Below, piece by piece: positions 1 through 64,000 of a stretch of DNA of 64,000 nucleotides. A model generated the notes under the pieces. That model searched no databases, was not told the DNA's origin, and saw only the letters and a list, made by a program, of their open reading frames with translations. The position numbers and the translations under genes are program-made. Location: the sequence record MH494197.1; one strand, written 5' to 3'. Numbering within the stretch: position 1 is the stretch's first letter; each line of letters begins with the position of its first letter.

Positions 1-3000
1 GAAGAAGCTTTTCATAAAAAGATTGCCTGAGTGGATGCAAGGCTTAGAAGATATTCAGAAAGTCAGTGATGATGTTATCCAACAATGGTTTAATCCGGCT
101 GAAAACGAATTAGTTGACGGCTACATTGGTGACATGGGTTCTCCGGCAGCAGCAGGGAACATCTTCTTACACGAGTCAACAGTCGCACGTCAACTATATC
201 AGTTGTCCTCTGCGTATGTCTCAAGAAATGATGACTCCAGCATTCGTTCAATTCAATTTTATGATGATCTAGTTGGTTATATGAATCATTACGGTGCACT
301 AACCGAAAATGAAAGCCGTTTGTTTAATGGTAAGTTCTATTCATGGACCCACCAATTAACCCAAATAAAATGAACAACTACAGTTCATACCTATGGGATT
401 CCAAGAATAGCTATAATATCACAACTCCAGATTATATTGTAATGGAACGTGGTGCAGAAAATGGTAACACTTGGTCACTACAAAACTTCTGGTACACATT
501 AGGTGAAACTTTAGAAGATGGTACAATCCTAACTGAAGAACTAATGCAAGATTCCGTTTTGTTCGTGCTCGTGCTCCAATTATCGAATACAATAAAAATA
601 TCGAACTAATGAACTACGGTACTAAATTCCGTGGACAGTTGATTTGTTCTCTGATATTATTAAACCTGAAGATATCGTACAAAAAGATATTAACAGCGGT
701 ATACGTATTGATGGTATTATTCCACAAGATGGTATGCGTATTCTTTTCACCAGTATTGGTAACAATGGTGAAAACAACCGAATTTATAAAGTATATGTTA
801 AACGTATGCAAGATGGAACACGTGTGTATGGTCTAGCATTAGACCCAGACGAAGAATCTGAAAGCCGTCCGAGTGGTGAACCACAAGATGGTGACGTAGT
901 TCTTATTATCAAAGGTAATGAATTTGGTAACAGTTCCATGTATTGGGACGGTTCTCATTGATTCAAGCACAGTCTAAAACTTCTGTGAACGTATTTCCAC
1001 AATTCCAATTGTATGACCGTAATGGTGTTAAACTAAACAACACTACTACCTATCCATCAAGTACTTTTACTGGTTCTTCATTATTTGGTTTTAAAATTAA
1101 CTATAATTATGCAACCGATAGCGTTTATGGTTATAACATTGAACTGGGTGATTACAATTATTACACCTATGAGAATTTCCTACAATCAACTCGTTATACT
1201 TACGAGCATTTGGGTGTGGAAGTTGAAATTGATGGACTATATTACTATAACGTAATTGGTGAAGGTAATACAATGAACCTAGAAACTGATTGGGTTCGTA
1301 GTACTGAATACTCCAAACAATATGTTAAACAAACTCCACAGGTTGAACGTACAGTAATGTTCCGCGTGTTCAGTACTGTTTATGACATGGAAAGTTTCAA
1401 AGAACCAGTTGAAGGAATGTATGCTTATGTAATTGAAGTTGACCGAACTTATCAATATTACAAAGCAGAACGTGAAACATATCTTGATTGGCATGTTATC
1501 GTTGGTGATGGAGTACAAAGCGTTAAGTACAATCATACATTTGAATTGGCACAAAAGTACTAGATAATTCTGATGATATTATCGAACTAGTTGTTGATGG
1601 TGTGGAAATAAAAGAATACACCAAAACTGTAGTTAATAATCAAGTACAAAGTATTACAATTGATAGCTCTGTTGATTTGGATGAAGATTCTGTTGTACAA
1701 ATCAGAACTTATAGTAGCACTATCACTCCTAATAAAGAGTTGGGTGCATATGAAGTTCCAATTAACCTACAAAATAACCCATATAATTCAAACATTGAAT
1801 ACATCAACCAAGGTGATTACACCTGCACTTCCAAGATATTATTCAAAAGAATATTACATCTGGTTCTGCTGATGACTTTAACAATTACGAAGAACGTTTG
1901 GCTGCTGGTTTGGTTAATAATGGTGTAGGTACTAAAATTATTCAAAACGAAGCGTCTATGCTACCACTAATGGCACATACCGCTAATGAAGATATTGATT
2001 TGTTTGAATCAATCATGTTTATGCAAGCAGAATACTTCCGCTTCATCAACAAGTTCAACACTCAAATGCTTCGTTTGTATGAAGAAGACCCAAGTGCATT
2101 TCTTGGTAATAGTGCATCAAACATCGTAGATGCGATTCTAACAGCTATTAATATGGGACGTGATAGTACATTCCCATTCTACTATGACAACGTTGCAAGC
2201 ACTGCTGGGTTTATTCGTGCATTTGTCCCACCAACTCCACAGTTCTTGGGTATTTTGCAAGCTTATACGCCACAAAAAGCAACATTCTTAACTGCTGGTA
2301 GTAAATCTAGCTGGTATAATATCAGTCATACTGGTATTATTTCAAAAGCATACCGTGTTATCAATGGTGTTGATAAAATGGATGACGTTGTTTTCGAATT
2401 GGAGAATCGTATCTTTAATAGTATTGACCTTACTTTCAAGGATATTGATTATAAACCAGTACTAAACAGTGAAGACCTATTCCCAACTCCATATTTCACT
2501 GGTACTGATTATAGTGCAGAAGAAAAGAAAACTCTATTGCTACGTGGTTACATTAACTTCACAGCAACCAATGGTATTAGTAACAGTACTCATGATTATG
2601 ATGCAAATAACTGGAGAACTTGGAACTATACTGGTAGTTATTATGTTGTTGATGGTCAGCGTACTGAAATTCCTGCTCGTGGTTCATGGCGTGCAATCTA
2701 TACTGATCAATACGGAACATATCGTCCAGCAACCCACCCGTGGGAAATGATGGGCTTCTCTCAACGTCCTACTTGGTGGAACCAAGAATACGAACCAACC
2801 GCAGTTCAAGTTGGTGAACGTGAGGGTGATGTTGTTTATGTGTATGAAGCACTAGTAATGAATGAAAGTGGTGATTTGGTCCCAAGTGGATTGTGGGATA
2901 TTGATGGTACTATCGGTGACAGCAGCACTGGCACTATTTTGTCCGGTGAACGCCGTGGTCAATATGACAAATACAAGCGTTTCGGTGTACAGCCATTTAA

Positions 3001-6000
3001 AATCACTAAGACTGGCGAGAAAACCAGTACTGGTATTGATATTTGTGAAGTTGAGTATATTGCACCTGAAGTTTTAGGTCTTGTTAGTGGTAATTTGGAT
3101 CATCGTGCAGAACCGTGGGCTTATGGTGACATGGGTGACATGGAATTCACTTACATGAACACTGCGATGTTTGCTTATGACCAAATGCTTCTTCTATACA
3201 AAGCAAAACCAGCACAGTTTGCAAACTATTACTGGGATACCCGTAATGATAACCTTAAACCAGTTTATACTGATGGTTCACAGTTCCTTTATGGTGAAAC
3301 TCGTAAGCGTCTAAACTTTGACAGTACTACATTAGTACATGGTGAGAAAAACACCCGTACTATCGGTTATCAAATGTTTGTTAGTGACTATTTGATGTAT
3401 CAGAACAAGAACATTACCACCAAATACGGTGACGTTGTTCGTTCTTCTTATGTTAATGTTGCTCACAAAATTGGTGGCTTTACTAAAGCAGACCAATTGA
3501 CATTCACTGCTAAATCTTTCGGTTTGATTTCACAAGAAAACCAAACTATCGGTCTAGTTCGTTCCAATAACATTCGCGATGAGCAAATGAGTGCAGTAAA
3601 AATTACTTGGAATGGTAGTGCATATCAAATTGATGGTTATGATTTAGTTGGTGCTAAATTTAAATATAAAATTCCAGTTAAAAATGGAAGAAAAGTAACT
3701 CTTAAATTGGAAGACAGAACTGTTGTTCATTACAATGAATGGAAATCTGAAGGTACATTAGAATATGGTAAAATATTCAATACATACCAAGAAGTTTATA
3801 CTTTCATTTGTGGATATGGTGAATATCTAAAAGAACATGGCTGGATTTTTGAAGATGTAAATGATAGTGGTGCTCAACAAGACTGGACAACTATTGCTAA
3901 AGACTTTGTTATTTGGAGTCAGAATAATTTAAGTACTGGTGAGTTCATCTCCTGTACTCCAAGTGCAGCTAATGCTAAATTTGGTGCAGATTTTGGTTCA
4001 GTTCAATCTGTTACACAGAACAGTGGTGGTGTTTGGTCATTACTTGATGATGAAAACCAAGGTATCCGTCAATATGAAATCGAAACGTCGCGTATCGGTA
4101 ACGTATTCACAGTGAGAACTACATCCGAATCACAAAACGTATGGCGTTGATTCGTTTGAGCCTAAGTTCATATGAACACGCAGTTGTTTTGATGATAAAA
4201 CTATCTTTGGCGATTACATTTACCAACCAACTTATGGTGCTATTCAAGAATTGATTAAAATGTATGGTTACATTACTGGGTCATGGACTGGTCGCCTACA
4301 AGCACCGGTTTCATTATCCTAGAAGCAGGAACTTTACCATCATTTGAAAAATTAGTAACTGATTTTGAATTATATTATAATAGTGAAACTCCTGTGAGTG
4401 ATGTTCAGCTTCAAGAGTTATCAAATCACTTGATTGGCTATCAAACTCGTGATTATCTACAACGTATGATTAGTAGTGATGTTAGTCGTGTTGATTTCTA
4501 TAAAGGATTCATTCATGACAAAGGTACTAACCAAGTAATGGAAAAAGTACTCGCGTTTCTAAATCTTACGACACTGATGAATATAAAGCACTACAGGAAT
4601 GGGCATTTAAGATTGGCACTTATGGTAATATCAATGGTAAGAAAAATCTACAATTTAAACTAATCAATGACCAATTTAAACAACAACCACAGATGGTTTC
4701 GTTTGATGTTAATGCTACATCAAATGGTACTGGTAATGGTATTGTTTATTACGGTGAACAAGGGGTTGACTCACGCTGGATTACTCGTCCAAATGGTAAG
4801 TTTTCATTCCCAATGCGTAGTGGAAGAAGTGAGAATATCCAACTTCCAGACATTGGTCCTGTAACACTAGATGAAATTTCATACGTTACTAAAGATTTCA
4901 GTACTGCATATAATGATCGTATCAATTATATGAATAACAGTGGTGAAATCCCAGATTCTGTATGGATGTTTAAAGATGGTAATGATTTGTGGAATATTTT
5001 CGAACTAGTAGACACTGAAGTTGAGATGCTCTCTATCGTTCCAATTGAAAATACCGATGTATATGCAGAACAATTCTGTAAAGTAACTCTAAGTGATGAT
5101 ATCCCACTAAATGATGGTGATTATTATTACTTTGTTGATGAAACTAACTTTATGCCAGATACATTGACTATAGAAAGTCAATATTATACTGCGGGTAATG
5201 ACCCTAGAGTTATGGTAGTTCCGTTTGACACTTCAATCACTATTGACTTCACTGATCCTGATACTCGCCCACGCTTGTATCGTTATGTTTCACGATTCAG
5301 TACTGAAGAGATGCGTCAGGAATACATTGACAGAAAATATAGTTTTAAAGCTCCACAAAGTACTTTGTTTGACCGCCCAACCACATATGATGAGCGTACT
5401 AACATTACTGCGTTGTACCTAAACGTGTTTGACCCAATCAACGGTGTTATTCCGGTGCAGCGATGCAGAACGTTACCTACACATCTCCAGTTGACCCAGC
5501 ACAATACAACAGCAATGGTGAATTGATTCAAGCATGGGGTGCTGATAAAGTTGGTCAGGTTTGGTGGAACACCAGCACTGCTTTCTACTTAGATTACACT
5601 CGTGCAATCTATGATGCTGATGGTAATGTGGATGTTGATGCAACAAATGAATATAAACGTTATAACTGGGGCAGATTGCTACCGCACAGTACTGTTGATG
5701 TTCTTGAATGGGTATGTTCGCCAGTTGAACCATATAACTGGGACAAATACTGCAAAGACGTTGCTAACAAAAATAAAACAACACTATGTACCTACCAAGT
5801 GGAACCGCATTGGAAGATAATTATAGTACGTTCTTAGAATATGATAGCACAACTGATACTTATGTTACAAAATACTATTTCTGGGTACGTGATACAATCT
5901 ATGTACCACCATTGCATTCCAGAACTAAATCTTGTACTGATATTGCTCGTATTATTAAAGAACCAGCACAGCTTAACATTCCTTGGTTTGCACCAATCAA

Positions 6001-9000
6001 TGAAAGCTCGTTCATTCTAAGTAATATGCAATTTGAAGTCAACGATGACACAAGTATTTTAACTGTTTCTTATTACATGGATAATACTGAAGTTATTAAA
6101 CATGACCAGTATCAATTATGTAAAGAAGGTGATAGCTATAACTTCAATCCATCAATCTGGACTTCTATGTGGAATTCTATGATCGGTCAAGAAACTACTG
6201 AATCAGGAACTGTTATTGATTTACTATATCCTTTAGTACCAAACGGTTTAGGTTCTAATAAGACTTGGTTCCAAGATGTAATTGAAGCTCGTAGAAACTT
6301 TGTAGAAAGTGCAAATAACTATTATCGCTCACAGAATATAACAACTAACACTGTTCTAATGGACGAAGTGTTTAATGTTAAAACTACTGAAGTTAACCCG
6401 AATGAAGTATCATATCGTGTACTAACTTACAATAGTGAATTAGTCATTGCACCTGAAAGTGACAAGTTCAAAGAAAACGACGCAGTACTAGTAAGTACTA
6501 GTGGTGTATTACCTAACCCACTATCAACTAGCTCTGTATATTTTGTGCATATTGATGCTAATGGTTATATTCATCTAATGAATAGTCCATCAAGTGCTGG
6601 TAGTGTGGTTACCATTACATTGGAAAACCGTGGTGAAGGTCAACAGAAAATGATTAAACAATCAGACTATGTTGAAGCACTAGGAACTTCATTGGACATG
6701 ACCCAGTACTGGTCACTAGCAGATTGGTATGATATTGGCTACGATAAAAATACTGCATATACACAAGAATCCAGCCTAGAAGATGCAAACACTAAGAACT
6801 ATCAAGTTGGCGACATTATCAGAATTACAGATGTTGATGGCATCTGGACATTGTACATTAAAGCACAATCACGTGATTCAGTTTACTGGAAAGCAATTGG
6901 TCGTGAAAATAGTACAGTTGAATTGAATGATATGTTATACGCTGACTATACAGTTCGTGATGCTAATGGTTCGTTGAGTAATCGTGAGATTAACGTTCGT
7001 AAAGCACTAGCTTTATTGAAGAACTCATTCGACTTACATCAGAGTGAAATTGTGTTTGATATGGTTAAGTATGTTCACGTAGAACAAAGCGTTGTTGATT
7101 GGGTATTCAAAACATCTTACATTTATATTGTAGGTTTAGAACAATCATTAGTACAGAACTATTCCAACGACAACTTGATTAATCAAATCGTTGAGTACTT
7201 TGAAGAAGTTAAACCATATAGAACTAAGATTCGTTCCCAGATTGAACAGAAAACTTCAGATGATGATTTAATTAAAGGTTTGTGTAATGATTTAGATCCT
7301 AATGGCTATATATTTGCAGATGGGACTTGGGTTAAAACGGAAAAAGACATTTGGGATTATGAATATGCTCAATTCAATGAGGTAACTCAACGTTGGGAGC
7401 AAGTTGGTGAATTGCCAAGTGATTTCGTAGCACCTAATCGCCGTTTCCAAGAAATTGATGTTATCATGCACTACGACAACACTCAATGTAAACCAAATGA
7501 TAATTTGGCAAGTGTTGATGTATTGGAAGAAGTGAATAAGAAATATCAATCTAATGCACAAGATGTTGTTAGTAATTTTGAATTACAACGTTACAAATAT
7601 ACATTCCCAGAATACAGTGATGAAGATTTCGACCTATTGGTTGCTTATCAGATGCAATTGTATTACCCAGAATTGAACGTAACTCTAGGGATTGCTTACG
7701 GTGTTAACCAATGGTATGCAGACCATGCAGATGATTTGGTAGCAACCGCAGAATTCACAGAAACGTTGAATCGTGTATATAAAGAATCAACACAAAATGA
7801 AATGTTTAATGACGTAAATCATTACGTTCAGTATAACACACTCTCTAACCGTTTGAAATTGTACACAGGTGCAGATGATGAAGTAATTCATGATGAAGTT
7901 GGATGTGGATTTAGTGGGTTAACCTATGATGATAATCCAAGCACCAGACTACCGTTTGGTTATGCATCCAGTACTGATTATAACTTTGGTTACTTTGAAG
8001 TTAGTAGTGAGTTGTATAAAAGTATGTTTCTTTAATTAAAGAAAACAATACTACTGCAACTGATGATGAAGTTAGAATTATACTTGAAGTTGAATATGGT
8101 GTTTATTCATATCGCCATGTAGATGAAGATGGAAATCAACGATTCTACAATGACGCAATTCATGTATTGTCCGGTATGCGTGGTTTGTATGACAAAGATG
8201 CTACCGACCATTATGAAAAGGCTGAAGAAATACTAAGTAGAATGCCTATTGATATTCATGCATTTACTATGATGCCACGAAAATATGTTTATGTTAATGT
8301 TAATGGTGTATACGAGAGTATCCCAGATGACCAAAGCATTGATGATTTCATGGAAGACAAATTCATAACTGACGGTCAACTAGTTCAATTGGCAGAAATA
8401 AATCTTGATGACTTACCTCTTGATAGAAATAACCCAATGTACAGTGATTATCAGCACATCCTAGATAGCATCACCGATGCTAAGTACTACGATGATATGA
8501 ATGCATTTGATAACCTAGCACTTGAATCACAAACTTCCGAGTTAAAATGGGAAGTTGAAGGTGACGAAGTAGATCCGTACATAATCGACATTTCTGATAT
8601 TAACCCATCAGGAAGAAAGATTGGTCAGATTCGCTTCACAGTTGATGGTTATGGATTCAATAGTGTTTCACTAGTTCAATTGAGAGACAATAGTAGATAT
8701 AAAACTGAAGGTATGGTTATTATCAACCCTTATAAAACAACAGAAGCAATTGTTAGTATTCCTTCTTACGCTAAGATTGAAAATGATATTAGTAAATCAT
8801 ACAGTAAGTATGATGAAAAATACTTCTATAAAATTAAATCAATTGTTAGTGATACAGAAGCTGAAGTAATTGACAATACCCTATCTGATGGTGATAAGGT
8901 TATGATATTCACAACTGATGGTGAAGATTATGTGAGATACCAAAACAATGCATGGGAAACCATCTTGAGTGTATCAAAAATCAAAACTGACACCACACCA

Positions 9001-9907
9001 ACCTTGTACACAGTAAGAAACACTGCGAACGGAACTGTAGAACTACTAGATAGTACTGGAGTTGTACTTCGTTATGATAACATCACTAAACAACAACAGA
9101 ATGAACCAGCAATACCTCTAGCATTGAACATCGTTCGTATTAGAACCTTTGCTGATCCAGAATTCTTGGTTGATGGTGTTAAGTTGTATGAAACAAATAG
9201 AAACTATGCTATCGACGCAATGAACTATGAAGTATTCTACGACACAACACTATACGGTGGTTCTTATAATGATGGAATTACACCAGATGACGTTGATGTT
9301 TGGGTAGTGTCTAACGAGATATTTGAAGTTGATGGTGTTACCATTGATAACGGATATAACTTACCAATTACTGGTGCAGGTGTTCTTAGTGAGTTAGTGA
9401 GAACCAAAATGACTGATAGTGTGGAAATTAACGTGTTCGAGTATGATGTTGGTATTATTCAACCAGTACTGAATACTGAAGGGGTATGGGAATATGCATA
9501 TCCACTAGTTAGTGATACATATATTGGTGTAGTTGGTGGAACAGTAACTAACATTACTGCTATCAGTGAAGAAAATGCTACTTATGTTTCACAACCAGAT
9601 TCAGTTAGTCCATATAGTGTTACTAATAATGTTCTATCTGGTGCTGGTGCAAGTATGAATGATATTATTTCTCTTGGTTTTGAAAAAGTTGAAGTACGTT
9701 TTGCAAATAACTACTCCGTGGGTAATGTATAGTGCAGAACACGACTTTAAAGAGAATGTGACATATTCATTTAATGGCTTGAACTTAGGTAAAGTTAATT
9801 TACTAAAACGTTATAGTGTTAACAGTTATCCAATCGAACTATCTGTTTACTCCGATAGTTTGCAAATAAGTGGTAATGACATTAAAAATCTATTAGAAGT
9901 TAAATAA
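1..9907 (+). CDS. Giant virion structural protein, probable baseplate wedge subunit (>3300 aa, 5' end outside window; reconstructed across many frameshifts)
   Basis: Successive ORFs 23..373 through 9659..9907 rejoin when single bases are restored. Examples: 1555 CAAAA(A)GTACTAGAT gives QKVLDNSDD; 4135-4310 gives HAVVFDDKTIFGDYIYQP...WTGRLQAPGFIILE; 5452 gives GVIPGAAMQNVTY; 8033 CTT(T)TAATT. Ends at a strong terminator. Product inferred from size, LPEWM / YSW-P / VKPYRTKIR motifs and late-gene context. Confidence 0.7.
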
Positions 9908-9908
9908 C

Positions 9909-9940
9909 AAAAGGAGAGCATTTGCTCTCCTTTTCTTTTT
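9909..9940. terminator. Bidirectional rho-independent terminator
   Basis: AAAAGGAGAGCA-TT-TGCTCTCCTTTT followed by a T-run, between convergent genes. Confidence 0.85.
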
Positions 9941-12216
9941 ACGCAATAACTTTTTCTATTGCTTTAGTTCGTTTAGGTTTGATAGCCAATTTACCATCAA
10001 TCACATCAAACGTTACGTTACCACCATTAACCAGAGAACCACACAACATCTCTTTAGCTAGTGGAACACGGATGTTTTGCTCAATAGTGCGTTTCATTGG
10101 ACGTGCACCCATCCCAACTTTAACACCATTTGTTGCCAACCACTCACGTGCCGCTTTAGTCAGGAAACTTTAACTTTGCGGTCTTTGATTTGTTCATTCA
10201 GACTACCCATGAACTTATCAATGATGCTGTCAATCGCTTCGCTGCTTAGGTCTTTGAATGTCACAATACTATCGATACGGTTGATGAATTCAGGTGGCAA
10301 GAATGCTTTAATCGCTTTATCTTGTGCTGTATCACTACCGCTCATCCCAATACTACGCTTGGTTGAATCTGCTGCACCAAGGTTAGTTGTCATAATAACA
10401 GTTACGTTATTGAAGTAAACAGTTTTACCTTGTGAACCAGTCAAACGTCCTTCGTCCAGAACCTGTAGGAAGGTTAGTAGTACTTTACGATCAGCTTTTT
10501 CGATTTCATCAAGCAACAGTACTGCATTCGGGAACTGCTCAATCTTGTCGAGTAGCAGACCGTTACCGGAATCGTGACCAACATAGCCGGAGGTGAACCA
10601 ATCAGTTTAGCAACAGTATGTTCCTGTGAAAACTCGGACATATCGAAACGAATCAGTTCAGAGCCAGTTGCATCAGCCAGTGCTTTGGTAATTTCAGTTT
10701 TACCAGTACCAGATGGCCCAACAAACATGAATGCACCTTGAACACTTGATTTATCACGCAGACCAGCACGAGCTACCATCACGTTATCAACCAGTTTCTG
10801 TACTGCTTCTTCTTGACCGTATACACGAGAACGTAGTGCATCTGGTAGATTACGCATACGTTCACTTTCAGTGCAAGCAACCACGTTAATATCTAGGTTT
10901 GCGATACCTGCAACAACTTCTTGAATCAGTGCAACAGTGATGATGTTATCATCAGTTTCACGAGAACGTACTTTCGCTGCTGCCGCATCCATTAGGTCGA
11001 TTGCTTTGTCAGGGAAGTGTTTGTTCTTCAGGAACTTATCACTTAGTGTAATAACTGCATCCATTGCTTCAGTACTGAACTCTACGTTATGGAAAGTTTC
11101 ATAAGTAGATTTCAAACCATTCACAATCGCACGGGTTTCATCAATTGTTGGCTCAACTACATCAATTTTCATGAAACGGCGAGTTAGTGCACTATCTTTT
11201 CGATGTTTTACGATATTCATCGTAAGTTGTTGCACCGATTACACGAATCTCACCACGAGATAGTGCAGGTTTGAGCATGTTACTCATATCCATAGAACCG
11301 TTGCTTGCTGAACCAGCACCAACCATAATATGGATTTCATCGATGAACACAATAGTGTTTTCACGTTTCTTCAGTTCTTTGAGTAGGTTATCGATACGTT
11401 CTTCGAACTCACCACGGTACTTAGTACCAGCAGTCAGTGCACCTACGTTCAGAGACAGAATTTCAACATCTTTAAGATGCTCTGGTACTTCACCATCAGC
11501 GATTGCCTGTGCTAGACCATCAATGATTTGAGTTTTACCAACACCAGCTTCACCAGTCAGGATGGCATTCTTCTTAGTCTTACGGGCCAGAGTTTCAATC
11601 AGTGCAGAAAGCTCTTTCTGGCGACCAATCATTGGTCAAGTTTACCTTCTTTGCAAGTGCGGTTAGGTTAGTGGTGTAATCTTCTAAACCTTTTGTTTGG
11701 ACGATGGTTGTTGTTGTGCCACTTTTTCTCCCCAGTTGGCTCATCACTAATGCTTTGAAGGTTGATTCCGTTGTCGATTGCTTCTACGTGCTTCTGTAAA
11801 GTTCGTGCTGCTTCAGTACAAGTGATACCCTCTTCACGCAATGCTGCTTCTAGTGCAGTATTTGGGAATGACAAACACTCAAACAGTACAAAATAAGCAT
11901 CAATTGAGAAATCATCACGTTTAAGTTGCTCAATTACTGATTTCTTAGAAAGTTCCTGAACTACACGGTTCACAAGAAGTGATGTGCGGTTCGCTTCATC
12001 ACCATCAGCACTTTTAGGTGCATGTGGAATGTTGTATTTTTCAGATATGCAATCAAACGACCGTGTAGGTTGTCTGCATCGATGTTCATATCTTCAAATA
12101 CTGCTTTGATGCTATCGATTGTCAGTACTGTAGCACTTAGATGGTCAATAGTCAAGAAGGTATGACCCAGAGAAGTTGCCAGTTCGTCGCTTTTTGAATA
12201 ATTGGGTAAGATTCAT
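9939..12216 (-). CDS. clpA: ClpA/ClpB-family AAA+ ATPase (ClpA-like), frameshifted in assembly
   Basis: NBD1 GEAGVGKT and IVFIDEIH; KYRGEFEER; [10 protein letters not shown]-like motif; NBD2 [21 protein letters not shown](P)GYVG (restored at 10587), [36 protein letters not shown]. Start ATG 12216 with GGAG RBS. Confidence 0.92.
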
Positions 12217-12254
12217 GTATTCTCCTAAATGAGTAGTCACTCTAATTAATAAAC

Positions 12255-12283
12255 ATTATATCACATTCTTTGCGTTTGTCAAC
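12255..12283 (-). promoter_or_regulatory. Sigma70-like early promoter for clpA
   Basis: Minus strand GTTGACA-aacgcaaagaatgtga-TATAAT (16 nt between hexamers, extended TGn -10). Confidence 0.8.
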
Positions 12284-12287
12284 AAGG

Positions 12288-12293
12288 TAAATA
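12288..12293 (+). promoter_or_regulatory. Putative late promoter (TAAATA) for the neck operon
   Basis: TAAATA about 30 nt upstream of the neck gene; the same hexamer precedes most structural operons in the window, like the T4 late TATAAATA. Confidence 0.55.
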
Positions 12294-12324
12294 AAGATAT
12301 ACCCGATTTATTTTGGAGACAAAC

Positions 12325-13813
12325 ATGGCATATAGAATGTGGAAAAAGGTAGAACCAATGATTACAAGTTCATTGACTCTGCCATAGCAGAACAATACAA
12401 CATCGGTGGTGTTGACATGTGGCTTTATGCCTATGTCGGACCAAAACAAGTCGCTGATAACACTGATTTATCATATGGCGGTGATTATTATGGATCAGAT
12501 AGTACCGTTGTGTCAAGCATTGGTGATTTAATTTTGGTGACACTCCAAGTCGTAACTATAATCTCGAAGCTATCACCTTAAGTTGCGTCTACCAAGTCCA
12601 AGAAGCAACTCCTGACTTGAAAATCCCGATTGTTCTTCAACTTTAACACTATGGACATCACAATTCATTATAACACAATGATTCAGCGTTTGGGAAGAAA
12701 AATTATGCCGTGACGTAATCGAACTTCCTAACTTACGTGATTTTGATGTACTTGGTAAAGATTCTGGTTTAAACCGCTTCTATGTAGTACAAGATGGGTT
12801 TAGAACGTCAGAAGGTTACTCAGTTACATGGCAACATCACATTTACAAACTCCGTGTTAAACCTCTTACTGATTCACCAGAGTACTCTGACCTTCTAGGT
12901 AACAATAACTACCCTGATGACCCAGATGATCCAAACAACGGCAATGGTAATACTGATGATGGCTCTTCAGAGAACAGCAGCTATGGTAATGAAATGGATA
13001 TTATGAACCGTATCATTATGCAAGCTGATGATGAAGTACCATACATTCATTTTACTAACGAACACTTGTTCGATGACAGACCAGATACTGTTGATTTGTC
13101 TAAGTATATGCTAAATGGATACGAATTACCAGAGGAACCAGCAAATAAAATGTATTTCCTCAAGAAAACTTACCCAGTACTGAAAGAACTATCTAATGAT
13201 ACATGGATTTCTGTAGAAGTCAAGCGTGGAACAATCTTTCCTCGCAAACCGATGGATGGTGACTTCTTCTTTAAAGAAAACGAGGCTGATGTCACTGGCT
13301 TCTCATTGTATCAATACGATAAATCTGCCAAAAGTGGCTAAATTGTGATGTTGAGTATACTACAGAAAGCACACCACCACAAGGGGTTGATGATTTTTAT
13401 ATTGAATACAAAGAACCACACATTTATCAGTACTTAAATGGTAAATGGGGAGAACCAGAAGTAACTTACGTTAATGACCCATTCACTTCTAATAGTGTTT
13501 ATGGAAATATCGATTCACAACAAGATTATCGTCCTAAGATTCCTCCAGCACGAGGTACAGTTCCTGAAGGTAACATGTTCCCAAGTGATGCAGTTGATGG
13601 TGATTACTACTATCGTACCGATTATACACCAGTAACCCTATGGGAATACAGTGCGTCCAAGAATTCTTGGGTGATTTTCGATTACGGTGGTAGAAAACCG
13701 TGGAAGGTGCAGATCTTGCTCTAACAGAATTTGTTAATAGCCCGAACCGTGTGCCATTACATGATGCAGTTAAACCTAATACAGTGTATCGTATACATAA
13801 GGATTCAGAATGA
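12325..13813 (+). CDS. Neck / head-closure protein (T4 gp14-like) with C-terminal repeat modules
   Basis: Reconstructed MAYRMWKKGRTNDYKFIDSAIAEQYNIGGVDMWLY...GRKIM(PG)DVIELPNLRDFD...WQHHIYKLRVKPLTDSPEYSDLL; lies directly before the gp15-like gene; stop overlaps next ATG. Confidence 0.7.
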
Positions 13814-15132
13814 AAATAGATTATTATTATGATGGTCAATTTCGTCGAGTACTGAAACATCTTATCAGAGTGTTTGGTGAATTTCAAGTACAAAATGGTG
13901 TTGATGCTGACGGAAAACCAAAATATAAGAAAGTTCCTTGCCGCTATGCAGATATTTCACGTATGGCAGCAGCAATTATTAATGGTAACAGTGAGAACGT
14001 GCTTCCAACAGCACCAATCATGACCATTAGTGTAAACCAACTTAAACTAGATCGCAAGTCAGTTCGTTCAAACGCAAATGAAACATTGGTTATGGGGACT
14101 AACAAGTCCCGAATTAACGAATATACTAAAGACTTAGATAAACAGTATAAAGTAACTCGTCATAACCCAGTACCTTGGACATTTACTTTTGATGTTAATA
14201 TTTGGGTTACACAAACACAAACCAAAATGGAACTATTTGAGCAAATTTCAACATTGTTTGCTCCTAGTATTCAATTACAACTCTCCGAGAACCCATTGGA
14301 TTGGACATCATTGAGTGATGTGGAGTTAATTGACTGTCAATTTACTACTCGTGGTTTCCCACAAGGAACCGATAGTGATTTGGATATAATGATTTTGACA
14401 TTTGAAACAACAATTTGGTTCTCTTTGCCAGCTATTGTTGAGAAACCAAAACTTATTCAACAAATTACCACCAATATTAAAGGTGCTCGTGATGAACTTG
14501 ATTTTGAAATTGGTAATTACTCGGATATCATTACTGATGTATTCACACCAAAGAACTTATGTATTAAAGTTGATGAAATAACAAACTCTGAACTTAATAT
14601 TCCAGATACTTACCAACTCACTCTTGTTAGTCAATCACTATCAGAAACATCACCAAATGGTGGAATTTATTCATGGGAAAAATACCTTAAGTACTTGGAC
14701 CCAGAATATGAAGACAAGACGGTTGGTATCAAATTCCAACAAGCTATAGAAGAGGACAACCCACTAAAAGGACACATCTCTTCATTTGGTGAAGGTGCTG
14801 AATCTAACAAGATTGTAGTTCAGCTTGATAATAGTAATTATACTGTTGATTATACAATACATGGATTCATTAGTAAAAGCTCTTTGTTATATAACGCACT
14901 GCCTGAACAATATTATGTAAATAATAGCATACATAACATCATTTACAAAGAGACTGAAATCCCAGCGAACTATTTGTTTAAAATTACCAATGATGGAGCA
15001 GAACTTATTGAGCCATCACTAGTACACAACTATGTTTATAATATGGAAGATAGTGGATATTATAGATATAATGACAAATTCAAATGGCATAAGAGTATTA
15101 TGTCAGTATATCGTCAGGGTATTGGAAAATAA
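13810..15132 (+). CDS. Tail sheath stabiliser / tail terminator (T4 gp15-like)
   Basis: Intact 440-aa ORF: YYYDGQFRR...FGEFQV...KVPCRYAD...RHNPVPWTFTFDVNIW...ELFEQISTLFAPS. Confidence 0.8.
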   Translation: MKIDYYYDGQFRRVLKHLIRVFGEFQVQNGVDADGKPKYKKVPCRYADISRMAAAIINGNSENVLPTAPIMTISVNQLKLDRKSVRSNANETLVMGTNKSRINEYTKDLDKQYKVTRHNPVPWTFTFDVNIWVTQTQTKMELFEQISTLFAPSIQLQLSENPLDWTSLSDVELIDCQFTTRGFPQGTDSDLDIMILTFETTIWFSLPAIVEKPKLIQQITTNIKGARDELDFEIGNYSDIITDVFTPKNLCIKVDEITNSELNIPDTYQLTLVSQSLSETSPNGGIYSWEKYLKYLDPEYEDKTVGIKFQQAIEEDNPLKGHISSFGEGAESNKIVVQLDNSNYTVDYTIHGFISKSSLLYNALPEQYYVNNSIHNIIYKETEIPANYLFKITNDGAELIEPSLVHNYVYNMEDSGYYRYNDKFKWHKSIMSVYRQGIGK

Positions 15133-15161
15133 CTTTCACTGACAAATAAGGAGGTGTTGTT

Positions 15162-15623
15162 ATGAATGAAGCAGTAGGTGCTATATTTTTATCTAAAAGT
15201 ACTGGACATATGATGTTAAACTTGAGATCAGAAAGAAGTACGTATTCTAACAACTGGGCATTTGTTGGTGGGAAGCTTGAGTATAATGAAACTCCGTTAC
15301 AGGGTCTTATGCGTGAGATTAAAGAAGAGCTAGGTGATTCTATTCCAACGATAATAGATATTATACCATTTGATGTATTCTGTACGAAGAATGGTAAATT
15401 TAAATATTATTCATTTGTCATTGTAGTTGAAAATGAATTCGTACCTACTTTAAATCATGAGAGTTCGGGTTATGCATGGGTTAAGATTGGCTCATGGCCC
15501 AAACCATTACATCCGTGCAAAAACACATTACTTAACACAAATTTAATGAAGGATTTCTATTCATTGTGGGAAAGTATACGACAAGGTACACAGTTTGTCA
15601 ACAGCTTACCATATCGATATTAA
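15162..15623 (+). CDS. Nudix hydrolase
   Basis: Nudix box GGKLEYNETPLQGLMREIKEELG; LNHESSGYAW; GGAGG RBS. Confidence 0.9.
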   Translation: MNEAVGAIFLSKSTGHMMLNLRSERSTYSNNWAFVGGKLEYNETPLQGLMREIKEELGDSIPTIIDIIPFDVFCTKNGKFKYYSFVIVVENEFVPTLNHESSGYAWVKIGSWPKPLHPCKNTLLNTNLMKDFYSLWESIRQGTQFVNSLPYRY

Positions 15624-15624
15624 T

Positions 15625-15651
15625 AAAAAGGAGCCAATGGCTCCTTTTTCT
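15625..15651. terminator. Bidirectional rho-independent terminator
   Basis: AAAAAGGAGCC-AAT-GGCTCCTTTTT between convergent genes. Confidence 0.85.
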
Positions 15652-16745
15652 TTATACCCCAATTAGTGGGATACCTGTTATGTTAAGTAGAACAGATGCT
15701 TGAAGCTTAACTGACTCACCTGCCGAAAGGTTGTTTACTATACCATCGACGCGGAACCCTAAGTTTTTATTAGAGTTGAGAGAGTTAATCACCCAGTTTT
15801 CGTAATCCGCTTTTGTAATACCATTCGGATTTGGGAGAGTTGGATCAACATCATTAATTACCATAGAAACATCCCAATTCGGGCGACTACTTGTAATTAC
15901 ATCCTTGATTGATTCTAGTTGTGTAATGCGACGTGGATCTGGAATCTGACTTGCACCAATTGAACCGAAAAATGTACCTTGGTTATCAACATAGAACTGA
16001 CCTTTAATGAAAAATGTTTTGAATTATACGGAAGAGAAACAATTTCACCTGATGAATCACTAACTTCACGAATCATAATTTTCAATTCATAAAAATAGTT
16101 ACTACCAAATTCAAACACACCAGTACCATTTGTGAATGTTGTCCAGTTATTTGAATCAACCTGTGAAGTACCACCCATATTGAAGTACGCTAATGGCTTA
16201 GTACTGTTACTTTGTGTAAATTCAATATATTTCTTACCTGTATCATAGTTGATATCAAGTAGTGTTGAGTACTCTTTATTTTCTGGACGAGATGTTTGAA
16301 TTTCACGCCATTCTTTATTTTTCATTAGGACACGAAGGAATCACCATTACTGGTAAGAACCATACGACCCATAATACTATTTTCACCATCTGGTACTGTG
16401 TTGAAAATTGAAATCATTGGGATAGATGCCCAGTCAGCTTCAGATGCAGTATCTACTGGCTGACGAGCATTATCAACTAATGCAAGAAGTAGTTCGCCAG
16501 TGTTGCCAGTATTTCTGTACCAAATCTGACCATTAACGTTACCACGAGGTGCAGTAGCTCCACTGAAGTTCTCAACCAAGTGGAGGAAGTTTTCGTTCCA
16601 TGCTTGACCGTAACCAACTTTATTTCGACCTGCAAAGTTTAACGGTACTGGGTTACTACCGTTGGTTTGGTCCTAATATTACGTTATTTGGAATGGTAGC
16701 ATAAACGCTACCATTACTTCTATAAATTGTATAACTTACACTCAT
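15652..16745 (-). CDS. Virion structural protein (baseplate/fibre-attachment type), frameshifted
   Basis: Reconstructed MSVSYTIYRSNGSVYATIPN...FAGRNKVGYGQAWNENFLHLVENFSGATAPRGNVNGQIWY, an N-terminal motif common in jumbo-myovirus baseplate-region proteins; joins ORFs 16325..16579, 15915..16325, 15652..15864. Confidence 0.6.
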
Positions 16746-16757
16746 ATCATCACCTTA

Positions 16758-17364
16758 TTATTGTAGTTGGACACGAACTGTGTATTTGATTTGCAAAACA
16801 CGGTTAGCACTTTTCTCAACTGGGTGAAAAATAATATGGGTAAGTGGAATACCGCTATCACCATTTGTATATAAACCCAATTCGTCAAATACATATGTCC
16901 CATCCATGCTAGTACCAGAGCTAACACCTTGGTCAGATGGCTCACCTAAACCTAATGTGCAAATACAGACGATATCAGTGTAAGCTTGGCACGGAATGTG
17001 AACAGTTGTAATGTTGTTATATTGTGAATCAATACCAGCAGAGATACGTGGGTTGATTTTTTCAGATAAGTCTGAGAATATAGACCACCGAAAGAAGTAA
17101 CGCGTGGTTTCTTGTATGTGATACGACCAGTACTCAAAACTACTGTTCCACCATTACCAAAACGCATCTCACTAATAGATCCAATAGGAATACCAGTACT
17201 ATCTTGATTATAAGCCAACGCATTAGCAATAGCAGTACTCATATTTTCAGGGTGAATTGCGTTTGATTTATCCAAAACGATTTTTGGTTAGATGGATCAG
17301 TAACGTCAGTAATTAGTACATGACCCTTAACAAATAGTTTTGGTTGTTCTGTTTCTAATTTCAT
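16758..17364 (-). CDS. Conserved virion structural protein (baseplate region)
   Basis: Reconstructed MKLETEQPKLFVKGHVLITD...DKSNAIHPENMS...FGNGGT...YVFDELGLY...LTHIIFHPVEKSANRVLQIKYTVRVQLQ. Confidence 0.65.
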
Positions 17365-17373
17365 TTCTAATCC

Positions 17374-17870
17374 TTAGTAGTTAATTAAAATTTGTTCTAA
17401 CTTACCAGCTAAACTTTTTGTACATCAGATGGATACTTGCTAATGTAATCACGGTCAATACCGACTTTCAGATAGGTAAAGTTTCCGGTTAAGGTTTCAG
17501 CGAATGTACCAGTTGTACCTTGTTCTCTAATAAGGTCACCGCCATTTGGGTTAAGAATGACATTATCAGTAAATTCAAGATAGAAGTTGCAGCTTTCGGT
17601 AAATTTAATTGGGAACCAATCATCGTCAGATGGATTACTTGCCAGTGTAGCGAGTACGTAAATTCTACCAATGAAGTTACGTAGGGTAAAGGATATTGTA
17701 TGTAATCCTGTAGTACTACCATAATAGCCGCCACTAGCTAATGGTAATGTTTGTTCGTTCCAATGATAATCTAAGTTAGCAGGATACCAGCTATCTGATT
17801 CAGGAAATTCTTGCCATGAACCATCTTTAGTTTTTCTTTTGAAGAGGAAGTCTTTTGATCTTAATGCCAT
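17374..17870 (-). CDS. Conserved hypothetical virion protein
   Basis: 153-aa ORF (GGYYGSTTGLHTISF...FIGRIYVLATLASNPSDDDWF), extended to 17374 by one restored A; late promoter upstream. Confidence 0.65.
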
Positions 17871-17901
17871 TGTTAAGCCCTTTTAGTAGTGAACTTTCAT
17901 T

Positions 17902-17943
17902 TATTTATTAATGGCAACGAAATGTATTTTGTACTGATAAATA
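17902..17943. promoter_or_regulatory. Divergent pair of putative late promoters
   Basis: TAAATA on minus at 17902-17907 and on plus at 17938-17943, between divergent structural operons. Confidence 0.5.
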
Positions 17944-17979
17944 TTGGTATATGACATTAACTCATACAAGGGAAATATT

Positions 17980-19105
17980 ATGACAATTTCATTCAACAAT
18001 GGGTCAGGTGGTTCATGTAATAATTCTGGCATCAAAAGTTTAGTTATTAACGCTGCTGGACATTTAATTGTAACCTATTCCGACAATACAATCCAAGACC
18101 TAGGTCTAGTGGTTGGACAAAATGGTGCTAACGGTAGAAACTTTTATCCAAATGAGATAGGTTTTGAAGTTCCTAATGAACTCTTCCGTGTTGGTGAAGA
18201 ACTAGGGTGGTGTTATCTTAGTCTTGCAAACGGCACTAGTACTTTATATTTTAAATCAAACGATGCCCAAGAAACAATTAGTACTTGGAACCGTGTAGAG
18301 TTTGGTAAAGGTGATACTGGTGAAGCTGGTAAACCATTCCACATTGACAGTTCTGGTACGGCGTTTCCAACAACTGGTCTTTTCGATAATTACACATTCT
18401 ATAATACTGAAGATGGTAAATTATATTTCTATCAAAGCGTAACTGCAACATGGAGTGATGGTATTCCTTTCCGTGGTGAACAAGGTCTACGTGGTCGTTT
18501 CCATATTGATAGTACTGGTAGTCAATTCCCAAGCATTGATAATCTACCACAAGATTATTGCTTCTATAACACGACAGATGGTAATTTGTATTATGTCGAT
18601 ATCGTAACTACATCATCAACCCCAACTAAAGAGTGGAGTGCTGGTATCTTATTCCGTGGAAAAGACGGTGAAGAAGGTAAGCAAGGTGAACAAGGTATTC
18701 AGGGTGAACGGTAAAGATACAGTTGTTATCATCAACACTATTGATCATTCATGGACTAACGCATTGTTAGTTATTGGTACATGCCCTGCTGGATACCTAG
18801 TAACTAATATCGAAGTTGATATTAACCAAGCATATGATGAACCAGTAAATGAAATGTTTGTACGTTTCGGTGGTGAAGCACAAGAAGATATTGGTGGTAC
18901 TGTAATTGCACCTGTTGATTATTTCGATATCAACCGCAAAATGCGTTACATTGTTAACGAAACCAACCACGAAGTATCAAGTAAAGATGAAATCATTTCT
19001 TGTGTATTCAATGATTCCGTAAACAACAGTTCATTTGGTGAAATGAAGATCGTTTGTACTTTATCATGGCAAGCACCTATTCAGCCTATTCAAGATAACA
19101 TTTAA
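17980..19105 (+). CDS. Collagen-linker repeat virion protein (putative fibre/spike adaptor)
   Basis: Three modules of type F(H/Y)-D--G--FP...Y-FYNT-DG-LY...W--G--FRG, separated by Gly-X-Y triplets (GDTGEAG, GEQGLRG, GKDGEEGKQGEQGIQGERG); one frameshift near 18710. Confidence 0.65.
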
Positions 19106-19118
19106 AGAGGGTTGATAA

Positions 19119-21248
19119 ATGGCAGTTTTTCCAATTTAGAAGGGACCATGATGCCAACATTCAAGTTGGGTAAACGTGGTGCTTCTATTAATTTTGTAAA
19201 CGATTCTGTCGCAATCAAAGACTTTTAGGCGAAACGTTCCTACCTGTTAAGGTGGGAACTCCTAATGACGATGATTCCGCAGTAAACGTTAGGTATCTTG
19301 AAGATAACCCAAATGCTTTATTTGGCGTACTTCCACCAACAAATGACATTGGTAAAAATAACAACACTTATTTTCAAGTTGATTCTGAGGGTATTGTTGA
19401 TATCTTTGCAAAACAAATGATGTTTGGGTAAAATCATTATACATTAATAAAAATGTCCTTTCCAGTGTTAACGGTGCTGATTATATCGGACTTATTACTG
19501 GAGGAACACTTCAACAGGCACAGTTTTACATAACACCAGAAGAGTTTGGTGCAAAGGTGATGGCATCACTGATGACACGGCGGCGTTAACGCATGTGCAG
19601 TTTATGCTAAAGAACACAAAATCCAAATTCAAGCTGGTGGTAATTATCGTATCAGAACTGCTGTTTATTTGAATGATATTCAATGGTTTGGTGGTACAAT
19701 CACTGGTAACGGTGGCACAATGGTATCGGTACTGAATAGTACAATCCAACAAGCAACATTAACAGGATGTTATTTAAAATTCTTTGGTGGTAATGGTAAA
19801 TTTTATTTTAATAAATTTATTAATATTACAAGTACTGCTGCATTTCTAATGCAAGGTATGACTGAATCAGGTACTATCGACTTCTGCTTTAATGAAATGA
19901 CACAATGTAAGTACGGTGTTCTTCAGCAAGGCACTGGTGAAAAATGACAGTTGGGCGTTATTCATACAACCACATCCATGATATATATGGTGATGCAATT
20001 GAATTGAACGTAGTCAACTCACATTACCCAGACGGATTTGTAATAGAAGGCAACTTGATTGAAAACGTAGATGGTACAAATGCACCAATTCCTCTTTCAA
20101 ACTGGGGTATTGGTATCGGTGTTGCAGGTTCTGGTCCTTATGATGTGAATGCTGATGATTCACAATATGTAAAAAATTCGTTATAAAAATAACCGCTTGT
20201 ACAATGTCCGTCAATGTATTCACGTTGAGTTGGGTAAAGACTTTAAAATTCTCAATAATGAAGTTTATCCATCAACGTTGGTATCAATTGGTACTGGTTT
20301 GACAACCGCTGGTGTAATTACTTATGGTTCTGTTGATTTTATTATTGATGGCCTATCTGGGCATCTATTAAATGATCCATCAGTAACTAACCGTATGGTT
20401 TCTATTAACTGGGGCGTAACATCTGGTAAATTTGCTGGTCCTCCACGAAACTTTAAATTATGTAATCTCCACATTCCTGAGTCGTCTATTATTGTGTATA
20501 CTTCAGGCTCTGATAATTGGCTAAATACTACTGAACTTTCTAATATTACATGTAGTAGAATTCAATGGCGTGGATTGCCGTCATCTTCCAAGTTTAATAA
20601 TATCAGTACTAAAGAACTTGATGTTATTGGACAACACCTTGCAACTGAAGGTGAAGGAGGGGCTTATATACTCGCTCTAAATATACATATACCAACTGGA
20701 CTAATTGTGTTGTTCAAGATGATTGTAACATATCAAAATATAGTTTCTCAAGAATGTATGTTGACCGTATTGACCAATCATCTAATAACTTTAAAGTAAC
20801 CACTGCAATTGATGGAACGGGTCATCGTGGACCTGTAGTAATACCTGTAGTTGAACAGTATTACGTGCCTTATGATGTTTTTCCGGTGGGAGATATTTCC
20901 CAACAGGAACAATTATCCATAAACAATCAGGTGGAAAATTTATTGTTACAGTAGGTGGTTCTTTCTTTGGTCGATATGACACAATTAGACAAACAGTTGC
21001 AGGACAAACTTATATCGAAGCATTGGGTGTATCATGGGGTGATAATCAATATGCTAAAGCTGCTGGAACCGAAATCCTAATCACAGGAGCAGGGGAAAAT
21101 GGCGAAGATTTAAAACATATATCACTAGAGCAGTTTATGTTGTTAATAATGCGTATCGTATCGATATTGCCGATCCGATTGTTACTGCTACCGCAGCAGG
21201 GCATTATTGAAAGCTGCTCAACCAATAACATATATCACCCTATCTTAA
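19119..21248 (+). CDS. Tailspike depolymerase, WcaM-like / colanic-acid-degrading type
   Basis: N-terminal MAVFSNLEGT anchor; PEEFGAKGDGITDDTAA beta-helix start; HDIYGDAIELNVVN...NWGIGIGVAGSGPY...RQCIHVELGKDF closely follows the WcaM / phage colanidase motif series (WGIGIG-AG...RQ--HVE-GK-F); several frameshifts. Confidence 0.75.
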
Positions 21249-21261
21249 AGGAGATTATAAA

Positions 21262-22157
21262 AATGGCAGTTTTTCTAATTTAGAAGGAACCATGAAGAAG
21301 ACCTTCATACTTGGTAAAAATGGTGCACAAATTGCCACTAATGGTAATGTTGTTCAAATCCAGAACTACACGGGTACACAACTTCTTCCTGTTTCAGCAG
21401 GTGACCCAACCGCAAATACACACTTGGTTACATTGGGTTATTTGAATACACATAGCGGTGGTGGTGGCGGTTCCGGTATTTTACGTGGAACTATTGCACC
21501 ATCTGAATCAATCGGTGTAGATGGTGACGCTTACTTCTTAGTTGACAGTACTAATATTATTCAGATCTATATTAAAGACCTTGGTGTTTGGAAGCCTCTC
21601 CAAAGCACAACTCCGTACTGATAGTTCTTACGTTACTACTGAAATCGTTCCTGTATCGGCATTTACATTAGTTCACGGAACAACAGATCAATATACTTAT
21701 TCTTTACCTGAATCAGTACATGGTCGTGGTCCAGATATTATGGTTCAGCTACAGGGTGATCCCGGTAACATCCCACTTGACACTGTATTCCAAACTAACG
21801 TCACTGTGAGTGGTATTGGTGACATTACGATTGATGTTATTGGTCAAATTACTGAATACACAAGTGTCAAAGTCAACATCATAGGAGCAACAACAATGAC
21901 AGTACCTTATAGTAAATTAATTAATATAGCAGATTGGGTAGCATCTGGTGATGATTACACCATTACTGTTCCAGCGTCAGAACATAACCAAACACCTGAC
22001 AATTTGTATATTTCTATATATTCAAATAAAACACCGCAGTACAGCAGCATCACCATTTGAACTGGTAATAACCGAAACTCAAATTGATGCAAGTGGTAAT
22101 GTTACATTCACTTCTGATGAAGCGTTTAGTGGTAAAATAGTAATTTCCGGTAAATAA
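21262..22157 (+). CDS. RBP anchor/adaptor protein sharing the tailspike N-terminus
   Basis: Starts MAVFSNLEGTMKKTFILGKNG, like the spike at 19119; poly-Gly linker; GTIAPSESIGVDGDAYF...IYIKDLGVWK module; two similar C-terminal beta domains; frameshifts near 21272 and 21620. Confidence 0.65.
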
Positions 22158-22162
22158 AAAAT

Positions 22163-22197
22163 AATCCAGACTGCGTTCCATCGAGTCTGGATTTTTA
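22163..22197 (+). terminator. Rho-independent terminator
   Basis: AATCCAGACT-11 nt-AGTCTGGATT then TTTT. Confidence 0.7.
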
Positions 22198-22206
22198 TAT
22201 TAATAA

Positions 22207-22213
22207 CTAAATA
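22207..22213 (+). promoter_or_regulatory. Putative late promoter of fibre 1
   Basis: CTAAATA in context actaaatatatgtattaacaa, nearly repeated before fibre 2. Confidence 0.6.
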
Positions 22214-22271
22214 TATGTATATTAACAAGGTCAAATGTATTTTATGCTTTTGCCTATTTGGAGGGAACTAA

Positions 22272-25200
22272 ATGTACTCGATTAAAACAGATCTAGATAT
22301 AACTGGTGGTGCAACGGTTGGTAAAGATCTTCTTGTGAAAGGCGATGCAGTATTCAATAAAAATCTAACAGTTAATGGAACTGTAACTTTTGCTGACGCT
22401 GTATTCACTGCAATTGAAGCAGGAACTGTAGACATTTCATCTACACTAGATGTTGCTGGTAAAGCATCATTGAATGGTGGAATTGAAGTTCATGGTAATT
22501 CCGTAATTGGTAATTTGCCTGTTGGCTCTGATACTGCAACGATTAATTCTAATGCACAATTCCAAAGCCCAGTATCAATGGCAGGTAACCTAACACAAAC
22601 CGCTGGCACTGCTGTACTAAAAGATACCCAAGTGGCATCAATGGATGTTCTTGGAACTTCTTCATTTAAAGGTAATATTACTGCTGAAACTGGCACTACC
22701 GCAGCATTTGACAAAATAACTGCAACTGATGCAACATTCACAAACACTGCAACTACTGATATCACATCAACTGGAACTGCAAACTTTAAAGATGTGAATA
22801 TTTCCGGTACACTAGGTGGAACATTTAGTCTATCTGATGTTAATGCAACAACTCTAACTGTTTCTGGTTTAACCAGTCTACAAGGTGGTGTTACATTAGG
22901 TTCCAACATTACTGGTGTGAATAGTAGTGCAAACTTCCGTGATATTAAAATTGGTTCCAATGCTGCAAACACTAACTACCGTTTGAGCTTTAACTATTCT
23001 GCTCCAAGTCTTCGCCCAACTGTAATTCTACAGAACGAAATCCAATCAGAATTGATGTCTCCAGCTACCCTAAGTGTATTGAAAACTGCATCTTTTGGTG
23101 ATTCGTCATTATCCACTTTTGGTATTACTGGTAATGGTCTAAACAAACTAGATTACCTAACAGTATCTGGTAACTCTGTTCAAGATCCAGCAACTCCACT
23201 ATTACAAGTAACTTCAGGTAAAACTAAAGTTCATGATTTCGAAGTAACAGGAACTGCAACTATTCCTAACATTGAAAGTACTGGTACTGCTAATTTTAAT
23301 AACATCAACGTATCTGGTACACTCGGCGGTACTTTCAGTCTTGATGATATTGAAGCAAACACTCTAACTGTTTCTGGATTAACTAGCCTTGTTGGTGGTG
23401 TAACTTTAGGTGCTGATATTTCCGGTGCTAATAGTACTGCTAATTTTAAAGCAGTAAGTTTAGGACAAAACGCAGCCGATGCTAACGTTAAGTATGGTTT
23501 TGCTTATTCTGCCCGGTGCTCGTCCAACTGTAATTCTACAAAATGAAATTCAGTCTGAACTAGTATCTCCAGCAGTACTAAATGTACAAAAACTGCTACC
23601 TTTGGTGATGCATCTCTTGCAACCTATGGTATCACAGGTAACGGTCTAAACAAACTAGATTATCTATCTATTACTGGTAATGGTACACAAAGTCCAGCTA
23701 CCCCACAACTACAAGTAGCTGGTAAATCAGTACTAAATGATGTTGAATTCACTGGTACTGTAACTGGTCTAACTGTTGATGTGAGTGGACAAGATCTAAC
23801 TCCTAAATCAGTAGTTGCTGCTGAAGCAATCAAAGGTCAAACCCTTGAATCAGTTGGTCAAACCACCGTAGGAACTAACCTACAAGTTGGTGGAACTGCT
23901 AATGTTGTTGGTGCACTAACTGGTACTGCTGCTACCTTCACTGGTGATGTAAGTGCTGCTAAAGGTACTTTCAGTGGTGATGTTAGCGTTACTGGTCAAA
24001 CTGTAACTGTACGTGATTTAGTAGTAACTGGTACAACTACTGGTGTAACTGCCCAAGCTGATGTTGATGGTCTTGATATCGCCCCAAATAAAGTTGATGT
24101 TACAACAACACTATCTGTTGCTGGGGACACTACTTTAGCTGGCCTAACTGCTAGTTCAGTAACCAGTACTGGTGATGTTACTGGTGCGTCTGTATCTGGT
24201 AATACAGTAACTGCGGCTGGTGCACTATCTGGTGGTTCTCTTGCAGTAACTGGTGCTGGTTCTATGGCTTCACTAACTGTTCCAAGTATTACTGGTGACA
24301 CTACTTTTGCTAATAACGTAACTATTACTGGAACACTAACTCCGAGTAGTATAGATTTAAGCACTACTGATGTAAGTGCTGCTTCTTTAACAACTACTGG
24401 TAACGTAACTGTTGGTGGTTCTCTTGCAGTAACTGGTGCTATTGATTTGTCTGCTGCTGATGTAGTAACAAAATCAGTTAGTGCAACTAACCCAAGTACA
24501 TTTGGTGTAATTAATGCATCTTCTGTTGTCGCAACTGGTGACGTTTCAGGTGGCACTCTAACTACTACTGGTGCAGCGAAAGTAGGAACACTAACTAGTA
24601 CTGGTGTAGTATCTGGTTCGCGTTTGTCTTCTGGTACTGCAACAATCTCAACTTCTGTAACAGTTCCAACTTTACAAGCTGAAGCTGCTGGTGCTGGTAC
24701 ACTAAATCTAGCAAGTAATGTTGTCGCGGCAAAGATCTAACTGTCACTGGTGTATTCAAACCTGAAGGTGGTCTTGACCTAACAACTGTTGATATTACTG
24801 CAAACTCACTAACTACTACTGCTGATGTTAATGTTGGTGGAAACTTAGTAGTTGATGGTACTTTTGACCTAAGTGCTGCTGATGTGTCTGTGAAATCTCT
24901 TGCAAGTGCAGAGACAATTACAAGTGCTGGTGTTATTACCGTTACCGATTCAACCAATACTAGTTCGTTACCTAAAATTACTTCAACTGATGCAACACTC
25001 TTTACAGTAAATGCAGGTACTATTAATGCAACTGGCAACAGTGTACTACAAAGTGTATCAGCTACTCAAGTAACTGCAACTAGTGCTGAATTGACTGGTG
25101 TTGGTCTTGGTCTTCAAGTCGATAATGATGCAAACGTTGGTGGTGCATTATCTGTTGGTGGAATCGCAACTGTTGGTTCTTTAACAACAACTGCTGCTTC

Positions 25201-27201
25201 TCTTAATATTGCAAAAATACTGCAATCACTGGTGATTTAGCTGTATCTGGCACACTAACTGCTGGTTCAATCGACCTAAGCAATACTGATGTAACCGTTA
25301 AATCTCTTGATTCACTAGGTAACGCACACATTGCTGGTGACCTAACTGTAGATGGTGCATTCGACTTAAGTGCAACTAACCTTGTAGCTGCAAGTCTAGC
25401 AAGTACTGGTTCTACTACTGTTGGAACTGATCTAGTACTAACAACTGGTGTTGTGACTGGTAGCCCAGCTATCTCTGGTAATACAACAATCGGTGGAACT
25501 CTTGGTGTAACTGGTGCTGTTAACCTAACTGATATTGTTAATATCGGTAAGAAAGTAACAGTGAGTACTGGTGGTATTCAGGTAGTTGATGGTGGTATCA
25601 ATACTAACACAATTAACGTTTCTGGTGCTTCTACTCTAGCAGGAACTTCCATTACTGGAACTTTAGGTGTAACTGGTGCTTCTACTCTAGCAGGTGTATC
25701 TGCGACATCACTAACAGTTTCTGGTGACAGTACTGTTCAGAAACTAACTGTCCAAGGTGAATTGATCCCACAAGGTGGTCTTGACCTAAGCGGTGCAGAC
25801 ATTACTGCTAATAGTCTAACTACTGCAACAACTATCAATGCAACTGGCCTAAGTACTCTAAGTGGTGGTGTTAGTACTTCTACTGTGACTGCATCTGGTC
25901 TAGCAACTGTTGGAAGTTTAACTTCTACTGCAAACGCATCAGTTGGTGGCAATTTGGGTGTAACTGGAACTCTAGATGTTACTGGTGCTACTACTGTATC
26001 TTCACTAACAGCTACTGGTGCAGTGAAAACTGGCACAACCCTAACTGTTGGTACTCCAGTTGGTGAACAACCTGAAACTGTACAGATCATTCCAGATACT
26101 TATATTGCTGGTAAATTGCGTGTAATCGGCGGTATTAACGCTGAAATCGACGTAAGTGGTCAAACACTAGAACCATATGCAATTGAAGCTGCTGCAACAC
26201 TATCTGCTGTTGGTAACATTACTTCTGGTGCAACCATCGTTTCTAAAGCTGCAACAATTGGTGATGTTGGTTCACAAAACAACAACCTAACTGTTAATGG
26301 TAACGTAGTAACTAATGGTGACTTCACCGTTACTGGTGTACTAAATGCACAATTGAACCAAGCAGATTCCGATGTAGCTGTTAAATCTTTAACTGCAACT
26401 AATAACGTTGCGGCTGGTACTTCAATCACTGCTGGAACATCCATCACTGCATCAGGCTTACTAAAAGGTAATTCGTTAGAAGTCACCACTACTGGTTCAT
26501 TTGGTGGTGCAGTAACTATGTCAAGTGGTGCAAACATCACTGGTACTGTTGGTATCACTGCTGGTGACCTAACAGTAGGTGGTAATATCTCTGCAACTGG
26601 GACTGCTGGATTCGGTGCAACAACCGTTTCTACCATTACAACATCAGGTTTAGCTACACTTGCAAGTGCATCTGTAACTGGTGCTCTAACTGTAGGTGGT
26701 ACATTAACTGCAAATGGTAACACTGTGATTGGTGATGCTGCTGCTGATACTTTAACTGTAAATGCAACATCGACATTTAAAGAGAACGCAACATTTGATA
26801 AGAACCTAACAGTGACTGGTTCTATTAACACCACCACTGCAAACTTCACCACAAACAACATGGTAACTAAGAAATATTCTGTTATCCCTGCTAGTGTTAC
26901 TGCTTCTACTGCTGCTGTAGGTGGTACTTGGACACCAGATGGTACTACTAACGTATATCGCTTAACTCTTGACCAAAGTGTTACAATGGATTCCATCGCG
27001 GGTCTAATTGGTAGTGGTCAAGCATGTTCAGTGTATATCTATGTAACTCCATCTGTTGCTGATACTACTTTCACCTTCGGTGGTGCATACTCTGTAGTTT
27101 CTGGTACAGTAAGTGCTGTAGTTGGTCAAACAAGTATTATCCAAGTAATCTATGATGGTTTCAGTACTGTGTTTGATACCTTCGTTGCACAACGTGTATA
27201 A
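22272..27201 (+). CDS. Long tail fibre 1 (about 1640 aa, G/T/V/S/A-rich beta repeats), frameshifted
   Basis: ORFs 22272..23546, 23781..24740, 24884..25240 and 25453..27201 join; recurrent V-G-L-V-G and (I/L)DLS--D(I/V)--KSL motifs; C-terminal tip WTPDGTTNVYRLTL...VIYDG...FVAQRV. Confidence 0.75.
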
Positions 27202-27219
27202 CATTTTAAATTAATAATT

Positions 27220-27250
27220 AAAGCCAACTAAAATAGTTGGCTTTTTCTTT
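27220..27250 (+). terminator. Rho-independent terminator
   Basis: AAAGCCAACTA-AAA-TAGTTGGCTTT then T-run. Confidence 0.85.
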
Positions 27251-27280
27251 GTATTAGATAATAGTGTTTTGTGAATTAAA

Positions 27281-27287
27281 CTAAATA
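27281..27287 (+). promoter_or_regulatory. Putative late promoter of fibre 2
   Basis: CTAAATA in context actaaatataagtatattaacaa. Confidence 0.6.
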
Positions 27288-27347
27288 TAAGTATATTAAC
27301 AAAAGATGGGTTATGAATATATAGTTCATCGTTATAGGAGGGACTCT

Positions 27348-30300
27348 ATGTACTCGATTAAAACGGATCTTGATGTATCTGGTAATTCCACGGTAGGTAA
27401 GGATCTTTTGGTCAAAGGTAATGCAGTATTCAGTAATGACCTAACGGTTAATGGGGAAGTGTCTTTTGCTAACGCAGTATTCACTGCAATTACCGCTGGT
27501 TCTGTGAATGTCACAGGTGCATTGGATGTTGCTGGTAAGGCAACCTTATCCGGTGGTGCTGATGTTTCAGGTGCTGCGACATTTGCAGGAAACATTACTG
27601 CTGCTGACGGCACAACTGCAAAATTTGATAACTTAGAAGCTAATTCAGGATCATTTAATTCTGTTGAATCAACTGATATTACTTCAACTGGCACAGCAAC
27701 TTTTAAAGATGTAAACATTTCTGGTACACTTGGTGGTACTTTTAATCTTTCTGATATTAATGCTACAACACTTAATGTGTCTGGTGCTTCAGCACTAACT
27801 GGTTCAGTCACATTGGGTGCAAATATCACTGGTCTTGCAAGTACTGCAAACTTCCGTGATATTCGTATCGGGCCTAATGAAGAAGGTCAAGCATATAGAC
27901 TAAACTTTGGTTACACCGTTCGGACAACGACCAACCGTTCTTCTACAGAACGAAGTTCAATCCGAACTAATGTCTCCTGCTAAGTTGAATGTTCTACAAA
28001 CTGCAACATTTGGTGATTCTTCACTTTCAACTTACGGTATTACAGGTAATGGTTTAAACAAATTAGATTATGTAACTATTTCTGGTAACGCAATTCAATC
28101 ACCAACCACTCCTTTACTTGAAGTAACTAAAGGTAAAACTAAAGTTGTTGATTTAGAAGTGACTGGCGTAGCAACTATTCCTAATATCGAAAGTTCTGGT
28201 ACTGCAAACTTTAACAACATCAACGTATCTGGTACTATTGGTGGTAGTTTTGATTTAGATGATATCCAAGCAACAACATTATCAGTATCCGGTGCTTCAG
28301 CACTAACTGGTGCAGTTACATTGGGTGCAAACATCACTGGTCTAGCAAGTACTGCAACATTCAAAGCAATCAATTTGGGTCAAAATACCGCTGATGCTAA
28401 CGTTAAGCTAGGTTTTGCATATACTGCACCTAGTGCACGTCCAACAGTCTTGTTAGCAAACGAAGTTCAATCTGAACTAATGTCTCCTGCTAAGTTGAAC
28501 GTTCTACAAACTGCAACCTTCGGTTCTGCTGCACTATCTACCTATGGTATTACTGGTAATGGTCTAAACAAATTAGATTATCTAACAATTACTGGTAACG
28601 CAACACAAAACCCTGCTACTCCACAACTTCAAGTTGGTGGTAAAGCAATTCTTAATGATGTTGAATTTACAGGTACTGTAACTGGCCTAACTGTTGATGT
28701 GAGTGGACAAGATCTAACTCCTAAATCAGTAGTTGCTGCTGAAGCAATCAAAGGTCAAACTCTTGAATCAGTTGGTCAAACAACTGTAGGTTCATCTCTA
28801 CAAGTTGGTGGTACTGCAACTGTTACTGGTGCATTATCTGCTGCCGCTGGTACTTTCAGTGGTGATGTTAGTGGTTCTAAAGGTATCTTCAGTGATAGCG
28901 TATCCGGTACAAGTGCAACCTTTACTGGGGATGTTAGCGGTGATAACGCAACCTTTAGTGGCGATTTATCTGCTGTAGCTGGCACTTTCAGTGGTGATGT
29001 AACCGTAACTGGTCAAACAATCACTGTTAAAGACTTGGTAGTAACTGGAACTTCAACTGGTGTAACTGCAATCGCTGACGTTGACGGTCTTGATATTGCT
29101 CCAAACAAAGTTGATGTTACAACAACTCTATCTGTTGCTGGTGAATCAACTCTTGCTGGTGTTACAGCAACTTCAATCAATAGTACTGGTGCAATTGCAG
29201 GTACTGCAATTTCTGGCTCTACTATTACAGCAACTGGTGAAATTTCTGGTGCATCATCTGTAGTAACTGGTCTTTCTAAATCTGGTAGCGTTGAAACTGG
29301 TGCTCTAAAGGCATCTTCTGTTGAAACTGCAATCATTAGCAACACTGCTGGTGTGTCAATAACAAACAACACTTCAATTGCAGGTAATCTATCTGTAACT
29401 GGAACTGTTACCCCGTGCAATTGACCTAAGTACTACTGATATTGATGCTAAGTCTCTAACAACTACTGAAGGTGCTAACATTGGTGGTGACCTAGTTGTT
29501 GCAGGTACAGTTGATCTAAGTGCTGCTGACGTTGCTGTTAAATCTCTAACCAGTACTGGTGCAGTTATTAGTTCTGAAGGTACAGTAAGTAGTGTTCTAC
29601 CTAAACTTTCCAGTACTGAAGCTAATATTACCACAGTAACTGCAACCACTGCAAATGCTACCACACTAAATGTAACTGGTACATCAACTCTAGCTGGTGT
29701 TAACGCTTCTGGTGCTATTACTTCTGCAACTAACATTACCGCTACTGGTGTATTAAAGGTGCATCTGTTGAAACTGCGTCAATCAGCAATGCTGATGGTG
29801 TAGCAATTAACAATAACACTACAATCACTGGTAATTTGGACGTATCTGGGACATTGACCCGTGCAATTGACCTAAGTACTACTGATATTAGTTCTAAGTC
29901 TCTAACCACAACTGAAGGTGCTACAATTGGTGGCGATCTTGTGGTAGCAGGTACTGTTGATCTAAGTGCTGCTGATGTGTCGGTGAAATCTCTTGCAAGT
30001 GCAGAGACAATTACAAGTGCTGGTGTTATTACAGTTTCGGATACAGTGAATTCTAGCACTCTACCAAAACTAATTACTACTGATGCAACTATTGGTGCTG
30101 TCCATGCAGCTACTATTGAAACAACTGGTTCAAGTACACTAAAACAAGTATCTGCTACTGAAGTAACAGCTACAAGTATTGTACTAAATTCAGTTGGTGA
30201 AGGTTTACGTGTTGACAATAATGCAAACATTAATGGTATATTAAGTGTTAATAATATTACTTCTACCAATGATACTATTGCAATTGCGAAAAGTGCTGCT

Positions 30301-33050
30301 ATTACTGGTGATCTGACCGTATCTGGAACTGTTACCCCGGTGCAATTGACCTAAGTACTACCGATATTAGTTCTAAATCCTAAGTACTACTGAAGGTGCT
30401 ACAATTGGTGGTGACCTAGTTGTTAATGGTTCAATTGATTTAAGTTCTTCCAATGTTTCAGCAATTACCCTTGCTAGTTCTGGTAATACTACCGTTGGTG
30501 GTAACCTAGTACTAACAACTGGTGTTGTGACTGGCAGCCCATCTGTATCTGGTAACCTTTCAGTTGCAGGTACTGCGGCAGTAACTGGTGCAACTACCTA
30601 ACTGATATCGTAAATATCGGTAAGAAAGTAACTGTAAGCACTGGTGGTATTCAAGTAGTTGCAGGTGGTATTAATACCGACGCTATATTAGTATCCGGTG
30701 ATACAACTTTAAACAACACTACTGTAAACACTACCTTAAATGTAACTGGTCAAAGTACAGTTGCTGCACTAAGTGCTGCATCTTTGAATGTATCTGGTGA
30801 TAGTACTGTTCAAAACTAACAGTTGAAGGTGAATTGGTTCCACAAGGTGGTATCGACCTAACTGGTGCAGATATTTCTGCTAATAGTCTTGCAACTGCTT
30901 CAACAATCACTGCAACTGGACTAAGCACACTAAGTGGTGGTGTAAGTACTACTAATGTTACTGCATCTGGTACAGTGAATGCTGGTAGTTTGGATGTTAC
31001 TAACAACGCAACCGTTGGTGGTAATTTGGGTGTAACTGGTTCATTAACTTCTGGACCATTGAGTGTAACAGGCATTGCGAATATTACTGGTGTAACAACT
31101 GTTGGTTCATTGGTTTCCGGTGCTGTATCTGGTAGTACTGGTACATTTAGTTCAACATTAGGTGTAACTGGTGCAGCTACATTTGACAATGACGTAACTG
31201 TTGAAGGTGTATTCACCCCAGCAGGTGGTTTAGACCTAACAACTTCTGATATTACAGCTAAGAGTTTGTCAGTATCTGAAACTATTCACTCTGATGGTGC
31301 AGCTTCCTTTGGTGGTAACACAACAGTAGGTGGTACATTGGGTGTAACTGGTGCAGTAACTGCTCCATCGGCAACCCTAAGCGGTACTGGTACTGCACTA
31401 GCAGTAACTAATAATGCAACTATTGGTGGTACATTGGGTGTAACTGGTCAAGCAACACTTGGTTCTATAGTAACTTCTGGTGTATCTGCAACAAGTGGCT
31501 CTTTCAGTACTACTCTTGGCGTTACTGGTGCTGCGACATTTGGAAACGATGTAACTGTAGTTGGAACACTAACTCCGGTAGCTTAGATCTAACTGGTGCA
31601 GATATCTCTGCTAAAACACTAACTCTATCTGAAACATTAAATGCGACAGGTAATACTACCCTTGGTGGAACATTAGGTGTAACTGGTTTAGCAACAATTG
31701 GTGGAACACTAACGTCTGGTGCAGTAACTGCTCCATCTGCAACCTTGAATGGTTCAGGAACTGGTCTAGCAGTAACTAACAACGCAACCGTTGGTGGTAC
31801 ATTAGGTGTAGTTGGTCAAACAACACTAGGTTCTGTTAAAACTGGTGCAACTCTAACAGTTGGTACACCATTAGGTGAGCAGCCTGAAACTGTACAGATT
31901 ATGCCAGACACTTATATTGCTGGTAAACTACGTGTTGAGGGTGGTATTAACGCAGATATCGATGTTGGTGGACAAACACTAGAACCGTTTGCAGTAATAG
32001 CATCTGATTCTTTATCTTCTGCTGGTAATATTACTGCTGGTGCGGCAATTATTTCAAGTTCTGCAACAATTGGTGAAGTCGGTTCACAAAACAACAACCT
32101 AATCGTTAATGGTAACGTTGTAAACAACGGTAACTTCACTGTTACTGGTGTACTAAATGCACAATTGAACCAAGCAGATTCCGATGTAGCTGTTAAGTCT
32201 TTGACTGCAACTAACAACGTAGCTGCTGGAACCACATTAAGTGCAGGTACTGCAATTACTGCTGGTACTTCCATCACTGCAACTGGATTACTTAAAGGTA
32301 ATACTTTATTACTACTACTGGTTCATTTGGTGGTGCAGTAACTATGTCAAGTGGTGCAAACATCACTGGTACAGTGGGTATTACTGCTGGTAACCTAACA
32401 GTGGGTGGTGATATCTCTGCAACTGGCACTGCTGGATTCGGTGCAACAACCGTTTCTACAATTACAACATCAGGTTTGGCTACACTTGCAAGTACATCCG
32501 TTACTGGTAACGCAACAGTAGGTGGAACACTAGCAGTAACAGGAGCACTAACTGCGAATGGTAACGTAACATTAGGTGACGCAGCGGCTGACGTTCTAAC
32601 CGTTAATGCAACTTCATCATTTAAAGAAAATGCTGTGTTTGATAAGGCAGTAACAGTAACTGGTGAACTAACCACTACTAATGCTAACTTAACTACTACA
32701 ACAGTAACTACCAAAAGTATGATGTAATCCCAACTCAAGTTACATCATCAGTAATTGCTCCAACCGGAACATGGACTCCAGATGGTACAAGTAACGTGTA
32801 CTTCATCACTCTAGACCAAGATACCACGTTGGCTCCAATTACTGGCCTAATTGGTGGCGGTAAAGCTGCATCAGTATACATCTATGTTAAACAAGATACA
32901 ACTGGTAACAGAAACTTTACAACTGATGGTACTTATGCTGTTGTTGATGGTGAACTAAACAAAACTGCTGGTAGCGTGACCATTTACCAAGTAATTTATG
33001 ATGGTGTAAGTCCAGTTACTGATTTGTTCATTGCACAACGTACTGCTTAA
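27348..33050 (+). CDS. Long tail fibre 2 (about 1900 aa), paralogue of fibre 1, frameshifted
   Basis: Same N-terminus MYSIKTDLD; same block order; extra internal repeats near 31000-31830; tip WTPDGTSNVYFITL...VIYDG...FIAQRTA; GGAGGG RBS. Confidence 0.75.
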
Positions 33051-33114
33051 TAATTATAATAAAAAACGGTGTCATCAATTATGGTGACACCATCTTAACA
33101 AGTGAGGTAGTTAT

Positions 33115-33891
33115 ATGTTTACATATGTAAAAGGTAGTTCTAAAGAAAATTATGAATTGGGTAACATCATCTCCAACCCAGTTGGTGTTAAGGGTTTAAA
33201 AGAACGCCGGGCAACTCCAGATGATGAACAAACATATCGTTATTTGTACAGTGATATTCGTGCACTTTATGGTATTTCAAGTAAAGATGGTTCTGAAATT
33301 GAACCTAATAACGCTGTTCGCAAAGAAGAGGGTTTCTGGTGGTTGGAATATAAGAATGTTGGTAATGTGAACGCAATTAATGAGAATTTGGAATATATTA
33401 AACTACAAGATAGTAATCAACCAGTCATCACATTCTTAGAAGAAGCAGAAGGTGAATATAAAGAGTTAACAGTACTGAAAACTTATAATTATGTTGATAT
33501 GGACATTGCAGCAGTTAAATCTGATCTGAAAGCACGCACAGTATCATCTCGTAGTGATCGTATTAATGCTGGTTATATGTTTAACGGTCATCGTTATAGT
33601 ACTGATCTAGCTGGTCGTCAAATGCTTCTTAATTATTATACACAAGTAACTTCCGGTTCAGATAGCGTTTCGATTTTCCTTGATGACGCAATTGTAAAAC
33701 TATCTGCTGCTGAAATGACTCAACTATACACTGAAGCATTTGCTATGGTTGAATCCCTATTTGCAGAGTGTAATAAGCAATGTGCTGACATTGATGCAGT
33801 TCCTGATGCTGATGAAGATGCAATTTATAAAGCACAACAGGCGGCTGTATGGGTATATGAAGGTATTGATATTCCTGAGCGTACTCGTTAA
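33115..33891 (+). CDS. Tail-fibre assembly chaperone-like protein (DUF4376-like C-terminus)
   Basis: Intact 258-aa ORF directly after the fibres; GYMFNGHRYSTDLAGRQMLL followed by a helical C-terminus. Confidence 0.55.
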   Translation: MFTYVKGSSKENYELGNIISNPVGVKGLKERRATPDDEQTYRYLYSDIRALYGISSKDGSEIEPNNAVRKEEGFWWLEYKNVGNVNAINENLEYIKLQDSNQPVITFLEEAEGEYKELTVLKTYNYVDMDIAAVKSDLKARTVSSRSDRINAGYMFNGHRYSTDLAGRQMLLNYYTQVTSGSDSVSIFLDDAIVKLSAAEMTQLYTEAFAMVESLFAECNKQCADIDAVPDADEDAIYKAQQAAVWVYEGIDIPERTR

Positions 33892-33904
33892 TTTATATTT
33901 TTTT

Positions 33905-33934
33905 AAAGGTCAACTATGGTTGGCCTTTTCTTTT
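33905..33934 (+). terminator. Rho-independent terminator
   Basis: AAGGTCAAC-TATG-GTTGGCCTT then TTCTTTT. Confidence 0.6.
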
Positions 33935-33982
33935 ATCTAAAATAAATACTTAATATATAATCTATTCTGAGGAAATATTTAA

Positions 33983-35943
33983 ATGAGTATAAATCGAATT
34001 AGAGGTGATGGTGGTGTAATTATAGATAGTCAGGCATTTCTAGAATTACCTAAAGCACCGACTAAAGAAACCGCTGATGTGGTTAGATCAGGGATGATTA
34101 GATACAATAAAGGATGGAAAGCATTTGAAGGTGTACTAGACTTTGAAGATGGTTCAATGGCATATCGACGTTTTGCAAACCTAGATGCAAACGGTAAACT
34201 TCTTACTTCCCAATTACCAGATTCAGTAACTAGTGGTTTACAATTTGTTGGTACATATAATCCCATCCCAGATGATATCGATCCACCTTTAGCACAAACT
34301 CCACTACCAGCACCATCACCATCGCTTAATGGTGATTATTATGTCGTTCGTGGTATAATGGATGCCGCACAAGCACATTATGAAGCAAATAATCCACAAA
34401 CAAGTCCTGTTACATTTACACCTACAAATCCAACTGGACAAGGTAATTGGATTGAAATTTTATATTATGTTGACTCTAATCCAAATATATCTGGTGCTAA
34501 ACTAGTAACATACGCTTTTGCTAGAATTATTACTGCATCTATTCCCAGTACTGGACATGATGGCCTTGAAAATTTAGCAACAGATACTGACTTGACCAAA
34601 CCATTTGCATCTGGTGTTCCAATGAACCAAACTGCACTTTCAGATGGCGATTGGATTATTATAACTGAAGATAAGAATATACGTCTTCGTCAGTCAAGAA
34701 CAAGCATTTCCGCTGCTTCAGTATTATATGACAATACTGTAATGATTGCAAATCATCGTCAATTTAGAACAAACGCAGGGACCGTTCAAACATCCATAGA
34801 TAACGTTGTGATTGAGTGTTTACGTAGAACTGGCGATTCCATGTATAATGATGGAACAGACGGCTCTGGGCGTTTTGGGGTGGTGTATGGCAGTGCAGCA
34901 GCACCAGCATTGACATTTAATAATAATCCGTTTGACCCAACGAACAACCCGTAATGACCCAACTAAGTGGTCCGATGCTAATACTGGTATATTCCATCCA
35001 GCAGATGATGCAATTGGTTTTACAACAGCCGGAACTGAGCGTGTTCGAATTAATAATGGAACACTAACATTATTCCAAACTACCGCTACACCAGCAGCTA
35101 CGCCAGTAATACGTTTTGATAATGCATCAAACACAAACGTAGGGATAAGTGCAAGTAGTAATATTATTTCTTTAAGTTCAATGAATAAAATTCAAGTTGA
35201 ATTTAAAAATGGTGAATCACATTTTCATGGAAATATTATTGTAGATGGATCAACATCACTAACAGGTGATTTAAACGCAGGTAACATCACTGCCAGCGGA
35301 ATTTAGTTGTTAAAGGTAATACAACACTAGGCGACACTACTGGCGACACTATTACAGTTAATGGTGTTAGTACTTATAATGCAAATACTAATTTCAATGG
35401 AACTAATAACAAATTCAAAACATAAACTTACTAGAGAATGGTGTATTCACATTAGAAAGTACTACAAACCAAAGTGATATAAAACTACTTGGTGCAGACT
35501 TACGTTTCACTATGGGAAGTTATGCTGATGTAAGTATATATGATAACGGTGTTATTCGTACTCGTTTCAACCGATATGGTATTCAATTACCAGTACTGGC
35601 TACAATTGATAACTCAGTTGGTGTTGATGGTATGATTGCATACTCAAATACCGAACGTACATCGATGCAGAAGGTCCAAGGACAATGGGTTCCAATTGGT
35701 TCTGGTTCTGTACGTACTGACCCGTTTACTGCGTCAGCGTGGGTTTTAAACGGCTCATATTACACATTAACAGTAACTGCTAGTAACATAGTAACTGCTG
35801 AAATTCAAGAACTCGTAAGTACTGGTGTTTACACTCGTGTTGAAGTTGATAGTGTCACATTCAATGGAACAAGCGTAGTGTTCAGTATTCCTGCAACTCC
35901 TGATGTGAGATTTGCCGGACGTACACTGGTTACATTAAGATAA
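33983..35943 (+). CDS. Tail-fibre-related virion protein (proximal/hub type), frameshifted
   Basis: LELPKAPT...GMIRYN...AFEG and GIQLPV...DGMIAYS motifs typical of myovirus fibre proteins; DANGKLLTSQLP; ORFs 33983..34954, 34932..35306 and 35512..35943 join; TAAATA at 33943. Confidence 0.6.
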
Positions 35944-35944
35944 T

Positions 35945-35971
35945 AAAAAGGAGACTTATGTCTCCTTTTCT
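35945..35971. terminator. Bidirectional rho-independent terminator
   Basis: AAAAGGAGAC-TTAT-GTCTCCTTTT between convergent genes. Confidence 0.85.
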
Positions 35972-36899
35972 TTATACAGCCATTGGTGCTTTGATCGTTG
36001 GCATTGGATCGTAATTAACTAATTTGAAAGAATCCATAGTGAAATCTTCAATATCAGTAATAGTAGGATCTAACCATAATTCTGGTAATGTACGTGGTTC
36101 ACGTTGGAGTTGCTCTTTTACTTGTTCAATATGGTTTTGATAGATATGGCAGTCGCCACCATTCCAAATAAATTCACCAACATCTAACCCTGTAATTTGT
36201 GCAATCATATGAGTTAGTAGTGAGTAACTACTAATATTAAATGGCACACCAAGGAATAGATCAGCACTACGTTGATGAAGAATACAACTTAGTTTACCCT
36301 GTACAACACAAAACTGCACAAAGCTATGACAGGGTGGCAAAGTCATAGCATCAAGCTCACCAACGTTCCATGCACTTAGAATGTGACGACGACCATATGG
36401 ATCAGTATTGATACCTTCAATAACTTGTTTTAGCTGGTCAGTTACGACGCATAATAACACCATGTGAACCAGTATAATCAATAACTTTATACCCTTTATC
36501 TTTTAGTTCTTGAATTTCTTCAGTACTGGAACTGAATTTATAATCTTCCCATTCACGCCATTGTTTACCATAAACTGGGCCAAGCTCACCATCAGAATAC
36601 CCAAGGCTTACACCTTGATTAAGGTAGTTGTCTGTCCAAATTGTTTTCTTTTCTACATCACGTGTCCCGTGTAAAATTTCACACAGACGACGCTCATCGT
36701 GAGAACCTTCAATAAACCATAACAATTCTGAAGTCATTGCTTTCCAAGCTAAACGTTTAGTAGTTACTGCTGGGAAACCTTCTTTTAGGTCAAAACGCAT
36801 TTGTTGTCCGATTAGCTTGATAGTGCCAACACCAGTACGATCAACGCTTTCGACACCTTGATCCAGAATTCTTTGATATAGTTCTTGTAGTTGTTTCAT
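35972..36899 (-). CDS. thyA: Thymidylate synthase
   Basis: [89 protein letters not shown]; one frameshift near 36440. Confidence 0.97.
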
Positions 36900-37486
36900 T
36901 TTACGTCCTTGAAAAATGTAATAAAGTGTTCCATGTGTTTTGTGTAGCATTACGTGAACCAATCCCAGTCCAGTTACCGTGTGGTGCTGGTATTGAGAAT
37001 GTTTCAGTAAACTCTTTCAGTACTGTATCATAATAAAATACAGAGCGAGTGTTCATATCATAACAATATATTTCTGGATTGTCAACTGAATCCATATACA
37101 TCTGTACGGCCCATGCAGTTCCACCTGAAACTTGCGTAGGTGATGTAATATTTGCAATACAATATACTCTTTTGTATTAAGTATCTGGTAACTATTCCTT
37201 GCAAGTAAGTTATATACATACGAACCGCTTAGGAACTTTACGGCGTAAAGAGTAACATGCAATGTTTAATTGTTTTAATATTGAACTATCACAAAGGATA
37301 TTGGGTGGAATTTCTAATATAGTATTTTCATCTACGCTGCTTTGGTGACCCTTGAATGAAAAATTTATTACTTCAAATCCATTGTCTTTTGCATAGATAG
37401 AAAAAGGCGGTCAGCACCTGCTGCCCGCCACTGAAACATACATTAGATAAACCATTGATTGCTTCATCTAATTCTATTTTATTCAT
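36896..37486 (-). CDS. SLOG-superfamily-like nucleotide-binding protein (not seen whole in the ORF track)
   Basis: Reconstructed MNKIELDEAINGLSNVCFSGGAAGADRLF...LLARNSYQIL...VSGGTAWAVQMY...GNWTGIGSRN; stop overlaps the thyA ATG. Confidence 0.6.
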
Positions 37487-37491
37487 TTATA

Positions 37492-38143
37492 TTATTTTGC
37501 TTTACGTTCTGCAAATGCCTGTTTAACTTTCTCAATTGCTTTGGTTTGTGAAATTCCTTCTGGGATTTCAATATAGAAAGTTTTGCTATCAGGTGCTACA
37601 GGTGTTGCTTGAACTTGTGGACGTAGAGATGGTTCTAAGTTGTAAGCACGTTCAAAGTGCTCTTTAGCCAACTGCTCATAACGTTGTGCATCTTTAAGTA
37701 GTTGCTCAACAATGGTAGCTTCTTCAACAGAAGTATCAACTTCTTGTGGCTTGAATGGGTTGTATTCTTTAACTTTACCATCTTCATGTTTTTAGCATCA
37801 TTATCATTGATTGCGTTGTTTAGAACATCAAGAGAAATCTTACTGTTTCCACCAACATGCATATCAATATCACAAGTACGTGCACGACGCAAATGTTGTA
37901 GATTATGAAGAACATCTAGCATTTTGCGACCGTCTAGATGACCAATCTTATGCATAACTTCCCACAAATCTACATTCGATTGACCTTGATTCATTACTAA
38001 ATCTGCAACAGATTGAGCATATGCTTCAGGAAGTGAGTCGCGATAAACAATGAGACAATGTTCTGGATCATCAGGAGTGAACGCCATACCACAAATACTC
38101 GTGAACCCGTATTACGTACTACACCAACGTGACGAATAGCCAT
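37492..38143 (-). CDS. Conserved phage hypothetical protein
   Basis: Reconstructed MAIRHVGVVRNTGSRVFVVWRSLPDDPEHCLIVYRDSLP...DGRKMLDVLH...; AGGAG RBS; coiled-coil C-terminal half. Confidence 0.7.
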
Positions 38144-38145
38144 TA

Positions 38146-38375
38146 TTATTCTCCTTTATTTTGTTCAGCAGCAGCTTGTGCAGCATCAGCTTCTTCTTGT
38201 GCTTTGATATCTTCGAGTGCAGAGTTAGCAAACTCAACAAACTTAGATACGACTGGAGCAACATCAACAAGTTCTTCGACTTTAAATGAATTACGAGCCA
38301 CAGCAGCTTCCATGATTTTAGCAGCGTTGATTAGGTCGATTAGTGTTAGTTGAATTTTTCTGGTTCTTGTTCCAT
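38146..38375 (-). CDS. Small helical hypothetical protein (about 76 aa)
   Basis: MEQEPEKIQLTLIDLINAAKIMEAAVARNSFKVEELVDVAPVVSKFVEFANSALEDIKAQEEADAAQAAAEQNKGE after one restored A; GGAG RBS. Confidence 0.65.
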
Positions 38376-38441
38376 TTTAATACTCTCCATGTATGTTGTT
38401 ACAAATATAATTATATCACCTTTTTCCAAGCTGTCCCGCTG

Positions 38442-38469
38442 AAAAAGTAGAAACGGAATTTTCCGTTCT
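38442..38469 (-). terminator. Rho-independent terminator after the VWA gene
   Basis: Minus strand GAACGG-AAAATT-CCGTTT then CTACTTTTT. Confidence 0.55.
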
Positions 38470-38475
38470 CATTAT

Positions 38476-39889
38476 TTAGTACTTAGCTACGTTGACGCTT
38501 TTGTCAGCTTCATATTCGTAGTGTACAGTTTCGCCAAATGGTGCTTGTTTGTTAGGATTGCTGTGGATAACAAACAGTGTCTTACAGTAATCAGGATCAC
38601 CCCATGACTGCCACGGCTCACCATCGGTAAACATAATAAGCTGTTTAGGCTTATAGTTGTCATGCTTCATATGAACCCATACTGCTTCAAAGTCAGTACC
38701 ACCACCACCTTTCACTGGATATTCGAGAATCTTACTCTCTTCACCAGTTTTGTAATCTTTCACAGTATAAACTTCAGTATCGAACGTCATGATACGGATT
38801 TTAAATTGTTTAAACTGCTTAGTGATACCCAGTACTTCACTGATGAAATCACGGAGCATATCTTCAGAGATAGAACCGGATGCATCTAGTGCAATTGCAA
38901 TATCAATATCATCATCTGGTTTCATACCGGGAAGATTGGATTCCCGTAGAATGAACCAGAACTACCAAAACCAGCACCCCATGAACGACGATTAGGATTT
39001 TGATAAGTTGCATCAGACTTCAACCAGCTACGCAGTGTGCGGTGAAGTTTAGAACGCCAGTCAATCTTAGGTTCTTTGAAGTTGTTAATCATACGTGCGA
39101 TTTCAGCAGGAGTACCACCTGCACGAGCAGCATTCATCATTGCTGTTTTGAAATCATCCATATAATCACGTTTTTGTTTCTCACTTGAACCACCCTCTTG
39201 ACCTTCTTGTGGAACGTCATGCTGGTCGATTGTTGTACCTTTGCCTTTACCATCTTTGATATCACCAAAAGTACCGCGTGATTTACCTTCACCCTCACCA
39301 CTACCAGCCTGTGGATTTCCTTCACCTTCTCCGTCTTGATCCTGCTTATCTTCTTCTTCGAGAATATTATAAATCTCTTCAGCAGTCATACCATCGTACT
39401 TTTTATCGTACAGCCATTGGCTTTGGATTTTACCAATTTTATCACGAACAAGAATCTGGTTAATTGCATAGTCAGCAGCACGGTTATAACGCTGCGGGTC
39501 ACGCATACCACGACGCAAGAAGTGGTCATATGCACAGTGAAGAATTTCATGACAAATAACTGCAATCAGGTTTTCATCAGTCAAACCTTCTGTCATTTCT
39601 TTAAGTTGTTCTTCAGTTACTTCAGGATGTTTCTCACGAATTGCTTCTTCGTATGCTGACTTTTGGATTGGTCCTGAATACCCATGATGAATTCTACGTT
39701 GTAGAATAAATGCTTACCATCTACAGCCAAAGTACGACACCATGTGTTGTTTGCAACTGGACGCAGACGAGAAGCCAGTACACCAAAGAATGGGAATGTT
39801 AGCATTAAAGATGTGCGAGCTAAGATCAGACGATCTTGACATTCTTTCTGGAGAGCCGGAGTAACATCACTGAAACGTTTATCTGACAT
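38476..39889 (-). CDS. DUF2201-type putative metallopeptidase fused to a VWA domain
   Basis: TLAVDGKHLFYN, HEXXH (CHEILH), YNRAADYAIN, acidic Gly-rich linker, IDWRSKL, MIDAS motifs DASGS / GGGGTDF / FTDG; frameshifts near 39650 and 38927. Confidence 0.85.
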
Positions 39890-39919
39890 TTGTATTTCCT
39901 CGTTTAGTTAAGATAAAGA

Positions 39920-39948
39920 AGGATACCATGTGGTATCCTCCTTGTCAA
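39920..39948 (-). promoter_or_regulatory. Sigma70-like promoter overlapped by a perfect inverted repeat
   Basis: Minus strand TTGACA-17 nt-TATCCT; AGGATACCA-TG-TGGTATCCT palindrome at 39920-39939. Confidence 0.55.
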
Positions 39949-39962
39949 CACTCTTTTAATTA

Positions 39963-41288
39963 TTAACCAAGAGAGCGTGCTTTACGTACTAGGTCAGAGT
40001 ACTTCATAACGAAGTCTTTAAACGCTGGTACATCTTTAATCGTAATCGCTACTTTATGAAGCGTGATGGTACGAATCGCCAGTACTGCCAGTTCTGCTTG
40101 AGTTGCAGAGAAGTTATGGTCTAGGAAGGTGATGAAGTTGTTGCACAGCTTACCCCAATCTTCCACTGGTAGACGTTGTTCTTGCTTCTCATTGTAGAGG
40201 TCGATAATTTTGTAAACCAGATTCAGAGTGATGAAGTAGTTCGCGGAAATATCGAGCGAAGCATCAATCTCTTTAATCTCACCCTGTAGGATGGACATGG
40301 TATCTGGTAGTTTAGCTACGTTATCAACATACTCGATGTATTCAGTTGCTACGCCTTCACCAACACGACCTGCAATCATCGCACGGAACACTTCTTTATC
40401 AATGTTCTTAACTTTCTTCAGATCTTCGTAGCGTGCTACTGCTTCCCATGAACGTGGAGAAGTACCACCACAGTGAGAAGGATCTTGTGGGCTAAGGGTG
40501 TTGAAGTGTTTAGCACCAGTGTTGTTGATGAACGCTACAGTTGCTGGGTTCAAACGCTTGCCAATCGCATAATCGTTAATCCAATCTTGATGATAAGGAA
40601 TCATTTCGATGTGGGTCATACGGTCACGCAGTGGTGTAGCTAGAGAGAACGTTACACCGCCATCAGTTTCACGGTTACCTGCTGCGAGAATCAGTGCAGT
40701 CTTAGGTAGCTTCATCTCACCAACACAACGGTCGAGGATTAGCTGATAAGACGCTGCCTGTACAATCGGCATTGCAGAGTTGATTTCGTCAAACAGAATA
40801 ACACCTTTCCAATCTGGAGACAGTTTCAGTACTTTAGGTGCTGCCCACACAACTGCTGTTTCAGCGATGTAATCTTGTGCACTAGCCAGTTCAGATTCAA
40901 TCAGTTGCTTACCATCCATATCAAGGAACACTTTCTCTGGAACTGGGATACCACGAAGGTCACTTGGTTCAATCTGAGACAAACGGAAATCGATAAAGTT
41001 AGTGTCTTGGTCGATTAGTTTGGCTTCAAACGCTGCCAGTTCACGGCGAAGTTGATCAGCATTTTCAGTATCAGCTTCGATTTGTTGTTTCATGAACTCA
41101 ATTTTGCCACGTTATCTTTACGCAGTGGGTAGTTCTCATCAGCGTATTGACGTGCGATAGCAGATTTACCGATACGGGCTACCCCAAATCATCAGGCTAT
41201 CTTGAATCATGTCAGCCAGTGCCATTGCTTCTTTAGCTTTCTTAGGAGTCAGTTTTACGTTCAGGATATCGTTGTTTTGAGTAGACAT
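39963..41288 (-). CDS. MoxR-like AAA+ ATPase (AAA_5 type)
   Basis: Walker A WGS(PG)IGKS (restored near 41178), IDFRLSQIEPSDLRGIP, Walker B ILFDEIN, AAGNRETDG, PLRDRM, SPRSWE. Confidence 0.88.
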
Positions 41289-41328
41289 GTATATTTTCCT
41301 TTTGTTGGATAAAATCGTTTAGGTTTCT

Positions 41329-41356
41329 ATTATAGCCAATCCGTGGGCAAAGTAAA
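41329..41356 (-). promoter_or_regulatory. Sigma70-like early promoter of the MoxR gene
   Basis: Minus strand TTTACT-16 nt-TATAAT, about 40 nt upstream of the ATG. Confidence 0.65.
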
Positions 41357-41455
41357 GGAACTGTGTTAAAAGAATTTTAACTTATCAGTTCCTTTGTTAC
41401 TTCATGAATCATCCGTGTATTTAAAAGGCATTTCTCTTTGCCGTCTTGATGTGTC

Positions 41456-41484
41456 ATTATATCACATCGTTCAGGCTTGTCAAC
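41456..41484 (-). promoter_or_regulatory. Sigma70-like early promoter (tandem copy 2)
   Basis: GTTGACA-agcctgaacgatgtga-TATAAT. Confidence 0.8.
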
Positions 41485-41546
41485 AACTTTTTTATTTCTT
41501 TTCAATCTCACATCTTGTGATTTTGAAAACTTGCTTCGTGGTGGTC

Positions 41547-41575
41547 ATTATAACACATCATTCGGCGTTGTCAAC
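41547..41575 (-). promoter_or_regulatory. Sigma70-like early promoter (tandem copy 1)
   Basis: GTTGACA-acgccgaatgatgtgt-TATAAT. Confidence 0.8.
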
Positions 41576-41597
41576 ATCTTTTTCTTTATTTTCGAAG

Positions 41598-41974
41598 CTA
41601 CATGTGCATCGAAAATAACATTCTAAAATCATCACCACACAATGTTAACTCTGTAACTATCATTTGCGTCGAGAGGTATATGTACTGCCCTTCTACATAG
41701 TAGGGTGAAGTACATATCCTATCAAGCGATGTAAAGATTATAGAACTTTTGAACTCTCTTTGCAAGGGGATTTTTGTAAATTCGTAAAGAATGTTTTCTT
41801 TACAAATTGTATATCCAAACTTGCTAAGTCTTAAACCACCGCCAGTTCTGAAATTTTCAAAATTGACATCAGAAGCATACGGTCTGTTAATTCAGCGTCT
41901 GATCCATGTACTTCTCTAACTTTTAAAAGTACATCGTTTTGAAATTCAGTACTGTTGTGTGGTTCAGGAATCAT
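41598..41974 (-). CDS. Conserved jumbo-phage hypothetical protein (missed by the ORF track)
   Basis: With one A restored near 41865: MIPEPHNSTEFQNDVLLKVREVHGSDAELTDRMLLMSILKNFRTGGGLRLSKFGYTIC...SLDRICTSPYYVEGQYIYL...LTLCGDDFRMLFSMHM; GGLRL and LDR-PYY motifs. Confidence 0.65.
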
Positions 41975-41977
41975 AAA

Positions 41978-42368
41978 TTACATCCCCACGAAACCCTGTC
42001 TTGCTGCATATGAAGGAGCATCTTTAACTTTATAGTCTTGGACACCATCTTTACCAATTTTCGGACCCATATCTTTGGTTCCGAAGCAGCAATCAGTGGA
42101 TTCATCAACTTCTTCAGTACTTTCATCATTATATCGAACATCCGATAAAATGTCACACGCTTTTGAAGCTTTTCTACGATTTCTTTTGATCTTCACCTGA
42201 TTTAACCTTATCCACAATGTGGATAAGGCATTCGGTGATATCTTTAAGTAAATCGGTGGCAACAGCATCAGAAGGAGTCTCAACTGCAAAACTTTCTTCT
42301 TCAGTAGATTCTTCACTAGAAGTGATTTCATCTAATGCTTCAACCAATTCACGATAATTATATCCCAT
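41978..42368 (-). CDS. Acidic hypothetical protein
   Basis: MGYNYRELVEALDEITSSEESTEEESF...ARQGFVGM, with one frameshift near 42180. Confidence 0.55.
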
Positions 42369-42369
42369 C

Positions 42370-43351
42370 TTATTTGTCCCTAGAAATTGTTGATATTTCT
42401 TCTGGAGACTTTCGAAAATGTCTTCGACTTCTTCATCGCTTTCATCTTCTAGTTCTTCGTTACCTTCCACGGACTCATCACTCTCATTAACATTGAGTGG
42501 GTTGTCACCTAGAGCAGTACACGGAAACTTAGGTTCAAATTTGTGAACACGGTTCTCGTTACCGTCATTGTCATAGTACTCTGGTTCAGGACGATTGTCA
42601 ACATCTTCATCAACGACACGTCTCCAGTAGAACTTGTTACCCTTGGTAATAACAACAAAGTGGTCACCTTCTACACCATTAGTTTTAGCTTGACCGTCAC
42701 GAACAGCATCAGCTTCAGTGTTGTAAGGGCCAAAATCAGTACTGTCACCTTGTTCTTCATCTTCAGAGATGGTTAGGTCTGGTAGGAAAGTGTTTTCTTC
42801 AACTTTAACTTCAGTATCTGGGTTACCTTCTACAGAATATTCATCTTCTGGTTCGTCTTGAAGACCAGCTAGAGATAGCATACGACTGAAATCGAATTCT
42901 TCTTCGATGATTTCTTCTTCTTCCTCTTCTTCAACTGATTCTAGTTGAGGTTGACCGGAAAGATCTAAAGAAAACTCTTCTTCATCTGCAACACGGCTCT
43001 TCGAACTCTGCATCCATACTTACTTCTTCAGAATCACCACCAAAATCACCAGCTTCAGCAGATAGTGAGTCAGCAGCAACTTCTAATGGGTCTTCAACAG
43101 GTGCATCAATTGCACCATCCATTGAACCACCAACTTCTTCTTCTGCACCAGCACCAATTGAATCCATATCGAGTGGTGCGATTGGTGTAGAAAGGGTCAT
43201 TGACCCATAGAAGGAACTGGAGCAGCAACAGGAGAAGCTTGACGCTCGGCTTGACCAGCTAGTGCAAGCATACGAGATAGTGTTTCTAGATCTTCAGATT
43301 CTAGTCCTGCGATATCGATTTTAACTTGTGCTTCATTAATTTTTTAGCCAT
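42370..43351 (-). CDS. Highly acidic protein, possible prohead core/scaffold component
   Basis: Very E/D-rich; repeated RML(A/S)LAG motif (LSRMLALAG, FSRMLSLAGL); late-type TAAATA at 43385-43390. Confidence 0.5.
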
Positions 43352-43373
43352 TTTAAATAAATCCTTTTAGTTA

Positions 43374-45431
43374 TCAATCATTCTTATTTAATGATTTTAA
43401 AATTTGCACTGTTTCATCCTTTTTACCAGATAGTAAAATGTCAGCAGCAATTAGAGAAACCTCATCACCACGCGTTAAGAGTACTGTAATTTTCTTAGCG
43501 TAAGGTGATTCTTTAATTCGTGAAGCCAATGATTGAACTTCATCACCGGAGCAGGAACTTCAGGTTCTGGCTCTGATACAGGTTCTGGTTCTTTAGTAGG
43601 TTCAGCTTTTGGTTCAACTACATCAGTACTTGATACTTCAGCATCTACTTTATCTTCAGGTTCTTCTTCTTTCTTATCAGCACGTTCTGCATCATAACGA
43701 GCAAGAATGTCATCAGCAGTTGATTTTGGAATCAATTTACCATCAGCACTAATAAAGCGGTTACCACCGATATAAGAATACTCTGTGCCTTTCTTAGATT
43801 TTACTTTAGTTCCGATTTTCATTGCACCAGAACTATTATGGCGAATTATATCACGTTGAGCAGCACGTTCAACACTTTTGCAGCACTAGAATTTAGTTGT
43901 TTTTAGTTTCTACATCAAACCATGCATTTTTTGTTTAATGTATGTTTTACCTTTATTTGAAGTAATGCGGTAACCATGTGGAACCACAACAGATTCAGTT
44001 TCTTCAATCTCTTCATCTGCTTCATTAATGGATTCTTTTGTTGCGAATACTGGCTGTTTTACTGGTTGTTTAGGTTGTTCTGGCTTTTCACCTGAACCAA
44101 AACGTTGTTCACCTGATTCATGATCACCAGTTAGTGAAGGAAAATCACCGGGTTAGCCTTAACAAATTGTTGATATGCATTAAAGATTACATGTGCATTT
44201 TGTTCTGGAATTACAACATTACCATCATTATCACAAAATTCTTTACCATTCCATTCTGAACGAGTATTACCTTGTACTAATGTAGATTTAATTGGAATTA
44301 GTTTGTTTTTGGTGCTAATTGGCGAGCAATACGCATACCTTCATCGGAAAGTTTACGTGTCATTGCTGGGTCAACTGGACGTCCAGATTTTGCATCAACA
44401 AAACGGTGATTTTAGGGATGAATTTAAATCCACTAACTTCCATACCTGCTGGAATAGAAATATCATCAGCATATGGTGGAAGGATATAGAATTTTAGGGA
44501 GTTCCATTCTTTTGTAGAGTTTCTTTTGAAACATTATATACACGGTGGTCATCTGCCATTAGTTCAGTGATAATTTCACTTTCAGTTAGTAGAATTCCAT
44601 CTTTAGAATTGAAACGATTTTCACCAAGAAATGTACACTCTTTACCTTCAAGAATATATTTTTACCAATTTTATATTCACTAGAAGATAGATTGTGCTCA
44701 ACAATCTGTTGTCGAGCACTTGCGTACATGGATGGGTATTTTTAGGGTCTACCATTAACATATTATTGTCGTTAAACCAGAAACCTTCTAGAAATACATA
44801 TTTGCCACCAGTGTGAGAAGTATATACATATCCATTAGGTACTGTGGTAGTTTCAGTACTGAAAAAATTATCCATGTGTTGATTCTCCTTAAGAAAGCAT
44901 ACGCAAAAGTTGTTCACGCTGCTCTGGACTTAATTTTTGTAGAGCATCAGGATACTAGAACCTTGTGCTTTTGGCTGTTCCTGTGGTGCTGGTTGTGGAG
45001 CATTGTCAGGTTGAGCTTGTGGTGCAGGACGTTGTTGTTCTTCACCTTTATCATCATCACGATAATCATTCATCAAGTCACGTGCTGCTGCCAATAGAGC
45101 AGAACCAACATCTTTAGGAGTAAAAGTACGACGACTGTTATTTCCCGTGTTTTATATCAAGGTTATTTCCTTTGAAGAATTGTGCAACATCAGCATATGG
45201 TACTGATGGCTGTGCTTTACCGTATTTGCGACCAACATAGCGTTTAAATTCAGCCCAAAGACGGTTTGCTTCTGCACCAACTTCTTGTGCACCTTGTTCT
45301 ACTTGACCACTACCGAAAAAGCCTTTTACTTTTCCTTTTGCACTATCTACTGCACTTTGTGAACGACTATATGGACGAGCTTCATTTAGCTCTTCATCAT
45401 TATAGTCTAACATTTCATTAAGTATACTCAT
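43374..45431 (-). CDS. Large putative virion protein with repeated P-GY...S--G--Y modules, frameshifted
   Basis: ORFs 45138..45431, 44648..44917 and 43475..43822 plus intervening frames join; about five copies of a 35-45 aa module; P/E/Q-rich linkers. Confidence 0.5.
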
Positions 45432-45965
45432 GTCTCAATCCTTTTACCAAAACCAGCACTCATATATTGAGAGTATTTATTGTCACTTTTAACTGCTTCA
45501 ATCGCATCTTTAACTGCGGTTACAGCACGTTCTTCACCAGCTAAATCATGGCTGTCTTCTGGTTTGCCAAAATCAACACCAATTACTGGTTCGTAATCGT
45601 CAAAGTCAATATCATCTTCGAGTTCGGTCATTTCTTGTTGACGTGGTTCATCTTTACTACGTACACGGATTAGAGCTTCAGTCATACTTAGTAGGTTGCC
45701 AATTTCATACATTAGTACGTTTGATTGAACACCACGGTGGCATTTGAAATCAAACATCCAAATTTCACCACAATCTAATTCATAAAAATCTAGTGGTCTT
45801 TCCATGAAAATAGTTTTCTTTAGTGCACCAATATCAAATGCATCATAACGATCCATTAGGCGTTGTGATACTTTACTTAGTTGCTCATTGGTAGGTTCAA
45901 CTGCAAACTTGACTCGGTATTCAAAACTGGTTTTTATCCGTTAGGATTTGTTGTAATCTATTCAT
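45428..45965 (-). CDS. Conserved hypothetical protein
   Basis: ORF 45428..45856 extended upstream (FEYRVKFAVEP...LMDRYDAFDIG...PLDFYEL). Confidence 0.6.
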
Positions 45966-45992
45966 TTTAATAACTCCATAAGGTCGTTTAAG

Positions 45993-47004
<1,012 letters not shown>

Positions 47005-48095
47005 TTAAAAATCTCCTAATATGTTGCCTAATCCGAATTTTGAGCTTGCAGAAGAAACGATGCTTCCTAAACCAATAGCATTTGCACCTCTTGTCACTGC
47101 GGAACCTATGTTTCGGATGGTATCAGGAGTAATGTCACCACGAAGGATATCACCAGCACTACTGATTATATCACTAACTGATGTTCCTGCTCGGATAATT
47201 TTACCAACTGTCGAAATTCCTTTAGTTTTGTCATCAAGTTCACCAAAGTACTTAAAGAATCCACTCACACCAAGACCTTCAGTATCGGTGATGAGTTGTG
47301 CAATTTCCATTGTAGGGACACCAATACTCAAGTACCCTTCAGGACCAAAGTTGTTACACGCTTCATAACGCATAGTCAAAGATAATAGTGCTGGGTCACC
47401 TTCACTTTCCATAGATTTAGTTTCTAATTGTATATCTTCGATGAATACATTTATCATGTTATGAACTGTATAGGTTTCATTATCAATTTCATAGATATTA
47501 ATTGATTTGAAAAGTACTGGTTGTCGTAGTTACCATTGTTCATTACAGAACGACCCCAGTTTCCACCTAAACCATTGAAATTTTCTGGTGTACTGAGTAC
47601 GTCATTTCGGTAAGATTGTGGGTTCTTGTCAAAGAAGTCACCATAGTAGAACTTACGATATGCGTCCATTAAAAGATATCCAGCACCATCGACGGTATCA
47701 TAGAAAACAACATTACTGGGTTTATAAACAATATCACCAGTAACTAAACGTTTTTGTTGTATTGGTTTACGGTTTCAACACTGAAAGAAAAGCTAGGAAG
47801 TGTTACGTCTTTTACAAAGCACGATACATTATTAACATCAAAATCAGTATGTGTATCTGGGAGTTGAGTTTTAATAAAGTTCTTTGCGAACGGGTTAGTA
47901 CAAATTCGATAATAAAACTGTTCTTAAATTTTGGTAAATTATAGAATGAAAAACCCATTTCACCTGCTGTACCAAACACTCGTTGTGCAGCGTTATAATT
48001 TTCAAAAGCTGGATCTCTAATGATGTTGATATTGTCAATAACACCATTAACTATACTAGTTCCAGTACTGACAAATGAATCAAAAAATCACTCAT
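47005..48095 (-). CDS. Tail-tube-like / baseplate tube-cap protein, frameshifted
   Basis: Reconstructed MSDFFDSF...LPKFKNSFIIEF...YKPSNVVFYDTVDG...AYRKFYYGDFF...NVFIEDIQLETKSMESEG...LTMRYEA; AAGGAG RBS. Confidence 0.55.
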
Positions 48096-48106
48096 GGGTT
48101 ATCTCC

Positions 48107-48883
48107 TTATAATCCAATGCTACCGAAAACACGGTCAATGATATCTAATCCTTGGTTTACGTTTTCAGGTAAAAGTGAATTTATTCTAGTACTGTACATT
48201 TCTTCGATATTATCGAATTGGATACAATTATCAGGTTTTATTGTAATAACCATTTCAACAGGAGAACTTGAACTATAGTCAAGTGAATCATATGATATAT
48301 TTTGTATAACACATCCTGTTAGTACAAAGTACTCCATAACGCCAGCACTATTGTATGATGATCCACCAATGAACTGATCAACAGCGTTGACTAATCCAGT
48401 ATTGTTGGTAGCGGCAGTTGTTGCATTAACTAATGTGTTTCTTCCCAAGTCTTCTAGTGTATCATCAGAGTTGCGACCATTCAACATCTGAATGACAATT
48501 CCGAACTTATATGAACCATAATCATGGTCAGTTCTGGAAGTAATTCTTCGTTGAAAATCTAATTGTTTCTGTAATTGTCTTGACAAGGCTTTTGCTGATG
48601 CATTACCAACTGAATCACGGATAGTTAAAGTAATTGGGTCCCAATCGTGACTACCAATGTAAGATGTATTTGTTGTAAATTGATATAGTTTATGAGTACT
48701 GAAAGTAACAGTAGGTCTATCAACTTTATCAACATCTAATGCAATGTGATCACGCTCATCTATATCAGTACCGAAATTATATACAATAACACGAAATTTG
48801 TATTTTGCTTTCGGTTGTAACATTGAACGGTTACGTCCTGATGGTAGAGGAACGCCATATTTATTAATCATGTTATTTGCCAT
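48107..48883 (-). CDS. Tail tube protein paralogue (gp19-like)
   Basis: Intact 258 aa: QPKAKYKFRV, WDPITLTIRDSVGN, GCVIQNISYDSLDYSSSSPVEMVITIKPDN. Confidence 0.8.
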   Translation of the reverse strand: MANNMINKYGVPLPSGRNRSMLQPKAKYKFRVIVYNFGTDIDERDHIALDVDKVDRPTVTFSTHKLYQFTTNTSYIGSHDWDPITLTIRDSVGNASAKALSRQLQKQLDFQRRITSRTDHDYGSYKFGIVIQMLNGRNSDDTLEDLGRNTLVNATTAATNNTGLVNAVDQFIGGSSYNSAGVMEYFVLTGCVIQNISYDSLDYSSSSPVEMVITIKPDNCIQFDNIEEMYSTRINSLLPENVNQGLDIIDRVFGSIGL

Positions 48884-48917
48884 AGCAACCTCTTTTATTT
48901 TATAAGGTATTATACTT

Positions 48918-48954
48918 TATTTAGCATAAAAAGCCCCGAACTAGTTCGAGGCTT
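48918..48954 (-). terminator. Terminator after the tube gene, followed by a late-promoter motif
   Basis: Minus strand AAGCCTCGAAC-TA-GTTCGGGGCTT-TTT then CTAAATA (48918-48924). Confidence 0.75.
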
Positions 48955-48970
48955 ACGTTTAAAAGAAAAA

Positions 48971-49655
48971 TTAATTTTCGTAGAAGTTACTATCTGGTAG
49001 AGTAGTACTACTAATGTTGGTTTGTGCACCACTAATAGAGGTAGCAGTGGATGGGTTACCGAAACCAGTAATTTCATCACCGAACGCTTCACCATTAGGA
49101 CCGAGTTTTGCACAGCCGTCTGGTTGAATTGTCATAGAAATAACTTGTGCTTCACTTGAGGAATAATCCCAGTCACCAAAGTTACTAGATTCGATAAAGC
49201 AGCCTTGACATACCCAAGTACTCAAAGTACCTTCAAAAGGTTAGAAGTGTTTTCACTATTGGAGCCATCTAGCTCTTGAATCCACATTTCAAATTTGAAC
49301 TGGGAATCAGTCATACGAGATTCTTGACTGTAATAGTTAAATTCTTTACGCATTTGGTTATAAAGAGCTTTAGCAGAAGCATTACCAACTGAATCACGGA
49401 AAGCCACATCAATAGTATCCCAAGTATACTTACCTTTATAGTGAGCAGAACTGTTATAACTATGCACAGTGACGTTTTCATGTGATACAGATACAGCACC
49501 AACGGTGTTGGTATCTAGGTAATCATATTGCCATCGTCGTTAGCACCGAAGCCAAAGAAAACAACACGGAATTTATATTTTGCTTTAGGTTGTTTCATAG
49601 AGATACGACCACCGCCAGCGAGCGGAACGCCATATCGATCAAGCATTGTAGCCAT
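48971..49655 (-). CDS. Major tail tube protein (T4 gp19-like), frameshifted
   Basis: MATMLDRYGVPL...QPKAKYKFRV...HYKGKYTWDTIDVAFRDSVGN...TWVCQGCFIESSNFGDWDYSSSEAQVISMTIQPD; downstream of the sheath gene; AGGAG RBS; TAAATA at 49691-49696. Confidence 0.85.
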
Positions 49656-49728
49656 TTATATTCTCCTGTTATGGAATGACATCTTTATATTATTTATCTA
49701 TTACTTACACTTTTATTGAAGTATCTCA

Positions 49729-50004
49729 TCAACAGGAAACCAATCTATATTCACACAATACAAGTACTTTTTCTTGTTTATGATCTGTATAGTTTACACC
49801 AACCGACCATTTACCATTTGTGTAAACATTGTATTCTCGAATTATACCGACAATGTTCCAAATTTTGTATAAAAGCTTTAAGGATTTTACGGCATCGTCC
49901 TGTGTCGCTACAGTTTTACTTACATCTTGTAATGTTTTTAAGTATTTCTTCCATATTATTCCTGATCGTTGAATTAATAACATAACGTATTTAATTTTAA
50001 ACAA
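49729..50004 (-). CDS. Small hypothetical protein
   Basis: 91-aa ORF between sheath and tube genes; true start may be the ATG near 49984. Confidence 0.45.
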   Translation of the reverse strand: MFKIKYVMLLIQRSGIIWKKYLKTLQDVSKTVATQDDAVKSLKLLYKIWNIVGIIREYNVYTNGKWSVGVNYTDHKQEKVLVLCEYRLVSC

Positions 50005-50027
50005 TAAAAGGAACCAAAAGGTTCCTT
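50003..50027 (-). terminator. Terminator after the sheath gene
   Basis: Minus strand AAGGAACC-TTTT-GGTTCCTT-TTATTGTTT. Confidence 0.8.
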
Positions 50028-50033
50028 AGTGTT

Positions 50034-52688
50034 TTATTGAGTCTTTTCAATACGAATAGGTACGTAAATGAAGTTGATAGACTTAGTAGGTTGGATTGCA
50101 ATATCCATCCAAAGTTCGTTACGGTCAATACGTTCAGAAGTGTTGTTACTTTCGTCACAAACTACTGCGAAGTTGTATAGACCTTGTTGTTGAACGATTT
50201 CAGCTAGAAGCTATTCACTACACCACTGAATTCCTGACGAGTACTTGGAGTATTCAAACGGAATAGGAATGGTTCAGAGATGATTTCTAGTTGACGACGA
50301 ATGTAAACAACCAAACGAGCAACGTTAACACGGCTTAGTGCAGAGGTTTGGTTAGCAGATAGTGTTTTATCACCATATACTAGCAAGCCACGGTTAGGAC
50401 GCATTGCAATTGGGTTAATGTTGTTGGTATACATCACGTCACGTTGACCTTGGTTGTATACTACTGGTTGATATTCACCTTCACTGTTAATGAAACCAGT
50501 ACTTGCAGCGTTGGTTACAACACCACGAGTAGTACCAGCAGGTGGATACCATACAAAACTAACACTATCACTGTACGCATAGGTACGCATTGCAACAGTA
50601 CTGCCGGAACCGCTACTTCTTCACCATCAACGTTAGTACTTAGACACCAGCCCATGTACTGAGCAGCATAATCATATGCAGAAGTACGGCCTACTGAACC
50701 ATTACTTGGTGCGTTATTCGCGTTAGTAGCCCATTCTTGAACTGCACTACCGTTTCCGGTTGGGTTCAAACGAGCAGGTACATCAGTTACAATGAACGCT
50801 GTTTCTTTACGATCAGTGTTTAGGGTAATACATTCATCTAGAGTTTCTACATAACCGGAACACAGATTAGGTTGAAGTCGATGAATTCAGAACGGATATC
50901 ATCATTACCGACGATTACAGCAGCTAGTGCTTCAACGATTAGTTTGCGTTGTGCTGCACGACCGAATAGACCTGCACCATCAAGACTAACACCACTAACA
51001 ACTTGCCATTGACCATTAACCATTTTCTTAACAACACCTTCGGTATTACCGAGGTCAATTGCAAGCATACCATTCTGATAAAGAGCAGCAGAAGCAACTT
51101 GTTCAGGGAAGTTAAAGTCAGCGAAAATCATACCGTTTAGAGTACTTTGGTCAGTATTGTCTAGTTTAACCCACTCACCATCAACGTTACGATAGAAATC
51201 ATAACCATCAATGCCTTGAGATAGAGGGCGTACCCAAATTAGGCGGTCAGCCGATGGCTCATCAACTTGAACGTATTTGTTATCTTCTTGTACTAGATCC
51301 CATTCGTCATTTGCAACATCTGCAATGTACATGGTAACAGTTAGGTTATCTGAATTACCGAAATCATACCAAATAGTACCGTCTTTAGCAATACTACGTG
51401 GAACAGAAGAGCTAACACGCAAGTTATTAACGTTAACTAGAGAATAGTTGTTACTATCTACAGTTAGTTTAGCTAGTTCATTCGCTGCAAAAATATCATC
51501 ACCGCTTTGGGTAACTTTAAAGCTATAACCTTTGGTGTTTGTAACTACCAAACCGCCATTAGATTCACGTTTGAATTTGAATCCATCATTGATAAGATCA
51601 GCACTAACATTTAGATTATCGATGATAGTTTGAGTATTAATTACGCCACCTTGTGGTACTGCAAGTACTTTAACAGATTTGTTTAGGTAAGCGAAAGTCA
51701 AATAACTATTTTCACCAGCTTGCTCAATAACAGTTTCACCTAGTGGTACTGCTGGAGCACTAATTGCTGATAGTTTTGCACTTTGAATATAGAAAGAGAA
51801 ACTCTTACTATCGTCATCAAAACGGCAAGCAATATAACTGTTGTTTAGTACACCACTCTTAGCTTCAACTTCTTGGAAAGAATTACCAGTATATGCTGGA
51901 ACGATATTCCAAACTTGAGTTAGAGATGCATAACGTTTTAGAACAAAGCGAGTGCCAAAATAGTTTGAACCATTTTGAGTATAACCATCACGAATCCATA
52001 CGTTACCTTGTTCAACAGTTGAACCAACTGGAACTTTGTTGATTGGTGATAGATAAGTTTCAACCTGTACTAGACCAGATGCTGCACGTTTGTACATAAG
52101 CATTTGACCATTACTTGGCTTATAACGTAGAACTAGATCATCAACGTTTAGACCAACTAGGCTAACATCGTCAACTTCTTCAGAACTTACGATGGTAACA
52201 GGCTTCAATTGCCAGTCATAGAAGCTGCTTGGGCTGTCTTTCTTAGCAACATAAGCTTCAATTTGTGATTGAGCAGCATCAAACCATAGAGTACCATTTG
52301 GTACTGGGCCAGTTGGTGCAGTTGCACTTGGTGATAGTTGAGCCAAATCGATATCAGCACGAATAACATATGCACGGTTGGTGATACCTAGATAAGAATA
52401 TACAGCATGTAGACCATATTCGTTTAGTTCGTCACCTTGAACAACTGAACCATTGTTCATTTGGAAAATTGGTGAGCCAAATGTATCTAGTGAGCTTTTC
52501 TGTGATGTTAGTAGCTGTAGTTTACCAGCGTTTGCTTTAGTGGTTCCGCAGCGATTGCACTGCTACCGGAACAAGTTTGTCTTCAGCAGTAGCGATTACA
52601 AATAGTGGTACTGTGCGAGCAGCAGCAGTACTCATACTTTCATCAGTTACTGAAATGGAAACGCCGGTGAGAGTAGATCTCCTGCCAT
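50034..52688 (-). CDS. Tail sheath protein (T4 gp18-like, about 885 aa), frameshifted
   Basis: MAGDLLS(PG)VSISV, GDELNEYGLHAVYSYLG...AYVIRADIDL, LICV(PG)YVE, WYPPAGTTRG, INPIA...YGDKTL...LSRVNVARL, FRLNTPSTR, CDESNNT...RNELWMDIAIQPTKSINFIYVPIRI. Confidence 0.93.
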
Positions 52689-52782
52689 ATTAAATCCTCC
52701 AAAAATAATTGGTTATTCGAATTATATTCGTATAGTCTTATTTATTGAAGGATTTGAATGTCAAGTCCTAATTGTTTTAATT

Positions 52783-53404
52783 TCACTTATTGGCATAAAT
52801 AACGCTCAATGCTTGTTGGTGCAACGCTTCAATTGTGCTATTATTTTGTACAATGATATCAGGATTATTGATACCAATCCACGCCCATTCAGATTCATGA
52901 ACTGATTCTAACTCAATTGGTTTCATGCTAATATCACCTTTATTAAAAGATGCTGCTAAACCATACCAGTGTGGGAGGGTACGCTGAACTTCAATCACAA
53001 TACCATTTAATGAACGAATCATTTTTAGTTCATTTGGGAATCGACAGTCAGTAATGATAATATTCCTTCAACAGATTGCATTGACTTCTAAACTATGGAC
53101 CCAAATATCATTATGAAAGTACTTACGCAAAATATTAGTACCGTAATTCTGTAATACCCATCGAGGGAAACATCATCACGCCCCAACTTCTCGCACCAGT
53201 ACTGGTCTGGCTCTTCACGGAGTTTACGACTTTCCTTAGTCGAACCCTCAAGCATTTCACGATCCATCCAAAGATAGCAGCAACTGAATCTTTAAGATTA
53301 GTTGCAAATGACATTCTTGTGTAACCATTATTGATAAAAGTTTCACCAAAAGTATCTTTGCCACTACCGATAGTACCGTTAATTGCAATTATTTGTCTTT
53401 CCAT
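52783..53404 (-). CDS. Deoxynucleoside monophosphate kinase (T4 gp1-like)
   Basis: IAINGTIGSGKDT, SFATNLKD, PRWVLQNYGT..., IITDCRFPNE, HESE; frameshifts near 53260 and 53165. Confidence 0.88.
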
Positions 53405-53422
53405 AATACTTCTCCATGTATA

Positions 53423-53701
53423 TTATATAAGTACTACTAAATCCTTTCCTACTAAACATTCAAGTAATCCAACTATAAACTCACTCCCATAATATATAGT
53501 AACATAAGTGATGTAGAATGTTTCACCATTATCATCACGACATATACTCGCCCACGCGTTTATTCGATCTCTACCGAAAACATCTACGATTGATTCTTTT
53601 ATAAATTTCCAGTTCTTTTCGGTTGATTCATAATCCAATGTAGGTGCTCCACAAGTATATTTGTTATACATTGCATACACTGCATCTATGTTGTTATTCA
53701 T
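53423..53701 (-). CDS. Hypothetical protein
   Basis: 92-aa ORF with AAGGA RBS and an extended -10 (TGaTATAAT) upstream. Confidence 0.55.
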   Translation of the reverse strand: MNNNIDAVYAMYNKYTCGAPTLDYESTEKNWKFIKESIVDVFGRDRINAWASICRDDNGETFYITYVTIYYGSEFIVGLLECLVGKDLVVLI

Positions 53702-53745
53702 GTCAGGTTCCTTTAGATTAATATTATCATTATATCACAACATAT

Positions 53746-53772
53746 AAAAAGACCCCATATAGAGTCTTTTTT
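53746..53772 (-). terminator. Terminator after the neck gene
   Basis: Minus strand AAAAGACTC-TATATG-GGGTCTTTT. Confidence 0.65.
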
Positions 53773-53775
53773 GTT

Positions 53776-54563
53776 TTATCCGATAATCATTCCAAGTGGA
53801 TCACCACCATCTTTGTATCTCTTCAACTGTTCTTTAAGCTGTTCTTGAAGTTGTGCACCTTCATTACGTAATGTATCACCATCCATAGAGAATGTACCCT
53901 GTGGTCCGCAATGTAGCAAATTTAGCACGGTTGCGACCCAACATAATCATAGCTTCAGACAATGCCCAGTCACGTAGCCAAGGATAGCTTTGTTGACGTT
54001 GGAATAGCAATGGTTCAGGTATATTATGATATACATGTAATAGCACTTCTTCAGTACCACGAATATCACGGTCAATTATTAGTTTTTGGTCATTGGGTTG
54101 AACTGGAAGATGATTTCTCTACCAAACATACGCCCAACTAATTCTTGGAACTGAAAACTAAAATCATAAGTAGTTAAGTCATAACCACCAGCGTTACGTG
54201 CAGACGTTAAAAGGTAAGTGTTGGTAAATGCGAGTGAAAAAGGGTCTACTGAGTTACCACTTCCAGAACTTAGATAACCGTTACCATAACGATAAATCTG
54301 TTTGACAATTTCAACTTCAGTAGGGAGCATGTATACAGATTGTGAATCATAGAATTTCATGTTCAAGAATGCTTCTTCTTTGAAGCAGAACTCCATGCTC
54401 GGTAGTTTGATACCGCATTATCAATTGCAATTTCCAATTGACCATCAGTAATTTCAACTTCAACTGCACCAGCACCTAACATTTGAGTGATAACATCTTT
54501 CAGTTTTTCACGATGATCAAAGTTTGGAGCATCTGGGTTTCCACCCATATAATCGTAAGACAT
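53776..54563 (-). CDS. Neck protein (T4 gp13-like adaptor), frameshifted
   Basis: LGAGAVEVEITDGQLEIAIDNAV...YDFSFQFQELVGRMFGREIIFQFNP...WLRDWALSEAMIMLGRNRAKFATL(PG)PQG...DGDTLRNEG; CTAAATA at 54594-54600. Confidence 0.82.
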
Positions 54564-54612
54564 AAAAAGCACCTCATTAATGTTTATATACATTATTTAG
54601 AGGTGCTAATAG

Positions 54613-54789
54613 TTATTTGGAATTATACAAGCAATACAAGTATACCATAGGAGCAAAATGTTCGGTATCAACTAAGTATATTAACTGGGTGTCATATATA
54701 CCGTACAAATCTCGAAATTTATCTCTGTACAGCAACAATGACTTATTGTTGTGTGGGTCAACCCAGTACTTTAAGTCATTGTAGTGCAA
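54613..54789 (-). CDS. Possible small hypothetical protein (58 aa)
   Basis: Open frame LHYNDLKYWVDPHNNKSLLLYRDKFRDLYGIYDTQLIYLVDTEHFAPMVYLYCLYNSK; start uncertain. Confidence 0.3.
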   Translation of the reverse strand: MHYNDLKYWVDPHNNKSLLLYRDKFRDLYGIYDTQLIYLVDTEHFAPMVYLYCLYNSK

Positions 54790-55199
54790 CGTGTTATTAC
54801 GGTAACCTGATAATATTTGTTTTTAGCCAACTTTTTACAATTACTTAGTAAATGCATGATGGCATCAGCGGTAAATGGTCCCAGTACTAAAACTTCTTCT
54901 CCATTACCGAAGATACTCAATGGTACAGATTGTTGTCCTGCTAGATATTCGATTTGTTCTAATTCGAAAATGTCATCAGCAGCATAAACAACCTGTTCCA
55001 TTTCATTATCTTTAATCCATGACTGCCAATGTTCTTTAAACTGCTTCGCTTCGTATTCCAGTACATAGTTAGGTGATTCTGGATTGTACTGATGTAGCAT
55101 TGTCATACCAGCCATAACCAGTTCTTTTGGTGATGGAGTAGAATCTTTCAGTACTACGATAGCTTGGATAGTTTTAACTTTAACGTTTTGAGCAGCCAT
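54771..55199 (-). CDS. Divergent peptidyl-tRNA hydrolase 2 (PTH2)-like protein
   Basis: Overall pattern fits PTH2 (N-terminal IVVLKD strand, W...QVVY...DIFELEQI, VLVLGP...KKL), but the GK-AAQ--HA motif is absent. Confidence 0.4.
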   Translation of the reverse strand: MAAQNVKVKTIQAIVVLKDSTPSPKELVMAGMTMLHQYNPESPNYVLEYEAKQFKEHWQSWIKDNEMEQVVYAADDIFELEQIEYLAGQQSVPLSIFGNGEEVLVLGPFTADAIMHLLSNCKKLAKNKYYQVTVITRCTTMT

Positions 55200-55211
55200 T
55201 AGATACCTCTA

Positions 55212-55517
55212 TTATAGAATGATTTTGTTATCAGGAACAATCAGTGCTGGTTTTTCTTCGATAGCCTTGATTGCTTCAACATAAGCTTCAACTAGTGCAG
55301 GGTTTGCATCGCTGATGCTAATGATGTTGGATTTATAAAAATAACGCCTTTTTCAGAACTAATGAATTCTAGGTAATCACGTAGAATGATTTCACCTTGT
55401 TCGTCAGTACCTAGCTGTGCTGGGTAGTTAACTACTACTGCTTCTGGTGCATCATTTTGTAGAATTGCTAGTACTGCCAACGCTGTTGATGTTTAGTAGT
55501 TTAACGGTCATAGTCAT
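55212..55517 (-). CDS. Hypothetical protein, frameshifted
   Basis: LAVLAILQNDAPEAVVVNYPAQLG...PALVEAYVEAIKAIEEKPALIVPDNKIIL. Confidence 0.55.
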
Positions 55518-55535
55518 TTTGTCAAGTCCTTTTGT

Positions 55536-56012
55536 TTATTTTAGAAAGTATAAGTGTTTTTCTGCATTAACCAGTCTGTGGTCAATGATTTCTTTGATAA
55601 CGTTCCAGTTACCACCGCCTAAATCGGCTCCAATTTTCGGGAAGTGTACATGAACAGTGCGTTCAACGTTACATAAGTAATTGAGTTGTTTGAAAACATC
55701 ATCGATTGCATCATAACTCACATACTTAGAACCGTCATTACCATAGTACTTTTGGGTAATGCAGTTTGCGATAAGCAAATCATCACTTATAGAAGAATAT
55801 GAAATTTGTCCTGTTCTTAGAAATCCCATTTCCTTTTCATATGCTTTATAATCATCATATGCCATCGGATAACGATTTCTTAGTTCTTTTGCAAAACCCG
55901 AACCCATCTTACCCTGTGCATTACAACCATGAGCGATTATATGCAACGCGGTTTGATCATCAGTAACAGTGTTGAACAATTCAAACAAATTACCTAGGTG
56001 TTCATGTATCAT
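55536..56012 (-). CDS. Macrodomain protein (Appr-1-p / ADP-ribose processing, T4 Tk.4-like)
   Basis: IAHGCNAQGKMGSGFAKELRNRYP, IANCITQKYYG, FPKIGADLGGGNW. Confidence 0.9.
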   Translation of the reverse strand: MIHEHLGNLFELFNTVTDDQTALHIIAHGCNAQGKMGSGFAKELRNRYPMAYDDYKAYEKEMGFLRTGQISYSSISDDLLIANCITQKYYGNDGSKYVSYDAIDDVFKQLNYLCNVERTVHVHFPKIGADLGGGNWNVIKEIIDHRLVNAEKHLYFLK

Positions 56013-56023
56013 TATATTCTCCG

Positions 56024-56052
56024 AAAGAAAGGACTCTGTAATCAGAGTCCTT
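56024..56052 (-). terminator. Rho-independent terminator
   Basis: Minus strand AAGGACTCTG-ATTA-CAGAGTCCTT-TCTTT. Confidence 0.75.
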
Positions 56053-56055
56053 AAT

Positions 56056-56319
56056 TTATATTTTATTCTTCTTCACCGAATCGAATTTTTTCAATTCTTT
56101 TCGTTGTTTGCGAGCAATGGTACTTTTGTGAAGTCTATTACCACGTTTTGTGTCTTTCGTAATGTACCATGAATCTTCTGGTGCATCATAATCACAATAA
56201 CCATCTTCTGTAATCGTCCCTAAGAAAGCAGACTTTTTAGGAATGGATGTTTGAGCTTTAGCAGCGAATTGGCCTTTTGCTAATTGTTCACGAAAACTGA
56301 GCATAATAGTATCTCCCAA
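56056..56319 (-). CDS. Basic hypothetical protein
   Basis: K/R-rich ORF; likely start MLSFREQ with GGGAG RBS. Confidence 0.55.
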   Translation of the reverse strand: MGDTIMLSFREQLAKGQFAAKAQTSIPKKSAFLGTITEDGYCDYDAPEDSWYITKDTKRGNRLHKSTIARKQRKELKKFDSVKKNKI

Positions 56320-56349
56320 ATTGTTACGAAGAACTTGTGTTCTTCATTA

Positions 56350-56592
56350 TTATTTAGGGTTGCTCGAAACCTCTACTGAAGCGATGAATGCCAAAATATC
56401 ATCTTTACTGAAAGCTTCAATAATATAAGCAACCGCTTTATCGTACTGTTCTTTCTTAGTAGTGTATTCTTTCATTTTGTGAATTTTACGTTGTGCTTTA
56501 ACTTTTGCAGCTTCCATATCAGGCATTTTAAATTCAACACCCAATGTGTCAGCTAAATGTTTTGCACGAGATGATACTTTATCAATATTCAT
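56350..56592 (-). CDS. Hypothetical protein
   Basis: 80-aa ORF, ATG adjoining the glutaredoxin stop. Confidence 0.6.
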   Translation of the reverse strand: MNIDKVSSRAKHLADTLGVEFKMPDMEAAKVKAQRKIHKMKEYTTKKEQYDKAVAYIIEAFSKDDILAFIASVEVSSNPK

Positions 56593-56837
56593 TAATTCCA
56601 GCGACCTTCTTTAAGACCTTCAACGAAACCAGTACAGCCACGGAACGTAAACATCGTTTACGAAAATTTGTGGAACCTGTCGTACTGGCTCACCACATAG
56701 TTCAGATAGTTTAGCACCATCAATACCAGCGGTAACATATCGATAAACTCCATATCAAATTTGTTATTTTCACATACTGCTTTAGCAGTGTCGCAGAATT
56801 TACAACCAGTAGTGCGACCATAAATTTTAACTTTCAT
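56592..56837 (-). CDS. Glutaredoxin (NrdC/NrdH-like)
   Basis: MKVKIYGRTTGCKFCDTAK (CxxC)...RQVPQIFVNDVYV(PG)GCTGF. Confidence 0.88.
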
Positions 56838-56847
56838 TTCTTTTCCT

Positions 56848-57269
56848 TTATTTCGTTGAAACATCGTAACAGCCTTTATTATACTGTTACACATTCGTTC
56901 AGTCAAATACTTTTGACAATCTAGTACATCAATGTACATGAACTTATCCAATTCTGGGTGACTTCTACCATATCTGTTTGTGTAAGTACTTTTACACTCC
57001 AACTCTTCTGGTATAGGCTTATCTTTGGCTGTATAGAAAAATAAAACTAAACGTTTCCCTTTCTATACGATACATCACCAAGAAACAGAAGATCATCTTC
57101 ATCGATTTCATATCCTGTCTCTTCGTAGCATTCACGTACAGCAGCCTCTTTAAATGTTTCTGTACCTTCAGTTTTACCTTTAGGTAAGTCCCAGTGATTC
57201 TGTCCGTGTTGTATGCCCGATAAGTATCTGACCATCACGATAAAATATTATACCACAGCTATAACGCAT
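56848..57269 (-). CDS. Nudix hydrolase, frameshifted
   Basis: MRYSCGIIFY...WDLPKGKTEGTETFKEAAVRECYEETG...HPELDKFMY. Confidence 0.85.
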
Positions 57270-57344
57270 AATCTTATCTCTTTATCATCAAGTGATGTTC
57301 AGATACTAGTAATTATATCAGAAGATGTTAACTTGTCCCAGCTT

Positions 57345-58455
57345 TTAGAACATTTGCTTGATTGCTTCAATACGCAATTCAGCAACAAAATCACGAATCT
57401 CCGATGTTTGGAGTTCACCATCTTTCACTAACTGCTGAATATCAGGTAATTCAACATCAGTATAACGATCATAAACTTTAATAATCAAATCTTCAAGTTC
57501 AGAATCAATTTCTTTGTTCAAAATGAAGTTTTCCAGTACTTTGTAAAGGAAATCTTCACCACCATTGTTTTTGATATTCATATCCAGTAAGATTTGTCCC
57601 ATTTCAACTGGGGTCTTCTTACGGAAGGTTTTAATATCTTCACGGAAACGCTTGATGTAATTATAAACTTCACGTACTTAACTGGAACCTTAATGGAACC
57701 GTTAAGTACTGAATCATTATTTACTTCTTCATTTTCAAGAAGTACTGTCCATAAGAAATATGGTTTATATTCTTCTGTACAATTTACAGAGATAGAATCA
57801 ATTAATTCCAGACGTTTCTTGGTAACTGGAACTGTAGTAAATGCCTTTTCGTAATAACCAAATTGTACCAGAGTTTTGATAAACTTGGAAGGGTTTTCTT
57901 CAGAAAGTGCTTTTCGAATTCAACAAAACACGATCTGGAACTAGATGGTCTAGTTCACCAGTACTAACCATATCTTTACACATTGTCATAGTATCATCAT
58001 GGATTGTAAAGTCGGAGTAACGCGTAGCGAAACGGGCCAAACGTAGAACACGCAATGGATCTTCTTTAAAGTGTTCTGATACATGACGAAGTACTTTGTT
58101 CTTGATATCAGCTTTCCCGCCATAAGGGTCGATGTGAATCTGGAGTACTGGATCATATGCAATACTATTGATTGTGAGATCACGACGATATAGATCTTGT
58201 TCTAGTGTCACACCTTTGTATTCACTTCGAAACCACCATATCCAGTACCAGTTTTACGCTCAGTACGGGCTAATGCGTGTTCATTACCTTCTGGACTTAG
58301 ATATACAGGAAATCCTTACCTACTTGCTTGTATCCAATACTTTGCAAGTATTTAATATCGGATTCGGTAGCACCGACAATAACATAATCTTTGTCTTTTG
58401 CACGGATGCCCATTAAACGGTCACGAACGTAGCCACCAACCAAATACTTTTTCAT
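57345..58455 (-). CDS. cca: tRNA nucleotidyltransferase (CCA-adding enzyme), frameshifted
   Basis: [87 protein letters not shown]. Confidence 0.93.
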
Positions 58456-58456
58456 A

Positions 58457-58578
58457 TCATTCCCCATCAACCAATCACGTAGACGTTCCCAGAAGCCTTT
58501 TGGCTGATATTCTGGATATTCATATTCATCTGTTCCTTGCTCGGAAACACCCCAATCTTCTTCTAATACTGTAATCAC
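58457..58578 (-). CDS. Small acidic peptide (paralogue of 59582..59706)
   Basis: [38 protein letters not shown](E); GGAGG RBS. Confidence 0.55.
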
Positions 58579-58589
58579 AATGCCTCCAA

Positions 58590-59011
58590 TTAAATTAATC
58601 TATCACGTAGACGGTCGTAATATTTTGCATGTATATCTAGTATACACTGAAATGACGGATAGTCAATACTAAATGTATCATCAATGAACATGTACTGATC
58701 AAGTGTTTCAGGACCATTATCATAAACTGGCAATGAACCTTCTTTTTTAACAGTGTGTTCCACATCAAATCACATGTAGTATCGAAAATTGCGTATGCTA
58801 ATTCTATCTTACTTTTTCTAAGTGTAATTAATAATTCATCATTCTCTACTAACGCGTTTCGTATTTTTACACGTACTGTACCCTGAAATTTATTAGTGGT
58901 TAGTACTCTATATTGATTATACGAAATCATGCCTCGTATTTCAGTACTGATTTCTTGTTCAGAAAAGTACCTTAATGTACTGTGGAAATTTGGTATTTTA
59001 CGAATGTCCAT
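58590..59011 (-). CDS. Hypothetical protein, paralogous family with (S/I)P...QY-F-DD motif
   Basis: After repair the C-terminus reads [27 protein letters not shown]. Confidence 0.55.
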
Positions 59012-59402
59012 TCAAATTCCTTTCGTATATATGGTATACGTTCATTATACTATTATATAGTTCAAAGTCAAATCCAAATGTGTCATCAATGAACTGATAT
59101 TGTAGATACTCTTCATATGAAGCATCAATTGGTAATGAGCCAGAACGAATATCATCTGATTTAAAATCGTCAATATATCTTAATGTTATTTCTTCATCAA
59201 CAGTGATATCTATCATCAACGTATCGTCACTGTACCAAAGGTTATGTATACGGATGTAAAGTTTCTTAGCACGATTAAAACTAGATACATTGGTATTGCG
59301 ATGGAGTTTATCTAAGTTGAAGTAAAACCGGCTCGTTTTACTTATGTTTTTCATATGTTCTGCAATCGAATCAATTATATAATCAATGTTGAATGTTCTC
59401 AT
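58998..59402 (-). CDS. Hypothetical protein, same paralogous family
   Basis: GSLPIDASYEEYLQYQFIDDTFGFDF. Confidence 0.6.
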   Translation of the reverse strand: MRTFNIDYIIDSIAEHMKNISKTSRFYFNLDKLHRNTNVSSFNRAKKLYIRIHNLWYSDDTLMIDITVDEEITLRYIDDFKSDDIRSGSLPIDASYEEYLQYQFIDDTFGFDFELYNSIMNVYHIYERNLNGHS

Positions 59403-59582
59403 AAACAAATCTCATAGCGGTTTGTGTTTGGATTGTAGCAATAGGTATCATTAATTTTAACACGGTTTAAGTGTTATTGTTGTTCCTACTTCAGTACTGG
59501 GTTCTGCATCACAATAAATCATCACACCAACGCCACAGATTAAAGCTAAGATACAAATAATAGCACATATTATATATTCCAT
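59399..59582 (-). CDS. Small membrane protein (about 61 aa)
   Basis: MEYIICAIICILALICGVGVMIY hydrophobic segment; continues TLK(PG)VKINDTYCYNPNTNRYEICL after repair. Confidence 0.5.
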
Positions 59583-59706
59583 CACTCCCCATCAGCCAAT
59601 CAAAGAGACGTTCCAAGAAGCCATTAGGCTTGTATTCTGGTTCTTTGTTCACGTCGGTTTCTTGTTCATAAACACCCAAATCTTCTTCAAGTATAATTGT
59701 ATTCAT
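59582..59706 (-). CDS. Small acidic peptide (paralogue of 58457..58578)
   Basis: MNTIILEEDLGVYEQETDVNKEPEYKPNGFLERLFDWLMG(E). Confidence 0.55.
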
Positions 59707-60089
59707 TATATATTATACTCTATTATACCATCATCACTTTCACCAGACAACCACTTAATGTAATTTACTTTGTAGAAATTAATCAATGCATAAGTGCTGT
59801 ACTCAATCAACAAGTGATCTCTCAAGAATTCGTCTTGAGCATATCCATCTTCATCCAAATCTGTTGGAATATCAGTTTCTTTGTCTTGAATGTGTAAAGT
59901 TATTGTGTCTTTTGTTATACAAATTTTTATATGATTACAAATAGTAATGATGATTATGCTATATGTTCTATTGAAATATATTGTGAAATCTTCATTAATA
60001 TTATATCTTCGACTTTCTTCATATTTCTGATATGGGTCGAAATGTGATAAATTAACTTTAATTAATGTATTTCTCAACTTACACCTCAA
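59706..60089 (-). CDS. Hypothetical protein, paralogous family
   Basis: DIPTDLDEDGYAQDEFLRD. Confidence 0.55.
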   Translation of the reverse strand: MRCKLRNTLIKVNLSHFDPYQKYEESRRYNINEDFTIYFNRTYSIIIITICNHIKICITKDTITLHIQDKETDIPTDLDEDGYAQDEFLRDHLLIEYSTYALINFYKVNYIKWLSGESDDGIIEYNI

Positions 60090-60466
60090 TCATATAAAGT
60101 AATTATACATTTTATTGTACAATATAAAAGGTCTTTCACATTATCATAAGTAATATCAGATATATCATGAATTAATGATAACTGAAAAATGAAGCTTCGT
60201 CTATCTCTACTGGGATTATAACATCATAGTCTTCGTCAATTTTATGGGTGTAGTATTTTATGTGATCAGCATTCAACACAAGGTTGTATTTTGTATCATC
60301 TTCAATTAATCCGACAAATTGAGATTTTTGATTAATAAAAATCCAATCCCAACACAACGGTTATCTGGATATGGATAGTACCATCTATTAATAACTAGGT
60401 GTTCAGGTAAGTCCATATCATGTGTTGATATTAAAGATTTTACAATTCCCATCCGGAATAATTCAT
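60086..60466 (-). CDS. Hypothetical protein, paralogous family, frameshifted
   Basis: IIPVEIDEASFFQLSLIHD after one restored T. Confidence 0.5.
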
Positions 60467-60482
60467 AATTAAAACTCCATAA

Positions 60483-60512
60483 GAAAAGGGACAGAATAAT
60501 CTCTGTCCCTTT
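60483..60512 (-). terminator. Rho-independent terminator
   Basis: Minus strand AAAGGGACAGA-GATTAT-TCTGTCCCTTT-TCTT. Confidence 0.8.
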
Positions 60513-60520
60513 ATTATATC

Positions 60521-60851
60521 TTACTCTTCGTCTTCAGTCAAGTCTTCTTGAACTGGATGTTCGGGTGGTTACGGCGATGCAATTTGATGCTTTTGTCTTT
60601 ACCTAAGACAGTTTCCATTTTTCAAATGAATCACCAATTGCTTTGTATAAATCTGCATCATCGGCGGTGACAATCTTACCACCTGATGTTAAAGTTACGG
60701 AATATTGATTCTTATGCTCTTTCTTCACATGAACACCGATATAAAGTACTGAAGAATCACTAAATTTCGTTAGTACATTTGCTTCTGCATGAATCGCGTC
60801 ATTGATTGCTGGAGTAATATCAACATTACCTTGGATAACTAAATCTAGCAT
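60521..60851 (-). CDS. hpf: Ribosome hibernation factor HPF/RaiA (S30AE family)-like protein
   Basis: LVIQGNVDITPAINDAI...VLTKF...VTLTSGGKIVTADDADLYKAIGDSFEK matches the HPF pattern (N-EIT-A...A---DMY-AID); repaired tail KMETVLGKDK...EDLTEDEE resembles the acidic RaiA tail. Confidence 0.7.
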
Positions 60852-60865
60852 AATTTACCTACCTT

Positions 60866-61784
60866 TTAGAGTGAGCTTAACAGCAAATCCGCTCTGTTTG
60901 TAACTTGGCGATACCACAAGGAATTCATGATTTCTTTCTTGAACTTCTTAGGGTTATCCATTTTAACACTTTTCCAAAGTTTGTCAAATGTTGCCAACTT
61001 ATCAACGCCCATTGTGTATGACATTTCAAACAGGATACGCTGCTGTTCTTTTGTCAGATTAACTGCATCTTTCTTCTGCATCAATAGTGTAAAGTCCTCG
61101 TAAGTCCTTTTCATATCTTGCATTAAAAGTTTGTTGGCCTGTGCTTTGGTAATCCCGTTTCTGTACTTCATTGCATCAGAATCTTTCTTACCCAAATAAT
61201 GCCCATAACCAATTGTATAATTACCTTTCATGTCCTTATAGGGATGAAATTTAGAATTGTGGAAAGGAACTCCAACTTTCCCACCAAGTAATTTACGTTT
61301 GTTCTTGGACTGAAATTCAATAGAACCTTCAGCTTCTTTGATGTGATCGACAATTTCTGGATCTTTATAATCAAACAGTACAGTCACATCTGGTAACAAT
61401 ACGTTCTTCAAATCCTCTTTGTTGGGATAAAGATACCTGAGAAGTATGAAGAGTTGCATTTAAGTTGATATTCTTCAACAAAATGACATAATCTTCAATC
61501 TGTACATTTTAGGTTTAAATTTCTGTGCAATAGAATAATAACTATCTCCGGTTGAACCGTATAATGTTTCTCGCTGCTTGGAACTGCCTTTGGTACTGAT
61601 ACCTTTAGTAGTTCCTGCTTTTGAATTTACAACTTGTGGTTTTAAATTATGCACCTGACTTTCGTCTAATGATGATGCACGATCACTTTGAGAAAAACCA
61701 TAAAATCCAATCGCAGCGAATAGGGCTGATGAAACTAACACGCCTATGGCAATTTTAGTTTTCAGTGCTTTTTCGCTTTTTCAA
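60866..61784 (-). CDS. Muramidase with N-terminal membrane anchor, LysM domain and GH24 (T4-lysozyme-like) domain
   Basis: TTG start with AAAGGAGG RBS; basic then hydrophobic IAIGVLVSSALFAAIGFYGF; HYTVQ(PG)DSYYSIAQKF LysM; EAEG...YKDMKGNYTIGYGH and SLWYRQVTNRA GH24 motifs. Confidence 0.78.
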
Positions 61785-61900
61785 AACGCCTCCTTTGTTG
61801 GTTGTTAACAATGAGCAATCACAAAGAGGGCAAAGAGGCCATTTGCAAAAGCCTCATTGGACTTTCTACAGTACTCATTTGTTCTTTGGAACATTTAAGT

Positions 61901-61928
61901 AGTATAGCATACTTTTTAGTTATATCAA
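61901..61928 (-). promoter_or_regulatory. Sigma70-like promoter upstream of the lysin leader
   Basis: Minus strand TTGATA-16 nt-TATACT with extended TG. Confidence 0.55.
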
Positions 61929-61951
61929 GACCTATTTACCAAATAACCACA

Positions 61952-62358
61952 TTAATCGTAGTATGTTCTACCAATGGTGATGTGATATTTGAAATATTTA
62001 GATGCCAAACCCAGTTCATTACGAATATGTGCAATGAAATCATCTTCAAACTCTATGATAAAGAATGACCGGTTTCTTATTGTCTTTTACTTCTTCGATG
62101 AAAGGATCGAACTTAATCTTAACTTTCATACCATCGTACTTTTCCAGTACTCTGGATTTGGTGGCACTTCACCACGAACGATACTGACATGTGCTCCCCA
62201 TTGTGGGTCTTTAATATCAATATGTAAGTCAGTTCTGATGAAGTACTGGTAGTATCGAACCAACTGTAATGGAAGTTGCAGTACTAACCAGAAGTCCTTC
62301 TTCTTTTCATAGTGCCACGATCTGGATCATACACCAGAGTTCCTTCCATTTCAATCAT
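61952..62358 (-). CDS. 2H phosphoesterase-family protein (missed by the ORF track)
   Basis: Reconstructed MIEMEGTLVYDP...VRYYQYFI...PQWGAHVSIVRGE...W-KYDG...IRNELGL...YHITIGRTYYD, with two Hx(S/T) motifs about 70 aa apart. Confidence 0.7.
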
Positions 62359-62365
62359 ATTTTAC

Positions 62366-62569
62366 CTATAAATTTACATATATATTTTTATTTTCAATAC
62401 GAACATAAGTTTCTAAAACATCTTTCGGAATTTTATTACTTGTTTTGTACCATGTAGTATTATCTACTAAAACAAAAGTTTCACCTTCAGTTTCACCAAA
62501 TGTACTTAGTGCATAAATGAAGTAGTTTGGTGATGCACTACAATAAACATCAGCATTAATTTCAATCAT
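62366..62569 (-). CDS. Hypothetical protein
   Basis: 67-aa ORF, tightly packed in the operon. Confidence 0.5.
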   Translation of the reverse strand: MIEINADVYCSASPNYFIYALSTFGETEGETFVLVDNTTWYKTSNKIPKDVLETYVRIENKNIYVNL

Positions 62570-62572
62570 ATT

Positions 62573-62704
62573 TTACACCACAATAAAGCTTAATACAACG
62601 AGTGTAATAAACACACCCACAATGGCGGTCATTTCAGGGTTAGCATCGTATGTATAACGGATGCACTTTAGAAAATCTTTACCAAACTTTTTTAGTCCAT
62701 TCAT
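62573..62704 (-). CDS. Small membrane protein (43 aa)
   Basis: MNGLKKFGKDFLKCIRYTYDANPEMTAIVGVFITLVVLSFIVV; AAAGGA RBS. Confidence 0.55.
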   Translation of the reverse strand: MNGLKKFGKDFLKCIRYTYDANPEMTAIVGVFITLVVLSFIVV

Positions 62705-62715
62705 ATATTTTCCTT

Positions 62716-63059
62716 TCATTTCTTGTGTAAAGGGTCGGCACTTTCATAATAGATTGTATCATTGTTTCGCTCAATAGTAAAACTCTTTTGACACAACTCT
62801 TCAGCTAAACCCTTAGCATAGTTTAATACATCTCGGTTGAGATATACTTCTTCTTTTGGGAAGCGTGGGTACTGAATAATACGAGCACACATTCCACTTT
62901 CAAGACCACCCGTGTAGATGTATTCACACGGAATCAATTGTACACAAAATCCAAGCTTGAATGCAAACTTTCGTGTGTACTCTCTTGCTGTTTGATATCA
63001 CCAGCAATATGAATATTCCAGTACTGTGTTTCAACTGTACCTTTGTCGATGTATTTCAT
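62716..63059 (-). CDS. Conserved phage hypothetical protein
   Basis: CVQLIPCEYIYTGGLESG...IIQYPRFP motif; N-terminus recovered across a frameshift; extended -10 TGcTATAAT upstream. Confidence 0.65.
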
Positions 63060-63089
63060 ACTCATCTCCAATTATAGCATAAAAATCCT

Positions 63090-63470
63090 ACTTGCCCAAA
63101 TCTTCTATAATTCTTTTATGATATCATTGTTTTCCAGACATAAAGTACTGAAATTTCTACCTGTTTTTCATTGAGTTCATTAATCTCAAGCATAAGATAA
63201 CCATAAGTGATATCTTGAACCCTACTTCGTTTTACCCTTGAGTACAGTCTGATGGGTACAGATACGCGAGTATTCAAAAGAATTCTGATAAATCATAACG
63301 ATATACGGTATTCATTCTTGTAACGTTTACGACTGTACGATTCTAAACACTGTGGAAACGTCTATCAAACATACTACTTCTTAGTTGAAGTATGATTGGA
63401 TCTAACTTATGCGAGAAATACTTTTGATTATTTTATTAAATCTTGTTACATGTCGTTTACGCCATCTCAT
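63090..63470 (-). CDS. Probable hypothetical protein, heavily frameshifted
   Basis: Gap between genes with coding-like fragments starting MRWRKRHVTRFNKII; no clean frame recovered. Confidence 0.3.
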
Positions 63471-63948
63471 AATCAAACCTTAAAAATATAATAGGAAAGT
63501 ATTTTGTTTCCGAATCTGAAATACTGTTACAGTAATCTTTCAATTCATCATGGATAACATTCAAATGAATAGTAGGATAGTTCATAGGTTTCTGTACTGG
63601 GCCAGTGGCATATACGCAATCTGTTCTATCCCAACTTACATATTGGGTTGGGTAATTATCTTTAGTACGTTCTTCAATAATAATATTATATTCTGGTGTA
63701 TTGAATACATACATATCACATTGTGAAATGTACTGAACATTAAAATCACCATCAGTTAGATGGATCATGTTCCCATCGCAATATAAGCATGATGGTTCAG
63801 TGTATCCTAAAATTGAAGATAAAGTTCTGAAGTTTGCTCGGACCCAAATATACCAAATTCGTGTGTAAACAAATATCAATGAAACGTTTGAAGACTTCAG
63901 TTTCGTTATGCATATAGATACCTTAAAAGACCCACATAGTGAGGTCAA
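63457..63948 (-). CDS. Hypothetical protein (start uncertain, may extend beyond the window)
   Basis: 163-aa ORF, Y/I-rich. Confidence 0.45.
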   Translation of the reverse strand: MTSLCGSFKVSICITKLKSSNVSLIFVYTRIWYIWVRANFRTLSSILGYTEPSCLYCDGNMIHLTDGDFNVQYISQCDMYVFNTPEYNIIIEERTKDNYPTQYVSWDRTDCVYATGPVQKPMNYPTIHLNVIHDELKDYCNSISDSETKYFPIIFLRFDYEMA

Positions 63949-64000
63949 ACACTTTTAAACGTTATCATCATCCAAAGCTTCACGGTAAACATAATAAACA

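Follow-up and report, generated by a model that had tools for sequence, protein, structure and literature searches.

In the maturation gene of phage MS2, the Shine-Dalgarno (SD) sequence pairs at equilibrium with an upstream complement, an early hairpin delays this pairing, and only new RNA is translated. In phage T4, a translational gate controls the expression of the lysozyme gene e, and such gates are also found at soc, gene 49 and I-TevI (reviewed in PMC3014915). Here we compare with these systems the 5' leader of an endolysin gene from a RaK2-like jumbo phage. The alignments and structure predictions indicate that this leader is a conserved cis-regulatory element that hides the lysin ribosome-binding site, and it probably holds down or times the production of the cell-lysing enzyme. 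The leader family includes Asteriusvirus, Eneladusvirus, Mimasvirus, the Munch group and the Hallingskeid/EJP2 group, and Alcyoneusvirus probably belongs to it as well.

The window analysed here is a stretch of 64,000 nucleotides from sequence record MH494197.1. The region around the lysin is 100% identical to Escherichia phage CMSTMSU (MH494197), a RaK2-like jumbo coliphage of the genus Asteriusvirus, and other Asteriusvirus jumbo phages (fEgEco12, phAPEC6, PBECO4 and 121Q) are 88-98% identical to it. All genes of the region are encoded on the minus strand, and all features below are on that strand. The endolysin gene (60866-61784) encodes an N-terminal membrane anchor, a LysM domain and a T4-type lysozyme domain; the Pfam matches to LysM and Phage_lysozyme are preceded by an N-terminus that is charged and then hydrophobic. 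Eight single-base homopolymer gaps divide the lysin into three ORFs in the window. At 61776, 61768, 61630, 61628, 61549, 61506, 61435 and 61417, contigs from three public runs have an extra base, and the breaks are therefore taken as faults of the record in a gene that is intact in nature. The relatives have one lysozyme CDS of 927 nt, annotated from the same TTG that was chosen in the window (61784-61782), and together with the Pfam domains this bears out the earlier note's reading of the stretch as the leader of a lysin gene. The lysin start is a non-AUG codon in all clades except RaK2, which has AUG. The authors of the CBB study reported that cloning of the homologous lysin CBB_187 failed and inhibited growth (PMC5259590).

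Several other observations were made on the record and on the neighbouring genes. The CMSTMSU record has many single-base homopolymer gaps, and the gene upstream of the lysin is frameshifted too, so ORF calls anywhere in the window need caution. The same region is present twice in the 386-kb record (MH494197 16677-16977 and 370800-372400), which is consistent with either a long terminal repeat or assembly through a circularly permuted end. The intergenic leader of ~167 nt is flanked by the lysin and by an upstream gene of 411 nt (61952-62358), an intact copy of which from a relative weakly matched the 2H-phosphoesterase family PF22547 (23.4 bits against a cut-off of 27). A ribosome hibernation (HPF) gene of the S30AE family (60603-60851; PF02482, E 2e-8) begins 15 nt after the lysin. 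This pairing of lysin and HPF genes is also found in Eneladus, Mimas and Kaldavass, and in GAP32 and Munch the HPF gene is two genes further on. The recurrence suggests a conserved late operon joining lysis with ribosome shut-down.

All of the motifs that the earlier note had named were found where it had placed them, upstream of the UUG-started endolysin when the minus strand is read. In DNA letters these are the first anti-SD GCCTCTTTG (61839-61831), the second anti-SD GCCCTCTTTGT (61831-61821), the segment GAGGC (61855-61851), the 5' and 3' strands of the noted ON helix, AACAAATGAG (61883-61874) and CTCATTGTT (61815-61807), and the region around the SD, AACAAAGGAGGC (61799-61788). The ribosome-binding site (61782-61799) consists of an A-rich flank AACAA, the SD AAGGAGG (61795-61789) and the UUG start (61784-61782). 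As RNA, the tandem anti-SDs (61821-61839) read GCCUCUUUG (anti-SD1, 61839-61831) and GCCCUCUUUGU (anti-SD2, 61831-61821). The anti-SD2 core CUCUUUGU is invariant in seven Asterius leaders, and A4 and Turkey5 have lost the anti-SD1 UUUG. An A-rich single-stranded loop lies between the anti-SD and the SD (AACAACCAACAAA here, AACAAAAUGU in Mimas and Eneladus).

A single promoter-like site, of the sigma-70 type, is present in the leader at 61928-61901, upstream of both anti-SDs. It has a -35 element TTGATA, a 16-nt spacer and an extended -10 element TGcTATACT (10/12 matches with the TG present), and the predicted start near 61894 agrees with the leader length of ~110 nt that had been proposed. The -10 block TATGCTATA(C/A)TACT is invariant in seven Asterius leaders and its flanks are variable. 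The promoter overlaps an upstream hairpin, Hup (61866-61907), with a 5' arm (61907-61889) that includes the -10 hexamer and a 3' arm (61884-61866) that includes UGAGUA and the UGUAG of the next hairpin, H0. Hup belongs to the minimum-energy fold, and only read-through transcripts from upstream are able to form it. Its RNAalifold consensus from five Asterius haplotypes contains 14 pairs, two of which have compensatory changes. A hairpin precedes H0 in all clades; outside Asterius it is short and of other sequence but sits in the same place. In RaK2/K64-1 and EJP2 a sigma-70-like -10 element overlaps Hup as in Asterius, and the upstream gene of Mimas, Eneladus, Munch and Hallingskeid has its stop codon in or just before the Hup 5' arm.

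Downstream of Hup, H0 (61844-61870) is formed by the 5' strand UGUAGAAAGUC (61870-61860), a loop (61859-61854) and the 3' strand GGCUUUUGCA (61853-61844), which has a bulged G. Three further helices compete within the same stretch. Hairpin (a) (61835-61855) pairs the SD mimic GAGGCU (61855-61850) with GGCCUC (61840-61835); it captures the core of anti-SD1 and has the GGCU in common with the H0 3' strand. In the Asterius RNAalifold consensus its six pairs are invariant, and the insertions in relatives fall in its loop. The helix P1 is formed by the proximal 5' strand CAAUGAG (61853-61859), which lies in the H0 loop, and CUCAUUG (61815-61809). The distal 5' strand of the ON helix, AACAAAUGAGUA (61872-61883), belongs to the dominant predicted fold of promoter-initiated RNA in CMSTMSU and fEgEco12, and P1 and the ON helix use a common 3' strand, UGCUCAUUGUU (61807-61817).

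The complementarity of both anti-SDs to the SD, as described in the earlier note, is reproduced by the folding programs. In the minimum-energy fold that RNAfold gives for the leader, the SD is paired with anti-SD1, and the RNAalifold consensus of the Asterius genus pairs anti-SD2 with the SD. The same consensus pairs GAGGCU with GGCCUC, in agreement with the pairing of GAGGC and the first anti-SD that had been noted. When the upstream 95 nt were dinucleotide-shuffled, 7.8% of the shuffles gave an equal or better anti-SD duplex (p about 0.08) and 69% had two or more anti-SD sites. The trimmed leader (61873 to 61767) has a fold z of -0.51; an earlier z of -3.28 was due mainly to the upstream hairpin overlapping the -10 hexamer. 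The predicted cost of opening the ribosome-binding site is 6-7 kcal/mol, compared to a median of 5.0 and a 90th percentile of 8.9 for 104 other genes of the close relative fEgEco12. In the window alone, the anti-SD complementarity and the fold stability are within chance and the occlusion of the ribosome-binding site is unremarkable for the genome. The signal that exceeds chance comes from the related phages and not from the window sequence itself. The opening cost of the lysin of CBB, a Mimasvirus, ranks 6 of 90 genes, and that of Mimas is 12-16 kcal/mol, a cost at which active relief seems necessary, whether by a kinetic window, RNA processing or a factor (all conjectural). The leaders of the non-Asterius clades are unusually stable (fold z -3.4 to -6.5). 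For 15 of the 21 leaders the SD has a predicted unpaired probability of 0.00-0.21; higher values are seen in the Munch group, Turkey5 and RaK2.

In every clade a segment downstream of H0 is complementary to the SD flank of its own leader and changes along with that flank. The Asterius anti-SD GCC(C/A)UCUUUGU faces the SD region ACAAAGGAGGC, and the corresponding partners are CUCCUGUUGC and GCAAAUAGGAG in Hallingskeid/EJP2, CCUUAU(UA)UGCAU and AUGUAUAU(U)AAGG in Eneladus, and UCCUUAUUACGCA and UGUGUAAUAAGGA in Mimas. The Munch group pairs its start codon rather than the SD: the anti-SD CUCACUGA faces UCAGUGAG, which contains the GUG start. RaK2 has two such segments, UUCUGUAU and CCUUUU, with the partners AUACAGAA and AAAAGG. 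When the leader and SD segments are swapped between clades, the duplexes are mostly block-diagonal by clade. The consensus fold of Mimas and Eneladus contains H0 and the anti-SD:SD helix with two compensatory pairs (RNAalifold).

A covariance model (R1) of H0 and the anti-SD:SD helix was built from nine Mimas and Eneladus leaders only. R1 matched the full length of the lysin leaders in Hallingskeid/EJP2 (63-66 bits), Asterius (31-39 bits) and Munch (35-37 bits). The window matched at 61768-61873 with 31.5 bits (E about 1e-4), with no Asterius sequence in the model, and RaK2 reached only 20 bits (E 0.06-0.15), which is not significant. Searches of whole genomes with R1 gave a single significant match per genome, at the lysin leader. 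In the R1 alignment 96% of the cells pair and 11 of the 22 pairs show double changes, compared to 5.3 +/- 1.4 in shuffles (11 was reached in 0 of 500) and 1-4 with slid partners; the alignment used for this count was fitted to the structure and its sequences amount to only about six independent clades. Ten of the 11 double-changed pairs are in the anti-SD:SD helices. The OFF helices are invariant in Asterius, and there is therefore no covariation within that genus. The covariation in related phages for which the earlier note had proposed to look thus lies above the shuffles, and sequestration by the lysin leader of the SD, as the note proposed, or of the start codon is conserved and covaries across six clades. 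As a separate observation, the nine Eneladus and Mimas leaders have identical nucleotides from the SD through at least nine codons (27 aligned columns); by eye the identity extends ~45 nt into the lysin CDS, synonymous sites included, and the middle of the leader diverges. RNAalifold places the UUG start of these phages inside a 6-bp hairpin, UUGUAU/AUACAA, and the identical CDS start may be a second layer of RNA constraint.

The comparison of regions upstream of the lysin covered 17 RaK2-like phages with annotation, plus several contigs from IMG/VR and metagenomes, where scans contributed only a few new variants. These regions are unalignable apart from one conserved block, and the lysins themselves share only 48-61% identity. 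All leaders have in common UGUAGRAAGUCC, a few A's and then GRCUUU(G)UGCA, which are the two strands of H0. The strands pair as UGUA:UGCA and AAAGUC:GRCUUU, separated by a G/G mismatch or, in Asterius, by the bulged G. H0 is located 84-102 nt upstream of the lysin start and is nearly invariant in the lysin leaders of six RaK2-like clades. As an 11-bp hairpin it is predicted by RNAfold in the Mimas, Eneladus and Munch leaders and is recovered by RNAalifold. In 21 sequences 96.5% of the H0 cells are paired and the U-G wobbles are conserved, which points to an RNA of the lysin strand rather than a DNA palindrome. The H0 core AAAGUCC/GGCUUU (61860-61867 with 61848-61853) presumably resembles the conserved GAAAGUCC strand of helix P4 in bacterial RNase P RNA, a likeness that may be coincidence.

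The exact H0 12-mer is unique in the window, and four of the five relatives searched have a single copy of it in their genomes. The RaK2 genome has no exact 12-mer and only near-matches with one mismatch, and near-matches elsewhere are at the control level. On these counts H0 was rejected as a general promoter or a repeated motif. A search of 5,426 E. coli genomes for H0-like sequence gave no match. A four-strand model in which the formation of H0 decides the exposure of the SD was found to be thermodynamically unsupported, as enforcing H0, or blocking or removing its 5' strand, barely alters the predicted SD pairing. For a hairpin that is invariant and yet has hardly any predicted effect on SD pairing, recognition by a factor is the natural reading. 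H0 is probably a recognition site for a factor, and it is the candidate site if a protein is involved; a protein factor is a possible trigger. We propose, tentatively and as a rather doubtful extension, that H0, perhaps with Hup, is the operator of a lysis-timing switch at which a phage or host RNA-binding factor or a small ligand decides whether the SD mimic captures the anti-SD. If this were true, the translation of the endolysin would be released at a set point of infection in jumbo phages that are without a defined holin-based clock. The leader of RaK2/K64-1 (Alcyoneusvirus) has a diverged H0 (UUGUUAAGUC/GGCUUGAUGC) and an AUG start, and it contains two exclusive hairpins, with GGCUUGAU...AUCAAGCC followed by UUUUAUU resembling a terminator. 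The Alcyoneusvirus lysin leader may work differently from those of the other clades.

An SD-like segment that can pair with the anti-SD lies beside or overlaps the H0 3' strand in every clade. This SD mimic is GAGGC in Asterius and Munch, GCA(A)AUAAGG in Mimas and Eneladus, and GCAAACGGAG in Hallingskeid. In the minimum-energy folds of growing chains, hairpins of the P1/P2 type hold the anti-SD before the SD is made in five of seven representatives, and the folds later flip to anti-SD:SD once the SD has been transcribed; the kinetic window suggested by this behavior is derived from minimum-energy folds of growing chains and not from kinetics. P1 is the minimum-energy fold of the growing Asterius chain ahead of SD synthesis. 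Among five haplotypes it changes from A:U to G:C at two positions, and one position is mismatched in two of the five. Helices that compete for the anti-SD, as had been proposed, do exist, and one of them, P1, shows some compensatory changes. The particular ON helix that had been noted (61883-61874 with 61815-61807) is confined to the CMSTMSU subgroup and, with alterations, Turkey5, and is absent from phAPEC6/121Q, A4 and UE-S1. The idea of mutually exclusive ON and OFF folds holds in that competitors exist, but the OFF fold wins at equilibrium in nearly all relatives.

The 5' end of the RNA is predicted to influence this balance in one subgroup. In CMSTMSU and fEgEco12 the ON helix would cost 0.3-0.7 kcal/mol in promoter RNA, modelled as starting about 7 nt after the -10 element at a predicted start site, versus 4.7-6.2 kcal/mol in read-through RNA. 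The SD is predicted to be unpaired with a probability of 0.40 in promoter RNA versus 0.04-0.21 in read-through RNA. This 5'-end effect is a modelled one, with energy differences close to the model error and a start site that is itself predicted. It differs in design from that of T4 and is predicted for the CMSTMSU subgroup only; no such effect is predicted in the phAPEC6, A4 and UE-S1 groups, which makes it a lineage-specific possibility. In Mimas, Eneladus and Munch neither removal of the H0 5' strand nor a block of the 5' end frees the SD, and no ON state is predicted at equilibrium. Coupling to the upstream gene was also considered and rejected, as blocking the first 15-26 nt (a ribosome at the stop codon) leaves the SD paired in Mimas, Eneladus and Munch. 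A search of the fEgEco12 genome for a trans-acting complement of the anti-SD pair returned only the leader itself. In a wastewater metatranscriptome, one contig spans the lysin and leader as far as 61881 and the following one starts at 61914, which brackets the predicted promoter; this gap is only a hint because the depth is 3-8 and contigs cannot show RNA ends. One raw RNA run that was screened contained no reads of the phage, and the contigs from RNA libraries show neither starts nor strand.

The earlier note had listed several signals to which the leader might respond. A response to temperature was not borne out, as the SD accessibility computed for 10 leaders is flat from 20 to 45 °C. A ligand-responsive switch found no support in Rfam 15, the covariance models of which gave no match in 60000-64000 at E up to 1 and, at six clade loci with E up to 5, only two chance matches, both in coding DNA. 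The second promoter within the inhibitory helix on which timing as in T4 would depend is absent. RaK2-like phages reportedly use ATAAATA as a late motif along with a sigma factor resembling gp55 (PMC5259590); neither ATAAATA nor TATAAATA with up to one mismatch was found between the anti-SD and the SD in 17 leaders. A scan for intrinsic terminators in 60500-62600 gave 0 terminator-like sites. A leader peptide was rejected as well: the 12-codon ORF at 61856-61818 is not conserved in frame (in Turkey5 the AUG is GUG and there is a 1-nt insertion, UE-S1 has a 1-nt insertion, and A4 retains 8 codons) and is absent in most other clades.

We favor, with a confidence slightly better than even, the explanation that this is the endolysin 5' leader of a conserved RaK2-like family in which the SD is hidden by an anti-SD, competing helices give an early translatable conformer, and translation is throttled. 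In the stable fold, the SD region (the start codon in the Munch group) would be paired with the upstream pyrimidine-rich anti-SD, and this pairing together with the weak UUG start would throttle the translation of an enzyme that is toxic if made early or in excess. The SD mimic (GAGGC here) and the enclosing helix onto CUCAUUG would compete for the anti-SD, and as these competitors are predicted to form first during synthesis, they may give a translatable conformer that is later refolded or displaced. In the CMSTMSU subgroup, folding predicts that Hup forms in read-through RNA, which would leave the anti-SD free and the leader OFF. RNA started at the promoter would be without the Hup 5' arm, the enclosing helix would form, and about half of the RNA would be ON. 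H0 overlaps the strands of the competitors and is probably recognised by a factor.

A simpler explanation is that the leader is a constitutive damper and not a switch, with a fixed low yield of lysin per transcript, timing set elsewhere (e.g. by membrane depolarisation), and the competing helices as intermediates or accidents. In almost all clades the OFF fold is indeed predicted at equilibrium however the 5' part is altered, no temperature response and no Rfam aptamer were found, and with two anti-SDs the Asterius SD stays paired in the presence of either H0 or hairpin (a). A plain damper, however, leaves unexplained the near-invariance of the H0 strands and loop in clades with lysins of ~50% identity, the recurrence of the SD mimic in three sequence forms, and the compensatory changes in P1. 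Additionally, the 12-16 kcal/mol in Mimas would nearly abolish translation of a presumably necessary lysis enzyme unless relieved. We regard the damper as an alternative to be taken seriously, though an improbable one. The invariance at the sequence level of so small a hairpin, which suggests protein recognition, could also mean that the main role of H0 (with Hup) lies in RNA processing or stability, as a site where a nuclease or protein determines the 5' end or half-life of the lysin-HPF mRNA, with SD pairing either secondary or relieved by cleavage in the A-rich loop. That loop does separate the anti-SD from the SD as a single strand, and the contig boundaries at 61881 and 61914 may be added as a very weak sign. 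There is no evidence of cleavage, however, the contigs cannot reveal RNA ends, and covariation is found in the anti-SD:SD helices and not in H0 alone; this explanation appears unlikely.

Two further readings are given little weight. In one, transcription would be attenuated, with hairpin (a) followed by UUUGCCCUCUUUGUG acting as a leaky terminator and H0 as the anti-terminator, and with the GGCUUGAU...AUCAAGCC stem and UUUUAUU as the RaK2 equivalent. H0 and hairpin (a) are mutually exclusive through the shared GGCU, and the RaK2 stem is followed by UUUUAUU. The terminator scan, however, found nothing in 60500-62600, the stem here has 6 pairs with a 9-nt loop and an interrupted U tract, and Mimas and Eneladus are without an equivalent U tract, which makes attenuation highly improbable. 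The other reading is that of chance complementarity without function, in a CU-rich intergenic region beside a strong SD. The single-sequence values (p about 0.08, z = -0.5) would allow it, but a model with one significant match per genome, always at the lysin leader and in clades outside the model, double changes above both controls, and a core far more conserved than its flanks together leave it scarcely credible.

The presence of a conserved leader in at least five genera points to the post-transcriptional control of a membrane-anchored and apparently toxic lysis enzyme. The leader is a candidate RNA family absent from Rfam, with a newly noticed invariant hairpin, H0. It may account for poor expression of the lysin from its native upstream sequence, and it is a part to remove or keep when such phages or lysins are engineered in laboratory strains.

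The leader follows the strand logic of translational riboswitch platforms: besides the SD and the anti-SD it has an SD mimic, and this mimic overlaps the conserved H0 in its 3' strand. Unlike riboswitches, it has no Rfam match and no ligand is indicated, H0 with its 11 bp is small for a metabolite pocket, and for most clades H0 is not predicted to influence the equilibrium. The leader resembles that of the MS2 maturation gene in having an upstream complement of the SD and an earlier-formed hairpin that would postpone the pairing; MS2 differs in having an RNA genome, and the kinetic window here comes from growing-chain folds only. The window has the H0 and the anti-SD helix that characterise the RaK2-like lysin leaders, and in predicted folds its SD is sequestered by an upstream strand. 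As in T4 gene e, the SD or start of a phage lysozyme is thus held in a helix with an upstream strand and the read-through RNA would be poorly translated, and in the CMSTMSU subgroup the promoter lies inside the 5' arm of a hairpin, with two RNA species that are predicted to fold differently. In T4, the late promoter TATAAATA is located within the 5' strand of the inhibitory helix, so the late RNA is made without the anti-SD. Here the promoter is outside that strand; it is sigma-70-like and upstream of both anti-SDs, and its predicted effect would be passed on from one competing helix to the next (Hup, then the enclosing helix, then the anti-SD). The invariant H0 and the tandem anti-SDs have no counterpart in T4. 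The leader of ~110 nt would therefore add a differently built jumbo-phage example to the T4 gene e paradigm.
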